Below are positions 1-64,000 of a stretch of DNA of 64,000 nucleotides, piece by piece. Made by a program: the position numbers and the translations under genes. Within the stretch, counting starts at the first letter, position 1. Each line of letters begins with the position of its first letter. The notes beneath the pieces are model-generated. The model saw nothing but the letters and a program-made list of their open reading frames with translations. It made no database searches and had not been told where the DNA came from. The stretch comes from an uncultured Candidatus Saccharibacteria bacterium (GTDB lineage: Bacteria > Patescibacteriota > Minisyncoccia > Phycocordibacterales > UBA9973), in NCBI GenBank assembly GCA_964527185.1, contig CAZGOI010000001.1, forward strand, positions 234,410 to 298,409. Reading direction: 5' to 3'.

Positions 1-146
1 CAAACCCGCAAAACTTTCTCTGATTGGAACATTTGTCACACCAATCTCTCTACTCAAATCAAAAACAGCTTACTTCTTCAGAGCGGTCGCAAAGATAAAC
101 GGGGTACTGCACTACGGCGAAGTAATTTCGTTCACCACAAATTAGT

Positions 147-1883
147 ATGATACTTCTCGAGGCTCTAGTTAAGAATAATATTCTTCGTGAAGACCAGATT
201 GATCAAGTTACAAAAATCGCAAACGAAAAACACGACGGCAGTATAGACGAGGCACTACTTGATCTTGATATAGACGAAGACAAAATTCTTGAAACAAAAG
301 AAGCACTTTTCAATATTCCAGCTAAAAACATAGACTACAAATCTGTCGACTCAAACGTGCTCAAACTCATCCCAGTCGATGCAGTCAAAATCTACCACTT
401 TTTACCAATTGGGGAGGCCGATGGTGTCCTTGAGATTGGTATACTTGACCCAGAAAATGTTCAAGCCATGGATGCCATCACCTTTATCACCTCAAAAATC
501 GGCAAGCCATTTAAACTTTTCTTAATCAAAACTTCGGCTTACAATAAATTGCTCGGAACCTATGAAGGCATCGACAGTCAAGTCGACCAAGCTCTTTCCG
601 AGCTCGACGCTGAAATCGCTGGTAGTAAAGACGATGGTGTCACCATCGAGGCCAGCCAAAAAGCTTCTGATAAACTTAAAAAAGGTGAAGAAGAAAAAAT
701 AGTTGAAGATGCGCCAATCATAAAAATAGTCGCAGTCATTCTTCGCCACGCAACCGAAGGGCGGGCATCAGACATCCACATCGAAAATGTCGGCGACAAA
801 GTCAGAGTTAGGTTCAGAATAGACGGCACCCTACATACATCACTCGTCTTACCAATAAATGTCTACAACGGTGTTGTTGCTCGTATAAAAATTCTCGCCA
901 AACTTAGACTTGATGAAAAAAGAAAACCCCAGGACGGAGGTTTCTCGGCCAAGATCGATGGCCATAAAGTAGACTTTCGTGTTTCTACCATGCCGGGCTA
1001 CTATGGCGAAAAAGTTGAAATCAGAATACTTGATTCTGAAAGGGGAATACAAAAGATAGAACAACTCGACATGTCCCCTGAAGATTTGGCGATGATTCGC
1101 GAAGCTATAACCAAACCATACGGCCTGATTCTCATAACTGGCCCGACTGGTTCTGGTAAAAGTACAACCCTCTACTCGATGATAAATGAACTAGATCGAG
1201 AAGCAAAAAATATTGTCTCCCTCGAAGACCCAGTCGAGTACCACATCGACGGAGTCAATCAATCCCAAGTCATGCCAGAGATTGGCTACACTTTTGCTGC
1301 TGGTTTGCGTTCGATATTGCGACAAGATCCAGACATCATCATGGTTGGTGAGATTCGTGATAAAGAAACTGCCGAGTTGGCTATCCAAGCGGCTCTGACA
1401 GGCCACCTAGTTCTCTCAACACTTCACACCAATACCGCAGCTGGAGCTATCCCTCGACTCATCGATATGGGTATCGACCCATATCTCATCGCCCCGACGC
1501 TCGTACTTTGCATTGCCCAGCGTCTAGCTCACCGAATATATAAAGATTCAAAGAAACCTATACAAATCGATGATGCTACAAGACAGATGATAAATAAACA
1601 ATTTGAAGATTTACCAAAACAATTTAGAGAAAAGCTAGATATAAAAGATAATATATACGAGGCCGTGCCATCACCAGAATGTCCGTCTGGGTTGCGTGGG
1701 CGCATTTCTATATTTGAAATGTTTAAAGTCGACAAAGAAATGCAAAATCTGATACTCAAGCGACCCGATGAACAAGATATATACAAACTCGCTCGCTCAC
1801 GAGGTATGCTGACCCTGCGAGAAGATGCGATGGTCAAATCAGCCAACGGATACGTGCCGTTTAAAGAGGTCTACAACTATTAA
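147..1883 (+). CDS. pilB: Type IV pilus assembly ATPase, PilB/GspE family
   Basis: 578 aa. N-terminal GspII_E-N-like region, Walker A GPTGSGKST, Asp/His boxes, C-terminal CPxCxG-like tetracysteine region. First gene of the pilus operon. Confidence 0.88.
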   Translation: MILLEALVKNNILREDQIDQVTKIANEKHDGSIDEALLDLDIDEDKILETKEALFNIPAKNIDYKSVDSNVLKLIPVDAVKIYHFLPIGEADGVLEIGILDPENVQAMDAITFITSKIGKPFKLFLIKTSAYNKLLGTYEGIDSQVDQALSELDAEIAGSKDDGVTIEASQKASDKLKKGEEEKIVEDAPIIKIVAVILRHATEGRASDIHIENVGDKVRVRFRIDGTLHTSLVLPINVYNGVVARIKILAKLRLDEKRKPQDGGFSAKIDGHKVDFRVSTMPGYYGEKVEIRILDSERGIQKIEQLDMSPEDLAMIREAITKPYGLILITGPTGSGKSTTLYSMINELDREAKNIVSLEDPVEYHIDGVNQSQVMPEIGYTFAAGLRSILRQDPDIIMVGEIRDKETAELAIQAALTGHLVLSTLHTNTAAGAIPRLIDMGIDPYLIAPTLVLCIAQRLAHRIYKDSKKPIQIDDATRQMINKQFEDLPKQFREKLDIKDNIYEAVPSPECPSGLRGRISIFEMFKVDKEMQNLILKRPDEQDIYKLARSRGMLTLREDAMVKSANGYVPFKEVYNY

Positions 1884-1931
1884 ACGGCAGGCTATAGTAA
1901 AAGAGATAATACTATAATATAATGGACTGGT

Positions 1932-2318
1932 ATGGAAACTAAGAAAAAAATTTTCATTATTGACGATGACAGTTTCTTGCTCGATATGTATGCACTGAAG
2001 TTCAACCAATCAAATTTTAGTGTCACGACTGCTCTCGGCCCAGAGCCGGCGCTCGAAAAATTTCACCAAGGTTTTGTCCCAGATGTCGTATTGCTTGATG
2101 TTGTTATGCCGGTCATGGATGGTTTTGAACTGATGGAAAAATTGAAAGAAGAAAACCTGGCCCAAACTGCAATTTTCATAATACTCTCAAATCGTGGCCA
2201 AGCCTCAGACATCGCCCGGGGCGAATCTCTCGGTGCAGCTGGTTACATCGTCAAAGCTTCGAGTACACCGTCTGAAGTTATAGAAAAAGTTACAAGTATT
2301 ATAAATAGTAAAAAATAA
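1932..2318 (+). CDS. Stand-alone response-regulator receiver (CheY/PilH-like)
   Basis: 128 aa. Acidic IIDDD pocket, phospho-acceptor Asp in VLLDVVMP, conserved Lys in YIVKAS. No output domain. Embedded between pilB and pilT. Confidence 0.7.
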   Translation: METKKKIFIIDDDSFLLDMYALKFNQSNFSVTTALGPEPALEKFHQGFVPDVVLLDVVMPVMDGFELMEKLKEENLAQTAIFIILSNRGQASDIARGESLGAAGYIVKASSTPSEVIEKVTSIINSKK

Positions 2319-2319
2319 A

Positions 2320-3378
2320 ATGGTTCATCAAAAATTTTTAGAAGAATTATTAACAAGTTTGATACACGAAGATGGTTCCGATCTGCACCTCGGCGCTGGT
2401 CGCAAGCCGGCCATGCGTGTCAACGGCCAACTTCTTTTTATGGTTAACCAAGAAGCAAATACCAAAGAAGACATGGTTGGTATTTTGGGAGTACTGATCG
2501 GCCAGAAGAGAACAGATAAATTTTTAGAAGACAGAGAAGTAGATTTTTCTTATTCATTCAAAGGCGATACGCATCTGCGAGGTAATGCTTTCTTCCAACG
2601 TGGCTCTATTTGCATTGCTCTGCGTCTAATTCCAAAAGCAAAAACTCTAGCAGAATTAAATCTGCCACAAATACTTTCAAGTTTCACTTCAAAAAATCAA
2701 GGATTCTTCCTAGTCGTTGGCCCGGTAGGTCAAGGCAAGTCGACAACCCTCTCGACTATGATAAATATGATAAACAAAGATCGAGCCTGTCATATCGTGA
2801 CCATCGAAGATCCGATCGAGTTTGTCTATGAAGCAGACAAATCTATTATCGACCAACGTGAAGTTGGTGACGATACGCTAGATTTTGCTACTGCTCTCAA
2901 ATCCGTCTTTCGCGAAGATGTCAACGTCATATTTATCGGCGAAATGCGCAGCCCCGAGACGATTGCCGCCGCTGTTACAGCTGCTGAGACTGGCCACTTG
3001 GTCTTCTCGACGCTCCATACAAATAACGCCGCCCAGACTATCGATCGCATCATCGATTCGTTCCCTTCGGCCCAACAGGATCAGATAAGACTCCAGCTAT
3101 CTTCGAGTTTGCTCGGGGTTTTCTCGCAGCGTCTCATCCCACGTATTTCTGGTGGTCGTATACCAGCCTATGAACTCCTCATCAACAACAACGCTGTCGC
3201 CAACCTAATTCGAGAGAAACGCACTCACGAGATCAGTAACGTCGTAGAAACATCTTCAGACCAAGGTATGGTCGACATGAATCGATCGCTCGTTGAATTG
3301 GTTCAAAAAGGAGAGATCACCATGGAATCAGCCTACCAATACTCGGTCAACCCAAAGGCTCTCGAGCGTATGCTCTAA
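2320..3378 (+). CDS. pilT: Type IV pilus retraction ATPase, PilT family
   Basis: 352 aa. Walker A GPVGQGKST, PilT-type core (EDPIEF, His box TLHTN). Lacks the PilB N-domain. Confidence 0.85.
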   Translation: MVHQKFLEELLTSLIHEDGSDLHLGAGRKPAMRVNGQLLFMVNQEANTKEDMVGILGVLIGQKRTDKFLEDREVDFSYSFKGDTHLRGNAFFQRGSICIALRLIPKAKTLAELNLPQILSSFTSKNQGFFLVVGPVGQGKSTTLSTMINMINKDRACHIVTIEDPIEFVYEADKSIIDQREVGDDTLDFATALKSVFREDVNVIFIGEMRSPETIAAAVTAAETGHLVFSTLHTNNAAQTIDRIIDSFPSAQQDQIRLQLSSSLLGVFSQRLIPRISGGRIPAYELLINNNAVANLIREKRTHEISNVVETSSDQGMVDMNRSLVELVQKGEITMESAYQYSVNPKALERML

Positions 3379-3386
3379 TCTAGTCT

Positions 3387-4595
3387 ATGTTATTTACCTA
3401 TGAAGCAATCACAAACGCGGGTGAAAAAAAGAAAGGCACTGTAGATGCTAGCTCTCGCGATATGGCTATCTCGGCAATTCAACGTCGAGGTTTTATCGTA
3501 GTTTCTATCAACGAAGGCGAAGCCAAGAAAAGTATCATGCAGATGACGTTTTTTGAAAAAGGAATCGCCATGAAAGACATAGTCATAATGTCTCGCCAGA
3601 TTTCAACACTTTTCGAAGCCCAAGTTTCAGCGCTCAAGGCTTTCAATCTTCTTGCCACCAATACCGAGAACAAAGCTCTAGTAAAAATTCTAACCAACGT
3701 TTCAGATGACATATCTTCCGGCCTTTCTATTTCGCAATCTCTAGCAAAACACCCCGAAGCTTTTTCAAATTTTTATGTAAACATGGTCAAAGCTGGTGAA
3801 GAATCTGGCAAACTGACGCAGACTTTTGCCTACTTGGCCGAATACCTTGATCGGCAATATCAATTAACTGCCAAAACAAAAAATGCCCTGATCTACCCAG
3901 GTTTTGTTATTAGTGTTTTCATCCTAGTTATGATTTTGATGTTCGTCTTTATTGTTCCGAGGCTGGCCGTCATCATCGAAGAGTCAGGTCAAGACATACC
4001 TTTTGCTACAAAAGTTGTCATGGGTATCAGCGACCTCTTGATCCACTATGGTTTGATCTTACTTGTCATACTAGCATTTGGAATATTTTATCTATTTAGA
4101 TTCAGCCGCTCAAAGTCTGGTCGCGAATACCTAGACAGGCTCAAGATTTCCTTGCCAGTTTTCAAAAATATTTATACCAAACTCTACCTCTCGCGCATTT
4201 CAGATAATATGGACACCATGCTTTCATCTGGCATCCCTATCATTCGTGCTATCGAGCTGACCGGTGATGTCGTCGGCAACAAAGTTTATGAAAATATTTT
4301 AAAGGATGTAACCGACCATGTTAAGGGTGGAGGTTCTTTCTCTGATGCATTGTCTCGCCACTCCGAGATTCCTTCTATCATGTCTGGAATGGTTCGCGTC
4401 GGCGAGGAAACCGGTTCGATCGGAAATATTTTGCGCACGCTTGGCAGATTCTACGCCAGAGAAGTCAATGACGCTGTCGATACGCTCGTCAGCCTGATCG
4501 AACCTCTCATGATCGTGGCGCTCGGTCTTGGCGTCGGCTTACTTCTTGCTTCAGTTCTCATGCCTATCTACAATGTAGCCTCGGGGATTCGCTAA
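3387..4595 (+). CDS. pilC: Type IV pilus platform protein, PilC/GspF family
   Basis: 402 aa. Two GspF-like repeats with 3-4 TM segments. Position follows the ATPases. Confidence 0.85.
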   Translation: MLFTYEAITNAGEKKKGTVDASSRDMAISAIQRRGFIVVSINEGEAKKSIMQMTFFEKGIAMKDIVIMSRQISTLFEAQVSALKAFNLLATNTENKALVKILTNVSDDISSGLSISQSLAKHPEAFSNFYVNMVKAGEESGKLTQTFAYLAEYLDRQYQLTAKTKNALIYPGFVISVFILVMILMFVFIVPRLAVIIEESGQDIPFATKVVMGISDLLIHYGLILLVILAFGIFYLFRFSRSKSGREYLDRLKISLPVFKNIYTKLYLSRISDNMDTMLSSGIPIIRAIELTGDVVGNKVYENILKDVTDHVKGGGSFSDALSRHSEIPSIMSGMVRVGEETGSIGNILRTLGRFYAREVNDAVDTLVSLIEPLMIVALGLGVGLLLASVLMPIYNVASGIR

Positions 4596-4640
4596 AAGAT
4601 ATCCACAATAAGCCATATTTACACTATTTACCCTAGTTCG

Positions 4641-4657
4641 TGGTATAATGGGCCTAT
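4641..4657 (+). promoter_or_regulatory. Extended -10 promoter motif TGGTATAATGGGCCTAT upstream of major pilin
   Basis: TGnTATAAT extended -10. A near-identical 17-mer recurs at 34217-34233. Confidence 0.45.
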
Positions 4658-4712
4658 ATCAAATAAGGTCGCGTCTTAACTTTTAAGACAAATTATTAGT
4701 ATTATATTTATT

Positions 4713-5222
4713 ATGAATCAAAATAAAGGTTTCACTCTCATCGAACTTTTGGTGGTCATCGCCATCATCGGTATCCTAGCCTCTATCGTTCTTGCAGCTC
4801 TCACGAGTGCTCGAACAAAAGGCCAAGCTGCTGCAGTTCAGGCCCAAATCGCCAATATGCGCGCTCAAGCCGAGCTTTACTATAGTTCAAATAGCAACAA
4901 CTATGGTACAGGTTATACCACTATAACAGTTGCTACTAACGCTAACGGAGTCGATATTACGCCTTCAGCGTCTTGTGCTACATCGTATGCAACAAACGGT
5001 GGTATGTTTACTGCAACAACTACAGGAGGACTCGATACTCTAGTCAAGGGTGTATGTAACTCTGGTGGTACAGTTATCACAGCTTCTGTTGATGCTGCTA
5101 CGGCTACAAAGTGGGCACTCAAGGCTACAGCACCGGGTTCGGTTTACTACTGCGCTGATAGTACAGGAGTTTCAAAATCATACGTTGCTGCTCCTACTAT
5201 AGCTGCTGCTGCTTGCCCATAA
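4713..5222 (+). CDS. pilA: Type IV pilin (prepilin with class III signal), likely major pilin
   Basis: 169 aa. Leader MNQNK then G|FTLIELLVVIAIIGILA (Gly-1/Phe+1/Glu+5). Thr/Ala-rich C-terminus with a Cys pair. Strong terminator downstream. Confidence 0.82.
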   Translation: MNQNKGFTLIELLVVIAIIGILASIVLAALTSARTKGQAAAVQAQIANMRAQAELYYSSNSNNYGTGYTTITVATNANGVDITPSASCATSYATNGGMFTATTTGGLDTLVKGVCNSGGTVITASVDAATATKWALKATAPGSVYYCADSTGVSKSYVAAPTIAAAACP

Positions 5223-5243
5223 GCAACCAAAGCACCATGCTAC

Positions 5244-5276
5244 AAAACACCACCTCTCTGGTGGTGTTTTGCTTTT
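5244..5276 (+). terminator. Rho-independent terminator after pilin gene
   Basis: Hairpin aaaacaccacc-tctct-ggtggtgtttt followed by a T-run. Confidence 0.7.
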
Positions 5277-5331
5277 ATAATTGGTACAATATAGGCAGTT
5301 AATTTTACAATGGTAAGAATAATATTTCTCT

Positions 5332-5877
5332 ATGTTTTATAAAAAAGGTTTTACCCTAGTCGAGCTAATGGTCTCTATAGCTATCATTGCAATCTTGGCG
5401 AGTATTATTCTTGCATTCCTAAGTTCAAGTAAAAATAAAGGTAGTGATTCTAAAGCGCAATCACAATTAAAATCAATGGCTCCACAGGCCCAGCTGTTTA
5501 CTGGTACAACTGGGACTGCCTATGTTGTCGCTACTCCATACTCTGGCGTTGGGGCTATCACTGGCGCGGCTGCTGGCGGGACTGCGGCATCGGGTACTCT
5601 TTTTAACGATACAACAATTTCAAACAACAGTGTTTATAAACTTGCAAATACTCTACCCTCTGGCACACTCATGTATTACGGTTGGGATGGCAACTCGCCA
5701 ATCGCCGGAGGCAAATGGTTTTTTGCCGCGACGACTACCACCGGCGCCGACTGCATAGATTATTCTGGATTCTTCAAAGTCTTCACTGGCACTGTGCCGA
5801 CGACGACACTCTCTACTTGGACAGCCGCCGGGGTTTTCCCAAATGCTACAGCCGGGAACGGTTACTCTTGCAACTAA
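5332..5877 (+). CDS. Type IV pilin/pseudopilin (prepilin-type N-terminal cleavage/methylation domain)
   Basis: 181 aa. MFYKK then G|FTLVELMVSIAIIAILA. Confidence 0.72.
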   Translation: MFYKKGFTLVELMVSIAIIAILASIILAFLSSSKNKGSDSKAQSQLKSMAPQAQLFTGTTGTAYVVATPYSGVGAITGAAAGGTAASGTLFNDTTISNNSVYKLANTLPSGTLMYYGWDGNSPIAGGKWFFAATTTTGADCIDYSGFFKVFTGTVPTTTLSTWTAAGVFPNATAGNGYSCN

Positions 5878-5895
5878 AGATGATAGAATAGACTT

Positions 5896-6708
5896 ATGTA
5901 TATTCTAGTCTTTATTTTATTTTTTCTATTTGGAAATATCATCGGTAGTTTTCTAAATGTTGTCATCTATCGTTTTGGGACTGGCCGGTCGATGGTCCAC
6001 GGCCACTCCATCTGCATGTCTTGCGGGCACAAGCTCCTGTGGTATGAACTCATACCTATTTTTTCTTTTCTGATTCAATCTGGTCGCTGTCGGTCGTGCG
6101 CGAGCGCCATCTCGCACCAGTACCCGATAGTCGAGGCTGTCACAGGGTTTGTTTTTGCCATCTTGGCGTTTCATTTTCTACCACTTGCATCTTATTCGGT
6201 ATTTCACTACGCAGTCATGCTGTCTATCTATATGTTTTTATTCTCACTCCTTATTGTCATCTCTGTTTATGATATTCGCCATAAGATTATTCCAGATAAT
6301 TTGGTTTATGTTTTTGATATCATCGCTTTTATTTCTATATTTATAAATAAAACTAGCCCAACTCCATTTTTCGTAAAGCCAGATATCTGGATCATATTTT
6401 CTGGGTTTATACTGGCGGCACCTTTTGCGCTCATATGGTTACTTTCTCATGGTAAGTGGATGGGTCTCGGTGATGCCAAGCTCGAACTCGGCCTCGGGTC
6501 GATGCTCGGGCTGTCGCTCGGCCTATCGGCTATATTCATATCTTTTTGGATTGGCTCGATCGTCAGTTTGCTCACATTATTTTTTATCCATAAAAAATTT
6601 AATTTAAAAACCGAGATACCATTTGCACCATTTTTAATACTAAGTGCGCTAATAGTTTTCTTGTATAATATAGACATAATAAGTTTGGCAAATGTTTTTA
6701 GGCTCTAA
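5896..6708 (+). CDS. pilD: Prepilin peptidase (A24 family)
   Basis: 270 aa. Polytopic membrane protein, CxxC...CxxC zinc motif (CMSCGH...CRSC), catalytic Asp-containing loops. Sits inside the pilin operon. Confidence 0.8.
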   Translation: MYILVFILFFLFGNIIGSFLNVVIYRFGTGRSMVHGHSICMSCGHKLLWYELIPIFSFLIQSGRCRSCASAISHQYPIVEAVTGFVFAILAFHFLPLASYSVFHYAVMLSIYMFLFSLLIVISVYDIRHKIIPDNLVYVFDIIAFISIFINKTSPTPFFVKPDIWIIFSGFILAAPFALIWLLSHGKWMGLGDAKLELGLGSMLGLSLGLSAIFISFWIGSIVSLLTLFFIHKKFNLKTEIPFAPFLILSALIVFLYNIDIISLANVFRL

Positions 6709-6714
6709 ATCAAA

Positions 6715-7368
6715 ATGTATAAGTTGGCTAACAAAAATATAAAAAGCGGTATGACTCTAGTCGAGCTCCTAGTCGTCCTCGGTATATTTGTTATGGTTTC
6801 GCTGCTTGTCATTTTCAATTACGGTAGTTTTCGCTCGAGCGTTTCGCTCCAGAATCTAAGCGACGACATCGCTTTATCTGTCAGACGGGCGCAAAACTAT
6901 GCCATCGGTGTTCGTGGCTCGCAATCTTCATTTACATCAGGCTATGGAATTCATTTTTCAACAGCTGCACCAAATGCTTCGGATGCTAGGGCTGGAAGCA
7001 ACAAAACATTTATCTTGTTTAATGATCTAAACCCAAACAAAGTCTATAATTATCTAACCTCTTCATCGACCACTTGCAATAGCTCGACTCTCTCTTCAAG
7101 CGATGAATGCATAGACATGCTGACAATTACAACTTCTGATGTCATCTCATCGCTGTGCCCATATTCTGGTGGGACTTGCACAAACATGACCAATGCCTAT
7201 GCCGATATAACTTTTCTTCGTCCAAATCCAGACGCTTACATTTGCGTCGGTACACTTGGTTCTGGTTGTTCGCAATATTCGAGTATAGATATCATTATTA
7301 CAAACCCTGAAAGCAAACTATCAAAAACGATAACCATTTCAAACGTCGGGCAAATTAGCATCAAATAA
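6715..7368 (+). CDS. Minor pilin/pseudopilin
   Basis: 217 aa. KSG|MTLVELLVVLGIF prepilin motif. Ser/Thr/Cys-rich globular part. Confidence 0.6.
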   Translation: MYKLANKNIKSGMTLVELLVVLGIFVMVSLLVIFNYGSFRSSVSLQNLSDDIALSVRRAQNYAIGVRGSQSSFTSGYGIHFSTAAPNASDARAGSNKTFILFNDLNPNKVYNYLTSSSTTCNSSTLSSSDECIDMLTITTSDVISSLCPYSGGTCTNMTNAYADITFLRPNPDAYICVGTLGSGCSQYSSIDIIITNPESKLSKTITISNVGQISIK

Positions 7369-7369
7369 A

Positions 7370-7993
7370 ATGAGTCTTAAAATTTTTAAAAATAAAAATA
7401 CCGATTTATATAAACAAGGTTTCACTCTGGTCGAGATCATGGTTGCGACTTCAATATTTATGCTAATCATGCTCGCCGCTCTCGGTTCCCTGATTGTTTC
7501 ATCAGACGCAGCCAAGAAGGCCCAGGCACTGCGAACAGCCATGGATAATGTTAGTTTTGCCATGGAGAGTATGACCCGATCGCTTAGAATGGGAACAGAT
7601 TATACTTGCATGACTTCTTCGACATTTTCTTTACCAGGCAGTGCTCAAGCCGACTGCCCAGTTTCTTCTTCTGGTGGATCGGCCATAATATATACTCCAG
7701 CTTATGACGGTACCAAGCGTGATGCCGCCTATGTCGTAAATGCTCGTGGCGATGGCACTAGCGTCTTGCAGCGCTGTTATGCCGGAGGTTCGTGCCTAGA
7801 TATGGTTTCCTCAAATGTCGACATCCAGAAACTAACTTTTTTTGTCAGTGGTTCACATAGTGCATCGAACGGACCAGATGACCAAACACAACCAAGCATC
7901 TATATACTGGTCAAAGGTGTTGTAACCATCAAAGGCCAAGCCAATACATTTGCTGTCCAAACAACAGTTACACAACGTACGACAGAACAATAA
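7370..7993 (+). CDS. Minor pilin/pseudopilin
   Basis: 207 aa. KQG|FTLVEIMVATSIF prepilin motif. Confidence 0.6.
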   Translation: MSLKIFKNKNTDLYKQGFTLVEIMVATSIFMLIMLAALGSLIVSSDAAKKAQALRTAMDNVSFAMESMTRSLRMGTDYTCMTSSTFSLPGSAQADCPVSSSGGSAIIYTPAYDGTKRDAAYVVNARGDGTSVLQRCYAGGSCLDMVSSNVDIQKLTFFVSGSHSASNGPDDQTQPSIYILVKGVVTIKGQANTFAVQTTVTQRTTEQ

Positions 7994-7994
7994 T

Positions 7995-8600
7995 ATGGAA
8001 AAAAAATATTCACAAAAAAATAAAGGCTTCACCCTGATCGAAACAATGATCGCAGTTTTTATTCTGGCTGCGGCCATCAGTGCTATACTCGGTCTCATTT
8101 CAAGTAGTTTCTATTCTGCTAGGTACGCCAAGAACGAATTGACAGCCAATTATTTAATCCAAGAAGTTGCGGACTACATTCGCGCCGATCGAGATAGCAT
8201 CGCCTTCCAGCAGATTGCAAACCCAAGCGGTGGTTGGAATAATTTTCTTTCTAAGTATGGCAACAGCAGTAGCGGGACGGTTTGTTTCTCGGCCAAGGGT
8301 TGCGAAATAGAACCGGCCAACACTATATCGTCAAACATAAATGCTTGTAGTACGGTTCCAACCTGGGGGACGATAAATTGCAAAGTCCTAAATTACGATG
8401 AAAGCGCCACCTACAAAGATTTCTATACATACCAAAACATTGGCACGACCAGTAATTTCAAAAGAAGCGTCAACCTCTCGATCAACCCGACTATCAACAA
8501 CCCAGATGAACTCGACATAACCATTACAGTCGAATGGCTAAACGGCAACCTGGTCAGATCTCGCACGCTACACACGAGCCTATTAAACTGGAAAAAATAA
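7995..8600 (+). CDS. Minor pilin/pseudopilin (PilV-like)
   Basis: Start moved to ATG 7995 (MEKKYSQKNKG|FTLIETMIAVFILAAA). The ORF-track start at 7950 overlaps the previous gene. Confidence 0.6.
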   Translation: MEKKYSQKNKGFTLIETMIAVFILAAAISAILGLISSSFYSARYAKNELTANYLIQEVADYIRADRDSIAFQQIANPSGGWNNFLSKYGNSSSGTVCFSAKGCEIEPANTISSNINACSTVPTWGTINCKVLNYDESATYKDFYTYQNIGTTSNFKRSVNLSINPTINNPDELDITITVEWLNGNLVRSRTLHTSLLNWKK

Positions 8601-8603
8601 ATT

Positions 8604-9086
8604 ATGAATAATTTTTCTGAAAAAATAAAAAAGAACGACGGCTACGCAATACTTTTTGCGGTCATTATTGTCAGTATCATAACCCTGCTTTCTTTTGGCC
8701 TATCGAGTACCACTTACAAAGAGCTCGTCCTGTCATCGCTTGCCAGTGATTCACAGATGTCCTACTTTCAATCAGACACGGCCACCGAATGCGCCATATA
8801 TTCAGATCTGGTTTTAGGTATGGGACCTTCGACACCCTCACCTTGGAATTGTGGGGTAAATTCTACCGGTACTGATAATTATTCTTTCAATATCGGTACC
8901 ATGCCTGGGGGCAGTAGCGATTTGAGCTACAGAGTCACAAACTCACAAGCCTCGACCCTACCGTGTTTTGAATTTGACGTCGATAAGCCGACATCGACCT
9001 CTAGCATAGTTTACGCCAGAGGTTATAATAACTGCGACAAGACTAACGGAAGGACAGTCGAACGCGAGATCAGGGTTACCTACTAA
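8604..9086 (+). CDS. Pilus-associated membrane-anchored protein (PilX-like, no canonical prepilin motif)
   Basis: 160 aa. N-terminal hydrophobic anchor YAILFAVIIVSIITLL lacking Glu+5. Last gene of the pilus cluster. Confidence 0.35.
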   Translation: MNNFSEKIKKNDGYAILFAVIIVSIITLLSFGLSSTTYKELVLSSLASDSQMSYFQSDTATECAIYSDLVLGMGPSTPSPWNCGVNSTGTDNYSFNIGTMPGGSSDLSYRVTNSQASTLPCFEFDVDKPTSTSSIVYARGYNNCDKTNGRTVEREIRVTY

Positions 9087-11105
<2,019 letters not shown>

Positions 11106-11123
11106 ATATGCTATTGTAATCTT

Positions 11124-11402
11124 ATGCAATTAGAAGATATTAAAAAGCTCGCCGATCTCGCGCGGGTAGAGATGAGCGATGATGAGCTTGCCGGCATCGC
11201 CCACGATTTCGACGCCATTCTCTCGTATGTCGGGCAGATAAAAGAAGTCGGGGACTTGCCGAATGATGCGCCAGAACACTTGCTCTCAAACATCATGCGT
11301 GACGATGTCGCGACCAACGCCCGAGCTTCGTGCAGAGAAAAAATTATACAACAGATGCCAGATAGTAAAGACGGCTTCCTGAAGGTTAAGCAAATCCTAT
11401 GA
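11124..11402 (+). CDS. gatC: Asp/Glu-tRNA amidotransferase subunit C
   Basis: 92 aa. Typical GatC N-terminus (IKKLADLARVEMSDDEL). TGA stop overlaps the gatA ATG (ATGA). Confidence 0.8.
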   Translation: MQLEDIKKLADLARVEMSDDELAGIAHDFDAILSYVGQIKEVGDLPNDAPEHLLSNIMRDDVATNARASCREKIIQQMPDSKDGFLKVKQIL

Positions 11403-12811
11403 TTGATATAAAAAATCTAACAATCGAAAAAGCCCACGAGTCACTAAAAAATGGGGAATATACAGTCTCGCAACTTCTGGGCGAATACTTAAAAAATATC
11501 AAAGAAAAAAATAAAGAGCTAAATGCATACCTTGAAGTTTATTCTGATACCGAAGACCAAGCTCTCCGAGCGCAAGAAATGTTTGCAAACGGCACGGCCA
11601 CGCTTTTGACCGGCATCCCAATCGCGCTCAAGGACAATATTTTGCGCGAGGGGTTCATCGCTTCGGCGTCGTCTAAAATTTTAGAGAACCACAAAGCCAT
11701 CTATGACGCTTTTGTAATTAAAAAATTAAAATCCGAAGGCGCGGTTTTTATCGGTCGCACAAATATGGATGAATTTGCCATGGGCTCGTCGACCGAGACC
11801 AGCGGTTTCGGCGTGACAAAAAATCCATACGATACATCGCTTGTGCCCGGTGGTTCATCTGGCGGTTCGGCTGTTTCTGTGGCCTCTGGTATGGCCCTGG
11901 CCGCACTCGGTACCGAGACTTGTGGTTCGGTCCGCCAGCCAGCTTCATTTTGTGGGTTGGTTGGCCTCAAGCCTTCATACGGGGCGGTTTCTCGATCTGG
12001 AATTATCGCCATGGGCAGCTCACTTGACCAAGTCGGGCCGATGGGCAGAACCGTTCGCGATGTCGAGATTATTTTTAATTCTATAACTGGCCACGACCCA
12101 AACGACAGCACGTCTGTGAAAGATGAAATGCGCAAATCACCATCGCCGTTAAAAAAAATAATTGGCGTGCCGAGGTCTTTGGTTAAAGAAGGAGTAGAAA
12201 AAGAAGTTCTTGAAAATTTCAATGCCAGTTTAGAGAAATTGAAAAGCGCAGGCTATGAAATCGTCGATATCAATTTGCCGATACTTAAATATTCTCTGGC
12301 AGTTTACTATGTCATCATGCCGGCCGAAGTTTCGAGCAACCTGGCTCGCTATGATGGCATGCGCTATGGTTTATCTGTCGACGCGCCGACTTTATATGAC
12401 GTCTACGCTAAAACCAGAGGCGTCGGTTTTGGTCGCGAAGCCCGCCGCCGAATACTTCTTGGCACATACATACTCTCGCACGGCTACTATGACGCCTATT
12501 ACAACAAAGCTGTAACGGTGCGCAATGCAATTTCTCGCGAACTGTCAAAAGCATTTCTCGATATCGATGTTTTTGTGACGCCGACTGTGCCATTCCCTCC
12601 ATTTAAACTCGGCGAGAAAATCAACGACCCGCTCGCCATGTATCTGTGTGATGTTTTTTCGGCTCCGGCCAATCTTGCGGGCATATCTTCTATCTCTATT
12701 CCTTCTGGTAAAAATAGTGCTGGCCTGCCAATGGCTATACAGTTCACCGCGCCGTATCTTTGCGAAGAATATTTATTTAATATTGGGAAAGATTTCGAAA
12801 AGTTAGTATAA
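11399..12811 (+). CDS. gatA: Asp/Glu-tRNA amidotransferase subunit A (amidase signature)
   Basis: 470 aa. Amidase signature GGSSGGSAVSVASGM, Ser-cisSer-Lys triad context. Confidence 0.9.
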   Translation: MIDIKNLTIEKAHESLKNGEYTVSQLLGEYLKNIKEKNKELNAYLEVYSDTEDQALRAQEMFANGTATLLTGIPIALKDNILREGFIASASSKILENHKAIYDAFVIKKLKSEGAVFIGRTNMDEFAMGSSTETSGFGVTKNPYDTSLVPGGSSGGSAVSVASGMALAALGTETCGSVRQPASFCGLVGLKPSYGAVSRSGIIAMGSSLDQVGPMGRTVRDVEIIFNSITGHDPNDSTSVKDEMRKSPSPLKKIIGVPRSLVKEGVEKEVLENFNASLEKLKSAGYEIVDINLPILKYSLAVYYVIMPAEVSSNLARYDGMRYGLSVDAPTLYDVYAKTRGVGFGREARRRILLGTYILSHGYYDAYYNKAVTVRNAISRELSKAFLDIDVFVTPTVPFPPFKLGEKINDPLAMYLCDVFSAPANLAGISSISIPSGKNSAGLPMAIQFTAPYLCEEYLFNIGKDFEKLV

Positions 12812-12818
12812 TATTTGC

Positions 12819-13496
12819 ATGGCAGAAGATAAAGCAGAAAGTCACGGCCTGGGGGCAGATTGGTTGCTCTGGCTCATCATAGTTATCGTCGCGATTGCAG
12901 TCACAACTTATGGTTTTCAGGCGCCGTTTAACCCGACTTATATAAATCTCGAATACGTTTTTGAAAAAATTTTGGCTACGATTGGGCCAATCTATGCTTT
13001 TTTTACGAGTGGCCAAACTTGGGTAACCGTCGGCATTATTTCTTCGTGTATGTCGATATTTTTTATTGCAATTATTATATTTTCTATCGTGCGCATGCGA
13101 GAAATCCAAAACCATGAAAAGATAGAGCTCGATCACGAGATCAAAGAGGCCCTGTTGCGCGACCAAGACGCCCTGCGTAGCCAAAACCCTCGCTGGCACT
13201 ATATTCAAACTCTGATTGAGAGCCCGAACGAATCCGACTGGCGGGTGGCAATCATCGAGGCCGATACTATGCTCGACGAAGTTCTCACAAAAAAGGGGAT
13301 ACTCGGCGACACACTGTCTGACAAGCTCGAACAAGCGCGGGCCGAAGGCTATGCCAGCCTGCAAAATGCTTGGGATGCCCACCTGGTGCGCAACCAAATA
13401 GCCCACGCCGGTTCAAACTACCCACTGTCGCAGATCGAAGGCCGACGAGTCATCCGACTCTACCAAACTTTTTTTGAAGAGATAGGGGTGATATAA
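12819..13496 (+). CDS. Membrane-anchored HEPN/DUF4145-like protein
   Basis: 225 aa. Two N-terminal TM helices, then a helical domain ending in an R-x4-H motif (LVRNQIAHAG) in DUF4145-like context. Confidence 0.35.
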   Translation: MAEDKAESHGLGADWLLWLIIVIVAIAVTTYGFQAPFNPTYINLEYVFEKILATIGPIYAFFTSGQTWVTVGIISSCMSIFFIAIIIFSIVRMREIQNHEKIELDHEIKEALLRDQDALRSQNPRWHYIQTLIESPNESDWRVAIIEADTMLDEVLTKKGILGDTLSDKLEQARAEGYASLQNAWDAHLVRNQIAHAGSNYPLSQIEGRRVIRLYQTFFEEIGVI

Positions 13497-13498
13497 GT

Positions 13499-14668
13499 TC
13501 AAACCTTAGATTCATTTTGTTTTTCTTCAATCTCAAAAATTTTTGAAATAATCTTTTGTGGTTCTAGTGGCGGTGTTAGATGATATATACCCGGTAGATC
13601 TACAGAAACCATCTGCGCATTCTCTTTCTCAAACCTGTCGTGGATACGTGAACTTTTCGTCATGTCATCCTTACCTCCAGTTATAACTATAATGTTACCA
13701 CCATTTTTTACTTTTGCTGATTTCCAATCACAAATTGGCTTACAAACCTTCTTAATCAAAGAACCTATTATTTGCTTTCTTAATTTAGCCTGTTCTTTCT
13801 CCCTCGGTTCTTTTGTGTTGGTAGGAAAATTAAGTTGAGCAGTTGAAACTTTCCCAAAAACCTTTAATTCTTTTAGTGTACCGGCAATAATACTACTAAC
13901 GCTCTGTTCCACAACTGCAACCGGCATTATCAATGTGGCATTTTTTGTTCTATCTTGATATTTTTTGTCATTGAGTATCTCGGCTATGATCGTAGCACCA
14001 GTAGAGTAACCCCAAAGTTCAAGTTCTTGGTTGTCACCAAAAGTTTTTTCAATAATTGATTTGTACAATTTAACGTGTGGGTTAAATCCTGAATCTTTTT
14101 CAACAGCATCAGCGAATCCCGGGGTTGCATGACCCATGAATGACTCTGGAAAACTAGCAATCACTAGTCTTCGACCAGAGAGAGCAGTTTGTGTAATTAA
14201 AGCGCTGACACACTCTATATCGTTGCCGAGACCGGGGATAAAAAATATTGGAGGCTTGGTCTTATTTTCTGAAGTCTGCAATGATTCCGGTGGGAGCAGG
14301 TCTGCCATTCTAACTTTTTGTTCACCGTATTCTGGCATATCAACAGACATTTCTATTTGATCAAAATATTTTTCGTTTACTTCATCTAGTAGATGTGCCT
14401 CCTTAATTATTTTTTCACGTTCTTCACGATTCTCTTTTGGGGTTAGCTTTAGTTTCTTAAATAAATTTGCCCGGTCATATCTATTGAAAAGAGGTCTGTC
14501 ACGACCAGCTCTATTTTCTGGAGTTCTTGCAAATTTACTCTTGTGAGTAACCTTACTCTGCAAATAATAAACTTTGTCGAAAAGTTCAGTTAGATTTTTT
14601 AAAGGCTCGCTCTCCTGTTTTATTATAGGATTATTCTCATTTAGTCTAATTTTTTCAAACATGCCCAT
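13499..14668 (-). CDS. Alpha/beta-hydrolase fold protein
   Basis: 389 aa. GxSxG nucleophile elbow (WGYSTGA), HGxxxxG-like PGLGND oxyanion region, late Asp/His. Confidence 0.5.
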   Translation of the reverse strand: MGMFEKIRLNENNPIIKQESEPLKNLTELFDKVYYLQSKVTHKSKFARTPENRAGRDRPLFNRYDRANLFKKLKLTPKENREEREKIIKEAHLLDEVNEKYFDQIEMSVDMPEYGEQKVRMADLLPPESLQTSENKTKPPIFFIPGLGNDIECVSALITQTALSGRRLVIASFPESFMGHATPGFADAVEKDSGFNPHVKLYKSIIEKTFGDNQELELWGYSTGATIIAEILNDKKYQDRTKNATLIMPVAVVEQSVSSIIAGTLKELKVFGKVSTAQLNFPTNTKEPREKEQAKLRKQIIGSLIKKVCKPICDWKSAKVKNGGNIIVITGGKDDMTKSSRIHDRFEKENAQMVSVDLPGIYHLTPPLEPQKIISKIFEIEEKQNESKV

Positions 14669-14756
14669 ATTATACTATTATAGTAGATGAGAATCAAAAA
14701 CCTGAATAAAAAGATTTACTTGTTAGGGGTTTTGGTTAATAATTAGATATAGATAC

Positions 14757-15794
14757 ATGAAAAAACGCAAGAGAAAAATCTACTGGTTGGTCGTCTTAGT
14801 ACCCCTGGTCGTATTGAGTGTTTTTTTTATTTTAACCAAAAATAAAAGCGAACCCCAAAAACCATTACCTGAAACAAAAGAAATCACAAGTATAGACCCC
14901 TACACTAAAAATATCAACGAACTTTTAAAAATCGTAGATGAGCAGGATCCTCGCGTGGCCTTGGCCGAACTACAACATCGTATGGACACAGACCCATATG
15001 TCTTTCAAAACTGTCACGCTATGGCTCACGAAATCGGTCATGAAGCATATAAAAAATACAAAGACTTCGTCGTCGCCTTATCCCACGAGGAAGTGACTTG
15101 TAGTGATGGCTATTTGCATGGCATCATCGAAGAACGATTTACTAACATCACCGATATTTATGGGGAAATGAAAAAAGTTTGTGCTGGCTATACCAAAGGA
15201 CTAAATCGTTGTTACCATGGGGTCGGACATGGAGTAATGTATTACACGGGGAACAACTTGCCCAAAGCCCTAGCGATCTGTAAAACATACAGAGGTATAG
15301 CCCAAAAACGCTGCAACGAGGGGGTATTTATGGAAAATTTTATTTCTGGGAGTAAAGAACACCCATCAAAATATCTCGACCCCAAAAACATAGTTTATCC
15401 TTGCCCCTCGCAAACAGCGGGTTATAAAAATTATTGCTATTTCTATGTACCCTACTACTTCCTCCACCTCCATAACTATGATTTTAAAGCGGCCATCGCT
15501 TGGTGTAGCGATCCATCTTCGGGGATAGAAAGTTCCTATGTGGCCACTTGCATCAGAGGCGCGGGAAGCATTGCTATGAAGTATAATATTAAAGACCCGA
15601 AATACGTCGAGAGTATCTGCAATACTTCCATACCTGCTGCTCGAGGGTCATGCATAAGTGGCATGGTGAGCTACTATTTAACCTTCACCAATAAACTTTC
15701 AGAAGTAGCCAAAATGTGCACCCTGCTCGACAAACAAAATAAAATTTACTGCAATAAAGCTGTCAAGCAAAAAGGAGGATTTATTATAAATTAG
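14757..15794 (+). CDS. Membrane-anchored Cys-rich protein with HExxH motif
   Basis: 345 aa. N-terminal TM anchor, AHEIGHE zincin-like motif, about 20 Cys in repeated C-x(9-12)-C-x2-G units. Confidence 0.3.
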   Translation: MKKRKRKIYWLVVLVPLVVLSVFFILTKNKSEPQKPLPETKEITSIDPYTKNINELLKIVDEQDPRVALAELQHRMDTDPYVFQNCHAMAHEIGHEAYKKYKDFVVALSHEEVTCSDGYLHGIIEERFTNITDIYGEMKKVCAGYTKGLNRCYHGVGHGVMYYTGNNLPKALAICKTYRGIAQKRCNEGVFMENFISGSKEHPSKYLDPKNIVYPCPSQTAGYKNYCYFYVPYYFLHLHNYDFKAAIAWCSDPSSGIESSYVATCIRGAGSIAMKYNIKDPKYVESICNTSIPAARGSCISGMVSYYLTFTNKLSEVAKMCTLLDKQNKIYCNKAVKQKGGFIIN

Positions 15795-15825
15795 TTAAAA
15801 AATCTTATTAACAAAAATAATTAAT

Positions 15826-16542
15826 ATGAACAAAAAATACATGCTGTTTGGGTTTACAATAATCGTCTTAGTGGTCGGGATAGTCTGGTACACCTCGAAC
15901 TCTTCAAAAAAACCGAGTCCTCCCGCCGATGAAAACACCACAGAGATTATTATGTCGGCTTCGGGGTTTAGCCCAAGTTTAGTGAATATCCGCTCTGGGG
16001 AAGTGGTCCGTTTCCAAAATAGCGACACGAGTCCCCACTGGCCAGCTTCTAATCCCCATCCTGCCCATACCGATTACCCTGGGTTTGATGCCCTCCACCC
16101 AGTGGCTCCAGGACAAAGCTATAGTTTTAAATTTATAAAAGTAGGGAGTTTTGGTTTTCACGATCACCTCAACCCAGGGCTTACGGGTCAAGTAGTAGTA
16201 GAGCCAGCACCCGGGTCAACCCAAGACGAGAACAAAAAATTAATCGAAGCAACTCCGCTACGAATTGGCAATATCACTTGGCATCCGAAAAACTTTATCG
16301 ATAAAGAAGTATTTCTAGTGGGATATGTTTTAAAAAAAGAAAAAGACTATGACATATTTTCTGACGAAGCCGGAGGCGCAATTACTTCCCACGACTTGCC
16401 AGTCTCGGGAACAGGTGTAGACCAACTCGTCTTAAAACAAAAATATACCATAACGGGAATCTTTCGATACAAAGGACTATCAGCCAGCAACGGTAGCGCC
16501 TACCACTTGGAGCTCTCGGCAACTCCTACACTAGTTAAATAA
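15826..16542 (+). CDS. Secreted cupredoxin-like-fold protein (putative metal-binding)
   Basis: 238 aa. N-terminal TM/signal anchor. His-rich beta-sandwich-like segment (SPHWPASNPHPAHTDYPGF...FHDHLNPG) with no Cys, which argues against a type-1 copper site. Confidence 0.3.
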   Translation: MNKKYMLFGFTIIVLVVGIVWYTSNSSKKPSPPADENTTEIIMSASGFSPSLVNIRSGEVVRFQNSDTSPHWPASNPHPAHTDYPGFDALHPVAPGQSYSFKFIKVGSFGFHDHLNPGLTGQVVVEPAPGSTQDENKKLIEATPLRIGNITWHPKNFIDKEVFLVGYVLKKEKDYDIFSDEAGGAITSHDLPVSGTGVDQLVLKQKYTITGIFRYKGLSASNGSAYHLELSATPTLVK

Positions 16543-16549
16543 CAAACAG

Positions 16550-16623
16550 CGCGACCGAGCGGACTTGAACCGCCAACCTCTCGCGTGACAGGCGAGTGCT
16601 CTAACCAGTTGAGCTACGATCGC
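16550..16623 (-). tRNA. tRNA-Asp (GTC)
   Basis: Cloverleaf folds by hand: acceptor GCGATCG/CGGTCGC, anticodon loop CTGTCAC, T-loop TTCAAGT. No encoded CCA. Confidence 0.85.
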
Positions 16624-16670
16624 AAAACTATTTAAATCATAACTTCTCAATTTGCCACTATTCTCGCCTA

Positions 16671-16713
16671 GGCGAGTGCTCGCTATATTCCAATTGAGTT
16701 GAGCTACGATCGC
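16671..16713 (-). pseudogene. Degenerate partial copy of the tRNA-Asp 5' half (acceptor 5' strand + D-arm + leader)
   Basis: ggcgagtgctc...agttgagctacgatcgcaaaac matches the 5' half of tRNA-Asp 45 bp upstream, with a scrambled D-loop. Confidence 0.6.
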
Positions 16714-16736
16714 AAAACCTCAAAAAATTGAGGGTG

Positions 16737-16808
16737 TCGGCGGGAAGAATCGAACTTCCGACCTTGGGCTTATGAGTCCCACGCTCTAACCGACTGAGCT
16801 ACGCCGAC
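16737..16808 (-). tRNA. tRNA-Met/Ile2 (CAT), elongator-type
   Basis: Acceptor GTCGGCG/CGCCGAC paired at 1:72. Y11:R24. Anticodon loop CTCATAA. T-loop TTCGATT. Confidence 0.8.
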
Positions 16809-16859
16809 ATGTTCGGCTTTGGGGACATGAGATAAATTGGCATGTCACTTGCCGACTTG

Positions 16860-16930
16860 TTGCGGGGGTTTGAATCGAACAAACATCTTAAGGTTATGAG
16901 CCTTACGAGATACCATTTCTCTACCCCGCT
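16860..16930 (-). tRNA. tRNA-Met (CAT), initiator-like
   Basis: Anticodon loop CTCATAA. 1:72 unpaired (A/A). A11:U24 in the D-stem as in initiators. T-loop TTCGATT. Confidence 0.7.
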
Positions 16931-17059
16931 ATATTCTATTATATAAAAAAGGGCAAATAAGCCCAACCCCCATATTCTACCTAAAATCAGGAATTTTGCA
17001 ATCATTGTTTACAAAATAGGGGAATAATGGTAATTTAGTAAATAATTAAAACAACCTAA

Positions 17060-17326
17060 ATGCAGCTCTCAATAGACAAGGTATCATTCGCGAACGCCAA
17101 AATACGAAGCAGATCAGATCCTGTAAAGATGAAAGTTGTGGTGCGTAAAGAAATAAATGGTGTAATTTACTCCCAATTAGAAGAAGTAGAATTTACCCCC
17201 GAAAATTACTGCACCATAGGTAACATAGATTATTTGTTAGTCGAAGACGAAAATGAAAGCCAAGGCTACATGCACAATTTTTCTTTGGTTAAATCCTCTT
17301 GTGGCTATCGCGAAAAAAATTTCTAA
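17060..17326 (+). CDS. Hypothetical small protein between tRNA clusters
   Basis: 88-aa ORF with no recognisable motifs. Confidence 0.3.
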   Translation: MQLSIDKVSFANAKIRSRSDPVKMKVVVRKEINGVIYSQLEEVEFTPENYCTIGNIDYLLVEDENESQGYMHNFSLVKSSCGYREKNF

Positions 17327-17395
17327 GACTGCTAAGTTTGCCGGCAGTCTTTTTCGTTTGAAAACGAGATTAAATTATAGTAACATCATCCTATT

Positions 17396-17468
17396 GCCGT
17401 TATAGCTCAGGTAGTAGAGCATTTCCATGGTAAGGAAAAGGTCGACAGTGCAAGTCTGTCTAACGGCT
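17396..17468 (+). tRNA. tRNA-Thr (GGT)
   Basis: Acceptor GCCGTTA/TAACGGC. Anticodon stem TTTCC/GGAAA with loop ATGGTAA. Confidence 0.85.
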
Positions 17469-17476
17469 CACTTCCC

Positions 17477-17549
17477 GCCACCCTAGCTCAGTTGGTAGAG
17501 CACGGCTTTCGTAAAGCCGGGGTCCCGAGTTCGATCCTCGGGGGTGGCT
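17477..17549 (+). tRNA. tRNA-Thr (CGT)
   Basis: Acceptor GCCACCC/GGGTGGC. Anticodon stem CGGCT/AGCCG with loop TTCGTAA. T-loop TTCGATC. Confidence 0.85.
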
Positions 17550-17589
17550 CAAGTGTTGATTTTTATTGCCAAAGTGATACCATGAAATC

Positions 17590-18888
17590 ATGATGAAAAA
17601 AATAATATCTCTTTTTGCTATAGCATTACTCGTTTCTTTTTCTCCTGCCTTGGTTGCCCAGGCGAAAGATTTTGGCCAAAAAGACGACTCTAACCAAGTC
17701 TCTACATCTTTTGACAGTGTTACATCAAAAGATCAAGATTTTTATAAAAAATTTAATATCGAGGAGAAATTCGGAATAAATTTTCGCCCACATATCAGGG
17801 TTTGCGGCGATAGTTTGTCGAGCGACGCACACTGCAACGCTCGTGTTTTGACAGACCCAAATGGCAAACCATCTACCTCATCTAGTTTTCCTTCTGGTTA
17901 TGGGCCGGCCCAATTGCGTGGCGGGTATTCTATCGGCGGGCTAGCTAGTTCTAAAAAAATAATTGCCATCGTCGATGCGTATGATGACCCAAATATCGCA
18001 AGCGATCTAAATTTCTACAGCGCAACTTTTGGTTTGCCGGCATTGCCAAATTGCGTCGGGCCGATGGCTAGCTCGTCTGTGGCTTGTTTCCAAAAAGTAA
18101 ATCAGCGTGGTAGCACCACTTCACATCCATCTTCAAATTCTGGCTGGGCACTCGAGATTTCTCTTGACGTCGAGGCTTCCCACGCTATGTGTCAAAACTG
18201 CAGCTTGCTACTTGTCGAAGCAGATTCAGCGAGCTATTCAAACCTCATGACCGCAGTAGATACGGCCGTTTTGCTCGGTGCAAATGTAGTTTCAAATTCT
18301 TATGGCAGCAACGAATTCACCGGAGAAAATTCTTATGACAGTCACTTCAATCACCCTGGGATAGCTTTCACATTTTCAGCTGGCGATTCGGGCTATGGGG
18401 CCGAGTATCCTGCTTCATCACCATATGTTACATCGGTCGGTGGCACCAGTCTTTTCTTGAATCAAAATAATTCTTACAAACAAGAGTTGGTCTGGAGTGG
18501 TACCGGCAGCGGTTGTAGTGCTATCGAACCAAAACCATCTTTTCAAACAGATACTTTGTGCGCAAAGCGGACGGTTGCCGATGTCTCTGCCGATGCTGAC
18601 CCAAATACTGGTGCGGCTGTTTATGATACCGTGCGATATGGTGGCACCCGAGGTTGGTTCCAAGTCGGTGGTACCAGTCTAGCTTCGCCGATCATTGCCG
18701 CCATATATGCCATCGGTGGCACGCCGGCTGCAACTGCCGAGAATTCTCTTCCTTATGCAAATATTTCAAACCTCCACGATGTCACAAGTGGCAGCAATGG
18801 ATCTTGCGGCAACTATCTTTGCAATGCCGCTCCCGGTTACGACGGGCCGACTGGTCTTGGTAGTCCAAATGGTCCCTCAAGCTTCTAA
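17590..18888 (+). CDS. Secreted S8/S53 (sedolisin-like) serine peptidase
   Basis: 432 aa. Signal peptide. IAIVDAYDD (Asp), EISLDVEAS (sedolisin Glu motif), AGDSGYG oxyanion region, GGTSLASP nucleophile Ser. Confidence 0.7.
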   Translation: MMKKIISLFAIALLVSFSPALVAQAKDFGQKDDSNQVSTSFDSVTSKDQDFYKKFNIEEKFGINFRPHIRVCGDSLSSDAHCNARVLTDPNGKPSTSSSFPSGYGPAQLRGGYSIGGLASSKKIIAIVDAYDDPNIASDLNFYSATFGLPALPNCVGPMASSSVACFQKVNQRGSTTSHPSSNSGWALEISLDVEASHAMCQNCSLLLVEADSASYSNLMTAVDTAVLLGANVVSNSYGSNEFTGENSYDSHFNHPGIAFTFSAGDSGYGAEYPASSPYVTSVGGTSLFLNQNNSYKQELVWSGTGSGCSAIEPKPSFQTDTLCAKRTVADVSADADPNTGAAVYDTVRYGGTRGWFQVGGTSLASPIIAAIYAIGGTPAATAENSLPYANISNLHDVTSGSNGSCGNYLCNAAPGYDGPTGLGSPNGPSSF

Positions 18889-18945
18889 ATAAATAAAAAT
18901 TTTTGGCAAAGGGCACGGGCTCTTTAACTTTGCTATAATGTTGCA

Positions 18946-19830
18946 ATGAGCAAAGACACCGAAACGATAAAAAAAGAAATAGAAAGTCTTGAAAATGAAA
19001 TGAATGGGATAGATTTCTGGAACGACAAAGAAAAAGCTAAAAATACAATCAAAAAATTAAACGACCTCAAGAGGGAACTCCTTGGCAACGAGAAGTATGA
19101 CAAGGGCAATGCCATACTATCGATCCTCTCGGGGGCTGGAGGCGATGACGCCGAAGATTTTTCGGCTATGCTTTTGCGGATGTATTTAAAATATATCGAG
19201 AGGAATGGCTGGCAGGTAAATTTGGTGCACGAAAACAAAAACGACTTCGGCGGCTACCGCAACGTCTCGATAGAGGTTGTCGGCCAAGACGCCTATGGCA
19301 AACTTAAAAATGAATCTGGCGTGCATCGATTGGTCCGGACGTCACCGTTTAATGCAAAATCACTGCGGCACACTTCTTTTTCGCTTGTCGAAGTCGTTCC
19401 AAAGTTTGAAAAAAATACAAACGATATAGAAATTGCCCCAGATGAAATTAAAATTGAATTCTCAAAATCAGGCGGCCCAGGTGGACAAAACGTAAACAAG
19501 AGAGAAACGGCTGTGCGCGTGGTTCACTTGCCGACAAATATCGCCGTCCATGTTTCGACCGAGCGATCGCAAGAACAAAATCGCGAAAAAGCTATCGAAA
19601 TACTAAGGGGTAAGCTTTTTAAAAAAAGAGAAGACGACCAAGCGCGCATCGCCCAAGGACTCTCGGTTTCAAAAACGACCGATATCGAGTGGGGAAGCCA
19701 AATCAGAAATTATGTTCTCCACCCATATAAATTGGTAAAAGATCTACGCACCGGCGTCGAGACTGCAAATGTAGACAAGGTTTTAGAAGGAGATTTAAAT
19801 ATTTTTATTGATGCAGAGAGGAATTTATGA
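18946..19830 (+). CDS. prfB: Peptide chain release factor 2 (short form, no frameshift site)
   Basis: 294 aa. SPF tripeptide (RTSPFNAK) and GGQ (SGGPGGQNVNK). TATAAT box about 10 nt upstream, leaderless-like. Terminates with TGA. Confidence 0.8.
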   Translation: MSKDTETIKKEIESLENEMNGIDFWNDKEKAKNTIKKLNDLKRELLGNEKYDKGNAILSILSGAGGDDAEDFSAMLLRMYLKYIERNGWQVNLVHENKNDFGGYRNVSIEVVGQDAYGKLKNESGVHRLVRTSPFNAKSLRHTSFSLVEVVPKFEKNTNDIEIAPDEIKIEFSKSGGPGGQNVNKRETAVRVVHLPTNIAVHVSTERSQEQNREKAIEILRGKLFKKREDDQARIAQGLSVSKTTDIEWGSQIRNYVLHPYKLVKDLRTGVETANVDKVLEGDLNIFIDAERNL

Positions 19831-19869
19831 TATTTGTACATATCCTAATATTGTGTAATAATATTTAGC

Positions 19870-21276
19870 ATGCAAGAAAACCCCAATTTAGATCCCATAG
19901 AAAGAGCTAAAGCTCTAATTAAAGAGAAAAAAGATCAAAATTTAATTAAAGAAGAACTAGACAAGCAAGAAGAGAAGCAGAAACTTTCTTTCTTGTTTAA
20001 TAAAATTTCGAATTTAAAAAAAGAACTAAGTGATTTAAAAAATACTAAAGAGGGTAAAGAAAAAGAAAAAGACGAAGCAAGTATTAGACACCAAAATCAA
20101 ACCTCCAGCATGAAACAGGCTTTGGAGATGCTTCGACAAAATCCCGAAACTTCCCATTTATTAACTGAAGACAAAACCAAGGAAGATCTGGGACACAACG
20201 AAAGAAGAGAATTAGCTAAAGAAGTATTTGGAGAAATCCAAGAAGAAAGGCGAAATACTAAAAAAAATAAAAGAGATGCTACGAGCTCCATAGGAGATAT
20301 TTCTTCAAAAGAAAAAGAAATTAAACTTGAACTAGAAAAAATACTAAATTCTCCGGAATGCGAAAAACTTATTGAGTCTAAAGAAGAAGAGTTTAGAAAA
20401 GCAGACATGGAAAACGAAAAGTTTTTGAACGATAAAGATAAAAGTAAAAATTATAATGAATATCGCGAAATTGAAAAAGTCAATAAATTTGTAAAAGCAA
20501 ATTACAATGAAATTATGCTTCTAGAAAACAAACTAAAGCAAAACTTGAGTAAATTGCTCGAAGTTATTGGAAATGTAATAATAAATGCAGAAGCCAGTAA
20601 TGAGTACCAAGAAATATCAAAAGGAAAGAGTGATGATTATAGAGTAAATATGCGAAAACTGAAAGAATTTTTCCCCACGATAGATTATCTACAAATAAGT
20701 GCCAGTGGCTATGATTCTGACAGAATTAATTTACCTAATTTTTATTACCAAAAGGGAATATTTGCTGAAATAGTCAAAGACATAAATAAGACTCATAAAC
20801 TAATTTCTAATTTAAATGAAAAAATATATAAGTCCAAGGGACTTTTTTCAGGAGTTGGAACTCTTAAAAAAGAAAGAGAGGCTCTTGAAAAAAAGGAAAA
20901 ATTTTTAGATAAGCTCTACAAAATCATAGATCAATGTCTTTCAGATTTTGAGCGGTTTTCTCGAAATGAAAAAATAGATAAATTAAATTTATCTTCAAGG
21001 AAAAATAAGAATCAAACTTTAGCCCAGGCCTTTTTGTCTTATATAGGAAACATTGGAGACAATATCTATGGTTTGAGAGAAAAAAATTATTTTCCAGATT
21101 ATAAAAAGGAAATGACTATCGATCAATTTTTTGAGTGGGCTAAGGAAGAAAATAAAATTCCAGAAGAAAGTAGGAGAGCATTTGAAGAAAAAAACGATCT
21201 GGATATAAAAATGCAAAAGGCAAAAGAGGAGTATGAACTAGTTTCAGGTAAATCAGCCGACCGTCTAAGGTATTAG
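19870..21276 (+). CDS. K/E-rich coiled-coil protein of unknown function (AT-rich gene)
   Basis: 468 aa. More than 35% Lys+Glu, heptad-like stretches, no TM or signal. Markedly lower GC than flanking prfB and ftsE. Confidence 0.4.
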   Translation: MQENPNLDPIERAKALIKEKKDQNLIKEELDKQEEKQKLSFLFNKISNLKKELSDLKNTKEGKEKEKDEASIRHQNQTSSMKQALEMLRQNPETSHLLTEDKTKEDLGHNERRELAKEVFGEIQEERRNTKKNKRDATSSIGDISSKEKEIKLELEKILNSPECEKLIESKEEEFRKADMENEKFLNDKDKSKNYNEYREIEKVNKFVKANYNEIMLLENKLKQNLSKLLEVIGNVIINAEASNEYQEISKGKSDDYRVNMRKLKEFFPTIDYLQISASGYDSDRINLPNFYYQKGIFAEIVKDINKTHKLISNLNEKIYKSKGLFSGVGTLKKEREALEKKEKFLDKLYKIIDQCLSDFERFSRNEKIDKLNLSSRKNKNQTLAQAFLSYIGNIGDNIYGLREKNYFPDYKKEMTIDQFFEWAKEENKIPEESRRAFEEKNDLDIKMQKAKEEYELVSGKSADRLRY

Positions 21277-21326
21277 AGTTTATTGTATTTATTGAGGCAG
21301 ATAAACATTTGTGATAAGATGTGTAG

Positions 21327-22004
21327 GTGATTTATTTTAACAACGTTACAAAAAAATACAAAGACAATATTTCTCTGCAGGATGTAACGCTCTCGATCAG
21401 CCCAGGGGAATTTGTTTCTATCGTTGGCCACTCGGGCGCCGGCAAGACGACGTTGACCAAACTCATCTTGGCTGAAGAAGCGCCAACCGAAGGTACCATA
21501 TTTTTCGAATCGACAGACATCCACAAGCTCTCAAACAAAGAATTGACAAACTTCCGCCGCAAAGTCGGGGTCGTTTTTCAAGATTTCCGCCTACTTTCAA
21601 ACAAAACAGCTTATGAAAATATCGCTTTTGCCATGGAAGCGACTGGTAAAAACGACACAGATATAACCCAAGATGTGCCGCACGTGCTCGAGCTCGTCGA
21701 TCTTACCAGCCGCTCCTCGCATTTCCCGCACCAGCTCTCTGGTGGTGAAAAACAGCGCCTAGCTATCGCCCGGGCTATCATCACCCAGCCAGAGCTCATC
21801 ATTGCTGACGAGCCGACTGGCAATCTCGACCCAATAAATACCAACGAAGTCATAAATATATTGAAAAAAATCAACGATTTGGGCACGACGGTCATTTTAA
21901 CTACCCACAATAGGAATGTCGTCGACCAAGTCAAAAAGCGGGTCATAACACTCGAGGCTGGCAAGGTAGTACGCGATGATAAGGACGGTAAGTATATGAT
22001 ATAA
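21327..22004 (+). CDS. ftsE: Cell-division ABC ATPase FtsE
   Basis: 225 aa. GTG start. Walker [10 protein letters not shown], signature [14 protein letters not shown], Walker [12 protein letters not shown]. Confidence 0.85.
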
Positions 22005-22011
22005 TACCCCT

Positions 22012-22935
22012 ATGTTTTTAACCCACGCCAAAAGGATCATACGTTCCGGTTACAGCAACTTTGTGCGTAGCGGTTTCACATCTCTGGCTTCGATACTCAT
22101 GATGGTGATAACACTTTTTGTTATCACTAGTTTAATTTTTGTCCAGACATCTCTAAATTCATCACTCGAAGATATAAAAAACAAAGTCGACGTGACCGTT
22201 TATTTTATTCCTGGGGCTGACCCGGCGGCCATACAGAGCATCAAATCATCTCTCGAACAATTACCAGAAGTTAAAAATGTAACATTTACTTCCCAAGAAG
22301 ACGCGCTGGCGGCCTTTAAAGAAAAACACGCCAACGATTACCTCACCCTCCAGGCGCTCGACGAATTAAATTCCAACCCACTCGGCGCGACGCTCGATAT
22401 CAAAGCCAAAGATCCTTCGCAATATGAAAGCATCGCAAAATATTTCGAGTCAGACAACGCTCTCGCCAAAGGCACTCTAAATATCGTCGACAAAGTCGAC
22501 TACCACCAGAACAAAGTCGTCATCGATAGACTCTCATCGATAATTTCTGGAGCCCAAAGACTCGGCTTTGCAGTTTCGCTTGTGCTCATCTTGATTTCGA
22601 TCATCATAACGTTCAGCACAATCAGGCTCATCATCTATATGTCCCGCGAAGAAATCGGCGTTATGAAATTGGTTGGGGCTGGTTCAAAATATATCCAAGG
22701 GCCATTTATAGTTTCAGGGATGTTTGTCGGCGTGACTGCAAGCATCGTGACGATAATTTTATTTATCCCAATTTCTATCTGGCTCGGTAACCAAGTTACC
22801 GATTTTATCGGTGTAAATTTATTTACATATTTCAAAGAAAACTTTTTCCAATTATTCGCAATAATGCTAGGTACTGGAATATTGCTCGGCAGTATTTCGA
22901 GTTTCTTTGCTATCGCTAGATATCTAAAAAAATAA
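22012..22935 (+). CDS. ftsX: Cell-division permease FtsX
   Basis: 307 aa. One N-terminal TM, extracellular domain, three C-terminal TMs. Immediately after ftsE. Confidence 0.8.
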   Translation: MFLTHAKRIIRSGYSNFVRSGFTSLASILMMVITLFVITSLIFVQTSLNSSLEDIKNKVDVTVYFIPGADPAAIQSIKSSLEQLPEVKNVTFTSQEDALAAFKEKHANDYLTLQALDELNSNPLGATLDIKAKDPSQYESIAKYFESDNALAKGTLNIVDKVDYHQNKVVIDRLSSIISGAQRLGFAVSLVLILISIIITFSTIRLIIYMSREEIGVMKLVGAGSKYIQGPFIVSGMFVGVTASIVTIILFIPISIWLGNQVTDFIGVNLFTYFKENFFQLFAIMLGTGILLGSISSFFAIARYLKK

Positions 22936-22938
22936 AAT

Positions 22939-24618
22939 ATGAAGAAGGGTATTCGCGCCGACAAGAATAAGAAAGAAAACTGTAAATATGTTTTCATCAT
23001 CGGTGGGGTCATGTCTGGTGTCGGCAAGGGTATAGCCACAGCTTCGATTGGTAAAATCCTGTCGGCTAGAGGGCTTCGGGTAAACTTGATGAAGATTGAT
23101 CCATATCTCAATGTTGATGCTGGTACGATGAACCCGACCGAGCACGGCGAGGTCTTTGTTCTTGATTCAGGACTTGAAACTGATCAAGATATGGGTAACT
23201 ACGAGAGATTTTTAAATCGCGATTTGGGCGAAGGGGATTATATGACGAGCGGTATGGTCTATCGTTCGGTTATCGAGCGTGAGCGTAATTTGGGTTACGG
23301 TGGTAAATTTGTCGAAGCTGTTCCACACGTCCGTGATGAAATTGTCGAACGTATTATCAAAGCCTCAGATGATTCAGGCTCTGATATTTCTGTCATAGAG
23401 ATTGGTGGGACGATTGGTGATTTTCAAAACGCACTTTATATCGAAGCCGCTCGTGTCCTAAAATTAAGAAATCCCGGTGGGGTTGTCTTTGTTCTAGTTT
23501 CCTATCTTCCAGTGCCATCAACGATTGGTGAAATGAAAACTCGCCCAACCCAACACGCCATCCGTGAACTCAATTCGTACGGTGTCCAGGCTGATATTGT
23601 CATTGCCCGTTCGACTCATCCACTCGATAAAAAGCGCAAAGAAAAACTGGCTATCTGGTGCAATATAGAACCAGACAATATAGTCTCAGCTCCTGATGTT
23701 GGTTCAATCTATGATGTACCGCTAAATTTCGAACGCGATCGACTTTCAGAAGTAATCCTGAAACATTTTGATATTACAAACAAAAGTAAATCTGATCTAT
23801 CAGAGTGGAAACAGTTTGCCGAACATGCCCACAATGGTAAAACCTCAGTCAAAATTGGAATCGTTGGAAAATATTTTGATACTGGAGATTTTGTTCTATC
23901 AGATGCATATCTTTCTGTGATCGAGGCGATAAAATTCTCTGCCTATCACGAAGGAGTCAAGCCTGAAATTTCTTGGCTCAATTCCAAAGATTATGAAAGT
24001 AATTCCAAAAACCTAAGCGGACTCTCTAAGTATGATGGTATTATCGTACCCGGAGGTTTTGGCCAAACTGGTATTGAAGGTAAAATAAAAGTTATAAATT
24101 ATTGTCGTACTCACAAGATTCCATATTTTGGTCTGTGTTATGGTATGCAACTCATGGTCGTCGAATATGCTCGTAATGTCCTCGGCTGGAAAGACGCCCA
24201 CACACTCGAAATCAATCCAAATTCAAAACACCTAGTGATTGATGTCATGGAAGATCAAAAAGAAAAAATTGCTCAGAAGAAACTTGGTGGTACAATGCGC
24301 CTAGGTGCTTATCCGGCAAAATTAAAGAAAGGAAGTACCGCCGCGCAAGCGTACAAGACGCTTTTGATATCTGAGCGTCATCGTCATCGTTATGAAGTTT
24401 CAAATACTTATCGCAATCAAATAGAAAAAGCTGGGCTAGAGTTTTCTGGTGTTTCACCCGATGGTCATTTGGCTGAGATTGCTGAATTACCTAAAGTCAA
24501 ACACCCGTTTTTTCTTGGTACCCAATTTCATCCCGAACTCAAAGCCCGCCCACTTGACCCCCATCCACTTTTCTCGGCATTCATCAAAGCTTGTATTGAT
24601 AAGAAAAATAAAAAATAA
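22939..24618 (+). CDS. pyrG: CTP synthase
   Basis: 559 aa. N-terminal synthetase domain (GGVMSGVGKGI). C-terminal class-I glutamine amidotransferase domain (GLCYGMQ, His/Glu). Confidence 0.9.
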   Translation: MKKGIRADKNKKENCKYVFIIGGVMSGVGKGIATASIGKILSARGLRVNLMKIDPYLNVDAGTMNPTEHGEVFVLDSGLETDQDMGNYERFLNRDLGEGDYMTSGMVYRSVIERERNLGYGGKFVEAVPHVRDEIVERIIKASDDSGSDISVIEIGGTIGDFQNALYIEAARVLKLRNPGGVVFVLVSYLPVPSTIGEMKTRPTQHAIRELNSYGVQADIVIARSTHPLDKKRKEKLAIWCNIEPDNIVSAPDVGSIYDVPLNFERDRLSEVILKHFDITNKSKSDLSEWKQFAEHAHNGKTSVKIGIVGKYFDTGDFVLSDAYLSVIEAIKFSAYHEGVKPEISWLNSKDYESNSKNLSGLSKYDGIIVPGGFGQTGIEGKIKVINYCRTHKIPYFGLCYGMQLMVVEYARNVLGWKDAHTLEINPNSKHLVIDVMEDQKEKIAQKKLGGTMRLGAYPAKLKKGSTAAQAYKTLLISERHRHRYEVSNTYRNQIEKAGLEFSGVSPDGHLAEIAELPKVKHPFFLGTQFHPELKARPLDPHPLFSAFIKACIDKKNKK

Positions 24619-24641
24619 AACCCCCTAGGTTTAGGGGTTTT
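24617..24641. terminator. Bidirectional hairpin terminator between pyrG and LOG
   Basis: aaaaccccctaggtttaggggtttt. Confidence 0.65.
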
Positions 24642-25374
24642 ATTTTAAGGCATCGCGACCGTCGCGCAGGCGACTCTCTGATATGATTCGCAAGATTTCA
24701 TCTTGGTCGTCGGTGATAGTGTAAATATTTGTATCTTCTTCGTTGATCGTTCCGTATTTTTCTGCCAAAACTTCTTTGATCAAACTCTGTAGCGGGTTCC
24801 AAAATTCAGAACCGTATAGGATGATTGGAATTTTCCCAATTTTGCCGGTCTGCTCGAGTGTCAATATTTCAAAAAGTTCATTGAATGTTCCAAACCCGCC
24901 GGCGCAAAATATGCAAACCTCGGTCGTGTATGACAGAATTACTTGTCGGGCAAAGAAAAAATAAAATGGAATCTCATCTGTCACATACGGGTTCGTTTTC
25001 TGCTCGTGCGGTAGCCTGATGGTCAGCCCGACGGCCCGCCCGCCGGCATCGTGCGCGCCGCGGCTGGCCGCCTCCATTATTCCACCGCCACCACCCGAGA
25101 TGACAATATAGCCCAGCTCTTTAGAAATTCGATAGGCCAAGTCTCGAGCTTTTTGGTACACTGGATTTGTCTCTTCAATTCTTGCCGAACCGTAAAATGT
25201 GACTGAGGGAGTGAACTCGCTGATCATATCTATACCATTGCGAAACTCTTCTTGGATCATGCAGAGCTTTGTCTCTTCATTGTTGTCGCCGTAGAGGGTG
25301 ACACAGCCGGTCTTGATATCGTCTAACGATAATTTTTTAGGTCGATAGACGACTTTCTTTTCTTCTTTATCCAT
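24640..25374 (-). CDS. LOG family (TIGR00730) nucleotide phosphoribohydrolase-like protein
   Basis: 244 aa. GGGGGIMEAASRGA and PGGFGTFNELFE motifs. Confidence 0.7.
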   Translation of the reverse strand: MDKEEKKVVYRPKKLSLDDIKTGCVTLYGDNNEETKLCMIQEEFRNGIDMISEFTPSVTFYGSARIEETNPVYQKARDLAYRISKELGYIVISGGGGGIMEAASRGAHDAGGRAVGLTIRLPHEQKTNPYVTDEIPFYFFFARQVILSYTTEVCIFCAGGFGTFNELFEILTLEQTGKIGKIPIILYGSEFWNPLQSLIKEVLAEKYGTINEEDTNIYTITDDQDEILRIISESRLRDGRDALK

Positions 25375-25454
25375 CTAGTGATTTTACTCTAATTAGTACG
25401 TCATTTCAATTGTTTTTCTTGAAATTCGTGGTAATATATCGAGGTCAAAAACAT

Positions 25455-25525
25455 TGCCGACTCGTCTAATGGTAGGACACATCCCTCTGGAGGATGGTAT
25501 TGGGGTTCGAATCCCTGGTCGGCAG
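25455..25525 (+). tRNA. tRNA-Gln (CTG)
   Basis: Acceptor TGCCGAC/GTCGGCA. Anticodon stem CATCC/GGATG with loop CTCTGGA. T-loop TTCGAAT. Confidence 0.8.
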
Positions 25526-25529
25526 CTCT
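25508..25529 (+). repeat. Direct repeat copy 1 (tRNA-Gln T-arm/3' acceptor, cgaatccctggtcggcagctct)
   Basis: 21/22 identical to 25884-25905. Confidence 0.8.
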
Positions 25530-25633
25530 TCGTCGCTCTGCTCCTCAGAGCCTTCGGCCCATATTGTTTTTATTTGCGACGAAGATACCAAGCGAGTCCT
25601 GACAAAGTAAGGACGACGAGGTAGAATTAATTT

Positions 25634-25882
25634 ATGCATTTTGTTTATATCCTCGAATGCGCCGATAAATCTTTTTATGTGGGTTGTACAAATGATCTAG
25701 AACGTAGATTAAAACAACACAATAATTCAAAATGGGGAGCCCACTATACTAAAACTCGTAGACCTGTAATTTTAAAATATTCCGAGAGTTTTTCGACATT
25801 AAAAGAAGCTAGACATCGAGAAAGCGAGATCAAGGGATGGAGAAGAGAAAAGAAGTTAGGATTGATTGAAAAATACTTGTGA
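25634..25882 (+). CDS. GIY-YIG nuclease family protein (YhbQ/Slx1-like)
   Basis: 82 aa. FVYILECADKSFYVGCTNDLERRLKQHN (GIY...YxG, R, E). Confidence 0.75.
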   Translation: MHFVYILECADKSFYVGCTNDLERRLKQHNNSKWGAHYTKTRRPVILKYSESFSTLKEARHRESEIKGWRREKKLGLIEKYL

Positions 25883-25883
25883 C

Positions 25884-25905
25884 CGAATCCCTGGTCGGTA
25901 GCTCT
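25884..25905 (+). repeat. Direct repeat copy 2 of tRNA-Gln 3' end (cgaatccctggtcggtagctct)
   Basis: Begins 1 nt after the GIY-YIG TGA stop and brackets a 375-bp cassette. Confidence 0.8.
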
Positions 25906-25922
25906 CTCATGATAAATTATCC

Positions 25923-25941
25923 CGCCCGAGACGCGTCGTTT
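25923..25941 (+). repeat. Repeat R copy 1 (cgcccgagacgcgtcgttt)
   Basis: 17/19 identical to 26450-26468. Contains the palindrome GACGCGTC. Confidence 0.6.
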
Positions 25942-25972
25942 ACAGGGTGGGTGGAGGTGATACAATGAGAAT

Positions 25973-26236
25973 ATGACCGATCTAGATACCCGACACATGA
26001 CACTCGATCAACTCGTCGAATTGGCGGGCGAGACTGTCATCGGAACGCCAAGCGGTCTGAGATCCCAGAAAGCGCAAGCAGAAATCAATCGTCAGCTCAT
26101 TGAAGCCCTGAATGCGTCAAAAGACTCGACTGAAAGATACAGCAAGAAACTTGAATGTCTAACCTGGGTATTGGTCGGGCTTACAGTAATACTTATTGTC
26201 ATTGGAGTATTGCCTTTCATTATTAAGGGCGTATAA
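25973..26236 (+). CDS. Small tail-anchored membrane protein
   Basis: 87 aa. Soluble N-terminal part and a single C-terminal TM. Confidence 0.35.
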
Positions 26237-26247
26237 TTTTAATAACC

Positions 26248-26442
26248 ATGCTCTACACGCTACTTTTGGTAATAACATTTCTTCTGCTCGGAACAATCAG
26301 TCTTATTACTCAAGAATCGTTGGATAGACGACATCCGGGAACCAATAATTCTGCAATAAAACTTTTCTTTATCTATTTGGTAGTTGCATTGATAGCGGGA
26401 GGAATTTTCTACTTCACGCTCGGTTACTTCGGGATTGCTTAA
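26248..26442 (+). CDS. Small two-TM membrane protein
   Basis: 64-aa ORF. Confidence 0.3.
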   Translation: MLYTLLLVITFLLLGTISLITQESLDRRHPGTNNSAIKLFFIYLVVALIAGGIFYFTLGYFGIA

Positions 26443-26449
26443 AATTCAA

Positions 26450-26468
26450 GCGCCCGAGATGTGTCGTT
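26450..26468 (+). repeat. Repeat R copy 2 (cgcccgagatgtgtcgttt)
   Basis: Pairs with 25923-25941. Together they bracket the two small membrane ORFs. Confidence 0.6.
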
Positions 26469-26587
26469 TTGTAAGTTTAAAATGTAACTAATCCGCTTTG
26501 CAGGATTTAACGACCACAGTTACCCAGTACGAAACGGCCAGCCCTCTCTTAATTTTATTAAGGATGAAGAAATGATAAAATGAACTT

Positions 26588-27094
26588 ATGAATACAGAGG
26601 AATACCTAGACTTGGTAGATGAAAATGATAATGTAATCGGAAAAGAAAAAAGATCCGAAATACATAAAAACAAACTCCCTAATTTCAGAGTAATAAACGC
26701 TTTTATTATAAATGATGAGGGAGAATTATGGATACCAAGAAGAACAGCTGATAAAGTAAATGATCCACTGGCCTTAGACATGAGCGTTGGCGGGCATGTA
26801 GAATCTGGTTCAACATATGAAGAGACTTTCATTAAAGAAACTCAAGAAGAATTAAATATTGATGTTACAAAGATTCCATATAAGGAGATAGGATATTTCA
26901 AGGCTGGAGAATATGGCTTAAAATGTTTTCAAAAAGTTTACGAAATTAGACAAAATACTGTACCCAATTTTAATCAAGACGATTTCGTTGAATATTTTTG
27001 GATAAAACCCAAAGATCTTATCAGTTGGATAGAGAAAGGAGAACCTGCAAAATATGATTTGCCTAGATTAGTTAAAAAACTTTATCTTGATTAA
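26588..27094 (+). CDS. Nudix hydrolase
   Basis: 168 aa. Nudix box GGHVESGSTYEETFIKETQEELNI. Confidence 0.7.
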   Translation: MNTEEYLDLVDENDNVIGKEKRSEIHKNKLPNFRVINAFIINDEGELWIPRRTADKVNDPLALDMSVGGHVESGSTYEETFIKETQEELNIDVTKIPYKEIGYFKAGEYGLKCFQKVYEIRQNTVPNFNQDDFVEYFWIKPKDLISWIEKGEPAKYDLPRLVKKLYLD

Positions 27095-27102
27095 AGTTTA
27101 AT

Positions 27103-27798
27103 TTGTATAATTGTAATATGAACGAAAAACTTAGAATTATAGATTTGACTCACAAGCTTTCATCGGAAATCCCGTCTTGGGACGGAAGCCCAAATTTTGA
27201 ATTGGCTATAGATACTGATTACAAAGATTGCACTCCGCCAGATTTGTTTCGTACTCATAAAATAAAATGCGGTGCTGGTACCGGTACACATATAGATGCC
27301 CCAGCGCATGTTGTGTCGGGCGGTCGAACGATAGATCAATTAACAATTTCAGAATTGGTAACAGATTGCGCCGTCATAGATGTTAGCTCTAAGGCGGGTG
27401 CCGACTATGTCATTTTTCCAGAAGTTATTGAAGAATTTGAAAAACAGCATGGGCAAATAAAACAAAATAGTTTTGTGATTTTCTATACTGGTTGGGATAG
27501 GTATTGGAATGATAAAGAAAAATACAGCAACAACCATAAATTTCCAAGCGTAGATATGTCTACAGCAAAGCTTCTTATCAAAAGGGGTATTAGTGGTTTA
27601 GGCATAGATACACTGTCTGCAGATACAGGCGCCAAAGGGTTTCCGGTGCATCGTGCTATTTTAGGGGGAGATAAATATTTAGTAGAAAATATCGCAAATG
27701 CAAAAGACCTCCCGCCAACCGGAGCAAAGATTTTTGTTTTGCCGATTAAAGTAAAAGATGCGACCGAAGCGCCTATTAGATTAATAGCGACGATTTAA
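27103..27798 (+). CDS. Cyclase-family protein (kynurenine formamidase-like)
   Basis: 231 aa. HxGTHxDxPxH-type motif (GTGTHIDAPAHV). Leaderless-looking start after TATAAT. Confidence 0.7.
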   Translation: MYNCNMNEKLRIIDLTHKLSSEIPSWDGSPNFELAIDTDYKDCTPPDLFRTHKIKCGAGTGTHIDAPAHVVSGGRTIDQLTISELVTDCAVIDVSSKAGADYVIFPEVIEEFEKQHGQIKQNSFVIFYTGWDRYWNDKEKYSNNHKFPSVDMSTAKLLIKRGISGLGIDTLSADTGAKGFPVHRAILGGDKYLVENIANAKDLPPTGAKIFVLPIKVKDATEAPIRLIATI

Positions 27799-27815
27799 AT
27801 TAAAATTTATATTAA

Positions 27816-27842
27816 AAAAGCTGTCTCTATGGACAGCTTTTT
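27816..27842. terminator. Bidirectional hairpin terminator
   Basis: aaaagctgtctctatggacagctttt. Confidence 0.65.
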
Positions 27843-27855
27843 TGTTTTTAAAAAC

Positions 27856-28893
27856 CTACTTAAAATATGGAAAAAATTTTGGCCTCCATTCTTCATAAGT
27901 ATTCATGTACACTTCTTGAGGAACTACTCCTTCTTTATTTTTCTGAGTTAATTGATAAATAATACTATTGGCTCTTATTGTATTTTTTATCATCCGAGGG
28001 AAAGAAGGTTTTATCCGCTTCATTTCTTTTGCAAGAGTGCTACGAAAGTCTGTATGCGACATCCATAGAATTGGATTATTGATGGCCAAACTACTGTGCA
28101 TCAACATAACTCCTTTCGGAGCTATAGCAAAATCAGGGGCTACTCTTGCCATCATATAATGCTCCATCGCCTCATCATAATAGCTATCAGGATCATCTTT
28201 TGTTTTTTTCATTTGTATGACTCTGTTGCTTATCTCCAGCTTTTGAGTACCAGTTTTCCCGATATATTCGTTGTAGTAAAGACTATCATTGTAAAATGGT
28301 GCCCTTCTTTTCCACTTGAGCAACGATGTATATTCGTGCATTATTTTTTTCAGATGTATTTTATCTGCATTAAACAAAGCAGGAGAAAACATCTTAAACA
28401 ACGCAGGGTCTACCAGATTCGATCTGATCGTGACCTGAATAGACTTGTAAGGCTTTATAAAGTACCAACTACTTATCTCCTTAATAATATCGTTTATTAT
28501 TTCAGTGTCTTTGACTGATATAACTGGCAGTAAAGGAACAATCGAGAATCCGACAATTTTTGGATCAATTTTTTTATTTTCCAGAACGTTCCTCACACCA
28601 TCTGAAAAATTTTTCTGATTTCCAATTTGTCTTATCTCCTTACCGGTTTCAAAGCGACTCATATGAATGAGCTCTGGGTGATCCAATGCTGGTAACAGGT
28701 GTAATGCAGAAGTAGTATGTAAATTATATCTGACATTACGGACAAAGAAGGCATTTTCTATAGCAGAGAAGGATTCTTGTACTTCTTTATCTATCTCTGT
28801 CGCAGAAGTTAAATTTCTATTTTTTCGTGCAAGTGGGCAGTGAATACAGCCTTGTTCGCATGTTTTTTCAACAGGAAATAACTCAATATGCAT
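27856..28893 (-). CDS. Hypothetical protein with N-terminal CxxxCxxC (radical-SAM-like) motif
   Basis: 345 aa. CEQGCIHC at residues 12-19. AT-rich composition. Own promoter and terminator. Confidence 0.35.
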   Translation of the reverse strand: MHIELFPVEKTCEQGCIHCPLARKNRNLTSATEIDKEVQESFSAIENAFFVRNVRYNLHTTSALHLLPALDHPELIHMSRFETGKEIRQIGNQKNFSDGVRNVLENKKIDPKIVGFSIVPLLPVISVKDTEIINDIIKEISSWYFIKPYKSIQVTIRSNLVDPALFKMFSPALFNADKIHLKKIMHEYTSLLKWKRRAPFYNDSLYYNEYIGKTGTQKLEISNRVIQMKKTKDDPDSYYDEAMEHYMMARVAPDFAIAPKGVMLMHSSLAINNPILWMSHTDFRSTLAKEMKRIKPSFPRMIKNTIRANSIIYQLTQKNKEGVVPQEVYMNTYEEWRPKFFPYFK

Positions 28894-28995
28894 GATTTTT
28901 ATTTTTTAAATGAACGCAAAATTGCTTTTTTCATAATACTAAAAAATATATTTTTGTCAAGTCTTCTGGAATAAGACAATATTAGAACCTAAAAC

Positions 28996-29024
28996 AATAC
29001 CCCCGCATTTTTGTCGGGGGTATT
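28996..29024 (-). terminator. Terminator of the minus-strand efflux operon
   Basis: aatacccccgc-attttt-gtcgggggtatt. Confidence 0.6.
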
Positions 29025-29038
29025 TTAATAATTAATAT

Positions 29039-30520
29039 TTACTCGACGTGCACTTTTATATCGGTGCGTTCGTTTTTTACTTTAAGCCAGAGCGTTGCAA
29101 AGGCGCCGATGATTATCATAAGCGCTGCTATTAGAAAAATATAATCATAGGCGTCTACTTGCGCTTTCAATTCTATCAACCCCGAATACGCGTGCATGGT
29201 GCTCGGGTCGGCGCTGTGGAGTTTGCTCAAGTTCGCGATAGATAAAATATTGTGCCCTGTTCGATTTTGTAAAATTGTCCCAAATAGCGCGATGCCAAAG
29301 GCGCCAGCCATATTTCTAGCAAGGGCAAGGACCGATGAGGCAATTCCGATCTCATGCGGGTCGACAACCGAGGCTATAACGTTTGTTCGCTGCGACATCC
29401 CAAAACCGATACCAAAAGACATAATTGCAAGCGGTACGACTATGTTGATCGCCCCAGATGTCGGGCTTATCCACGATAGGAAAAACATTCCGATACCGCC
29501 GACAAGTGTGCTTATAAATATGACATAGCGGGATTCAACTCTTCCGGTCAGCGAGCCACCGAGTGGCGCCGCCAAGACGATCATGAGCGCCATCGGTATG
29601 AAAAGATAGCCCGATTTGGTCGCGTCGTAACCCAAAAATGTTTGAGCAAATATCGGTATCAAAAATAATCCGCCCATCAGTCCCATAAATATTATGAAAT
29701 TATTAAATAGGGTGTTGACAAACGCCGGGATTTTGAAAAACCGCAAATCAACGATCGGCTCTGGCGAGCGTTTTTCAATTTCAATAAATACCCAAAGAAA
29801 TATTATCGTCAAAAGATAGCAAACGATGCTCTCAAGTGACATCCAGCCCCACGAGTGGCCTTGGTCAAGCACAAGCACGAGCGCAGACAGCGCTCCACCT
29901 AAAGTAATCGAACCCCACCAATCAAAATGCACAATCTTTTGCTCGGATTTTGATTCATGTATGAAAGTAAGCGCCATGGCAAGACCCAAGAGCCCGACAG
30001 GCAAGTTAACTAGAAATACTGACCGCCAGCCAAAGTTATCGATGAGCGGCCCGCCGATGAGCGGCCCAAAGACCGAAGCCGCCGCAAATGAAGAAGACCA
30101 AATACCGAGCGCTTGGGCGCGTTCGCGGCCTTGTTTGAAAGTAATCGCGAGTATGGCCATAGCAGTAGGGTAGTCGGCCGAACTGGCAACTGCTTGGATA
30201 ACTCGAAAGACTATCATCGATTGCAAGTTCCAGGCAATTCCAGCTAGCACCGAACCAGCGATAAAAATAGTAAAGCCCAAAACATAAACCCTTTTTCGGC
30301 CGATAGTGTCGCCGAGCTTGCCCCAAATCGGTACAAAAATTGCATTGGCGATGATATAGGCCGTCGCGATCCAACCAGCGGCCGAGACGGTAATACTAAA
30401 GTCATTTATGATTTTCGGCAAAGCCAAATTCACTATCGTCTGGTCGAGACGACCGAGAAATGTACCTATAATAACGGTGAAGAGTATCCACCATCGCAAG
30501 TTGTTACTCTTGTTTTCCAT
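29039..30520 (-). CDS. MFS drug:H+ antiporter, DHA2 (EmrB/QacA-like, 14 TMS)
   Basis: 493 aa. Motif A GKLGDTIGRKRV. 14 hydrophobic segments. Confidence 0.8.
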   Translation of the reverse strand: MENKSNNLRWWILFTVIIGTFLGRLDQTIVNLALPKIINDFSITVSAAGWIATAYIIANAIFVPIWGKLGDTIGRKRVYVLGFTIFIAGSVLAGIAWNLQSMIVFRVIQAVASSADYPTAMAILAITFKQGRERAQALGIWSSSFAAASVFGPLIGGPLIDNFGWRSVFLVNLPVGLLGLAMALTFIHESKSEQKIVHFDWWGSITLGGALSALVLVLDQGHSWGWMSLESIVCYLLTIIFLWVFIEIEKRSPEPIVDLRFFKIPAFVNTLFNNFIIFMGLMGGLFLIPIFAQTFLGYDATKSGYLFIPMALMIVLAAPLGGSLTGRVESRYVIFISTLVGGIGMFFLSWISPTSGAINIVVPLAIMSFGIGFGMSQRTNVIASVVDPHEIGIASSVLALARNMAGAFGIALFGTILQNRTGHNILSIANLSKLHSADPSTMHAYSGLIELKAQVDAYDYIFLIAALMIIIGAFATLWLKVKNERTDIKVHVE

Positions 30521-30524
30521 TTAT

Positions 30525-31175
30525 TTATTTTGTGTGCACGGTTATCTTTGCCGACATGCCATTTCTAAGTTCAGGATAATCGGCGATAGAGAAATTTACT
30601 TTGACGTCAAATTTTTTAACTGGTCGAGAATCTGAAATGCTGAATACGACGCCGGTGTCTTCAGAAGAAGGAGTAATATTTGCGACAACACCTTGGTAGC
30701 TTTTACCCGGAAAAGCGTCGACGGTAAATGTCGCCCTGTCGCCAGAGTTAATATTTCCCAGTCCGCCTGTCTCATCGATCGAGCCGACTACTTGCATATC
30801 GTTTGTGTCGACGACCGAGACAACCTTTTGTCCTGGTGAAAAGTATTGGCCGATTAAATTCTGCGCATATGACACGACGCCGCCTTGTTTGGAAACTATA
30901 ATCTCGCTACCGACTTGAGCGACTTGCGTATTTTGAGCAATAGTATCACCTTCTTTCACATAAAGAGCATTCAATGTGCCCGGCGCGCTCGGTGATAGGT
31001 TGACGACCGGCGCTTCGAGATACGAATTTTCTATGAAAACTGTTCCCGAGGTGCTTTGCCAAAATAGAAAACCACCCAAAACCCCAAAAACACAAACAAT
31101 GATCGCGATGCTATGCACCCACGGCTTTTTAGAAAAATGCACTTTTTTATTTTCGATTTTTTGTTCTTCGTTCAT
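30525..31175 (-). CDS. HlyD-family periplasmic adaptor (short, biotin-lipoyl barrel)
   Basis: 216 aa. N-terminal TM. VKEGDTIAQNTQVAQV lipoyl-like hairpin. Confidence 0.6.
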   Translation of the reverse strand: MNEEQKIENKKVHFSKKPWVHSIAIIVCVFGVLGGFLFWQSTSGTVFIENSYLEAPVVNLSPSAPGTLNALYVKEGDTIAQNTQVAQVGSEIIVSKQGGVVSYAQNLIGQYFSPGQKVVSVVDTNDMQVVGSIDETGGLGNINSGDRATFTVDAFPGKSYQGVVANITPSSEDTGVVFSISDSRPVKKFDVKVNFSIADYPELRNGMSAKITVHTK

Positions 31176-31184
31176 AAATATTTT

Positions 31185-32444
31185 TTAATTAATAACTACT
31201 TTGTCGCTAGCGGCAAGGCCACTCAATATCTCGACGTTGGTACCGTCGTTTGTGCCGACTGTAACTTTTTGTTCGACGACATCAATACCCGATTGTTTCC
31301 TCACATAGTAACCATCGTCGCGTTTAATCAAAGCGGTATCTGGTATCATTACGTTTACCTCTTTCATGTTTGAGGCTACTAAAAGTTCAATAGCCGATGT
31401 ATTTGGTGTAGCAATTTGGCCAGGGGCAATCGAGACACTCGTTATCGTGCCGTCTTCGGGAGCTTTGATGATGGTGTTGTTATATGCGGCCTGGGCTATC
31501 TCGAGACCCCCTTTTGTATTATCGATTGCAGCTTGAGCAACAGCTACGTCTTCCGGCCTTGCGGCAGTCACGACTTGAGTTAGACGAGCTTGCGCTTGGT
31601 CAAGAGTTGCTTGGGCTGTTGCTTCCACTTGGCTTTCGGTGGCCACAGCCGCTTGGTAAGCATTGTAATTTGCCAAATAATTAGCTGCTTTTTTATTTGG
31701 CAGATTGATAGCCCAATTGTTTACATTTGAGTTGTATGACGCAGGGAAGATTATATATAGTCCAGATACGCCAATTGGTTGTGGAGTTGTTGTTGAAACC
31801 AAACCAGAAGTATTGACGAGTCCACTAGCTGTAAAACTCGAATTACCACCAGTATTGAAGACTGTTATCGTAATAGCCCCACCACTATCACCACCATATA
31901 TGCCACTTATTGAAGGCGCGGTGTAATTTACAGTATCAGAATCTGCTGGGACCGCTTCTGGGGTTGAGTTGAGAAGATTTGCATAAGCGTTCTTAACTAA
32001 TGTTGCTTGGGAGAGTTTGGTTTGGTCGAGGTTGACTTCTGCTGTGTGGACTGCAGTTTTGGCGATATCGATGTCGGTACCAGTTGCACCATTGACTAGC
32101 TTGTCATAGTTTGCCTTTGCAGTTTCATAAGCAGCTTCGGCTTGTGAAAGAGTGCCATAGACGTTGCCAGCATCGAGCGTGGCTAATACTTGGTCTTTTT
32201 TAACAGCATCTCCATTTTTTACAAGGACTGTTTTAATCCGGCCGTTTGATAGAAAACCCAAAGACAGATGATTAACAATACTCGATGTTCCTTCGATTGT
32301 TCCGCTAACGGCCGTAGCAAAATGGTATGTTGGCTTTTTGTGTATGGCGATGTATCCAAAAACACCGATAACAAGTGCAATCATCATCGATACAAGCGCG
32401 ACTTTCTTTGGCTGGTGTATAAATTTTATGAAACTTTTTTTCAT
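31185..32444 (-). CDS. HlyD/membrane-fusion protein with extra inserted domain
   Basis: 419 aa. TM anchor, lipoyl motif VKNGDAVKKDQVLATLD, coiled-coil segments. Carries a ~110-aa insert paralogous to that in 43420-45099. Confidence 0.65.
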   Translation of the reverse strand: MKKSFIKFIHQPKKVALVSMMIALVIGVFGYIAIHKKPTYHFATAVSGTIEGTSSIVNHLSLGFLSNGRIKTVLVKNGDAVKKDQVLATLDAGNVYGTLSQAEAAYETAKANYDKLVNGATGTDIDIAKTAVHTAEVNLDQTKLSQATLVKNAYANLLNSTPEAVPADSDTVNYTAPSISGIYGGDSGGAITITVFNTGGNSSFTASGLVNTSGLVSTTTPQPIGVSGLYIIFPASYNSNVNNWAINLPNKKAANYLANYNAYQAAVATESQVEATAQATLDQAQARLTQVVTAARPEDVAVAQAAIDNTKGGLEIAQAAYNNTIIKAPEDGTITSVSIAPGQIATPNTSAIELLVASNMKEVNVMIPDTALIKRDDGYYVRKQSGIDVVEQKVTVGTNDGTNVEILSGLAASDKVVIN

Positions 32445-32447
32445 GGA

Positions 32448-32873
32448 TTATTCTATGATTATTTTAATAATACGCTCGAGTGCAATCTTGTCGTTTGCCG
32501 AGAGCCCTGAAAGCATCTTGGTGACAATTGTCTCTTTTCTTTTTGAAAATTTTTTGAACAACGCTTTAGCTTTGTTGGTAAATACTATATAGATGATTCT
32601 GCGGTCTTTGGGGTCATCTTTGCGTTTGATTAATTTTTTCTTTTCCATTTCTCCGACTAATACTGTGGCTGATGGGGGAGTGATGTCAAAATACTGGGCG
32701 ATTTCTTTCATCGTAACTTTTTCATTTTTACCTATAAGGCGCAGGAGTTCGGTCTGTGAAAAAGTTAATTCAAAATTCAGCCCCTCCTTTTTGTATTCTT
32801 GGGACATTTTTCGACGAAATGTTAGAAGCAGGTTTTCAAGTTGTGGTCTGTGGTTTTGTTTTATATATTTCAT
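32448..32873 (-). CDS. MarR-family transcriptional regulator
   Basis: 141 aa. Winged-helix MarR core. First gene of the efflux operon. Confidence 0.75.
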   Translation of the reverse strand: MKYIKQNHRPQLENLLLTFRRKMSQEYKKEGLNFELTFSQTELLRLIGKNEKVTMKEIAQYFDITPPSATVLVGEMEKKKLIKRKDDPKDRRIIYIVFTNKAKALFKKFSKRKETIVTKMLSGLSANDKIALERIIKIIIE

Positions 32874-32967
32874 ACTACTAATAGTTAGACTATCTAAGTA
32901 TATAGATAAGTCAGAATAAAGTCAAATTAAAAGAGTCGGACAAAGGTCCGACTCTTTATTTTAATAC

Positions 32968-34179
32968 TTAAAATTTACTACATTGTACAAATTTTTGGGT
33001 CAAGGCTGGGGCCAGTGTTACCCCCATGCCATTGCATCCGACGATGGTGTGAACCCTCCCACCATTTGAGTGGTGAAACACAGGCAATTTTTTCTCTGTG
33101 AATGCCATCGTTCCGGCCGATTTAAATTCAACCTTGCAGTCGACTTCTTCGCCTAAAATATGCTCTATGGCAAAATCCAAAATCGAATCTATGACAGCTG
33201 GTTCAGGATTTTGGCTTAGAGTTTCTTCTTTTTTTAGGAATTCATTTCTTTGACCGCCAATCATAAGCCGGCCATCAATTTCTCTGAAGTATGTAAACCC
33301 TTCATTGAAATGAAACGACCCTTTTAATTTGAAATTTTCAATCGGCGAAGTTACCAGAATCTGCCCTCTGGCAGGTGTGATTTTCACGTCGTTGTTTAGC
33401 TCGATTATCGAGCCATTCACACAAAGAAATAAATTTCCACAAGGAATTTCGAGGAATTCATTTTCTACCTCGACTACAACCTTACTCCTGTCTTCGTCGT
33501 ACCCAGTAACATTCATCCCATCAAAAATTTTTACCCGCAGGTCATGAATTTTTTGCTCAAGAGCAGCCAGAAGCATATTACTGCGGAGCACACCCTCGCT
33601 TTCATTTACTGCCATACCGTCGAAACCTCTTAAACCGAATTTTTCCAACCCACCCTGAGACCATTTAAATGTGTTCTTTGTTTCAATAACCCGACTCTCC
33701 TTTAGATTTTTGAAAAGGAATTGGTTGGTTGTTTCGATCTGGTGTTTTATAAATTCTAAACTATGAATCTTTCTTGAAAAACATTCATAGCCACCAACTC
33801 TTTCGTAACCGATAGCATCACCCCCTAAAATATCAAGCATCAGGTGTGTGCCACGACACCTTTCGCTGATCATATTGAGCATCTCGGCGTGACCGAAGAT
33901 TTTAATGCTTGACATCATCTCGGTCAAACTTCCTGTCAGGCAGACAAAGCCGGCATTGGCACTCGAGGCCCCAAGGCACCTAGTACCTCTTTCAAGGATG
34001 GCAACTGAGGCGCGGGGATATTTTTTGCTTAGGAAATAAGCAAGCCACATGCCGTAGAGGCCGGCGCCTATTATCAAAAAATCTATATAACCAAAGGTTG
34101 CATTTTCCCAGTATGATAGGGAAGAACGAGTGAGATTTTTTCTTGTTTCCATGGTATTTAGTTTTAATTTTGCCCGCAT
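32968..34179 (-). CDS. FAD-dependent oxidoreductase (DAO family)
   Basis: 403 aa. N-terminal dinucleotide fold DFLIIGAGLYGMWLAYFL. Confidence 0.7.
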   Translation of the reverse strand: MRAKLKLNTMETRKNLTRSSLSYWENATFGYIDFLIIGAGLYGMWLAYFLSKKYPRASVAILERGTRCLGASSANAGFVCLTGSLTEMMSSIKIFGHAEMLNMISERCRGTHLMLDILGGDAIGYERVGGYECFSRKIHSLEFIKHQIETTNQFLFKNLKESRVIETKNTFKWSQGGLEKFGLRGFDGMAVNESEGVLRSNMLLAALEQKIHDLRVKIFDGMNVTGYDEDRSKVVVEVENEFLEIPCGNLFLCVNGSIIELNNDVKITPARGQILVTSPIENFKLKGSFHFNEGFTYFREIDGRLMIGGQRNEFLKKEETLSQNPEPAVIDSILDFAIEHILGEEVDCKVEFKSAGTMAFTEKKLPVFHHSNGGRVHTIVGCNGMGVTLAPALTQKFVQCSKF

Positions 34180-34216
34180 TTTATAACAATATTTTTACAT
34201 AGTCAAACCAGAATTC

Positions 34217-34233
34217 TGGTATAATGGGTCTAT
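34217..34233 (+). promoter_or_regulatory. Extended -10 promoter motif TGGTATAATGGGTCTAT (leaderless start)
   Basis: ATG of the 34232 ORF lies 7 nt after TATAAT. Motif shared with 4641-4657. Confidence 0.45.
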
Positions 34234-34585
34234 GTTTTTCAAAATTCTTTTCATGGGCAAAGCGATACACGATATAAAAAAAGACCCCGGGCATTTTGTA
34301 GCTGGTGAGACTCGCAATGCTATGCTTTCGATTTTGTTTATGCCGGCGCTCATTATTTTCCTCGGCCTCGTCTTTCTTTTCTCGCTCGGCTTCACCCATT
34401 TTCTCGGTGGGCCATACCTATTTTTCAAAATAATTTTCTGGATTGGATTTTTTATTTCATTGATTTCAGGTTTTGTTATCTACAAACTAACATCATTTCT
34501 TCATCGCAAGACAAAGACCATCGTAAACAAAACGATAGACAATATTAGCAACATAGATAACAATAGTGATAAAATAGAGCAGTAA
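34232..34585 (+). CDS. Small polytopic membrane protein
   Basis: 117 aa with 3 TM segments. Confidence 0.35.
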   Translation: MFFKILFMGKAIHDIKKDPGHFVAGETRNAMLSILFMPALIIFLGLVFLFSLGFTHFLGGPYLFFKIIFWIGFFISLISGFVIYKLTSFLHRKTKTIVNKTIDNISNIDNNSDKIEQ

Positions 34586-34604
34586 AATTATTTTAAATAA
34601 TTAC

Positions 34605-35063
34605 ATGAATAAAAAATCAACACCAATCATCATAGGCCTAGTTTGCATTGCCATTGTTGTAGTTATCGTTTTAGTTGGACAAGGTAAAAAAAATGGTAAT
34701 TACCCTCCATCGCAAAATAATGATATAAGTTCACAAACACAAGGAACGCAATCTGATTCAACATTAGTAAGTAAGGAGACAACAAACGGGACGGGGGCAA
34801 CCAAAACACCAGTTACTAAAAAACCCGGTGAATATACTATGGCTGATGTGGCTAAACACAACAACGCCTCGGACTGCTGGACGACAATCAATGGTGGTGT
34901 CTATAATGTAACTTCTTGGATTTACCAACACCCAGGGGGTTCAGAAGCTATTATTAGTCTCTGCGGCATCGATGGATCAGATGCATTCAACCAACAGCAT
35001 GGCGGGCAACGTCGACCAGCAAACGAACTTGCGTCATTTAAAATAGGAACTCTAGTACAATAA
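34605..35063 (+). CDS. Membrane-anchored cytochrome b5-like heme-binding domain protein
   Basis: 152 aa. N-terminal TM. HPGGSEAIISLCGIDGSDAFNQQHGG matches the cyt-b5 HPGG...GxDATxxF..xxHS pattern. Confidence 0.6.
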   Translation: MNKKSTPIIIGLVCIAIVVVIVLVGQGKKNGNYPPSQNNDISSQTQGTQSDSTLVSKETTNGTGATKTPVTKKPGEYTMADVAKHNNASDCWTTINGGVYNVTSWIYQHPGGSEAIISLCGIDGSDAFNQQHGGQRRPANELASFKIGTLVQ

Positions 35064-35064
35064 T

Positions 35065-35499
35065 ATGAAAAACACTCTCAAAAATTTAGCTCCGACTGTC
35101 GTGCGATTGGGTATTGCCATGGTCTTCATTTGGTTTGGGCTCAACCAGCTCTTTAACCAAGCGATGTGGGTGAGTTTGATACCGTCTTGGGCGATCTCAC
35201 TATCGGGGTTAAGCGCCAAATCTTTTGTCATTGTTAATGGTTTGGTTGAAATAATCCTTGCCTCGCTCCTTGCCTTTGGGATGAAAATTAGGATTGTCGC
35301 AACTCTTCTCGCCCTCCATCTTTTGACGATTGTTATGGATCTCGGTCTTGACGCGATCGGGGTGAGAGATATTGGCCTCATGTTTGCGACAATTTCTATC
35401 GCGCTCTATGGGCCAGATATATTCTCTTGGGATATGGTTTCAAAAAAAGATATACAGGCCCAACCAAATATTGAAATAAATAAAAGCCGCTACGTTTAG
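35065..35499 (+). CDS. DoxX-family membrane protein
   Basis: 144 aa with 4 TM segments. DoxX-like N-terminus. Confidence 0.6.
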   Translation: MKNTLKNLAPTVVRLGIAMVFIWFGLNQLFNQAMWVSLIPSWAISLSGLSAKSFVIVNGLVEIILASLLAFGMKIRIVATLLALHLLTIVMDLGLDAIGVRDIGLMFATISIALYGPDIFSWDMVSKKDIQAQPNIEINKSRYV

Positions 35500-35510
35500 T
35501 AGCGGTCTTT
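35484..35510. terminator. Hairpin terminator overlapping the DoxX stop codon
   Basis: aaagccgctac-gttta-gtagcggtcttt. Confidence 0.55.
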
Positions 35511-35532
35511 ACTTTTTAAAATTTTATTCTTT

Positions 35533-36321
35533 TTAATGCTCGAATTTAAAAATAACTCCGATATTAAACCCGATCGGCAGGCTCTGTGAATTAAATACCG
35601 GCAACTGGCCAGCCTGTGATGACGACTGCCGGCTGCGCCTCAAAGCCAAGCCAAATTTGAAAATTGTATTTTTGGCTTTAGCCCCGATAAAAGGACTGAA
35701 TTCACTCTCGGTCTGGCTCATAGTCCCACCGTTAAACTGCTGTCCCTGGACCTGTCTTTCGGTCCAGTTGATCATCTTCATATTGAATTCAAGGCCTAGT
35801 GCAAAGACATCGCCCATAAATTTCATCAGACGCACACGGGGCATAAACAAACCCTTGCTCCATGTGTTTCCGGAGCTCGATGTCGGCAGAAGGACGTATG
35901 TCAATTCTACTTCTCCATCGATGCCTTCATCTTTACCGGTTAGATGGCCGTAGGCCGTACCACCCCAGTATGTGTCACTTTTTTTAGGCGATGAGCCAAT
36001 TTGGGGGCTCAACAATCCAGTGACGCCGATTCCGGCTGTCAGGTTCATGTCGGTACCGAGGGCCATGATGTGACCGCCACCGAGCGTGAATCTGGTAATT
36101 TTCTCCAGATCGGTCGTGCTTTTCTTTGTCAGCTGTTCATGGCCGATGCCGTAAAACAGCCACTGGTAAACACCAGTGCAACGCAGGTTGACCCTGGTTT
36201 CATTAGTGCCCTGGTCATTCTTGCCGAATCCAGTGTTTACTTCCATAAGACCGGAATAATCCTGTGCAAAAGCTTTTATGGCAAAAAAGGCCATGAAAAG
36301 CAAAGATAAAATCTTTTTCAT
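35533..36321 (-). CDS. Secreted beta-barrel-like protein (OMP-like)
   Basis: 262 aa. Signal peptide MKKILSLLFMAFFAIKAFA-Q. Alternating amphipathic beta-strand pattern to the C-terminus. Locally elevated GC. Confidence 0.4.
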   Translation of the reverse strand: MKKILSLLFMAFFAIKAFAQDYSGLMEVNTGFGKNDQGTNETRVNLRCTGVYQWLFYGIGHEQLTKKSTTDLEKITRFTLGGGHIMALGTDMNLTAGIGVTGLLSPQIGSSPKKSDTYWGGTAYGHLTGKDEGIDGEVELTYVLLPTSSSGNTWSKGLFMPRVRLMKFMGDVFALGLEFNMKMINWTERQVQGQQFNGGTMSQTESEFSPFIGAKAKNTIFKFGLALRRSRQSSSQAGQLPVFNSQSLPIGFNIGVIFKFEH

Positions 36322-36418
36322 ATGAAAGGGCCTCCTAGCCCTGTTTTGTTTGAAAAGAAGAATTAGTTAAACTTGTCCACTTATTAACATTTTTTCAAGA
36401 AAAAGTCAATAGCAAGGG

Positions 36419-37066
36419 CTATTTATTTTTTACTAGTCCATCGGCAAAATTAGCCACAGTTTTTTCTTTGTACGCAAGAGTTGCGTAATCGCTTGTACTG
36501 CCAAGTTCGGTCATAGCTTTTATTTCTGTGCTTTGAACTTTAATAGGGTTTCTTATGTCTATAACATCATTAACATTAACTGAAATATGTTTTTTACCTT
36601 GGCCGAGGTTCTCCGCTTCTTGATAAATTTTGTCTATAATTTTAATACTCTGCCCGACTTTTTTAAAAGCTGGCATATTTACTTTCTCTAAATATTCGCT
36701 GCTAGCAGGTTTTAACCCCATAGCTTCAAGCGCTCTTATTTCTTTGTCGATCATATTTTTATCCTTGCCTGAAAATTCAACCAAATAGACATCTTTGGTT
36801 GTATCGTCCGTAGGAATGAGCAATATACTCTCTACTTTTATTCCAGCAATTTCTTTGTCTACAATTATTTCTCGATAATTCTCTCCGGGTGCAAGCGGTA
36901 ACTCTGCTTTTGTTTTTATTGTTGAATCAGAAAAAACATTCTCGTTTGCTTTTTTTGTAACACTCGAGTCTTTATCTGGTGTTTTTAATCCTTCGGCCCG
37001 AGTTGCGACCGACGATACGGTCATTGCCCCGACAGTAAGAATTTTTTTGAAAAAGTTTTTATCCAT
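36419..37066 (-). CDS. Secreted hypothetical protein
   Basis: 215 aa with a signal peptide. Confidence 0.35.
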   Translation of the reverse strand: MDKNFFKKILTVGAMTVSSVATRAEGLKTPDKDSSVTKKANENVFSDSTIKTKAELPLAPGENYREIIVDKEIAGIKVESILLIPTDDTTKDVYLVEFSGKDKNMIDKEIRALEAMGLKPASSEYLEKVNMPAFKKVGQSIKIIDKIYQEAENLGQGKKHISVNVNDVIDIRNPIKVQSTEIKAMTELGSTSDYATLAYKEKTVANFADGLVKNK

Positions 37067-37184
37067 AGTAATATTCTAGCATTAAAATTTAATATGCAAA
37101 ACTCGCATATTCATCTTGTCGTGCTATACTTGCCGATATGACAAATCGAAAATCTAACCATTTTAAAAATAAACAAGAGTAACT

Positions 37185-38087
37185 ATGAACCCAAGTGGCC
37201 CACTACTCATAATTTGCGCCAGCCTGCTCTGGGCTTTTGACGGAGTTATCCGCAGGAATCTTTTCACCCTCGTGCCACTCGTTATCATATTTTTCGAGCA
37301 CCTTGTCGGGCTTGTCATATTGGCGCCGTTTGTTTTGAAAAAAGTTTTTAATACTAAAATTAGCAAACGCGAATTCTGGCTTTTTGTCCTAGTTGCGCTC
37401 TTGAGTGGCCTCCTCGGAACGCTCTGGTTCACGACCGCGCTCCTCCATGTCCACTTCATATCTTTCTCAGTCGTATTTTTGCTTCAAAAACTACAACCGA
37501 TATTTGCCATAACCGTGGCCTCTATTTTCTTGAAAGAAAAATTTGAAAAGAAATATTTAAAGTGGGCGATATTGGCAATAGCCTCTGCGTATTTTGTAAC
37601 ATTCAAAAATGGGTTTGTAGATTTTAATACAGGCGAGGGGACGATCATCGCCGCGCTCTATGCCATCGGGGCAGCGTTTGCCTGGGGTTCATCGACGACA
37701 TTCTCGAAAATGATTTTGAACAAAATCTCTTTTGGTGTAAGCACCTTCTATAGATTTCTCCTCACTGCCGCTATGGCGCTCTTTTTAATTATTTCTCTGG
37801 GGTATGCAGATAGGCTTTCATCTCCAACCCTTGCTCAATTTGGATTGTTTGCTCTGATCGCTGTCTCGACCGGTATGGTGGCTCTCGTCATATACTACAA
37901 AGGTCTGGCCAAAACTTCTGTCCACGTTTCGGCAATACTCGAACTTACTTTCCCATTTGTGGCGATACTCATAGACATGCTACTCTATCATAATTTCTTG
38001 TCTTTATCGCAATGGGTAGCGGCGATCCTACTCACTTTCTCAATTTATAAGATTGCTAGGCTCAAAGAAAATGCTTTATCTAACTAG
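37185..38087 (+). CDS. EamA/DMT-superfamily transporter
   Basis: 300 aa, 10 TMS, two EamA repeats. Confidence 0.7.
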   Translation: MNPSGPLLIICASLLWAFDGVIRRNLFTLVPLVIIFFEHLVGLVILAPFVLKKVFNTKISKREFWLFVLVALLSGLLGTLWFTTALLHVHFISFSVVFLLQKLQPIFAITVASIFLKEKFEKKYLKWAILAIASAYFVTFKNGFVDFNTGEGTIIAALYAIGAAFAWGSSTTFSKMILNKISFGVSTFYRFLLTAAMALFLIISLGYADRLSSPTLAQFGLFALIAVSTGMVALVIYYKGLAKTSVHVSAILELTFPFVAILIDMLLYHNFLSLSQWVAAILLTFSIYKIARLKENALSN

Positions 38088-38439
38088 ACAAATTAAAGGC
38101 GCTGGCCGCGGTCGAAAAATCGGGTTTCCGACTATCAACCTTTCGATAGACGAGTCTCTCGATATCGATGATGGTATATATGCTGCTTGGGTGACGATTG
38201 CTGACCGGACATACATGGGGGCCCTGCACTTTGGCCCGGTCCCGACGTTTCATGAAAATAAAAAAACACTCGAAGTTTATCTACTCGATACAAAAGACAG
38301 CATTCTCGAACTTATAGACGGAGAAATTGAAATTGATTTTGTTAAAAAAATTCGCGAAATTGAAAATTTTCAAAATATTTCTGACCTATCGAATAAAATT
38401 GCCGAAGACGTAAAAGCTGTTATAGAGATTTTAGGCTAA
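38071..38439 (+). CDS. Riboflavin kinase (monofunctional)
   Basis: Start moved to the MLYLTRQ Met. GAGRGRKIGFPTINL and the downstream TxE..LLD pattern match the RibF C-domain. Confidence 0.7.
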   Translation: MLYLTRQIKGAGRGRKIGFPTINLSIDESLDIDDGIYAAWVTIADRTYMGALHFGPVPTFHENKKTLEVYLLDTKDSILELIDGEIEIDFVKKIREIENFQNISDLSNKIAEDVKAVIEILG

Positions 38440-38467
38440 AAATATTATTTAGTAGTATAGTGTAGTT

Positions 38468-39001
38468 ATGACCGATGAAGATATAGTCGACCTCTACTTA
38501 AAAGGCGAAACGGAAAATTTCAAAATTCTCATCGACCGCTACGGCGATATGATTTATAATTTTTCCCTGCGATTTGTCGGCGCCGATACAGCAGAAGATG
38601 TCAGCCAAGATGTTTTTATAAAAGCTTGGCGCGGAATTAAAAAATTCGATAAAAACAAGGCTCAATTTAAAACATGGCTTTTTACTATCGCCCGCAACAC
38701 CATTACAGATTATTTGCGGAAGAAAAAAACTATTTCCTTCAACAGCCTTGATGAATCTTTTATAGAATCTATTGAAGACGAAAACCCAAACCAGGAAGAA
38801 ATTGCCGAAAAAATCGAAAACAGCGCGCGGCTGGCCAAAGCCCTAGAAAATATTCCGATCAATTCTCGGCTGGTCCTAACGCTCTATTATCAGGAAGATA
38901 TGACATTTGAGGAGATAGGGAGAGTTCTCGGAAAACCACTAAATACGGTCAAAAGTCAGCACCGCCGAGCATTACTAGAGCTCAAAAAGATGGTTTTGTA
39001 G
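38468..39001 (+). CDS. ECF-type sigma-70 factor
   Basis: 177 aa. Region 2 (DVFIKAWRG) and region 4 HTH (MTFEEIGRVLGKPLNTVKSQHRRAL). Confidence 0.75.
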   Translation: MTDEDIVDLYLKGETENFKILIDRYGDMIYNFSLRFVGADTAEDVSQDVFIKAWRGIKKFDKNKAQFKTWLFTIARNTITDYLRKKKTISFNSLDESFIESIEDENPNQEEIAEKIENSARLAKALENIPINSRLVLTLYYQEDMTFEEIGRVLGKPLNTVKSQHRRALLELKKMVL

Positions 39002-39013
39002 TATAATTTGATC

Positions 39014-39232
39014 ATGAAGTTCGACCAACCAGTAAACTTTCAAGAAAATTATAGAAAAGAATTAATAAAGGAGAACCCCATAAAAGAAAGTTTATATATG
39101 CCACACGTAGAATAAAGATAGAAGGACTTTTGGAGTTTCAATGAGCCACAATGTTGCTTTTCTTAGAGATAGTGAATTTAATAGGTGGCAAAAACTTCTA
39201 AAAATACTAGATGAAATCAAACAGAAAAAATA
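39014..39232 (+). other. Two tiny ORFs (33 and 30 aa) directly after the ECF sigma gene
   Basis: MKFDQPVNFQENYRK... (39014-39115) and MSHNVAFLRDSEFNRWQK... (39140-39232). Confidence 0.2.
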
Positions 39233-39250
39233 ATATAATATTCTAATCAG

Positions 39251-39835
39251 ATGGACATAATACACAATCTTGAAACTCTCTTTCACCTTTCAAAATATCT
39301 AATCGTTTTTATTGGGTGCATCATCGAAGGGCCGATAATTATGATTACAAGTGGTTTTTTATTGCGTCTCGGCCAGTTTGAATTCTTACCACTCTATTTT
39401 TCATTAGTCAGTGGGGATTTTGTAGCTGATATATTTTGGTATTTTGTAGGTAGGTATGGAGCAAGAACTCTGATAGACTATTTTGGTAAATTTTTCAAGA
39501 TTAGCAAAGAAGCGGTTGAAAAAATACAAGAAAATTTTCATAAACATCAAAATAGAATTCTTATAGTTTCTAAATTAACGATGGGTTTTGGTTTTGCTGT
39601 TTGGGTGCTTGTAACAGCGGGAATTATGCGCGTGCCGTTTAAGAGATATTTATTAATAAATTTATTTGGTGGTTTTGTCTGGACTATATTTTTGGTTGCT
39701 GTCGGTTACTTTTTTGGAAATGTTTATACGATACTACCTTCGCAATTTAAGTTTACATTCGTAATAATCATCTTTGTCGCCGTGGTATACTTAATAAAGT
39801 CAGTTAATACATATTTAAAAAAGAAAAGATCATGA
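39251..39835 (+). CDS. DedA/VTT-domain membrane protein
   Basis: 194 aa. VTT-like core (ILIVSKLTMGFGFAVWVLVTAGIMRVPFKRY). Confidence 0.65.
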   Translation: MDIIHNLETLFHLSKYLIVFIGCIIEGPIIMITSGFLLRLGQFEFLPLYFSLVSGDFVADIFWYFVGRYGARTLIDYFGKFFKISKEAVEKIQENFHKHQNRILIVSKLTMGFGFAVWVLVTAGIMRVPFKRYLLINLFGGFVWTIFLVAVGYFFGNVYTILPSQFKFTFVIIIFVAVVYLIKSVNTYLKKKRS

Positions 39836-40557
39836 AGCTCTCAATAATAATTCCAACCCTTGAAGAAGAAAAAGTAATAGGTAAAATTCTTAAATCACTT
39901 CAAGAATTACGTGGCCCACAATGTGAGATCATAATATCGGACGGCCACAGTTCTGATCGCACCGTAGATATTGCCAAAGAATATGCTGACAAAGTTATAG
40001 TACACGACGGCAAAACTAGACAAACAATAGCAGGGGGTCGCAATGCTGGTGCTAAAGTTGCAGTCGGTGACTATATCGTTTTTATCGATGCTGATGTTGA
40101 GATATATGATGTTTCTAAATTTTTTGCTCGAGCAGAATCGTTTTTTGATACTAATCAAAAAATTGTGGGGTTAACTGCAAATGTTAGAATAATGAAAGAA
40201 TTCGAAACCATAGCTGACCGTCTAAATTTTGACTTCATAAATTTTATACACCGCTTGGCAAACAATGTCTTGGGTATCGGTATGGCTATAGGTGAATTTC
40301 AAATGGTTCGTAGGTCTGTATTTAATTCTATTGGTGGCTATAATGAAAAAATTGTTGTCGGTGAAGACCAAGAATTTTTTAGAAGACTATCAAAAATGGG
40401 TAAAACTATATTGCCAAAAGACTTGACTATCTATCATACTGGCCGGCGTATCCACAAGCTTGGTTGGTTCCATATCTGGGTTGCTTGGATGAAAGATGGT
40501 CTCGTTGTAACATTTTTTAATAAATCAGTAAGTAAAGAATGGAAAATAATACGATAA
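39832..40557 (+). CDS. Glycosyltransferase family 2
   Basis: 241 aa. IIIPTLEEE...SDGHSSD...FIDADV (DxD). Confidence 0.75.
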   Translation: MKLSIIIPTLEEEKVIGKILKSLQELRGPQCEIIISDGHSSDRTVDIAKEYADKVIVHDGKTRQTIAGGRNAGAKVAVGDYIVFIDADVEIYDVSKFFARAESFFDTNQKIVGLTANVRIMKEFETIADRLNFDFINFIHRLANNVLGIGMAIGEFQMVRRSVFNSIGGYNEKIVVGEDQEFFRRLSKMGKTILPKDLTIYHTGRRIHKLGWFHIWVAWMKDGLVVTFFNKSVSKEWKIIR

Positions 40558-40558
40558 A

Positions 40559-41278
40559 ATGATCTCGATCATCATACCAACTCTCAATGAAGAGAAATAT
40601 ATAAAAAGAACCATAAAAGCTTTTTCGAATATGAAGATGTCACACGAGATTATAATTTCTGATGGTGGTAGTAATGATAAAACGGTCGATATCGCTAGAT
40701 CACTCGGGGCTCAAGTATTTGTACACGATAATTCATATCGCTCAACAATAGCTGATGGTAGAAATATAGGAGCTAGGGCTGCCAAGGGCAACATACTGAT
40801 GTTTCTAGATGCCGATTGTATAATTTTTGATCCAGATTTTTTTGCTGCCAAAGTTGAAAATTATTTCAAAGATCACAACGAGACTGTCGCGATATGCCCA
40901 GTACTACGAGTTCTACCTGAATACTTACGAGGGGCCGATCGCCTCGTAACTTCGTTCATGAATTTTTCCTTCATACTTTTTACAAACGTTTTACACATCC
41001 CATCTGCGCCAGGTGAATGCCAAATCATGCTTAAAAAAACCTTCGATGAAGTCAATGGTTATAATAAAAATCTGATAGTATGTGAAGACATAGATATGTT
41101 CAATCGTCTTTCAAAAAAAGGCAAGGTCACTTTTATAACCAGTTTAAAAGTTTGGCATACTTGCCGACGAGCCCACAAAGTCGGTTGGCCAAAACTTCTA
41201 TTCACTTGGTTCATAAACTCGATATACTTTACTTTTAAGGGAAGGGTTTATTCAAAAGAATGGAAACCAATAAGATGA
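40559..41278 (+). CDS. Glycosyltransferase family 2 (tandem paralog)
   Basis: 239 aa. IIIPTLNEE...SDGGSND...FLDADC. Co-linear with the previous GT2. Confidence 0.75.
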   Translation: MISIIIPTLNEEKYIKRTIKAFSNMKMSHEIIISDGGSNDKTVDIARSLGAQVFVHDNSYRSTIADGRNIGARAAKGNILMFLDADCIIFDPDFFAAKVENYFKDHNETVAICPVLRVLPEYLRGADRLVTSFMNFSFILFTNVLHIPSAPGECQIMLKKTFDEVNGYNKNLIVCEDIDMFNRLSKKGKVTFITSLKVWHTCRRAHKVGWPKLLFTWFINSIYFTFKGRVYSKEWKPIR

Positions 41279-41781
41279 AAAAAGCAACAAATAGAGCCAT
41301 AATAATAACATCGATCTTTGTCATCGAGGGTCTCATGTCGCTTTTATATTTACACGGAGCTTATACTGCACTCGTTATTTTTTATGCAGTCCTATGCTTC
41401 AACACATTTTTTTCAATCAAATTATTCGATTCACTTGGTTTCACCAATAATACAAATCAAAGGATAGTCGATGCGGCTTTATTTTTCATCTACACCGACT
41501 TAGCCTTCTCATTAAACCAACCAGAAAAAGCCATGGTGCTCGTTGTCGCGCTCTTTCTAATAGCAACATACAAATATACTCATCTTTTAAACTTAAGTAC
41601 CCACAATAAACTACTCCGTAGAAAAATTTCTGTCGACAATGGTGGATCATTGATATCATTTATGATATGCATCGGTGTTATCCTTAAACACGACTATAGC
41701 CTCCTTTGGTATTGGGCAGTAATTTTTATCGTTGCCAATATCTATTTATTCACAATTAGCCCTCTCTATAAAATAGACTAA
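41260..41781 (+). CDS. Polytopic membrane protein
   Basis: 173 aa with 5 TM segments. Confidence 0.35.
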   Translation: METNKMKKATNRAIIITSIFVIEGLMSLLYLHGAYTALVIFYAVLCFNTFFSIKLFDSLGFTNNTNQRIVDAALFFIYTDLAFSLNQPEKAMVLVVALFLIATYKYTHLLNLSTHNKLLRRKISVDNGGSLISFMICIGVILKHDYSLLWYWAVIFIVANIYLFTISPLYKID

Positions 41782-41802
41782 ATCGTGTATGATTAGACCT
41801 AT

Positions 41803-42438
41803 ATGAAAAGATGGTTCAATCGATCAAAAGCTCACTTCAATGATAAAAAATACCTAAATACTTTTTTATTCAGTCTCTTCTTGCTTGTAATAAGTCTCGT
41901 TATCAATTTCTATGCTGGGGTCTATGCAACTGAACGCGCCAGTAACCCAGTGACCGATATCATCCTTGATCATATTAGAGTTTACGATATCGGTTTTATA
42001 TTTGTATATGGTGCTATGATTTTTTGGTTGTTCACTATATCGATACTAGTCTATGATCCAAAGAAAATACCTTTTACCGTCAAAAGCATTTCTTTATTTA
42101 CAATCACAAGAGCAATATTCATAAGCCTTACCCATATTGGGCCATTTCCAACTCAAGCTGTTATAGATGCAGGTAGAATAATGCAAAAATTTATCTTTGG
42201 AGGAGATCTATTTTTCTCTGGTCATACTGGCCTACCGTTCTTGCTCGCATTGATTTTCTGGAAAGATAAAAGATCTAGAATATTTTTCTTGTCTGCATCT
42301 ATTCTCTTTGCTTTTGTTGTTTTGATGGGACACCTCCACTACTCGATAGATGTTTTGTCAGCTTTCTTTATAACATATAGCATATTCAAAATAGCTCGAT
42401 ATTTATTTAAAAAAGACTGGAAACTATTTGAAAGCTAA
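41803..42438 (+). CDS. PAP2-superfamily membrane phosphatase/transferase
   Basis: 211 aa. FSGHTG (PSGH-like) and HYSIDV (SRx5Hx3D-like) motifs. Confidence 0.55.
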   Translation: MKRWFNRSKAHFNDKKYLNTFLFSLFLLVISLVINFYAGVYATERASNPVTDIILDHIRVYDIGFIFVYGAMIFWLFTISILVYDPKKIPFTVKSISLFTITRAIFISLTHIGPFPTQAVIDAGRIMQKFIFGGDLFFSGHTGLPFLLALIFWKDKRSRIFFLSASILFAFVVLMGHLHYSIDVLSAFFITYSIFKIARYLFKKDWKLFES

Positions 42439-42476
42439 TTGCACCAAAATCATTTTTCGATCGTATACATAGATAT

Positions 42477-42878
42477 ATGACGAAAAATCTTAAGGAATTA
42501 TTTAAAGATAAGCAGGCAGAGCTGAAGAGCGCCACAGTAGAGAATATATGGCTTACTATCTCTCGCTACGAAACTCGCCGTCGCTTAATTACCCGGTTGA
42601 TCTATTCATTCGTAGGGTTTGCTTCGATTATAGGCCTCTTTATTACCACCAAAGACTTAATCAACCAATTTTCACAATCTGGTTTTTATTATTATACTTC
42701 CCTAATATTTTCAAATAGTTCATCTATCGCTAGCCACTTTAGCGATTTTGCTCTTACGCTGGCTGATTCACTACCGACGACAAGTCTCATCATTTCACTT
42801 TCGCTCCTGTTCTTTTTCGTTGTTTCGTTACGCAAGCTATCTGTCGAGATAAGTAAAAGTAGATTACTAGCAATGTAA
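42477..42878 (+). CDS. Membrane protein of unknown function
   Basis: 133 aa with 2-3 TM segments. Confidence 0.3.
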   Translation: MTKNLKELFKDKQAELKSATVENIWLTISRYETRRRLITRLIYSFVGFASIIGLFITTKDLINQFSQSGFYYYTSLIFSNSSSIASHFSDFALTLADSLPTTSLIISLSLLFFFVVSLRKLSVEISKSRLLAM

Positions 42879-42886
42879 AAATATTT

Positions 42887-43417
42887 ATGGAAAAACAAGA
42901 AACCAAAGAAAACATAAAAAAAATATTTTCATCAAATGGAACCAAAAAAGCTATCAAAATTTTTGGAATTATTATTATCGCTCTATTTATCTTTCAAGCC
43001 GGGGTTTTTGTCGGTTTTCACAAAGCATCTTTTGATCGCGATTGGGGAGAGAATTATTCCCGTAACTTTGGTTTTACCCATAGAGGTGGAATGATGGGCG
43101 GTTTTTCTCCAGAGAATTTTCCAAATGCTCACGGGGCAGTCGGCAAAATCATAAAGATAACTCTGCCAAATATTATTGTTCTTGACAAAGACAATACCGA
43201 AAAAGTTGTCGTTATCAATGACGACACAGAGATAAATAAAATGCACGATGTTATTTCAAAAGACCAACTCGCCCTAGATGATTTTGTTGTCGTCATAGGT
43301 TCACCCAACTCTTCTGGTCAGATAGAAGCGAAATTCATAAGAGTCTTGCCAATGCAGTTGCCAACTCAAAATATAAACGAACCAAACGGGGCTTCTCCAA
43401 ACGGGTCTCAAAATTAA
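42887..43417 (+). CDS. Membrane-anchored small secreted protein (DUF5666-like beta domain)
   Basis: 176 aa. C-terminal D.V.I.G..NS.G.I.A..I pattern shared with the 47087 ORF. Confidence 0.4.
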   Translation: MEKQETKENIKKIFSSNGTKKAIKIFGIIIIALFIFQAGVFVGFHKASFDRDWGENYSRNFGFTHRGGMMGGFSPENFPNAHGAVGKIIKITLPNIIVLDKDNTEKVVVINDDTEINKMHDVISKDQLALDDFVVVIGSPNSSGQIEAKFIRVLPMQLPTQNINEPNGASPNGSQN

Positions 43418-43419
43418 TC

Positions 43420-45099
43420 ATGAAAAAATTTAAACTTTCAAAGTTCATTGAAAAACTCAAGTTATTTATCATCGCCCATAAAATTTGGAGCGCGGTTATT
43501 TTGATCGTTTTGATATTTATTGGCTATAAAATTTTTGCCGGCAAGGCTTCAGCCGAAACGCGCTATGTAACAACCCAAGTTGCAAAATCGACAGTTGTTG
43601 CCTCGATCTCAGGTTCTGGCCAAGTTTCTGTTTCAAACCAGATCGACCTTAAACCAAGAGTCTCTGGTGCCACGACATTTATCGGCGTAAAGCCTGGTGA
43701 TTTTGTAAAGCGAGGGAAACTACTATTTTCAATTGACGCAAGGGATGCCGAAAAAGCTGTTCGAGACGCCCAAACGAATCTTGATTCTGCTAAACTTGCG
43801 CTAGCTAAGTTACAAGAGCCACCAGACCAACTCTCTCTCATACAAGACCAAAATGCTATTGACCAAGCCAATGCCGATAAAAAAAATCAAGATCTAATTA
43901 TAAAAAATTCATATCGAAATCTTTTAAACTCGACACCCGAGGCAGTTCCAAAAGACCAAGTGACCGATTACACTGCGCCAACGATAAGTGGTAACTATGT
44001 TCTCGACCAAGAAGGCGTGATCGAAGTTGATACATACGCGACAGGCGGCGGTTCGACATTTAGTATATCTGGTCTAACAACTGGAACTGGTTCTATGTCG
44101 ACTACGACTCCTCAACCGATTGGCAATTCAGGTCTTTACATAAAATTTCCGACAACTACTGGCGGAGTTAACAATTGGCTGGTAAATCTACCAAACAAAA
44201 AAGCCTCAAATTATGTTTCAAATTACGATTCATATCAAAACACTCTGCAATCTTCACAAAATGCTATAGATAGTGACGACCGCACGATTGCCGAAAATAC
44301 TGAAAAATTAAAACAACTCCAAGCCGGTACCGACCCGATAGATCTGGAAACAAAAAAGCTGGCAGTAACTTCTGCCGAAAACGCTCTGACAGATGCAAAG
44401 CAAACTCTGAGCGATTACTACATCATTGCTCCTTTTGATGGTGTCATTGCAAGTGTTGGGGCAGAGCTCGGCCAAGAAGCGAGTTCGGGCACAGCTCTCG
44501 GTACAATCATCACCAAAGAACAATTGGCAACAGTTTCTCTAAATGAAGTCGATGTGGCAAAGATTAACCTCGGTGACAAAGTCACACTTACTTTCGATGC
44601 CATTCCTGATCTCTCGATTGCTGGTGAAATTGTTTCAATTGATTCTATCGGCACTGTTTCTTCAGGGGTTGTAAATTACAATATAAAAATTAGTTTTGCG
44701 ACCCAAGATGATCGTGTCAAGCCGGGAATGAGTGTCAATGCCGCTATCGTTACCGGTGTTTCACAAGATGTTTTGACCGTTCCAAACTCGGCTGTAAAAA
44801 CCCGCAATGGTTCTTCGTACGTTCAGGTTTTTGATACAGCACTCTCGCCAGCACCGCAGGGTACAACCGGTTCGACATCAAAAGTATTACCACGAGATGT
44901 TATGGTGGAAGTTGGTCTCTCTAGCGACACCCTTACAGAAATTAAAAGCGGATTAAACGATGGCGACATTGTCGTCTCGCGCCTCATATCATCGACATCG
45001 ACAACCTCTCAAACATCTAGCACAGCCCCCGGGTTATTTGGTAACGGCGGTCGAGGTGGTATTGGCGGTGGGGCTATTCGAAACGCGACAGGTAGATAA
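43420..45099 (+). CDS. MacA/HlyD-type membrane-fusion protein with inserted domain and Gly-rich tail
   Basis: 559 aa. TM anchor, lipoyl motif VKPGDFVKRGKLLFSID, coiled-coil. Carries the insert STTTPQPIGNSGLYIKFP...NNWLVNLPNKKASNY. Tail GNGGRGGIGGGA. Confidence 0.7.
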   Translation: MKKFKLSKFIEKLKLFIIAHKIWSAVILIVLIFIGYKIFAGKASAETRYVTTQVAKSTVVASISGSGQVSVSNQIDLKPRVSGATTFIGVKPGDFVKRGKLLFSIDARDAEKAVRDAQTNLDSAKLALAKLQEPPDQLSLIQDQNAIDQANADKKNQDLIIKNSYRNLLNSTPEAVPKDQVTDYTAPTISGNYVLDQEGVIEVDTYATGGGSTFSISGLTTGTGSMSTTTPQPIGNSGLYIKFPTTTGGVNNWLVNLPNKKASNYVSNYDSYQNTLQSSQNAIDSDDRTIAENTEKLKQLQAGTDPIDLETKKLAVTSAENALTDAKQTLSDYYIIAPFDGVIASVGAELGQEASSGTALGTIITKEQLATVSLNEVDVAKINLGDKVTLTFDAIPDLSIAGEIVSIDSIGTVSSGVVNYNIKISFATQDDRVKPGMSVNAAIVTGVSQDVLTVPNSAVKTRNGSSYVQVFDTALSPAPQGTTGSTSKVLPRDVMVEVGLSSDTLTEIKSGLNDGDIVVSRLISSTSTTSQTSSTAPGLFGNGGRGGIGGGAIRNATGR

Positions 45100-45104
45100 A
45101 AATT

Positions 45105-45815
45105 ATGATCGAAGTAAAAAATATTACCAAAACATATCATAGTGGGGATATAGATTTTAAAGCCCTCTCTGGCGTTAGTTTTAAGATTGATGATGGGGAA
45201 TTTGTGGCGATCATGGGACCATCGGGTTCTGGCAAATCAACACTCATGCATATACTCGGGGCGCTCGATACGCCATCGACCGGCACATATCTGCTCGATA
45301 AAAAAGATGTCTCAAAACTCTCAGACGACGAACTGGCAGATATTAGAAAAGACAAGATAGGTTTTGTCTTTCAATCATTCAATCTGCTTCCACGAACATC
45401 GGTCATCCGCAATACCATGCTACCACTTGTTTATTCAGGAGTTGAAAAAGAAAAAAGAAAAGAACTTGCAAAAAAAGCATTATTCTCGGCTGGACTCGAA
45501 GAGGACCACTTCAGTCATTTGTCAAATCAACTCTCGGGTGGGCAGATTCAGCGCGTCGCTATTGCTCGGGCCCTCGTCAATAACCCAACGCTTATTCTGG
45601 CAGACGAACCAACCGGTAACCTCGACACTAAGACAGGTGAAATCGTTCTTGGGACATTCCAAAAATTAAATAAAGAACAAGGTCGAACTGTAATTCTCAT
45701 TACCCATGAACAAGATGTAGCTGAACACGCTGAACGCATCATCACCATCCGCGATGGTCTAATTCAAAGTGACAACAAATCTCACGTTCGCAGGCTCGCC
45801 CATCACCACAACTAA
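45105..45815 (+). CDS. ABC transporter ATP-binding protein (MacB/LolD-type)
   Basis: 236 aa. [36 protein letters not shown]. Confidence 0.85.
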   Translation: MIEVKNITKTYHSGDIDFKALSGVSFKIDDGEFVAIMGPSGSGKSTLMHILGALDTPSTGTYLLDKKDVSKLSDDELADIRKDKIGFVFQSFNLLPRTSVIRNTMLPLVYSGVEKEKRKELAKKALFSAGLEEDHFSHLSNQLSGGQIQRVAIARALVNNPTLILADEPTGNLDTKTGEIVLGTFQKLNKEQGRTVILITHEQDVAEHAERIITIRDGLIQSDNKSHVRRLAHHHN

Positions 45816-45820
45816 AAATA

Positions 45821-47043
45821 TGAAAACAAGCGACATTTTAGAAGAAACATATACAGCCCTATCGACGAATAAAGTTCGTTCGGGTTTAACTATGCTTGGT
45901 ATCGTCATCGGTATCGGTTCGGTCATCGCTATGACAGCCATCGGTACGGGTGCTCAAAATTCTATTTCATCAAGCATTCAATCGATCGGGGCAAATCTCG
46001 TCATGGTCATGCCTGGAGCCCAGAGATCTTTTGGTGGGCCAAGCGCTGGTCGTGGCGGGGCACAATCGCTGACAGTTGCTGATGCCGACGCTATATCATC
46101 GCAAATTTCAAACATCGTCGGCCTTGCACGTGATGTCAATTCCCGCAAACAAGTTGTAGCTACGGGGACAAACACAAATACAACTATCATCGGAACTGAA
46201 CCATCATATACAACGGTCAGGAATTTATCGATCGACGAAGGTTCATTTATATCTCAGACAGATGTACTAAGTGGCAACAAAGTTGCTGTCCTTGGGCCAT
46301 CAGCTCGTGATGATCTGTTTGGAACTGGTGCGACAGGAATAGTTGGACAGAAAATTAGAATATCAGGAGCCGAATACAATATCATCGGCATTACTGTCAC
46401 CAAGGGTGGCTCGGGCTTTAGCAATAGTGACGACGCAATATATATTCCATACACGACCGCCCAAAGATATTTAACTGGCAACCAATATCTAACCGAGATC
46501 GATATTAGTGCAGCGAGTTCAGATGTATCACCACAAGTACAGAGTGATGTAACTGCTCTTTTAACAGACAGGCACCATATCACCGACCCAACCAAAATAG
46601 ATTTTAATACTCTAAACCAAGCCGATATCATTGCTACCGCTTCATCTGTTACAAGCACATTCACTACACTCCTTGCGGCTGTCGCTGGTATCTCGCTTGT
46701 CGTTGGTGGTATTGGAATAATGAATATGATGCTGACGACTGTGACTGAACGAACTCGCGAGATTGGCTTACGCAAAGCCATAGGCGCTAAGAAAAAAGAT
46801 ATAAATACACAATTTTTGATCGAGGCCATCATGCTAACTTTTATCGGTGGTATTATTGGTGTCGTCCTTGGGTGGATGGTTGCTTTTGCCATAACGTATT
46901 TTGGTATTTTGCAAACCCAAGTATCTATTGGTTCAATTTTACTTGCATTTGGAGTCTCAGCGCTCATCGGTATTGTTTTTGGCTACTATCCTGCACGCAG
47001 GGCAGCCAACCTAAACCCGATCGAAGCCCTGAGGTATGAATAA
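45821..47043 (+). CDS. ABC transporter permease (MacB_PCD + FtsX domains)
   Basis: Start moved to the MKTSDILEE Met. One TM, a large extracytoplasmic domain and three TMs. Confidence 0.8.
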
Positions 47044-47086
47044 TTATTAGTTTATTAGTTAACAAGCCATTGGCTTAAAATTATAT

Positions 47087-47530
47087 ATGAATAAAAAAAC
47101 AATAAGTACAATAGTATTGGTCGCGGTAGTAGTCGGAGTTCTATCCTTTTTTGGCGGTATGAAGTATGGGCAAAGCACGGCACTTGCAAGTGCAAACCCA
47201 AATGGTCAGGGTGCTTCACAAGGTCGCAATTTTGGTGCCGGTGGGCGCGGCGGCGGTCCTGGTCGTGGTGGTTTTACTGGGGGACAAATTGTTTCGATCG
47301 ATAAAAATAGTATGACGATTTCCGCTCGTGATGGGAGTTCAAAGATAATATTTTTCACGACAGCCACACCTGTTATGAAAATGGTTGCGGGGACACTTGC
47401 TGATCTTTTAGTCGGTAAGGATGTTGCTATTAACGGTCAAGCAAATTCAGATGGGAGTATAACTGCAGATTCAATTCAGTTACGAACTGCGCCGATGGGC
47501 GATAGTGCGACACAAACTCCAAAGAATTAA
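47087..47530 (+). CDS. Secreted Gly-rich small protein (DUF5666-like)
   Basis: 147 aa. Signal anchor, GAGGRGGGPGRGG, C-terminal pattern paralogous to the 42887 ORF. Confidence 0.4.
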   Translation: MNKKTISTIVLVAVVVGVLSFFGGMKYGQSTALASANPNGQGASQGRNFGAGGRGGGPGRGGFTGGQIVSIDKNSMTISARDGSSKIIFFTTATPVMKMVAGTLADLLVGKDVAINGQANSDGSITADSIQLRTAPMGDSATQTPKN

Positions 47531-49197
47531 TTGTTGCACTCTGGGTCTGGAGTTATACCGACCAAATTAAAAAGTTGATTGCATAAGTCGCTCAATGTTT
47601 CTTTCTTTTTGTAGACGTGGTCTTCGCCAGGATAAGAGACGAGAGACACATTTTTGCCAGCGTTTTTGAGGGTGTTGTACATGTCTTCTGCTTGTGAAAA
47701 TGGTATGGTCTTATCTGCTTCACCGGCTATGATTTCTATCTTTTGGTTTCCGATATTGCCGATCTTGTTTGCGATCGATGCTTGGTCATAGAGAGATTGA
47801 TTGCTATCGCTCGGCAAACCACCAAACTCGGTATTGAATATTGATTTCTGTATATTACTGAGAAGACTCTGCCAATCTGTCACACCGTTTATAGAAGTTA
47901 CAGCAGTAAATGAATCTGGATGTTCGGCAAGCGATTCAAGCGACATGTAGCCACCATAACTGTTACCCGCAAGGTATACGCCCCCGACCTTGTACAAATT
48001 CTTCAGATACGAAACTGCATTCATGACATCTATCACATCCCCCTTACCAACATTGTCTTTGATGCTCTCAGAATAATCCCGACCAAAACCGATGCTACCA
48101 CGATAATCAAGCTTGAGCACCAAAACACTATTTTTTTGAAGGAGTTTTAAAATTGAATCATAAATTCCATAACTGTGATATGGGTGAAAACCATAGCTTG
48201 CTTGTCTAACCGGTCCACCATGAAGCCAGATTAAAACAGGGTATGATGTATTTATGTCAAAGTTGGACGGTTTCATGAGCACCCCGTACATACCGGAAAT
48301 GTTTACGACTTCTTCATTTGGTACTCCTTTGGTCAGGTTAACATTAGCGATTTTTAGAGCAAAAATTTTACTCTTCGAAACATTATAGATTTGTGGGCCA
48401 AAACCATCACCTTGCATACGGCTATAAACTATCGATTGATTAATAATTCGCAGACGATCTACGTATGAGACATTTGTATCAATAATTTTTTCCTTACCAG
48501 TCTTGATGTTTAATCGATAGAGCGACCACAGATATGGATTGTTCTTTTGGTTACCAACATAATAAATAGTTTGCGAATCGTAGAAAATAAAATCGGCAAT
48601 AGTCAACGCCGAGGTCGATAGTTTACTACTTGATATAGTGTCACCCGAGAGTTTTTTTGTATCCGCGAGATATATCGACATATAGCCATCTTTGTCATCT
48701 AGATATCCAAGATACCTTTCATTCGGTGAAAAATTGAAAACACCGTTTGAATCTGTAACCAAGTCCCAATAGTTTCTAGGTTCTTCAAGTTTATAGTTTT
48801 TTTTAGTTTTTAAATTCTTTATGACATATGTGCTCGTATTTGTGGTATCGTTTCTTGGTATGTAATAGGCGACCAAATTTCTTGATGGGGAAAATGTGAT
48901 GTGGTGGGCGCCGACAGTAGTAAATTCTTTTTGCAGAGATTTTTTTATCGCAATCTTTTTTGTTTTACCAAGACTTTCTTTTTTTGTAGGAGTGCAGGAT
49001 AAATTTGAAATACTACAAATATAATTTGCTTCACTACCGATTCCCTCTTCTTTGACTAAAACATTCTGTCCACGGATATCGATGATAGTTCCGTAATCTA
49101 CACTCAAAGCCAGCGCGCTTTTAGCAAAGAGTAGTAAAAAAACTGTGAAGAGTATATATTTGAACTTAGGCATACCAATATAGTATATTATAGTCAC
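47527..49197 (-). CDS. S9-family serine peptidase (prolyl oligopeptidase/DPP type)
   Basis: 556 aa. Signal peptide, beta-propeller-like N-half, GNSYGGYM nucleophile, late Asp/His (GEDHV). Confidence 0.75.
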   Translation of the reverse strand: MTIIYYIGMPKFKYILFTVFLLLFAKSALALSVDYGTIIDIRGQNVLVKEEGIGSEANYICSISNLSCTPTKKESLGKTKKIAIKKSLQKEFTTVGAHHITFSPSRNLVAYYIPRNDTTNTSTYVIKNLKTKKNYKLEEPRNYWDLVTDSNGVFNFSPNERYLGYLDDKDGYMSIYLADTKKLSGDTISSSKLSTSALTIADFIFYDSQTIYYVGNQKNNPYLWSLYRLNIKTGKEKIIDTNVSYVDRLRIINQSIVYSRMQGDGFGPQIYNVSKSKIFALKIANVNLTKGVPNEEVVNISGMYGVLMKPSNFDINTSYPVLIWLHGGPVRQASYGFHPYHSYGIYDSILKLLQKNSVLVLKLDYRGSIGFGRDYSESIKDNVGKGDVIDVMNAVSYLKNLYKVGGVYLAGNSYGGYMSLESLAEHPDSFTAVTSINGVTDWQSLLSNIQKSIFNTEFGGLPSDSNQSLYDQASIANKIGNIGNQKIEIIAGEADKTIPFSQAEDMYNTLKNAGKNVSLVSYPGEDHVYKKKETLSDLCNQLFNLVGITPDPECNN

Positions 49198-49240
49198 AGT
49201 GTTATCAATTTTTCGTTAGTAATTTATAGCTTAAAACCAT

Positions 49241-50554
49241 ATGGCAAAAAATCAAGAATTTCCTAAATTCAAAGATATGATGAAAGACCCAGTCGTACGG
49301 ACTGTGGTTACGAGTTTTGCTACCATAGTAGTGACACTTGCTATTATTACTTTTCTAGCTTGGCATTACAGAGCCAAGATTTTCAACCTCCTCGCTACTA
49401 ATTACATGTCGCAAGTTAAATCTGGTGAAAGTAGCTTAAATTTCAGCTCTAGTACTCCGCAAGACAATTCTAGTCAGGCGCCAGATGAGGTTCAACAAGA
49501 TAGCGTTGTCAACGCCGTTAAAAAGGCCAAACCAGCTGTCGTATCTATCATCATCAGCAAAGAAGTGCCGACATACGATGTCTCATACGACCAACAACAA
49601 TCAGACCTCAACAATCCATTTGCAAATATGTTTCCAGGGTTCTTTCAAACCCCAACCTATAAACAAAACGGAACCAAGAAAGAAGAAATCGGCTCCGGCT
49701 CCGGCTTTCTCATTTCATCAGAGGGCTTGATCGTTACTAACAAGCACGTCGTCGAAGACACGAGCGCTACATATGATGTCCAGTTAAACGACGGTCGGAA
49801 ATTCAGCGCCAAGGTTCTAGCCCGCGATGGAGTGCTCGATATTGCACTCGTAAAAATTTCTGCGACCAACTTGCCGTATCTATCGCTCGGCGACTCGAGC
49901 AACCTCGATGTCGGCCAAAGTGTTATCGCTATCGGCAATGCGCTTGGTGAATTTAAAAATACAGTTTCTGTTGGTGTAGTTTCTGGTCTGTCGCGTTCGA
50001 TCACTGCCGGTGATAGCTATGGCCAATCTGAACAACTCGACAAAGTAATTCAAACCGATGCGGCTATCAACCCCGGCAACTCTGGCGGGCCGTTGCTTAA
50101 TCTGCACGGCGATGTTATCGGGGTCAATGTGGCTGTCGTCCAAGGTGCATCGAACGTCGGCTTTGCCTTGCCGATAAATTCTGTAAAAAGCGCTATCGAT
50201 TCTGTTCAAAAAACCGGAAAAATCATTCGACCGTATGTCGGCATTAGATATATCCCGATAACGGCTGACCTGAAAACAAAAAATAACCTCTCGGTTGACT
50301 ATGGAATCCTTGTCCAAAGAGGGCAGACAGACAGCGAGCTGGCTGTCATACCCGCTTCGCCAGCCGACAAAGCCGGAATCGTTGAAAACGATATTATTCT
50401 TGAAGTTGATGGAACGCAGATCAACCAAGACCAAAATTTTTCATATCTTATTCGCAATAAAAAAGTCGGCGACAGCGTGAATCTAAAAATTCTCTCAAAA
50501 GGAGTCGAGAAAACAGTAACCCTAAAACTCGAAGCCGCACCTGATAATTTATAA
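49241..50554 (+). CDS. HtrA/DegP-family serine protease with PDZ domain
   Basis: 437 aa. TM anchor, His (TNKHVV), Asp (DIALVKI), GNSGGPL, C-terminal PDZ. Confidence 0.85.
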   Translation: MAKNQEFPKFKDMMKDPVVRTVVTSFATIVVTLAIITFLAWHYRAKIFNLLATNYMSQVKSGESSLNFSSSTPQDNSSQAPDEVQQDSVVNAVKKAKPAVVSIIISKEVPTYDVSYDQQQSDLNNPFANMFPGFFQTPTYKQNGTKKEEIGSGSGFLISSEGLIVTNKHVVEDTSATYDVQLNDGRKFSAKVLARDGVLDIALVKISATNLPYLSLGDSSNLDVGQSVIAIGNALGEFKNTVSVGVVSGLSRSITAGDSYGQSEQLDKVIQTDAAINPGNSGGPLLNLHGDVIGVNVAVVQGASNVGFALPINSVKSAIDSVQKTGKIIRPYVGIRYIPITADLKTKNNLSVDYGILVQRGQTDSELAVIPASPADKAGIVENDIILEVDGTQINQDQNFSYLIRNKKVGDSVNLKILSKGVEKTVTLKLEAAPDNL

Positions 50555-50589
50555 TTTGTTATTTATATTAAACAGCATATAATAGCCTC

Positions 50590-51078
50590 ATGGAAGATAA
50601 ACAGCATAAAAGACCTTCTTGGGATGAGTATTTTTTACAGATGGCAGAAACGATTGGTACTCGTGGTACTTGTGATAGAGGTCGCGCTGGGGCTGTAATA
50701 ACCAAAGACAAGAGAATACTCTCAACTGGATATGTTGGCTCACCAGTTGGCCTCCCTCATTGTGATGAAGTTGGACATGAGATGCATACGGTAAAACATG
50801 AAGATGGTACAGAATCTCGCCATTGTATAAGAACAGCTCATGCCGAAACAAATGCTATCAATAACGCAGCCCGGGTTGGTACCGCTATAGAAGGTGGAAC
50901 TTTGTATTGTAAGATGTTCCCTTGCTATAAGTGCGGTCAGAGCATTATAAACTCTGGGCTTATACGTGTTGTAGCACTAAAAGACTATCATGGAGCACAA
51001 AGAACAAAAGAAATATTTGACCAGGCTAATATAGAGTATAAAGTACTAGGAGAAATGGAAACTTATAAAGATATGTAA
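50590..51078 (+). CDS. dCMP deaminase
   Basis: 162 aa. HAETNAI and PCYKCG zinc motifs. Confidence 0.8.
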   Translation: MEDKQHKRPSWDEYFLQMAETIGTRGTCDRGRAGAVITKDKRILSTGYVGSPVGLPHCDEVGHEMHTVKHEDGTESRHCIRTAHAETNAINNAARVGTAIEGGTLYCKMFPCYKCGQSIINSGLIRVVALKDYHGAQRTKEIFDQANIEYKVLGEMETYKDM

Positions 51079-51083
51079 TATTT

Positions 51084-51413
51084 ATGGTTGATCTAAAAAG
51101 ATTACAAAAAGAGGTGATGCGTAATAAAATAGAGAAAGGGTTTAATACTACTGATGTAGCCCTCGAATTTTGCCGTGCCCATGAAGAGCTTTCTGAAGCA
51201 TTTTCAAAGTTCAGTAAGAATCAAGAAGGTGTCGCTGAAGAATTTGCCGATGTCGCAGTATTTCTACTCGGTATGTGCGAAATCCTTGGTTATGATTTGG
51301 AAGAAGAATTAGTTAAAAAAATAGAAATAAATAAGAAAAGAAAATACAGAAAAGAAAAATCTCCTGATGGAAAAGATATATATATCAGAGTGAAGACAAA
51401 TGAAGATCCATAG
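51084..51413 (+). CDS. MazG-like nucleotide pyrophosphohydrolase (small, YpjD-type)
   Basis: 109 aa. EELSEAF...EEFADVAVFLL all-alpha NTP-PPase signature. Confidence 0.6.
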   Translation: MVDLKRLQKEVMRNKIEKGFNTTDVALEFCRAHEELSEAFSKFSKNQEGVAEEFADVAVFLLGMCEILGYDLEEELVKKIEINKKRKYRKEKSPDGKDIYIRVKTNEDP

Positions 51414-51428
51414 AAAACCCTGTAAGTA

Positions 51429-51941
51429 TTAAGCGGATTTTTTGTATTCTACAAATGAATAGGGAATAGGAGCGTCGAGATGATCATCACGTGAAATTTC
51501 CTGCCAAAGATTTTTATCGATCTCTGGGAATTTTACATCCCCATCAAAATCTTTGTGGACTTCTGTTATATAAAGTTTATTTGCCCTGCCCATTGATTGT
51601 TTATAAATTTCTCCACCACCTATTATAAATACTTCAACTTTATCTTGATTTTCTTCAAATTCTTTACCTTGTTCGAGCGCTGCAAGCCTCAATGCTTCAT
51701 CTAGCGAGTTTACGATTTCTATCCCGTCTTTTTGATATCCCAAATCTCGAGTGATAATAATATTTTTTCTGTTAGGGAGTGGGCGCCCAATACTCTCAAA
51801 AGTTTTTCGACCCATTATGACAGTGTGGCCAGAAGTTTTATCGCGAAAATTTTTCATATCTTCAAGAATATTCCAAAGGAGTTTATTGCTTCCGCCAATA
51901 ACATTATTTTTTGCAACCGCAGCGATGAGGGAGATGATCAT
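51429..51941 (-). CDS. folA: Dihydrofolate reductase
   Basis: Start moved to MIISLIAAV. GRKTFESIG and IIGGGEIY motifs. ATG lies 1 nt after the thyA stop. Confidence 0.8.
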   Translation of the reverse strand: MIISLIAAVAKNNVIGGSNKLLWNILEDMKNFRDKTSGHTVIMGRKTFESIGRPLPNRKNIIITRDLGYQKDGIEIVNSLDEALRLAALEQGKEFEENQDKVEVFIIGGGEIYKQSMGRANKLYITEVHKDFDGDVKFPEIDKNLWQEISRDDHLDAPIPYSFVEYKKSA

Positions 51942-51942
51942 T

Positions 51943-52908
51943 TTAGACTGCAATCGGGGCTTTGATCGCCTCGTGTGGGTTATAGTCGACCAATTCAAAA
52001 TCTTCAAACTTAAATTTAAATATATCTTTTACTTCTGAGTTTATTTTCATTTTTGGTGGTTCTCTAATATCATTTTCTCGTGACATTTGAAGTTTTGCTT
52101 GTTCTAAGTGGTTAAGATAGAGGTGTATATCTGCTCCTGTCCAGACAAATTCTCCAACTTCTAGCCCAGATACTTGAGCTATCATCATGGTTAAGAGAGC
52201 ATACGAAGCAATATTGAATGGAACACCAAGAAAGAAATCAGCACTTCTTTGATACAATTGACAGGAAAGTTTTCCATTAAGTACATGAAACTGAAATAAT
52301 GAATGACAAGGAGGTGGTGCATGATTATGATCATGTATTAGATCATATATTTCTCCAACATTCCATCCACTAACTATTATTCTTCGAGAAGATCGATCAT
52401 TTTTAAGCATATCAATAACGTTTTGGATTTGATCTATTTCTTGACCACTAGGTGTTTCCCATCTCCTCCATTGCTTTCCATAAATGGGGCCAAGTTCTCC
52501 CCATTCTTTTGCAAATTCATCATTTTCTTTTATTTGATTTACAAACCACTCTAGCTTCTCTGTCCACTCTTTTGAATATCTAGATAGTGTTTTAGTTAAA
52601 TTATTTTTTTCAAGATATACTTGAAATGCCCATTCGTTCCAAATCTTCACATCGTTACGAACTAAATATTTTATATTAGTATCTCCAGTTAAAAACCAAA
52701 GAAGTTCGTGAATGATACCTCGGATGAACACTTTTTTTGTAGTGAGAAGGGGAAATCCTTTTGCAAGGTCAAATCTCATTTGATGCCCAAAGACACTTCT
52801 AGTGCCTATGCCAGTACGTTCCTCTCTATCTACTCCATGTTCGTAAATATATTTCATTAAGGATAGATATTCTTTATCTGGGTTGTCATTATACTCATAA
52901 GTTTTCAT
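51943..52908 (-). CDS. thyA: Thymidylate synthase (long ThyA form)
   Basis: 321 aa. Nucleophile [12 protein letters not shown] and folate-binding [14 protein letters not shown]. Confidence 0.85.
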
Positions 52909-53024
52909 GAGACAATTATACCTTTTTTCTTTTTCATATCAACGCACGTACTATTAATAAAAAATAGCTCTATTTGACATATATATTTATATATTGTATA
53001 TTAGAGGAAATAAAAATATAAGCC

Positions 53025-53732
53025 ATGTATATAGAAAGTGCATACACCATAAGTGCTGCACAGGATGCAGGGCTTATGAAAAAATTTACAGAAACTATGA
53101 ATTTTTTGGTAAAACAAGGAATTATCGAGAATTTCAAAATTGACAGTGACAGTTTGGGCCAAGATCGCCAAGTGTGGTTTGATTTTCCATATGACGACAA
53201 AACACTACAAATGTCTTTCTTTGTAGCTAATAACTTGGAAGAAATTTCGAAAAAAGACGCGATTAATGGTAGTATGCTAATTCTTACCACCGATTTGTCT
53301 TGCGATGACATAAAGTCATTCGTTGATAATTCAAAGCAAAAAAGAATTAAAGGCTATGAGGTTGAAAAAAGAGCCCTTCAAATAATCATCGAAGAAAAAA
53401 GAAACGACTTCAGTATTGAAAGCGTTTCCCATGCAAGTGAGTATGAAGACAAGGTGCTGAAGATCGATCTTGTAGTCAAAGTAAACTACTATACTTTTGA
53501 CCGGTTGAATCAAAAGATGACCCTCAATGTTCCGATTCAATTAAAGTCATCTGCAAAAGGGCAAATGATTCACAAAAAGCAACACCCAGATATTCCGAGC
53601 ATAGTTTTTTATGAAAAAATGACAGTCGAGAATTTTATAAGGCTTGTGAAAAAAATAATTCAAAATTATAAAATCTTTTTTCACAAGAAAAATATCGACC
53701 CGTCTGCCAAACCGGAAGGTTTGCATATATAG
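53025..53732 (+). CDS. Hypothetical protein (divergent from thyA)
   Basis: 235 aa. No recognisable motif and no TM segments. Confidence 0.35.
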   Translation: MYIESAYTISAAQDAGLMKKFTETMNFLVKQGIIENFKIDSDSLGQDRQVWFDFPYDDKTLQMSFFVANNLEEISKKDAINGSMLILTTDLSCDDIKSFVDNSKQKRIKGYEVEKRALQIIIEEKRNDFSIESVSHASEYEDKVLKIDLVVKVNYYTFDRLNQKMTLNVPIQLKSSAKGQMIHKKQHPDIPSIVFYEKMTVENFIRLVKKIIQNYKIFFHKKNIDPSAKPEGLHI

Positions 53733-53804
53733 ATAAGACCATTCGCTTGCGGGTGGTCTTTTTGATATAATCTCTGTGTTAAAACTAGCTAATAGAATAA
53801 AAAG

Positions 53805-54983
53805 ATGAACGACAAACAAGTAGAGAAATTAATAAAAGCTGAAGAAAAAAGGCAAAAAAGCGTAGTCAATCTCATCGCCTCTGAAAATTATGTTTCAGAC
53901 GATATCCTCAAAGCCCTTGGCTCGAAACTGACAAATAAATACGCCGAGGGCTACCCCGGCAGACGATACTATGGCGGCAATGAAGTCATCGACAAGGTCG
54001 AAAACCTTTGCATCGCCCGGGCGCTCAAACTTTTTAAATTAAATAAAAATGATTGGCATGTGAATGTCCAGCTCCTATCTGGTTCGCCAGCCAATTTTGC
54101 CTTATATTCTGCGCTCGTGCCAGTCGGCGGCAAAATCATGGGTATGAAGCTGACCTCTGGCGGGCACCTAACTCACGGCCACCCGCTTTCGATGACCGGT
54201 AAACTTTGGAAGCCGATTCAATTTGAAGTCGACCCAAAAACAGAAGTCATCGATTACAAAGCGCTCGAAGCTGTAGCCATGGTCGAGCGACCAGATATCA
54301 TCGTCGCCGGGTTCACCGCCTATCCGCGAGTTGTCGATTTTAAAAAGTTTCGCTCGATTGCCGATAAATGCGGCGCCCTGCTTCATGTAGATATGTCGCA
54401 CTTTGCTGGACTCGTGGCAGGTTTGGCCTACCCATCGCCATTTCCATATGCCGATTCGGTCATGACAACGACGCACAAATCTCTCCGCGGCCCGAGGCAG
54501 GCAATGCTCTTTGTAAAAAAAGATGAAAGAGGTTTTGATAAAAAATTAGACAAAATGGTCATCCCTGGGCTCTTCGGTGGCCCGCACGAAAACAATATCG
54601 CGGCTGTGGCTATTGCCCTAAAAGAGGCCGAGACGCCGGCTTTCAAAAAATATGCAAGCCAAGTGGTCAAAAATGCACAAGCCCTGGCTGGTGAGTTAGC
54701 CAAGCTCGGCTGGCACGTTGTCTCGGGTGGTACAGATTCGCATTTGATACTCCTAGACACGTTTATGGGGGGCAAAGGGGTCTCTGGCGCTGAAGCTAGC
54801 AAAGCCCTCGAGAAGGCCAAAATAATAGTAAATATGAACACAATTCCGGGCGATACTCGTTCGGTTATGGACCCGTCTGGCATTCGCCTTGGAACATGCG
54901 CCGAGACAACGCTCGGTAAAAAAGAAAAAGATATGATCAAAATCGCCAGAAAGATTGATAAAGTTTTAAGAAAGAAAAAATAA
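53805..54983 (+). CDS. glyA: Serine hydroxymethyltransferase
   Basis: 392 aa. PLP-Lys motif TTHKSLRGPRQA. Confidence 0.9.
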   Translation: MNDKQVEKLIKAEEKRQKSVVNLIASENYVSDDILKALGSKLTNKYAEGYPGRRYYGGNEVIDKVENLCIARALKLFKLNKNDWHVNVQLLSGSPANFALYSALVPVGGKIMGMKLTSGGHLTHGHPLSMTGKLWKPIQFEVDPKTEVIDYKALEAVAMVERPDIIVAGFTAYPRVVDFKKFRSIADKCGALLHVDMSHFAGLVAGLAYPSPFPYADSVMTTTHKSLRGPRQAMLFVKKDERGFDKKLDKMVIPGLFGGPHENNIAAVAIALKEAETPAFKKYASQVVKNAQALAGELAKLGWHVVSGGTDSHLILLDTFMGGKGVSGAEASKALEKAKIIVNMNTIPGDTRSVMDPSGIRLGTCAETTLGKKEKDMIKIARKIDKVLRKKK

Positions 54984-54984
54984 A

Positions 54985-55446
54985 ATGCCACACATTCACG
55001 AAAAAATTGATTTTACAGTAGAAGTTTTTGTTGTTTACAAAAATAAACTTCTGCTTCGTATGCACGATAAACATCATATTTGGTGCTCGGTTGGTGGCCA
55101 TATTGAACTCGACGAAGACCCGGTTCAAGCTGCTATACGTGAAGTAAAAGAAGAAGTTGGGCTCGATATAAAATTAGCTGGAGATGTTTTCGCTACTAAT
55201 GATGAACACTACATGAATATACTTCCCCCGAGGTATTTGGGCAAGAATTTTGTAAACGAGAAGCATACCCATATAGCGATGGTCTATTTTGCTACTTCTG
55301 ATACAGACAAATTGAAAGATGCGCATAGTGAACACGAAAAGGCAGAAACAAAATGGGTAACAATAGAAGAATTAAATAAAATGGATTTAGTTCCAAATAT
55401 AAAATTTTACGCCGAGGAAGCCTTAAAGGAACTCGGCCAAAAATAA
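54985..55446 (+). CDS. Nudix hydrolase
   Basis: 153 aa. GGHIELDEDPVQAAIREVKEEVGL. Confidence 0.7.
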   Translation: MPHIHEKIDFTVEVFVVYKNKLLLRMHDKHHIWCSVGGHIELDEDPVQAAIREVKEEVGLDIKLAGDVFATNDEHYMNILPPRYLGKNFVNEKHTHIAMVYFATSDTDKLKDAHSEHEKAETKWVTIEELNKMDLVPNIKFYAEEALKELGQK

Positions 55447-55447
55447 A

Positions 55448-55828
55448 ATGGAAAGCTCAAATATAGATAAAAATCGTGAAGACATGAATGTAAAATATAT
55501 TGAAACCGAAAATCAGTTTTGGTTATGGATTCAAGATATTAGAAATGAATTTTCAGCCTTCTATCTTGTAATAGATGTATATGATCTTAAAAAACTTTTA
55601 GAATTTCGCGATAAAATGCAATTTCTCACTCATAAAGAGATTTTACAAAAAGATGGAAAAACTTTATCTCAAGAAATATTAGAAAATAAAAATACAAAAA
55701 GACTAATAAACACATTTGATGATTTAGTTTCTCGGATTAAAGTTTTCAAAACCAAGAAAGAACTTAAACAGATTTTAGAGGAAAATAATGAATTTTTTGC
55801 TGAATTTAAACTAGGCTTAAAACAATAA
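55448..55828 (+). CDS. Hypothetical protein between two Nudix genes
   Basis: 126-aa ORF with tight gene coupling on both sides. Confidence 0.3.
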   Translation: MESSNIDKNREDMNVKYIETENQFWLWIQDIRNEFSAFYLVIDVYDLKKLLEFRDKMQFLTHKEILQKDGKTLSQEILENKNTKRLINTFDDLVSRIKVFKTKKELKQILEENNEFFAEFKLGLKQ

Positions 55829-55829
55829 T

Positions 55830-56249
55830 ATGGAAAACCAAATAAAAATAGGCGTCGGTGTAATGATATGGAAGGACGGCAAAGTCCTAATGGGCAGGCG
55901 CAAGGGTTCGCACGGGGCAGGCGAATATGCATTTCCCGGCGGCCATCTTGAATATATGGAATCTTTTGAAGATTGTGCTAGACGTGAGGTACGAGAGGAA
56001 GCGGGAATAGAAATAAAAAATATCAGATTCAATTGTTTTACGAATGTAACTTCACATAAACCCAAGCACTATGTGCACATTGGTTTAGTTGCAGATTGGG
56101 CAGCTGGTGAACCAGAAGTTCGTGAACCCGATAAACTTGAAAATTGGGATTGGTATTTGCTCGAAAATTTACCAACTCCTATTTTCGATTTTTGCCTTTT
56201 TGGATTTGATGCATACAAAACTGGTAAAAACTTTTATGATAAAAAATAA
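55830..56249 (+). CDS. Nudix hydrolase (MutT-like)
   Basis: 139 aa. GGHLEYMESFEDCARREVREEAGI. Confidence 0.7.
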   Translation: MENQIKIGVGVMIWKDGKVLMGRRKGSHGAGEYAFPGGHLEYMESFEDCARREVREEAGIEIKNIRFNCFTNVTSHKPKHYVHIGLVADWAAGEPEVREPDKLENWDWYLLENLPTPIFDFCLFGFDAYKTGKNFYDKK

Positions 56250-56273
56250 AAACCATGTGCGTTATTAAAAATA

Positions 56274-56804
56274 TCACAACATGGTTTTTTCATAAGTTAA
56301 ATAGGCAATCGAAGAGAACATTATCATTTCGAGAAATACTCCTTCAATCAGATTTTGGTTATCGTTGTATCTTTCGATGATTTTCTTCAACCTCTCAACC
56401 TTATTTGTGAGTTGTCGAGAAATGTCTACGATTTTTAGTTTGAAAATCTCTTCTACATAGTGGTCGTTTTGTGTGACAAGATAGCAATTGAAACCAAAAA
56501 CGACTTCCCAATACATTTTTTGAAAATCCACAGATTGTTTGTTTGAATTCTTTATTATTCCAATCACAGAGTGATTTATTATCTCCAAGAATTCATAACC
56601 AAAATCCTCGATCGCACTCGTACTTTTTAATCCAGCATCTAGTATTCCATCTATCTTAAGAATTTTTTTATGTATCTGGTCTGATACATAGATTAAAGCA
56701 CTCGTTTTTAAGATCAATTCATATTTAGCGATTTTTCTGTCGAAGTATTTTTTTGAAATTTTAAGGGTACGACAGACACCCTCTTTTGAAAGTTTGTCTA
56801 TCAT
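56274..56804 (-). CDS. Putative TetR-like regulator
   Basis: 176 aa. N-terminal HTH-like LSKEGVCRTLKISKKYFDRK. Confidence 0.3.
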   Translation of the reverse strand: MIDKLSKEGVCRTLKISKKYFDRKIAKYELILKTSALIYVSDQIHKKILKIDGILDAGLKSTSAIEDFGYEFLEIINHSVIGIIKNSNKQSVDFQKMYWEVVFGFNCYLVTQNDHYVEEIFKLKIVDISRQLTNKVERLKKIIERYNDNQNLIEGVFLEMIMFSSIAYLTYEKTML

Positions 56805-56900
56805 AGCTTTATATTTTGTCGATATATTAGCATATTGGGTTATAAAGTAAACCGGGTTTTGGATATTGTGACCTCCTCATATATAATAGCCTTGTTATAT

Positions 56901-57596
56901 ATGAAAAATAAAAAAGGTAAACTCATAGTCATAGACGGTACTGATGGCTCTGGCAAGGCGACCCAGGTTGCACTCCTCACAAAGCGACTTCGCCGCGAAG
57001 GCTACAAGGTTAAAAACGTCGATTTCCCCGAGTACTACAAAAACTTTTTTGGTAAGTTTATCGGCCACTGCCTGTCAGAGCGGTATTACGACTTTGTCAA
57101 AGTCCACCCAAAGATTGCTTCTGTGCTATACGCTGCTGACCGATTTGAATCAAAGGGTGATATCGAGGAATGGCTGGGAGCGGGCTACATGGTCATCGCC
57201 AATCGTTACGTCAGCGCCAACCAAATTCACCAAGGCGGAAAAATAAAAAATACAAAAAAGCGAGAAGATTTCATCAAATGGCTCGATGAGATGGAATACA
57301 AAGTTTTTAAAATCCCAAAGCCAGACGTCGTGCTCTACCTCAGCCTGCCATTGCCGATGGTTTTAAAGCTAATCAAAGAGCGCAATAGCAATATGAAGCG
57401 CGCCTATTTGAAAAAACACAAAGACGTTCACGAGAGCGACAAAGATTTCCTCCTCAACTCCCGCAAGAGTGCCCTCTGGCTTTCCAAGACCCAGAAGTAT
57501 TATAAGAAGATAGATTGCGCCAAGGCCGGCAAAATCCGCAGCAGAGAAGATATCCACCACGAAATTTATAAGAAAGTTAAAAAGTTAATAGGTTGA
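56901..57596 (+). CDS. tmk: Thymidylate kinase
   Basis: Start moved to MKNKKGK. P-loop IVIDGTDGSGKAT, DRF/DRY motif (ADRFES). Confidence 0.8.
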   Translation: MKNKKGKLIVIDGTDGSGKATQVALLTKRLRREGYKVKNVDFPEYYKNFFGKFIGHCLSERYYDFVKVHPKIASVLYAADRFESKGDIEEWLGAGYMVIANRYVSANQIHQGGKIKNTKKREDFIKWLDEMEYKVFKIPKPDVVLYLSLPLPMVLKLIKERNSNMKRAYLKKHKDVHESDKDFLLNSRKSALWLSKTQKYYKKIDCAKAGKIRSREDIHHEIYKKVKKLIG

Positions 57597-57610
57597 TACC
57601 GCCCTACTAA

Positions 57611-57637
57611 AAAAGCCACCCCACAGGTGGCTTTAAA
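57611..57637. terminator. Bidirectional hairpin terminator
   Basis: aaaagccacccc-a-caggtggcttt. Confidence 0.6.
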
Positions 57638-57647
57638 ATTAATTGAG

Positions 57648-58163
57648 CTAATTGTTTTGAAGTATAAGAAATGCGTAGTTTATGACCTCGTACAGTCTGT
57701 CGGGTACATATCTGATACCGCCTGAATTCCTCAAAGAATTTTTTGCCTCGAGAATAGTTCCATTTATCATCTCGATTAAAACATAAGATGGAATTTTGGC
57801 AGATGGCTGGTCATCAGAATTTGGTCTCCTCATAGGATACCTTTTCGCTAATTCCAGATAAAAATCATAAAGTGCTATGGCCTTTTCGTTGTTTAAACTC
57901 AAAAGGTCTTTTTGTGTTATCGAAAGCCTTATGACTGTAACGAGAGAATTATTTATCACATCCATCAATAATTTTTGTACTTCTTCAATTTCTCCAATCT
58001 TGTTTTCAAGTCCACCATTCATTTTTTTTAACACAGTCACATTTTCATGGATTTTATCAATCAACGCAGCAATTCTCATTTCTTTTTTCCAACTGCTCAA
58101 TGAAGTTGGACCATTTTTTACAAAATAGGCCCTTACTTTCTCTGAAATTTGATTTTCGTTCAT
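57648..58163 (-). CDS. Hypothetical protein
   Basis: 171-aa ORF with no recognisable motif. Confidence 0.3.
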   Translation of the reverse strand: MNENQISEKVRAYFVKNGPTSLSSWKKEMRIAALIDKIHENVTVLKKMNGGLENKIGEIEEVQKLLMDVINNSLVTVIRLSITQKDLLSLNNEKAIALYDFYLELAKRYPMRRPNSDDQPSAKIPSYVLIEMINGTILEAKNSLRNSGGIRYVPDRLYEVINYAFLILQNN

Positions 58164-58203
58164 TTCTTTAATTTTCTTTTTGTTTTAGGCTATAATACAA
58201 ATT

Positions 58204-58626
58204 ATGAAAATCAAAGTCAAACGCCTGAAAGATTCTGCCAAACTGCCGACCTACCAACACCCCGGCGATGTCGGCATGGATCTCTACGCAATCGAAGGCG
58301 CGACCATCCCTCCACTCGGCCATGCGCGCATATGGCACGGCTTTGCGCTCGAGTTTCCCGAGGGCTATGCCGCAATTGTCAAAGATAAATCGAGCATCTC
58401 AAAAGCGCTTCTGCACACCATGGGCGGGGTTTTCGATGCGGGGTATCGTGGCGAATACAACACGCATTTGGTAAATTTAGGAAACGAGCCATACACCGTC
58501 GAAGAGGGCGACAAAGTTTCGCAGCTCGTTATCTACCCAATTGCTATTGCAGAGCTCGAAGAAGTCGAGGCGCTCGGCGATTCAGCTCGAGGGCAAGATA
58601 GCTTTGGAAGCACAGGAAGAAAATGA
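58204..58626 (+). CDS. dut: dUTP diphosphatase (trimeric dUTPase)
   Basis: 140 aa. Motifs VGMDLYA, GVFDAGYRGE, RGQDSFGSTG. Leaderless-looking start after TATAAT. Confidence 0.85.
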   Translation: MKIKVKRLKDSAKLPTYQHPGDVGMDLYAIEGATIPPLGHARIWHGFALEFPEGYAAIVKDKSSISKALLHTMGGVFDAGYRGEYNTHLVNLGNEPYTVEEGDKVSQLVIYPIAIAELEEVEALGDSARGQDSFGSTGRK

Positions 58627-60326
58627 TAAAAGAGAAAATTATAAATTCAATAAAAGGGGCTTTCAAAAATCTTGGGATAGAAACCAAAGATATTGTTCTC
58701 GAACATCCAACAGATTTTAAAAACGGGGACTATTCTACAAATGCGACCCTAATCTATGCCAAAGAGCTTAATGCAAACCCAAAAGATTTGGCAGAAAAAA
58801 TAAAATCGACCCTTCAAAATGCTCAGGGTGAATTTCCTTTTATCAAGGAAATTCAAGTTGCCGGCCCAGGGTTTATCAATTTTTATTTGTCTCAAGATTT
58901 TTTTACCAATTCTATAAAACAAATTTTAGACCAAAAAGAAAATTGGGGTAAAAATGAAATGCTAAAAGGTAAAAAAGTCATGGTCGAGTACACCCAGCCA
59001 AATCCCTTTAAACCATTTCACATCGGCCACCTCATGAGTAACGCCATCGGCGAATCTATTTCTCGCATTGTTGAATTTTCTGGTGCTAAAACAATTCGTG
59101 CCAACTATCAGGGTGACGTTGGTCCGCATGTCGCAAAAGCTATTTGGGGCATAATTAATTCAGGCCTTGACTATAAAGAAAAAGATGCACTTTGGATAGG
59201 GGAAATGTATGCCAAAGGGAGCGATGCCTATGACAATAACATAGAAGCCAAGGAGGAAATAGACGAAATCAATAGAAAAATTTACGACCATAGTAACCAA
59301 GAGATAAACGAGATCTATAGCTGGGGTCGGCAAGTCACCCTCGATGCTTTTGAAGAGATTTACAAAACTCTCGGCACAAAATTCAACTACTATTTTTTTG
59401 AAAGTGAAATGGCCCCGATCGGCGAGAAAATAGTAAAAGAAAATCTAGGCAATATCTTCAGCGAATCTGAAGGGGCGATTGTTTTTCATGCCGAGAACTA
59501 TGACCCCAAGCTCCATACCAGAGTTTTCATAAACTCAAAAGGCCTTCCCACATACGAAACAAAAGAACTTGGCTTGACTATGACCAAATTTGAAAAAGAA
59601 AATCCAGATCTCTCCATTATCACTACCGCTATTGAACAGGGCGAGTATATGAAAGTTGTTCAAAAAGCTGTTTCGCTTATCCACCCCGATTATGAATCTC
59701 GCATGAGGCACGTGACCCACGGCATGATGCGCCTCTCTACTGGCAAGATGGCTTCGAGGAAGGGCAACGTCATCACCGGCGAATCTATAATCAATGATTC
59801 GATAGATATGGTGCGCCAAAAAATGAGCCAGCGAGATTACAGCGACCAAGAGAAAAATGATATTTCAAAAAAGGTCGGAATCGCGGCGCTCAAATATTCG
59901 ATACTTAGATCATCGATCGGCGGAGATATAGTTTACGATTTTGAAAAATCAATATCGTTTGAAGGCGATTCGGGCCCGTATCTGCAATACACAGCCGTGC
60001 GAGCAAATTCTATTTTAGAAAAAGCCAAAAAAGAAAATATAGATATGGATATAGACAATAGACCCGAGGAAATTACAAATCTCGAGCGGCTCGTCTACCA
60101 ATTCAAAGAAGTGGTCGAGCGTTCATATGAAGAGCTTGAACCGCACCACCTCGCCACCTATCTGATAGAGCTTGCGAGCGCCTTCAATTCTTTTTATGCG
60201 ACTACTGTGGTAGTTGATAAAAGTGATAAAAATTCACCTTACCGCATTGCTTTAACCAAAGCATTTTTTCAAACGATGAAAAACGGCCTCTGGCTCCTCG
60301 GTATCGAAACCCCAGAGAAAATGTAA
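58623..60326 (+). CDS. argS: Arginine--tRNA ligase
   Basis: 567 aa. HIGH (PFHIGHLMS), class-I core and DALR anticodon-binding domain. Confidence 0.9.
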   Translation: MIKEKIINSIKGAFKNLGIETKDIVLEHPTDFKNGDYSTNATLIYAKELNANPKDLAEKIKSTLQNAQGEFPFIKEIQVAGPGFINFYLSQDFFTNSIKQILDQKENWGKNEMLKGKKVMVEYTQPNPFKPFHIGHLMSNAIGESISRIVEFSGAKTIRANYQGDVGPHVAKAIWGIINSGLDYKEKDALWIGEMYAKGSDAYDNNIEAKEEIDEINRKIYDHSNQEINEIYSWGRQVTLDAFEEIYKTLGTKFNYYFFESEMAPIGEKIVKENLGNIFSESEGAIVFHAENYDPKLHTRVFINSKGLPTYETKELGLTMTKFEKENPDLSIITTAIEQGEYMKVVQKAVSLIHPDYESRMRHVTHGMMRLSTGKMASRKGNVITGESIINDSIDMVRQKMSQRDYSDQEKNDISKKVGIAALKYSILRSSIGGDIVYDFEKSISFEGDSGPYLQYTAVRANSILEKAKKENIDMDIDNRPEEITNLERLVYQFKEVVERSYEELEPHHLATYLIELASAFNSFYATTVVVDKSDKNSPYRIALTKAFFQTMKNGLWLLGIETPEKM

Positions 60327-60360
60327 TTTACAATAAGATATTTTTCTAGTATTATCTATT

Positions 60361-60525
60361 TATATGCATTGAAGAGGTCCCGTCCGAATAGTCCGGGCAG
60401 GCATCACCTCCGAGCATTGGGAAGAAATACCGAGCTAGTAAAGCAAGGTAAAGTAGAGCCCTAGTTTTATGAGCAAAAATCAAGGTGGTACCGCGGGATA
60501 AAACTCGCCCTTGGAAGTAATTTCA
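60361..60525 (+). promoter_or_regulatory. T-box-like leader upstream of ileS
   Basis: Conserved T-box sequence aaucaAGGUGGUACCGCGG at 60477-60497, with UGGU to pair with NCCA. Candidate specifier AUC at 60403-60405. AGUA/GA-like stem-I elements. Confidence 0.5.
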
Positions 60526-60558
60526 TTATTATTTCTATGGGCGAATTTTATTTTATAT

Positions 60559-63500
60559 ATGCAAGAAGACGAAAAAAATAACAAGTCCGAAAATGCTCTA
60601 CGCGAGGAAGCAGTTTTGAAGTTTTGGGATCAAAATCAAATTTTCAAAAAAACTCTAGACAAAAAATCTCCAAAGGGCGAGTTCATTTTCTACGAAGGCC
60701 CACCGACGGCCAATGGCAAACCAGGCATTCACCACCTCGAGGCCAGAGCTTTTAAAGATGCAATTCCACGCTACAAAACAATGCGGGGCTATCACGTCTA
60801 TAGAAAGGGCGGTTGGGATACCCATGGTCTGCCAGTCGAATTGCAAGTCGAAAAAGAGCTGGGCCTCAATTCAAAAAAAGCAATTGAAGAATACGGCATC
60901 GCCAAATTCAACCAAGAATGTAAAAAAAATGTCTGGAAGTATTTAGAATATTGGAACGATTTTACCAAGCGTATTGGTTACTGGGTTGACCAAGACAACC
61001 CGTATGTGACCTACCACAATAGTTACATAGAATCTGTTTGGAATATTTTAAAAAAAGTTAACGAAGAAAATCTTTTATACAAAGATTACAAAGTTGTCCC
61101 GTGGTGCCCGCGCTGTGGCACGGCGCTATCTTCGCATGAACTCGCGCAGGGGTATGAAAATGTCAAAGACCTTTCTGTAACAGCGAAATTTAAAGTTAAA
61201 GGGCAAGACAACACCTATCTTTTGGCCTGGACGACGACTCCGTGGACCCTGCCCGACAATGTTGCGCTTGCAGTCGGCAAAGATATTGAATATGTCAAAA
61301 TAAAAACAAAAGGTGAAATTTTAATTCTTGCAAAAAACCGACTCATAATACTTGGTGATAATAGTTATGAAATACTTCAGACGCTAAAAGGCAGTGAGCT
61401 CGTTGACCTTGTGTATGAACCTCTTTATCAATACCTTGTACAAAATATTTCTGATACTGAAAAACCAAAACTTGAAAAAGCTTACAGAGTTTATCCAGCT
61501 AACTTTGTTACGACCGAAGATGGTACAGGTATTGTTCACACTGCGGTTATGTATGGTCAAGATGATTTTATTCTTGGCACCCAAATCGGTCTACCAAAAT
61601 TCCACCTCGTTAATCCAGATGGTAAATTTTTACAGAATACAGATTTTCTGTCTGGTCGTTTTGTCAAAGACGAGGAAGTGGCAGTCGATATCATCAAAGA
61701 CCTTGCCTCGCGTGGTTTGCTTTTTCATAAAGAAAAATATGAACACTCGTATCCATTTTGTTGGCGTTGCAAGACTCCGCTCATCTACTACGCTCGCGAT
61801 TCTTGGTATATCAGAATGTCGAGCCTGAGAGAAAAACTCATAAAAGAAAATCAAACTATAAATTGGGAACCAGAACATACTCGCGATGGGCGTTTTGGCG
61901 AATGGCTTTCTGAAGTAAAAGATTGGGCCCTTTCCCGCGAGAGGTATTGGGGCACACCACTGCCGGCTTGGAATTGCAAATCTTGCAACAAACTCTGTGT
62001 AATCGGAAGTATCAGCGAATTGCAATCAAAAACAAAAAAATCTGGCAACACATATTTCATCATGCGGCACGGCGAGACGACGCACAATGTTAAAAATCTG
62101 GTCAGCGTCACATTAAATAGTGGTAGCCATCTGACAGAAAAAGGTAAAGAAGAAACTATAAAATCGGCCAAGAGTTTAAAAGGCAAGGGAATAGATTTGA
62201 TCATAACTTCGCCATTTAATCGCACACAAGAAACTTCAAAAATTGTCGCCGACACTATCAGCCTTGATCATAAAGACATAATACTCGACGATCGCTTGCA
62301 CGAAATCTCTGTGCCGATGTACGAAGGTCGGGCTTGGGCCGAATACCATAGGGATTTCCCAAAGACAGTCGAGAACTGGGGCAAGGCGCCCGAAGGCAAC
62401 GAATCATATGAAGGCATGAAAAGACGATCGATGAATTTCTTGTTTGAACTTGAAGAGAAATATAAAAATAAAAAAATCCTGATAGTCACCCACGGCGGGC
62501 CATCGTGGCTCATGATCGCTGGCGCCAGGATGCTCGACACCGAGAAAACCCTGGCTCTCATTCGCGACAATAAAGATTTTCATTATCTCAAAAATTCTGA
62601 AATTCAAGATCTGCCATTTGTTTCATTCCCTCACGATAAAAATTATGACCTAGACCTGCACCGCCCGTATATAGACGAGGTTTCGCTTGCCTGCGACTGT
62701 GGTGGCGACCAAGAGAGAACAAAAGAAGTCATCGACGTCTGGTTCGACTCTGGGGCAATGCCTTTTGCAGAGTACCACTATCCGTTTGAAAATAAAAAAT
62801 GGATCGAAGGCAAAGGTTACCCAGCTGATTTTATTTCAGAAGCCATAGACCAAACCCGTGGCTGGTTCTACACCCTTCATGCCATAGGTATTTTGATGGA
62901 TCGCGGTAAGGCATTTAAAAATGTTATTTGCCTTGGCCACCTGCTCGATAAAGATGGCAAAAAAATGTCTAAATCGCTCGGCAATATTGTCGACCCATGG
63001 GAGATGATAGATAAATATGGTGTCGATAGTCTAAGGCTTTGGATGTATTCTGTAAACCAACCTGGTGAATCAAAAAACTTTGACGAAAAAACGATTTCTG
63101 AACTTCACGGCAAAGTTTTTAACCTGCTCTACAATGTCCTAGCCTTCTACGAACTCTATCGAAATAAAGAAGAAGAGAAAGAAAAATATAAAGAATCTAA
63201 AAATATTTTAGACAGATGGATTGTCGCTCGGTTAAATACCCTGATAGAATTTTCGACTTCTCAGTTAGATGAATATAAACTGCTTAACCCAGTGCGTGAA
63301 ATGCAAAAATTCATCGACGACCTCTCGACTTGGTACCTCAGGCGTTCTCGAGATAGGTTAAAAAATGGCGACAAAGACGCAAAGAAAACTTTGTATTTTA
63401 TTCTTAGAAATCTAACTCAAATAATGGCGCCACTTGCTCCATTTTCGACCGAAGATATTTGGCAGAAGTTAAAATTAAGTGACGACACAGAGAGCGTGCA

Positions 63501-64000
63501 TCTATCAAGCTGGCCAGAGTTTTCAAAGCTTGGGAAAAAAGAAAATAAATTGCTCGCCGATATGGAAGTAACCCGGGAAATATGTCGAGTTGCAAATTCT
63601 CTTCGCCAAAAGGCCAATATTCCTGTCCGCCAACCACTGTCTTTGCTTAAAATCAAAAAATCTGATCTAGGCGAAGAATATTTAGAAATCATAAAAGACG
63701 AGATCAATGTCAAAGAAATCAAAATAGATAGCTCTATGCAAATCGAAGTAAACCTCGAGACCCACATCAGCCTAGAACTGCGCGGGGAGGGGCAATATCG
63801 TGAACTCGTGCGGGCAATTCAAGATATGCGCAAAGAAAAGGGCCTAAACCCGAGCGATGTCATAACACTCGAAGTCAAGACGGGCACAGAAGGCCAGGAA
63901 CTCATAAATAAATTCAAAGATGAACTCGCAAAAACCATAAATGCTAAAGAAATCAAAATATGCGACACGTCTGGCACAGATATAAAAATAGGGGACATCG
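60559..64000 (+). CDS. ileS: Isoleucine--tRNA ligase (partial, runs off window), with in-frame histidine-phosphatase-like domain insertion
   Basis: Translated by hand in frame 1: MQEDEKNN...PTANGKPGIHH, KMSKS at ~62953. No stop to the window end. Absent from the ORF track because it is open-ended. Confidence 0.88.
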   Translation, partial: MQEDEKNNKSENALREEAVLKFWDQNQIFKKTLDKKSPKGEFIFYEGPPTANGKPGIHHLEARAFKDAIPRYKTMRGYHVYRKGGWDTHGLPVELQVEKELGLNSKKAIEEYGIAKFNQECKKNVWKYLEYWNDFTKRIGYWVDQDNPYVTYHNSYIESVWNILKKVNEENLLYKDYKVVPWCPRCGTALSSHELAQGYENVKDLSVTAKFKVKGQDNTYLLAWTTTPWTLPDNVALAVGKDIEYVKIKTKGEILILAKNRLIILGDNSYEILQTLKGSELVDLVYEPLYQYLVQNISDTEKPKLEKAYRVYPANFVTTEDGTGIVHTAVMYGQDDFILGTQIGLPKFHLVNPDGKFLQNTDFLSGRFVKDEEVAVDIIKDLASRGLLFHKEKYEHSYPFCWRCKTPLIYYARDSWYIRMSSLREKLIKENQTINWEPEHTRDGRFGEWLSEVKDWALSRERYWGTPLPAWNCKSCNKLCVIGSISELQSKTKKSGNTYFIMRHGETTHNVKNLVSVTLNSGSHLTEKGKEETIKSAKSLKGKGIDLIITSPFNRTQETSKIVADTISLDHKDIILDDRLHEISVPMYEGRAWAEYHRDFPKTVENWGKAPEGNESYEGMKRRSMNFLFELEEKYKNKKILIVTHGGPSWLMIAGARMLDTEKTLALIRDNKDFHYLKNSEIQDLPFVSFPHDKNYDLDLHRPYIDEVSLACDCGGDQERTKEVIDVWFDSGAMPFAEYHYPFENKKWIEGKGYPADFISEAIDQTRGWFYTLHAIGILMDRGKAFKNVICLGHLLDKDGKKMSKSLGNIVDPWEMIDKYGVDSLRLWMYSVNQPGESKNFDEKTISELHGKVFNLLYNVLAFYELYRNKEEEKEKYKESKNILDRWIVARLNTLIEFSTSQLDEYKLLNPVREMQKFIDDLSTWYLRRSRDRLKNGDKDAKKTLYFILRNLTQIMAPLAPFSTEDIWQKLKLSDDTESVHLSSWPEFSKLGKKENKLLADMEVTREICRVANSLRQKANIPVRQPLSLLKIKKSDLGEEYLEIIKDEINVKEIKIDSSMQIEVNLETHISLELRGEGQYRELVRAIQDMRKEKGLNPSDVITLEVKTGTEGQELINKFKDELAKTINAKEIKICDTSGTDIKIGDI

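Follow-up and report, generated by a model that had tools for sequence, protein, structure and literature searches.

In the window, by which we mean the whole 64-kb stretch of DNA that was analysed, a tRNA-Gln gene is followed by a cassette of about 350 bases (~0.35 kb) that contains one 82-aa GIY-YIG gene and a set of hairpins, and then by a displaced copy of the tRNA 3' end. The features of the locus are as follows.

24640-25374: gene for a LOG protein (lysine-decarboxylase-like), neighbour of the tRNA-Gln gene
25455-25526, plus strand: tRNA-Gln (anticodon CTG), found by ARAGORN and by the Rfam tRNA model (52 bits, E=3.5e-10)
25508-25529, plus strand: left copy of a 22-nt direct repeat, within the functional tRNA-Gln
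25523-25553, minus strand: module B', an inverted copy of a tandem-G.A hairpin (covariance model R1, 31.4 bits, E=4.6e-6)
25527-25585, plus strand: hairpin A, arms complementary at 10/10 positions and 39 nt apart
25586-25623, plus strand: module B in the nested form TACC-AAGCGAG-[TCCTGACAAAGTAAGGA]-CGACGAG-GTA (minimum-free-energy fold)
25599-25627, plus strand: promoter-like site CTGACA-17-TAGAAT, 10/12 matches, overlapping module B
25634-25882 including the stop, plus strand: GIY-YIG nuclease gene (Pfam PF01541), 82 aa, UPF0213 / COG2827 type
25884-25905, plus strand: right copy of the direct repeat, the displaced tRNA 3' fragment (p=0.003 against 300 control windows)
25911-25950, plus strand: conserved flank motif GATAAATTATCCCGCCCGAGACGCGTCGTTTACAG, with similar strings 3' of the cassette in loci L009, L004 and L015

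The tRNA-Gln(CTG) has a U1-A72 pair and its discriminator base G73 at 25525, and CCA is not encoded. The left copy of the repeat runs from C56 of the T-loop through the 3' strand of the acceptor stem and the discriminator G73 into 4 nt of trailer. The copies read CGAATCCCTGGTCGG[C/T]AGCTCT, and their sole mismatch is a C>T transition at tRNA position 71 (C71>T). This repeat with its one transition had been seen in an earlier sequence-only reading of the locus, as had the position of the second copy 1 nt past the stop codon of the gene (the stop ends at 25882, the copy begins at 25884), and both observations stand. At up to 3 mismatches these two copies are the only matches in the 64 kb, and there were none in 100 dinucleotide-preserving shuffles. 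The right copy contains nothing of the tRNA 5' of C56. We rejected the idea that it belongs to a longer tRNA pseudogene, since what precedes C56 encodes the conserved C-terminal part of the ORF product; this also answers the objection that the repeat might be a tRNA pseudogene in its own right. The AGGATTGATTG similarity 5' of C56 was likewise rejected as a tRNA remnant; it falls on the conserved KKLGLI codons and is best regarded as a coincidence.

The 375 bp between the copies had been described as holding only the gene and one inverted repeat. Both are present, the inverted repeat being hairpin A, but modules B' and B also lie in the interval and the promoter-like site lies over B, hence the word only had to be given up. 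The arms of hairpin A, 10 nt each, are TCTTCGTCGC at 25527-25536 and GCGACGAAGA at 25576-25585; the 5' arm falls inside B' and the 3' arm corresponds to an isolated 3' half-site of B. Hairpin A is the dominant fold predicted for the RNA, and most related leaders have an equivalent hairpin. The flank motif GATAAATTATCCCGCCCGAGACGCGTCGTTTACAG probably belongs to the neighbouring 87-aa gene and not to the cassette, as similar strings were also found 5' of homologues of that gene in L090 and L093.

The neighbours within ~8 kb are CTP synthase, LOG, NUDIX, cyclase, MFS, HlyD, MarR and DAO genes. No integrase, recombinase or transposase was found within ~8 kb of the cassette, and the GIY-YIG ORF is the only intact gene of the element, in agreement with the earlier statement that it takes the place of an integrase.

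The GIY-YIG protein and the hairpin modules

The 82-aa protein is a single domain. The Pfam GIY-YIG family PF01541 covers residues 1-74 (E=5.4e-19, 68.7 bits against a cut-off of 22.6) and the protein matches the structures 1zg2_A (E=4.4e-14, query residues 2-78) and 1ywl_A (E=1.4e-13); size and full-length similarity match those of UPF0213 / COG2827 members. We found no second or DNA-binding domain beside the catalytic one, in contrast to the known homing endonucleases of the free-standing type, and no known transposase domain in Pfam. In an alignment of 77 homologues, from which three further ORFs were left out because their extension overran the stop, at least 90% of the sequences share each of Y5, Y15, G17, R25, H29 and E62, and by analogy these would be the catalytic residues. 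The NCBIfam model for group I intron endonucleases, TIGR01453, matches residues 1-33 only (23.6 bits against a cut-off of 56), and the match to a PHROG homing endonuclease family is weak (E=4e-4). Across many lineages of Patescibacteria the protein keeps 80-88% identity, and the ORF is intact in 80 of 81 loci, L069 alone having an internal stop. A defence system was rejected, as PADLOC gave no match, and so was a phage vector, as viral contigs give only 11 weak relatives, the best of them 56% identical.

Module B' was detected with covariance model R1, which was built solely from plus-strand B modules of other loci. Its G.A pairs form on the minus strand and it abuts the discriminator base, its closing stem GCTC/GAGC being made of G73 and the next 3 nt. 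About 30 loci have a B' at this position, the third pair of its stem showing covariation, and the closing stem covaries with the discriminator that it includes. Module B of the window shares its nested layout with L004, L020 and L029, and was not detected by R1 at E<=1. Throughout the B family we counted 46 double-sided changes against 17.5 in shuffles, and 0 of 500 shuffles reached as many. The conserved inverted hairpin modules, which the earlier sequence-only reading had missed, are what most distinguishes the cassette, and they are specific to this GIY-YIG gene; B and B' are located beside these genes and are absent at unoccupied tRNA-Gln loci and elsewhere in the window. Rfam 15 returned tRNA matches only, both for 25300-26100 of the window at E<=10, where B and B' fall in no family, and for 11 related loci at E<=1. 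The modules are an unannotated, covariation-supported motif, which annotation pipelines miss or translate as spurious ORFs.

Two other readings of the hairpins were rejected. The words CUGAnGAG...CGAA suggested a hammerhead ribozyme in the leader, but their flanks pair together, stems I and III are lacking, and there is neither a cleavage-site triplet nor an Rfam match. REP-like dispersal was dismissed as no further module occurs in the 64-kb window. It should be noted that both B modules lie on the same side (left) of the ORF in the window, which is not how transposon ends are arranged, whereas in L059, L076, L055, L070 and L079 the ORF is flanked by B' and B. The Gln-type order is tRNA-B'-B-ORF-fragment, as against tRNA-B-ORF-B'-fragment for the Ser type.

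The -10 hexamer of the promoter-like site ends 6 nt before the ATG, hence the mRNA may be leaderless. A -10-like TANNNT is present 3-11 nt 5' of the ATG in 32 of 71 related loci, compared to a background of 13.6%, while in other subfamilies B overlaps a Shine-Dalgarno-like GAAGGA instead of the promoter-like site. Further, mini-hairpins with a GNA triloop (GCGAAGC, GCGTAGC) occur often within B and suggest that it folds as single-stranded DNA.

Related loci and unoccupied tRNA genes

Recurrence was assessed in 72 related loci with enough upstream sequence, taken from species-representative genomes. A tRNA gene on the same strand ends at most 400 nt 5' of the ORF in 40 of them, where a rough estimate of the chance rate is ~1%; these tRNAs are Gln in 33 loci (CTG and TTG anticodons), Met in 2, Ala in 2, Ser in 2 and Leu in 1. 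A displaced copy of the 3' part of the locus' own tRNA was found within 120 nt after the stop in 13 of 36 testable loci (p<=0.01 against control windows), the right-hand fragment being undetected in 23 of these 36 occupied loci. It lies 1-46 nt past the ORF, and its start clusters at the T-loop boundary 55/56: exactly at C56 in the window, L054 (Leu), L059 (Ser) and L076 (Ser), and within ~3 nt of C56 in the remaining loci with a fragment. The duplication is about 20-23 nt long in the window, L076, L068, L041 and L019. Unrelated genomes show the layout of tRNA, cassette and displaced 3' fragment at five tRNA species (Gln, Met, Leu and two Ser), and because it recurs in this way we regard the arrangement as an insertion footprint and not as chance, which substantiates the earlier proposal of insertion at a tRNA 3' end.

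Several loci look as if insertion had happened more than once: past the displaced fragment of L006 a B' of another subfamily begins, L021, L024 and L037 have additional tRNA-Gln fragments, and in L054 the fragment plus B is duplicated. A second copy, encoding protein P0002, appears to be present on the source contig, as P0002 is listed on a contig equal in length to that of the window's genes, with the first 78 residues identical and the last four codons different.

The junctions on the right often read GCGA|CGA(A)TCC, which bears on the reading of the locus as a Campbell-type mini-integrative element. Here a small circle with an attP-like tRNA 3' segment, flanked by ...GCGA and B', would recombine with the tRNA gene by means of a recombinase encoded elsewhere or of host homologous recombination, and the GIY-YIG protein would be cargo or a helper that stimulates recombination. 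A repeat from T-loop to 3' end is the exact leftover of T-loop-class tyrosine integrases, e.g. that of Ms6 (PMC1762012). The junctions fit such a circle, B' adjoins the tRNA segment in both circular permutations (Gln-type and Ser-type), and the identity continues 3-4 nt beyond the tRNA into B', as expected if the two were contiguous in attP. However, there is no integrase near the element in the window and none was visible on reading the 3-kb flanks of the inspected loci, a circle of ~376 bp is very small for recombinase synapsis, and 20-23 bp of identity would barely suffice for RecA-type recombination. This reading also leaves the intact nuclease ORF in 80/81 loci without a reason. We consider it unlikely.

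We confirmed that tRNA-Gln genes without the cassette exist, as a check of the sequence-only reading for empty sites had called for. In L081 and L086, whose LOG is 81-82% identical to that of the window, the same tRNA-Gln is present and the cassette absent, though the tRNA is inverted and the flank rearranged. No strictly orthologous filled/empty pair was found among the compared relatives. On the left, synteny (RF-1, FtsE, FtsX, CTP synthase, LOG) stops exactly at tRNA-Gln, and on the right the 87-aa gene occurs in many unrelated contexts and hence gives no help in finding an empty site. The all-against-all DNA comparison covered different species only, with an ORF DNA identity of at most 86%. 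Presence of the cassette among relatives is patchy, and the cassettes mark tRNA-Gln as a rearrangement hotspot of reduced genomes.

That synteny breaks off at tRNA-Gln and the genes beyond it vary might indicate what is left of a larger island or prophage with an integrase, in which an attL-attR deletion left a cargo gene and two att cores; L021, L012 and L013 do have other DNA too between the tRNA and the tRNA fragments. The same deletion would then have been needed many times, at different tRNAs and with a fragment left 1-46 nt after the same ORF each time. The hairpin modules are specific to this gene, and the 64 kb hold neither an integrase nor a third copy of the repeat. We find this origin highly improbable, and an integrase island as such was rejected for want of a recombinase and of a third repeat copy.

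The orthologous but more distant locus L015 is occupied already and has a decayed fragment, hence the insertion in this lineage is old. An orthologous occupied locus is also shared by the L002/L003 pair. Both findings would suit a domesticated, vertically inherited host gene, e.g. for DNA repair or as a guard of the tRNA attachment site, expressed from or near the tRNA-Gln unit, with the hairpins as a regulatory leader and the fragments as relics of few ancient events. The ORFs are intact and under purifying selection, the position of B over the promoter-like site or the Shine-Dalgarno-like GAAGGA fits autoregulation, and in model bacteria UPF0213 proteins are encoded by ordinary genes in single copy. 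On the other hand, the tRNA 3' part has been duplicated independently at five different tRNAs, the T-loop boundary being the same, nested fragments are present, at least two copies with differing C-terminal tails appear to occur in one genome, and the cassette is absent from closer relatives. Moreover, the GIY-YIG gene is more conserved than its neighbour, the proteins of L015 and the window being 80.5% identical but their LOG proteins only 61%. Such a host gene seems distinctly unlikely to us.

A proposed selfish cassette and its possible mechanism

We give about an even chance to the reading that the locus is one copy of a widespread family of ~0.35-kb selfish cassettes, inserted into tRNA 3' ends by means of their own nuclease. 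Each cassette is made up of a replacement tRNA 3' segment (C56 to the discriminator), the inverted tandem-G.A pair B'/B and a stand-alone gene for an 80-90-aa UPF0213-type nuclease, the conserved part of which reaches the right edge of the cassette. In this proposal the nuclease would cut an unoccupied tRNA gene in or beside the conserved T-loop DNA (GGTT^CGAATCC); lacking a DNA-binding domain itself, it may be guided there by the B-type hairpins, acting as recognition sites. Repair would then copy or paste the cassette in. The tRNA would stay intact because the cassette supplies its own segment from C56 to the 3' end, and the original 3' segment of the recipient would be moved downstream of the ORF and decay there, giving the right-hand repeat. 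A variable joint after codon 78 would provide each copy with its own C-terminal tail.

The suggestion of a homing-type selfish element holds in part: a selfish mobile cassette is the best reading, but classical homing does not serve as the whole mechanism. Double-strand-break repair from a filled allele creates no target duplication, hence an extra step has to be assumed, which may be end-joining, two staggered nicks ~22 nt apart or a circular intermediate.

Further, we speculate on a new class of minimal DNA mobile element, in which the entire machinery would be an 80-aa GIY-YIG catalytic domain and two inverted tandem-G.A DNA hairpins that take the part of a DNA-binding domain; this we regard as possible though doubtful. 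Cleavage by the nuclease would fall 5' of CGAA in the hairpins (GCGA^CGAAGG) as well as in the palindromic T-loop DNA (TT^CGAA), which would allow the cassette, with a tRNA tail of its own, to be inserted by cut-and-paste or copy-in. If so, the large UPF0213 / YhbQ family would gain a founding role as parasites of tRNA genes.

We found no description of tRNA-linked UPF0213 cassettes in the searchable full-text literature, which takes in few subscription journals. Taken together, our data point to a so far undescribed family of very small tRNA-targeting selfish elements. If this is true, there would be a concrete role for thousands of UPF0213 / COG2827 members, in Patescibacteria as well as in other phyla, and a third harmless way to occupy a tRNA gene, beside integrase islands and introns, in which the occupant supplies its own tail.

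Comparison with known systems

The cassette protein is of the same family and single-domain size as UPF0213 / COG2827 proteins such as BH0048 (PDB 1ZG2), EF2693 (PDB 1YWL) and E. coli YhbQ, the former two being deposited as hypothetical proteins. To our knowledge, UPF0213 members such as YhbQ are single-copy genes and are not known to be mobile; we know of no UPF0213 / COG2827 member with an assigned function, and of none linked to tRNA genes, repeats or mobility.

With integrative elements the cassette shares the flanking direct repeat of a tRNA 3' part and the reconstituted tRNA gene. The attB site of mycobacteriophage Ms6 lies in the T-loop of tRNA-Ala (PMC1762012), and in elements with this class of tyrosine integrase, as here, the repeat is the part of the tRNA from T-loop to end, and the part brought by the element keeps the tRNA intact. 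In contrast to these elements of 5-100 kb, the cassette has no integrase and measures 0.35 kb, and its sole gene encodes a hydrolytic nuclease, which cannot religate DNA.

The combination of a small nuclease gene and imperfect hairpins, with covarying stems and fixed loop motifs, resembles REP/RAYT units (REPtrons) and IS200/IS605. Unlike in these, the enzyme is GIY-YIG and not an HUH Y1 transposase, and the modules are not dispersed in the 64-kb window and lie on opposite strands. Compared by description, GIY-YIG-encoding insertions in rRNA genes of CPR bacteria are similar in that GIY-YIG ORFs occur at stable-RNA genes in the same phylum (PMC11270868). Those insertions match neither group I nor group II introns, and they are sparse and were judged to fall outside homing (PMC11270868). 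They differ from the cassette in that they lie in rRNA genes, with no tRNA link or hairpin modules reported (PMC11270868).

The closest precedent is SegB of phage T4, a free-standing GIY-YIG homing endonuclease from the T4 tRNA gene cluster (PMC2330249). The recognition site of SegB extends from the T-loop DNA, GGTTCRANTCC, to the tRNA 3' end, at which cleavage takes place; many tRNA genes of different kinds are cut, and SegB mobilises itself by gene conversion (PMC2330249). The cassette likewise has a GIY-YIG catalytic domain encoded by a free-standing gene beside tRNA genes, the segment duplicated here is the one recognised by SegB (roughly 22-27 bp), and the relatives at Gln, Met, Ala, Leu and Ser tRNAs fit the breadth of its targets. 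Seg-type endonucleases are larger and have DNA-binding modules, whereas the cassette protein of 82 aa is a catalytic domain only. Unlike SegB, a phage gene, the cassette sits in chromosomes, those of Patescibacteria and also of other phyla, and is seldom met in viral contigs. It leaves part of the target duplicated and brings a tRNA tail as replacement, neither of which is described for SegB (PMC2330249), and the tandem-G.A hairpin modules are a further feature of the cassette with none described for SegB. If our reading is true, the principle of SegB, in which a GIY-YIG enzyme recognises tRNA genes by their T-loop DNA, would extend from one phage to cellular genomes.

Anatomy of the cassette at tRNA-Gln

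In the sequence-only reading a minimal GIY-YIG cassette, together with a duplication of its target, lay at the 3' end of a tRNA-Gln gene. The duplicated tRNA segment with its single transition, the start of the right copy 1 nt past the stop of the GIY-YIG gene and the inverted repeat between them were all recovered in our analysis.

Features of the cassette and its right flank in the window
25455-25526: tRNA-Gln(CTG), called by both ARAGORN and Rfam
25508-25529: left copy of the 22-mer CGAATCCCTGGTCGGCAGCTCT
25523-25553, minus strand: hairpin module B', 31.4 bits with R1, the covariance model of hairpin B (E=4.6e-6, a rough value)
25527-36 and 25576-85: perfect 10-bp inverted repeat
Overlapping hairpin module B and ending 6 nt before the ATG: promoter-like CTGACA-17-TAGAAT
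25634-25882: 82-aa GIY-YIG ORF
25884-25905: right copy of the 22-mer, with one C>T change
25911-25950: motif TTATYCC.CACGAGACGCG..
25939-25966: promoter-like TTTACA-16-TACAAT, after the motif
25973-26236: 87-aa ORF, small membrane protein, just downstream of the cassette

With up to three mismatches allowed, the 22-mer occurs at these two sites only in 64 kb and in none of 100 shuffles. It spans T-loop position C56 to 4 nt beyond the discriminator; as read from the sequence, the tRNA pairs U1 with A72, has G73 (25525) as its discriminator and does not encode CCA. The window has a G+C content of 40.7%, and the genes neighbouring the cassette find their best matches in Patescibacteria.

The 82-aa protein belongs to the GIY-YIG superfamily and to UPF0213, with a clear GIY-YIG domain (PF01541, 68.7 bits) and full-length matches to the solved UPF0213 proteins BH0048 (1zg2) and EF2693 (1ywl) at E ~1e-14. 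No second domain was found in it, and it scores well under the cut-off of the group I intron endonuclease family. It has more than 2,300 homologues, the top ones being 80-88% identical and labelled Kaiserbacteria, Giovannonibacteria, Jorgensenbacteria and Paceibacterota; the gene is also present in loci labelled Roizmanbacteria, Curtissbacteria and Saccharibacteria. The ORF is intact in 80 of 81 loci, with an internal stop only in L069 (L-numbers denote related loci from other genomes), and residues Y5, Y15, G17, R25, H29 and E62 are each kept in at least 90% of 77 aligned homologues.

On the right flank, the 87-aa gene has relatives of 67-79% identity in 11 metagenome loci (L090-L100) whose neighbouring genes are unrelated. 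One 435-kb contig carries two copies, and at some loci a tRNA (Val, Trp, Gln or Tyr) is found 0.5-1.3 kb off, on either side. The protein gave no Pfam, PHROG or PADLOC family match. The motif at 25911-25950 recurs downstream of the cassette in L009, L004 and L015, and also ~60 nt ahead of the 87-aa gene homologues in L090 and L093.

Hairpin modules B and B'

Directly upstream of nearly every ORF stands the hairpin B, with consensus RCCC-UGAG-[short stem-loop]-CGAA-GGGY, and it was also found before ORFs in Lentisphaeria, Ignavibacteria, Acidobacteria, Bacteroidota and Alphaproteobacteria. An alignment of 41 modules (A1) gives a closing stem of 3-4 bp, a U-A or C-G pair, tandem sheared G.A pairs and a G-C pair. 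In this alignment 89% of cells are paired, compared with 75% in shuffles, and double-sided changes number 46, where shuffles give 17.5 and none of 500 reached that count; sliding the 3' partners by 1-3 columns left pairing at only 33-47%. GC-GNA-GC (GCGAAGC, GCGTAGC) is very common as the inner loop, and this we take to be the classic, very stable DNA mini-hairpin. The B of the window is of a nested form and was assigned by fold and analogy, not by R1.

R1 was seeded with plus-strand B modules only and its E-values are rough. The matches outside the seed were minus-strand inverted copies, B', overlapping the last 3-4 nt of the tRNA at ~30 loci, and the B' of L022 was the top match of the whole search. 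On the top strand B' reads [A72]-G73-C-N-C-TTCG...CTCA-G-N'-G-C, hence the discriminator and the three nucleotides in the place of CCA form part of its closing stem. N and N' covary (T-A, C-G, A-T) and the stem tracks the tRNA end, with CCA/TGG in tRNA-Ala cassettes and ACTC/GAGT in the tRNA-Met cassette L044. In two tRNA-Met loci with discriminator A (L068 and L075) GTGC is retained, leaving an A.C mismatch in the stem, as would be expected had a Gln-type cassette moved to tRNA-Met. In the window, the 5' arm of the 10-bp inverted repeat lies inside B' and the 3' arm, GCGACGAAGA, is the 3' half-site of B in a single, isolated copy.

No further B modules were found in the 64-kb window and none at unoccupied tRNA-Gln loci; the viral relatives L102 and L104, few in number, do carry modules. 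Rfam 15 gave no match for them. B can form its G.A pairs on the top strand alone and B' on the bottom strand alone, so an RNA from one strand cannot carry both motifs; this asymmetry hints at, without proving, a role in DNA. In an alternative top-strand RNA fold the B' region pairs with B through the complementary words CTTCGTCGC/GCGACGAAG and CTCCTCAG/CTGAGGAG, and RNAfold picked the B'-B pairing in several loci. Recognition sites, operators and RNA elements are all candidate roles. A -10-like hexamer 3-11 nt before the ATG was detected in 32 of 71 loci against a background of 13.6%, while other subfamilies instead have GAAGGA in the B 3' arm, 4-12 nt before the ATG.

Several B'(-)/B(+) pairs were seen at L078 5227-5750 and L077 2770-3554, labelled Pelagibius sp. 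and Kordiimonadaceae and taken as Alphaproteobacteria. A second GIY-YIG copy in L078, with B'-B pairs on both sides and no tRNA nearby, is possibly a pseudogene, as no ORF of at least 70 aa is listed there. The hairpin pair may be the repeat unit in other phyla.

Cassettes at other tRNA genes and unoccupied sites

We scanned 80 loci from species-representative, metagenome-assembled genomes for tRNAs. A same-strand tRNA ends at most 400 nt upstream of the ORF in 40 of the 72 loci, window included, that have at least 450 nt upstream; the chance rate is ~1%, a rough estimate from ~45 tRNA genes per megabase. tRNA-Gln makes up 33 of these 40, with both CTG and TTG anticodons, and more distant relatives lie behind tRNA-Met (L044, L068), tRNA-Ala (L052, L063), tRNA-Leu (L054) and tRNA-Ser (L059, L076). 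A cluster of five tRNA genes at 16549-17550 of the window (Asp, Met, Met, Thr, Thr) has neither a GIY-YIG gene nor a B module nearby, hence tRNA genes of this genome do not carry the cassette as a rule.

For each tRNA, the final 32 nt and 6 nt of trailer were locally aligned to the 165 nt around the ORF stop, with 300 control windows per locus taken from the same locus. A copy of the locus' own tRNA 3' end was detected at p<=0.01 in 13 of 36 testable loci, and two more (L033, L041) were recognised by eye. The fragment starts exactly at C56 (CGAATCC or CGATCC) in the window, L054, L059 and L076, that is, at four tRNAs of three amino-acid types, and within about 3 nt of C56 in most other fragment-bearing loci; it ends 0-4 nt beyond the tRNA end. 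It lies 1-46 nt past the stop, except that the ORF of L074 runs into it, and the right junction (slash) reads GCGA/CGA(A)TCC or GCGACG/T(T)CGATTCC in several loci (window, L019, L076, L059, L006, L041). As the same T-loop boundary repeats at different tRNAs, this is a recurrent event, neither chance nor one ancient accident. Were it a decayed integrase island, deletions would have had to end in the same way many times over, which makes that reading very improbable.

Nested or serial events, which count for mobility, are also visible, the second GIY-YIG copy of L078 among them. In L006 the start of a B' from another subfamily comes after the displaced fragment, and in L021, L024 and L037 additional pieces of tRNA-Gln lie between tRNA and B'. 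The Planctomycetales locus L054 (2761-3441) has fragment and B duplicated around the ORF, in the order tRNA-Leu, 100-N gap, B, GIY-YIG gene, tRNA-Leu 3' fragment, identical second B and tRNA-Val, the assembly gap falling exactly at the repeat; the 11-nt CTCGGGGTAAA before the fragment is the reverse complement of the B start, so that the fragment would sit in the loop of a potential hairpin. Ser-type cassettes run tRNA-B-ORF-B'-fragment, so B' adjoins the tRNA segment in either permutation. This adjacency and the repeat would fit a Campbell-type circle integrated by a trans-acting recombinase or by host recombination, but no recombinase is present and retention of the nuclease would be left unexplained, and we find this reading rather unlikely.

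Homologue sequences generally diverge directly past KKLxLI. P0002, a second protein listed on a contig equal in length to that of the window's genes and hence apparently on the same contig, is identical to the window protein through residue 78 and then differs (SGLI versus EKYL). Such divergence would be expected if the conserved unit ended there and each insertion made its own tail.

Relatives gave unoccupied tRNA-Gln genes, a point for mobility, but no strictly orthologous empty site. L081 and L086 carry the same tRNA-Gln without the cassette, and their LOG protein (lysine-decarboxylase-like; gene at 24640-25374, minus strand, in the window) is 81-82% identical. The tRNA with ~50 nt of upstream flank is inverted there relative to the CTP synthase-LOG block (L081 3325-3447 and L086 2955-3077, likewise L085 3385-3458, versus window 25404-25526). 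The synteny of RF-1, FtsE, FtsX, CTP synthase and LOG stops exactly at tRNA-Gln in relatives, with unrelated gene order beyond, which makes this tRNA an inversion and rearrangement breakpoint. Two results count against recent movement. L015 is an orthologous locus already occupied (LOG 61% and ORF 80.5% identical) with a partly decayed fragment, hence the insertion in the window's lineage is old and the fragment looks neutral. Every genome pair in the DNA comparison was of different species, so near-identical copies in different contexts could not show.

Domestication as a host gene would account for purifying selection and for old, vertically inherited loci. It would not explain why duplication recurs at five tRNAs, why one genome has two copies or why closer relatives lack the cassette; we regard it as improbable.

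Two further genes were observed beside tRNA-Gln. In L015 a divergent second GIY-YIG gene (2577-2825, 37% identical) ends 12 nt before the cassette-bearing tRNA, which is thus flanked by two GIY-YIG genes. In L085 (2840-3316, minus) a 79-aa leaderless GIY-YIG gene, 66% identical, lies on the 5' side of the tRNA. It follows a 73-aa ORF with an Amphi-Trp domain, with which it apparently forms an operon, and comes with neither a tRNA fragment nor hairpin modules.

Possible route of movement and known systems

From the anatomy and the comparative patterns we infer that the cassette nuclease would cut unoccupied tRNA genes at or near T-loop 55/56. The broken tRNA-side end would then invade a cassette-bearing tRNA and copy the stretch from C56 to the 3' end, B', B and the ORF, and the new DNA would be joined, often at CGA(A) microhomology, to the other end of the recipient, which starts at C56. 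Such a route would explain why the left boundary of the fragment is constant and why its distance from the ORF and the C-terminal tails vary, and it would leave the tRNA intact with no integrase needed. A staggered nick pair ~22 nt apart with subsequent fill-in, or excision and reinsertion via cuts at both ^CGAA sites, would fit the anatomy about equally.

The nearest experimental precedent is T4 SegB. The 27-bp site of this GIY-YIG homing endonuclease begins with GGTTCRANTCC (T-loop DNA) and extends to the tRNA 3' end; the enzyme leaves 2-nt 3' overhangs and cuts tRNA genes of many kinds (PMC2330249). The segment read by SegB is the one duplicated in the cassette; the 82-aa protein, having no DNA-binding domains, is not of the Seg/I-Tev type. 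Sparse GIY-YIG ORFs occur within non-intron insertions of CPR rRNA genes (PMC11270868), and GIY-YIG genes are listed among the genes that Patescibacteria exchange (PMC12455944). In the searchable full-text literature, incomplete in coverage, neither tRNA-linked UPF0213 cassettes nor the hairpin modules were found described. The element is outside the known insertion-sequence classes and, lacking an integrase, is not an integrase island; by analogy, it would work like a free-standing homing endonuclease gene crossed with an integrative element of the T-loop class.

Follow-up and report, generated by a model that had tools for sequence, protein, structure and literature searches.

Why does a bacterial isoleucyl-tRNA synthetase (IleRS) gene encode, between two halves of its catalytic core, what appears to be a complete histidine phosphatase, and what could such a domain do there? 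Catalytic add-ons in the cores of bacterial synthetases are nearly unheard of, the editing domain aside. We examined this question in a window of 64,000 nucleotides (i.e. the whole stretch of DNA analysed), whose IleRS is that of a Parcubacteria/Paceibacteria-type member of the Patescibacteria. We hold with high confidence that a short-type histidine phosphatase of about 190 aa is looped out of a type-2 IleRS in this lineage, and that a free-standing homologue of the same phosphatase occurs elsewhere. The role that we propose for it, in the acceptor-end chemistry of tRNA, is put forward far more tentatively.

The ileS frame was found to be free of stops from the ATG at 60559 to the end of the window at 63999. 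A database protein of 1154 aa (P0121) is 100 % identical to the window IleRS, and therefore just 7 ileS codons lie outside the window. The protein scored 896 bits with the IleRS equivalog TIGR00392 (cut-off 621) and displays the features of a type-2 enzyme, i.e. KMSKS, the CP1 editing motifs AWTTTPWT and GTGIVH, Anticodon_1 and DUF5915. The closest solved synthetase in the PDB comparison was Priestia megaterium IleRS2 (PmIleRS2, 844 bits). Cysteines C473, C476, C712 and C714 of the CP2 zinc knuckle are near-invariant among 52 homologues. The initial annotation had described the synthetase motifs as intact on either side of the insert, which holds with one correction on the 'HIGH-like region': the canonical HxGH signature is absent from the window IleRS and the non-canonical GIHH stands there. 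The G/AXHH signature is documented as a natural functional variant of IleRS2, linked to mupirocin hyper-resistance (Brkic et al. 2023, PMC10485003), so that GIHH is no argument against membership of the IleRS family. Judging from this motif, the window enzyme is predicted to provide intrinsic high-level resistance to mupirocin. Models of the acquired mupirocin-resistance IleRS were rejected (MupA, NF000257, 795 bits; MupB, NF000258, 786 bits; cut-off 1900). The isoleucine--tRNA ligase model with an N-acetyltransferase domain (NF040702) reached 309 (cut-off 1999), and no GNAT domain was detected in the window protein.

Alignment with PmIleRS2 paired query residues 7-491 with chain residues 5-477, and query residues 696-1124 with chain residues 484-919. 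Given these limits, about 204 residues (aa 492-695) stand for a loop of 6 residues. They are located within the CP2 zinc knuckle, with one of its cysteine pairs on either side, and about 100 residues ahead of KMSKS, in the same domain, and GC content shows no break at either junction (Table 1).

Table 1. Features of the argS-ileS region, with window positions, strand and the basis of each assignment
Feature	Position	Strand	Basis
argS, arginyl-tRNA synthetase, directly upstream of ileS	58623..60326	+	ORF; synteny
ileS, type-2 isoleucyl-tRNA synthetase	60559..63999, runs past window end	+	open frame, TIGR00392, identical protein P0121
Class I signature motif, non-canonical GIHH (aa 56-59) replacing HxGH	60724..60735	+	sequence PPTANGKPGIHH
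14-residue IleRS segment ahead of the insert, aa 471-484	61969-62010	+	sequence
CP2 zinc knuckle, first half, C473-x-x-C476 (CKSC)	61975..61986	+	sequence
Histidine-phosphatase insert with linkers, aa 492-695; Pfam core aa 500-671 (nt 62056-62571)	62032..62643	+	PF00300; PmIleRS2 8c8w alignment
R503-H504-G505, H504 predicted phosphoryl-accepting nucleophile (RHGETTHN, aa 503-510, 62065-62088)	62065..62073	+	sequence, conservation
R555, second phosphate-binding Arg, in ITSPFNRTQET (aa 549-559, 62203-62235)	62221..62223	+	sequence, conservation
E582, predicted general acid (RLHEIS)	62302..62304	+	sequence, conservation
H645, second catalytic His, in LIVTHGGP (aa 641-648, 62479-62502)	62491..62493	+	sequence, conservation
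DLDLHRPYIDE, aa 697-707	62647-62679	+	sequence of ileS product
CP2 zinc knuckle, second half, C712-D-C714 (LACDCGG, aa 710-716)	62692..62700	+	sequence
DVWFDSG, aa 726-732 of IleRS		+	sequence
KMSKS loop of IleRS, aa 802-806	62962..62976	+	sequence; invariant among homologues

The translated ileS matched PF00300 (His_Phos_1) over aa 500-671 with 113.4 bits (E=1.4e-32, cut-off 21.7), the match spanning positions 2-173 of the 194 positions of the profile, and the insert searched alone gave E=5.4e-34. In the full-length AlphaFold model the insert reached a pLDDT of 85-94, in a whole model of pTM 0.45 whose Rossmann-fold segments were poor; modelled alone, it reached a pLDDT of 87.6 and a pTM of 0.88. 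Foldseek matched this model to PhoE, PspA, GpgP and CobC (probability 1.00, TM 0.65-0.75). The insert thus models as an independently folding, PhoE/PspA/CobC-like domain of histidine phosphatase branch 1. These results bear out most of what the initial annotation had proposed, namely a phosphatase in frame within ileS with neither stop nor frameshift, its location in the CP2 (zinc-knuckle) part of a type-2 IleRS and its span (62044-62640, within a few codons of the alignment-derived 62032-62643); the checks that it suggested of the His_Phos_1 profile and of an independent fold came out in favour, and the motifs that it quoted (RHGETTHN, ITSPFNRTQET, LIVTHGGP, DVWFDSG and KMSKS) were all found at the mapped positions.

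The term 'PGAM-like', also used there, is appropriate at the level of the superfamily (PF00300) and no further: models of the phosphoglycerate mutase dPGM proper fell far under their cut-offs (TIGR01258, 27.7 vs 81.7; NF038349, 74-75 vs 225), and it is short phosphatases of broad specificity that come closest in fold. CobC (TIGR03162, 81 vs 163), PspA (60 vs 350), SixA (40 vs 74.5) and GpmB (55 vs 261) were likewise rejected as identities. The top-scoring NCBIfam model for the insert was NF005567 (83 bits), far under its cut-off of 326. An intein or mobile element was discarded, since PF00300 was the sole Pfam match to the insert, with no Hint or homing-endonuclease domain, and since the insert can be aligned over its entire length with free-standing phosphatases. 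No Pfam match to inorganic pyrophosphatases (PF00719, DHH/DHHA2) or to Nudix (PF00293) was obtained in the window protein, which holds a single PF00300 stretch, and no Nudix box was seen in the collected homologues.

With regard to chemistry, H504 is predicted to attack a phosphomonoester bound by R503, R555 and H645; E582 would protonate the leaving group and water would then hydrolyse the phospho-histidine, the scheme established for the family, which we assume to apply here. Both modules of the protein retain all residues for catalysis and, on these sequence grounds, the IleRS-phosphatase is predicted to be bifunctional. A catalytically dead appendage (i.e. a pseudo-enzyme with a structural or tRNA-binding role) could be imagined from the shortened inserts of some lineages (P0021, P0033, P0296), whose cap region is about 35 residues shorter. 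We regard this as very improbable given that the R/H/R/H catalytic set is kept in all 237 synthetase-embedded copies; the position of E582 is occupied by Glu in 231 of them and by Asp in the other 6.

Among the full-length homologues, the 120 best (62-71 % identity) all had PF00300 at the same place. In the species-representative genomes of GTDB, relatives are encoded on at least 537 stretches. From the search of these genomes, made with a close 12-sequence alignment, 80 loci were retained and all 80 belong to Patescibacteria. One frame of 1109-1367 aa spans the insert in all of the loci not cut by a contig end, with four exceptions. These four ileS frames, broken by frameshifts or stops, provide the one observation that could suggest an artefact, i.e. 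chimerism of the assembly, or a sequencing error that made one frame of ileS and a distinct phosphatase gene. Their breaks are located away from the junctions, however, and the same junctions recur in hundreds of assemblies made independently in many studies. Moreover, each flanking half of IleRS would be non-functional by itself and no compositional break is seen, so that we give an artefact next to no chance. Overall conservation is lowest in the insert (53 % identity vs 73 % and 63 % in the flanks), yet its catalytic motifs are fixed. A neighbour-joining tree of 84 phosphatase domains was star-like, the copy fused to arginyl-tRNA synthetase (ArgRS) grouping with operon-type free-standing proteins.

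The argS and ileS genes of the window belong to a conserved argS-(phosphatase)-ileS neighbourhood, here with nothing but a spacer of 232 nt between the two, and an Rfam scan upstream of ileS revealed neither leader RNA nor riboswitch. In related lineages with a free-standing phosphatase homologue of about 190 aa, this gene was found directly upstream of an ileS devoid of the insert in 6/6 of the loci looked up, a few bases from ileS and with argS upstream in 5/6. The argS gene also lies upstream in most insert-bearing loci with enough upstream flank, and no second phosphatase gene was found in the flanks of insert-bearing loci. The pairing therefore occurs in two forms, adjacent genes or a single polypeptide. 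The free-standing proteins are extremely basic (median pI 10.2, net charge +25, about 192 aa) and exceed in this respect the ArgRS, IleRS and RecO encoded next to them, whereas embedded copies share the mild acidity of their host proteins.

The subfamily of the insert is also fused to ArgRS (at its C-terminus), YrdC/Sua5 and ATP sulfurylase, and one valyl-tRNA synthetase (ValRS) carries four copies of it. Some IleRS bear the phosphatase twice (P0373, P0335 and P0355) or elsewhere in the protein, with at least three distinct insertion sites in IleRS. The free-standing gene ahead of an insert-less ileS, the fusions just listed and the other IleRS sites are all new here. Other domains are hosted in CPR IleRS loops as well, i.e. 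GNAT, P-loop kinase-like and IS200-like transposase domains. One IleRS (P0322) contains His_Phos together with a GNAT domain. The GNAT is ElaA-like, and the P-loop domain gave marginal matches only (shikimate kinase, APS kinase and Pnkp, with E of at least 0.02); neither helps to choose between the models of function discussed below.

What the phosphatase acts upon is the harder part of the question. The initial annotation had put forward Ile-AMP, alongside an antibiotic and a moonlighting role; the chemistry of the family, whose members are phosphomonoesterases, makes Ile-AMP an unlikely substrate. Our favoured, though tentative, reading is that the insert, acting in cis, cleans the acceptor end of the tRNA bound by the synthetase. 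Its substrate would be a 2'/3'-terminal phosphate or pyrophosphate left on the acceptor end by ribonuclease or toxin damage; its removal would restore a chargeable CCA-OH end, and the phosphatase would thereby act as an 'end-healing' counterpart to the CP1 editing domain. A broader version, to which we lend slightly less credence, is that the class I synthetases of Patescibacteria (IleRS, ValRS and ArgRS) are equipped with a dedicated phosphatase, either as operon partner or as insert, that de-blocks the tRNA end in cis before charging, whether it bears a 2'/3'-phosphate, a cyclic phosphate that has been opened or a pyrophosphate added by a toxin.

Several observations speak for a role on tRNA. 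The insertion sites lie in or beside the catalytic domain rather than at the termini, and IleRS, ValRS and ArgRS all take tRNA as substrate; YrdC, too, has been reported as a binder of tRNA as well as of double-stranded RNA. The best NCBIfam model for the insert describes the phosphatase half of a bifunctional RNase H, i.e. another fusion to a nucleic-acid enzyme. The basic charge of the free-standing form fits a protein that has to bind a polyanion on its own, but the charge contrast with embedded copies could instead reflect an acidic protein partner or a lineage-wide proteome bias. On the other side, we know of no member of the histidine-phosphatase superfamily that acts on RNA ends, the nearest solved relatives of the insert are all small-molecule enzymes, the fusion to ATP sulfurylase is without a link to tRNA, and the C-terminus of ArgRS is expected to be distant from the acceptor end.

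The ATP-sulfurylase fusion leads to the main rival, in which the phosphatase hydrolyses PPi or AMP, thereby pulling the forward reaction and recycling nucleotides. All of the partners (IleRS, ValRS, ArgRS, the TC-AMP synthase YrdC/Sua5 and ATP sulfurylase) split ATP between the alpha and beta phosphates with release of PPi. ATP sulfurylase relies on its PPi being removed, and in algae the enzyme is known in fusion with a pyrophosphatase. The P-loop kinase-like domain of one IleRS could be an adenylate kinase, and the IleRS of SR1 bears a Nudix pyrophosphohydrolase (PMC3812714). Nevertheless, fusion would bring no kinetic gain for a small molecule that diffuses freely, and the strong basic charge of the free-standing form would be unnecessary for PPi or AMP. 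To our knowledge, no His_Phos_1 enzyme acts as a pyrophosphatase. The Parcubacterium RAAC4_OD1_1 (locus L004) possesses the insert together with a reported membrane pyrophosphatase (Kantor et al. 2013, PMC3812714), and the domain is therefore not simply a substitute for a missing pyrophosphatase; an H+-PPase has also been reported from another Parcubacterium. Searches by tblastn with E. coli Ppa and by PROSITE-pattern scan retrieved no ppa-like sequence from the window and 0.9 Mb of related loci, which represent about 12 kb per genome only. On balance we consider clearance of PPi or AMP rather unlikely.

We rate just as low the chance that the domain is a housekeeping phosphatase of small molecules (sugar phosphates, phosphoserine or cofactor phosphates), an operon neighbour captured in tolerant surface loops with no mechanistic connection to aminoacylation, and retained for its own activity and not for the pairing. 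Its closest relatives in sequence and fold (PhoE, PspA, GpgP, CobC and a riboflavin-pathway phosphatase) are in line with such an origin, as are the tolerance of CPR IleRS loops for unrelated domains (GNAT, P-loop kinase-like and IS200-like transposase) and the frequency of neighbour-gene fusion in reduced genomes. Yet the association recurs beyond chance: adjacency to ileS is held across proteins of just 55-65 % identity, and capture would have to account for at least three insertion sites in IleRS as well as separate fusions to ValRS, ArgRS and YrdC.

The proximity of the insert to the KMSKS loop, in the same domain, raises a further alternative, i.e. a protein phosphatase or regulatory module that strips an inhibitory phosphate from the synthetase (e.g. 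from the KMSKS loop, after the action of a HipA-type kinase toxin) or senses a phosphorylated metabolite. The superfamily includes the protein phosphatases SixA, PGAM5 and Sts-1, and toxins of the HipA family are kinases that modify class I synthetases close to the ATP site. No kinase partner was encountered in the six neighbourhoods with a free-standing phosphatase gene, the SixA model remained under its cut-off, and regulation would leave the YrdC and sulfurylase fusions unexplained; we consider it improbable. The presence of two or four phosphatase copies in one synthetase is accounted for by no model, de-blocking of the tRNA end included.

Whatever its substrate, the phosphatase is found intact and linked to IleRS over a large bacterial radiation and, separately, to ValRS, ArgRS and YrdC. 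This pattern speaks for a step of phosphate removal that has so far gone unrecognised and that accompanies the charging of tRNA in minimal-genome organisms. Were the tRNA end the substrate, this would constitute a new kind of translation quality control, a second and chemically different 'proofreading' by synthetases, directed at the tRNA instead of the amino acid. Should PPi or AMP be the substrate, it would show that the nucleotide economy of ultra-small cells is organised around translation.

The initial annotation had considered such a synthetase as not previously described, a claim that does not stand. Hundreds of Patescibacteria in public databases carry the architecture, including genomes published in 2013-2015, and two phosphoglycerate-mutase domains together with a Nudix domain have been reported to interrupt the IleRS of an SR1 bacterium (Kantor et al. 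2013, PMC3812714), a description that the double-insert IleRS P0373, P0335 and P0355 resemble. This was the sole link between PGAM and a synthetase in the literature searched, where we found no paper pairing IleRS with a histidine phosphatase or with Patescibacteria. Like the window protein, the SR1 enzyme is a CPR IleRS split in frame by domains of the PGAM superfamily; the window IleRS differs in having one phosphatase, no Nudix and a Parcubacteria/Paceibacteria-type host. The 2013 account consists of a single sentence, without site mapping, conservation analysis or function (PMC3812714). Neither phosphatase inserts nor CPR are mentioned in PMC10485003 or in a 2026 preprint on IleRS phylogeny. 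PmIleRS2 (PDB 8c8u/8c8v/8c8w) shares with the window enzyme the type-2 C-terminal organisation and the CP2 zinc knuckle, but has a 6-residue loop where the latter has a 204-residue phosphatase domain. A precedent for an extra enzymatic domain in a bacterial IleRS is provided by NF040702, in which the domain is an N-acetyltransferase.

On the phosphatase side, PhoE (1h2e), PspA (4ij5), the glucosyl-3-phosphoglycerate phosphatase Rv2419c (4pz9/6s2q) and CobC (6nru) share the fold, the size and the Arg-His-Arg-Glu-His set of the insert; they are only 21-25 % identical to it, free-standing and active on small metabolites. The RNase H / acid phosphatase proteins (Rv2228c / RnhC type, NF005567) also join His_Phos_1 to a nucleic-acid enzyme, in their case by end-to-end fusion with RNase H, whereas the window phosphatase is an insertion. 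Finally, the HD-domain phosphatase of the E. coli CCA-adding enzyme and the T4 and bacterial Pnkp clean 2'/3'-phosphorylated ends. Their folds (HD, HAD and metallophosphoesterase) are unrelated to that of the insert, and they would offer a functional analogy to the acceptor-end phosphatase that we favour.

The ileS gene reads as an uninterrupted open frame up to the end of the window, and since a database protein 100 % identical to its product (P0121) is 1154 aa long, only seven codons lie outside. The product scored 896 bits against the IleRS model TIGR00392 (cut-off 621). Pfam recognized tRNA-synt_1 in two stretches, Anticodon_1 and DUF5915, together with a His_Phos_1 (PF00300) match at aa 500-671 (E=1.4e-32, 113 bits, cut-off 21.7). 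The nearest solved synthetase is IleRS2 of Priestia megaterium (PmIleRS2); in the alignment, aa 7-491 correspond to chain residues 5-477 and aa 696-1124 to chain residues 484-919, and the limits of the insert (see table), which replaces a loop, were deduced from these two blocks. The insert lies between the zinc-knuckle pairs C473-x-x-C476 and C712-x-C714, whose four cysteines hardly vary from homologue to homologue. The surface zinc knuckle retains its ligands, with the phosphatase extending from it as a loop. Both catalytic modules are intact within one polypeptide. With the catalytic core of PmIleRS2 placed at residues 40-168 and 513-632 (PMC10485003), the replaced loop maps by alignment to the connective-peptide region between the core halves. 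No GC step was seen in the window composition at the insert junctions. We take the site to be CP2, on the basis of the border placement in PmIleRS2 and of what is known of the fold.

Features of ileS and its surroundings in the window (nucleotide positions)
Feature	Position	Strand	Remark
Five-tRNA cluster	16549-17550		Asp-GTC, two with anticodon CAT, Thr-GGT, Thr-CGT
tRNA-Gln-CTG	25455-25526
argS	58623-60326	+	followed by a 232-nt spacer, then ileS (insert-type arrangement)
ileS	60559 (ATG) to last base of window	+	uninterrupted open frame
Class I signature	60724-60735	+	GIHH in place of HxGH, from the ileS translation
Insert	62032-62643	+	aa 492-695, ~204 residues in place of the six-residue PmIleRS2 loop

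The initial annotation, which had read an in-frame histidine-phosphatase domain in IleRS free of stops and frameshifts, is thus confirmed by the open frame, both profile matches and the alignment, and each motif it quoted was found in its place in the translation. One correction concerns the HIGH-like region, which is not canonical, the class I signature being GIHH. The natural G/AXHH variant is reported to give IleRS2 a millimolar Ki for mupirocin (PMC10485003). GXHH was present in most close homologues checked and in three aligned insert-less IleRS of the operon type described below; more distant insert-bearing IleRS carry HYGH, HMGH, HFGH, HHGH or HPGH.

Structure prediction agreed with an independent domain. 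In the full-length AlphaFold model (whole-protein pTM 0.45), the insert was the best-predicted region (pLDDT 85-94), and modelled alone it reached a pLDDT of 87.6 and a pTM of 0.88. This model superposed on PhoE, PspA, glucosyl-3-phosphoglycerate phosphatase, a riboflavin-pathway phosphatase and CobC, with TM scores of 0.65-0.75 and 21-25 % identity. Against the NCBIfam models for dPGM, CobC, PspA, SixA and GpmB, the insert fell far below every cut-off, and a true mutase was rejected on this ground. Of the "PGAM-like" label, the histidine phosphatase therefore stands and the mutase does not: the insert is a generic short histidine phosphatase.

The insertion recurred in related genomes. All of the best 120 full-protein matches (62-71 % identity, 1131-1270 aa) contained PF00300 and the IleRS domains, with a WGxP-to-HRPY spacing of 229-244 aa in each. 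When one genome per GTDB species was scanned, relatives turned out to be encoded in at least 537 stretches; the best 80 of these loci were from Patescibacteria only (Paceibacterota, Nomura-, Yonath-, Taylor-, Adler-, Kaiser-, Zambryski-, Wolfe- and Vogelbacteria) and included the RAAC4_OD1_1 contig of 693 kb. In every locus uncut by a contig end, one stop-to-stop frame of 1109-1367 aa crossed the insert, except in four (L003, L058, L063 and L071) where ileS was broken by a frameshift or stop, never at the insert junctions; these breaks could be sequencing errors, pseudogenes or truly split genes. Many database entries begin at an internal Met that corresponds to aa 420 of the window protein. 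The insert is the region least conserved relative to the window sequence (53 % identity; flanks 73 % and 63 %). Arg, His, Arg and His of the active site were kept in all 237 synthetase-embedded copies, and the proton-donor position was occupied by Glu in 231 and by Asp in the other 6. The insert is no artefact and is under selection; an artefactual origin is hardly credible, and a dead domain very improbable. Some inserts (P0021, P0033 and P0296) lack ~35 cap-region residues (profile positions ~101-136) and retain both catalytic histidines; such a form may be reduced or re-specialised.

The insert was also used in an exhaustive search without a profile, which retrieved 9000 representative proteins at E<=1e-3 (790 at E<=1e-10). 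The best 150 of these 9000 were mapped against the three sections of the window protein, N-terminal, insert and C-terminal: the majority were IleRS with the insert at the identical site, and ~30-40 were free-standing proteins of ~190-200 aa aligning with the insert from end to end. Gene context was examined for six members of this free-standing family, each sharing ~55-65 % identity with the query P0283. In all six loci, the phosphatase gene lay directly upstream of an insert-less ileS, with gaps of 1-137 nt (4-41 nt in four of them), and in five it was immediately preceded by argS. The adjacent IleRS were 946-978 aa long (the L088 copy being fragmented by frameshifts); the three that were aligned had the zinc knuckle and, where the insert would sit, a short loop. 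Among insert-bearing loci with sufficient upstream flank, most had argS upstream on the same strand, and no second phosphatase gene was present in their flanks. The phosphatase is hence a neighbour of IleRS in some lineages and fused to it in others, a classical pattern that constitutes the strongest evidence here that the two work together. The free-standing proteins were computed to be very basic (median pI 10.2, net charge +25 in ~192 aa), more so than their neighbours ArgRS, IleRS and even RecO, whereas the embedded domains are mildly acidic, as are their hosts. The free-standing family (L081-L089) has Asp for Glu at the proton donor and Gln for Asn after the RHG motif.

Upstream of argS in the window, a dense nucleotide/thymidylate-metabolism cluster (50590-58626) was assigned by eye from translations (dCMP-deaminase-like, MazG-like, DHFR, ThyA, GlyA, two Nudix, thymidylate kinase and dUTPase). 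Between dut and argS, stop and start overlap by 4 nt, and dut (58150-58600) has a GC content of 0.49-0.54 vs 0.35-0.44 in the genes around, which may reflect foreign origin. A lysidine-dependent tRNA-Ile could be among the two CAT tRNAs.

Other sites and partners were also found. Some IleRS (P0373, P0335, P0355, P0368 and P0354) contain two His_Phos domains; besides the zinc knuckle, the second or alternative sites are just behind the WFxSG (WF(D/E)SG) strand and in a loop matching window aa ~873. IleRS P0322 combines the phosphatase with an IS200-like Y1 transposase domain, which lies in the CP1 region, and with an ElaA-like GNAT; in IleRS P0372 it is joined by a P-loop kinase-like domain at Pfam scores just below cut-off. 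The same phosphatase subfamily occurs as four stretches in ValRS P0259, at the C-terminus of the YrdC/Sua5 TC-AMP synthase P0292, at the N-terminus of ATP sulfurylase P0362 and straight after the C-terminal Met of ArgRS P0350, a fusion easily explained by read-through in an operon, as argS and the phosphatase gene are 1 nt apart in locus L089.

In this family, the RHG histidine takes the phosphoryl group from a monoester, two arginines and a second histidine hold the phosphate, and a glutamate protonates the leaving group. We tentatively propose that the insert would act on the tRNA acceptor end, because tethering brings a gain only with a macromolecular substrate already bound to the host, because the insertion sites lie in or beside the catalytic domain, because IleRS, ValRS and ArgRS have tRNA as substrate, and because strong basicity is expected if the free form must bind RNA alone. 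Binding to tRNA and double-stranded RNA has also been reported for YrdC. The main rival, removal of PPi or AMP, would account for the choice of partners, all of which, ATP sulfurylase among them, split PPi off ATP; it is nevertheless rather unlikely, as fusion is no help for a diffusible product, we know of no pyrophosphatase in the histidine-phosphatase family, and the insert-bearing RAAC4_OD1_1 is reported to have a membrane pyrophosphatase (PMC3812714). That a metabolic phosphatase merely hitch-hikes agrees with the nearest relatives but leaves the recurrence of the association unexplained, and we consider it doubtful. A protein-phosphatase or regulatory role is improbable.

Full-text literature searches returned no paper linking IleRS to a histidine phosphatase or to Patescibacteria except Kantor et al., who described, in one sentence and without analysis, an SR1 IleRS split by a Nudix domain and two phosphoglycerate-mutase (PGAM) domains (PMC3812714); two detailed studies of IleRS structure and phylogeny (one being PMC10485003) mention neither such inserts nor CPR. 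The double-domain IleRS, P0354 included, are probably of this SR1 type published in 2013. There is precedent, too, for additional enzymatic domains in a bacterial IleRS, since NCBIfam has a model covering IleRS that carry a GNAT domain. An IleRS with a PGAM-type insert is therefore of a known, if barely known, kind: the initial annotation was right in its observation and structural interpretation, not in considering a synthetase with a phosphatase domain undescribed. What is new is the lineage-wide spread of the insert with an active site that does not vary, the argS-phosphatase-ileS operon conserved in insert-free lineages, the several insertion sites and synthetase partners, and the charge contrast between free and embedded phosphatase. 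Jointly, these elements give good support to a functional link between the phosphatase and tRNA charging in Patescibacteria, one that is open to experiment. Compared with the SR1 IleRS (Kantor et al., PMC3812714), that of the window comes from a different CPR lineage and carries a single insert.
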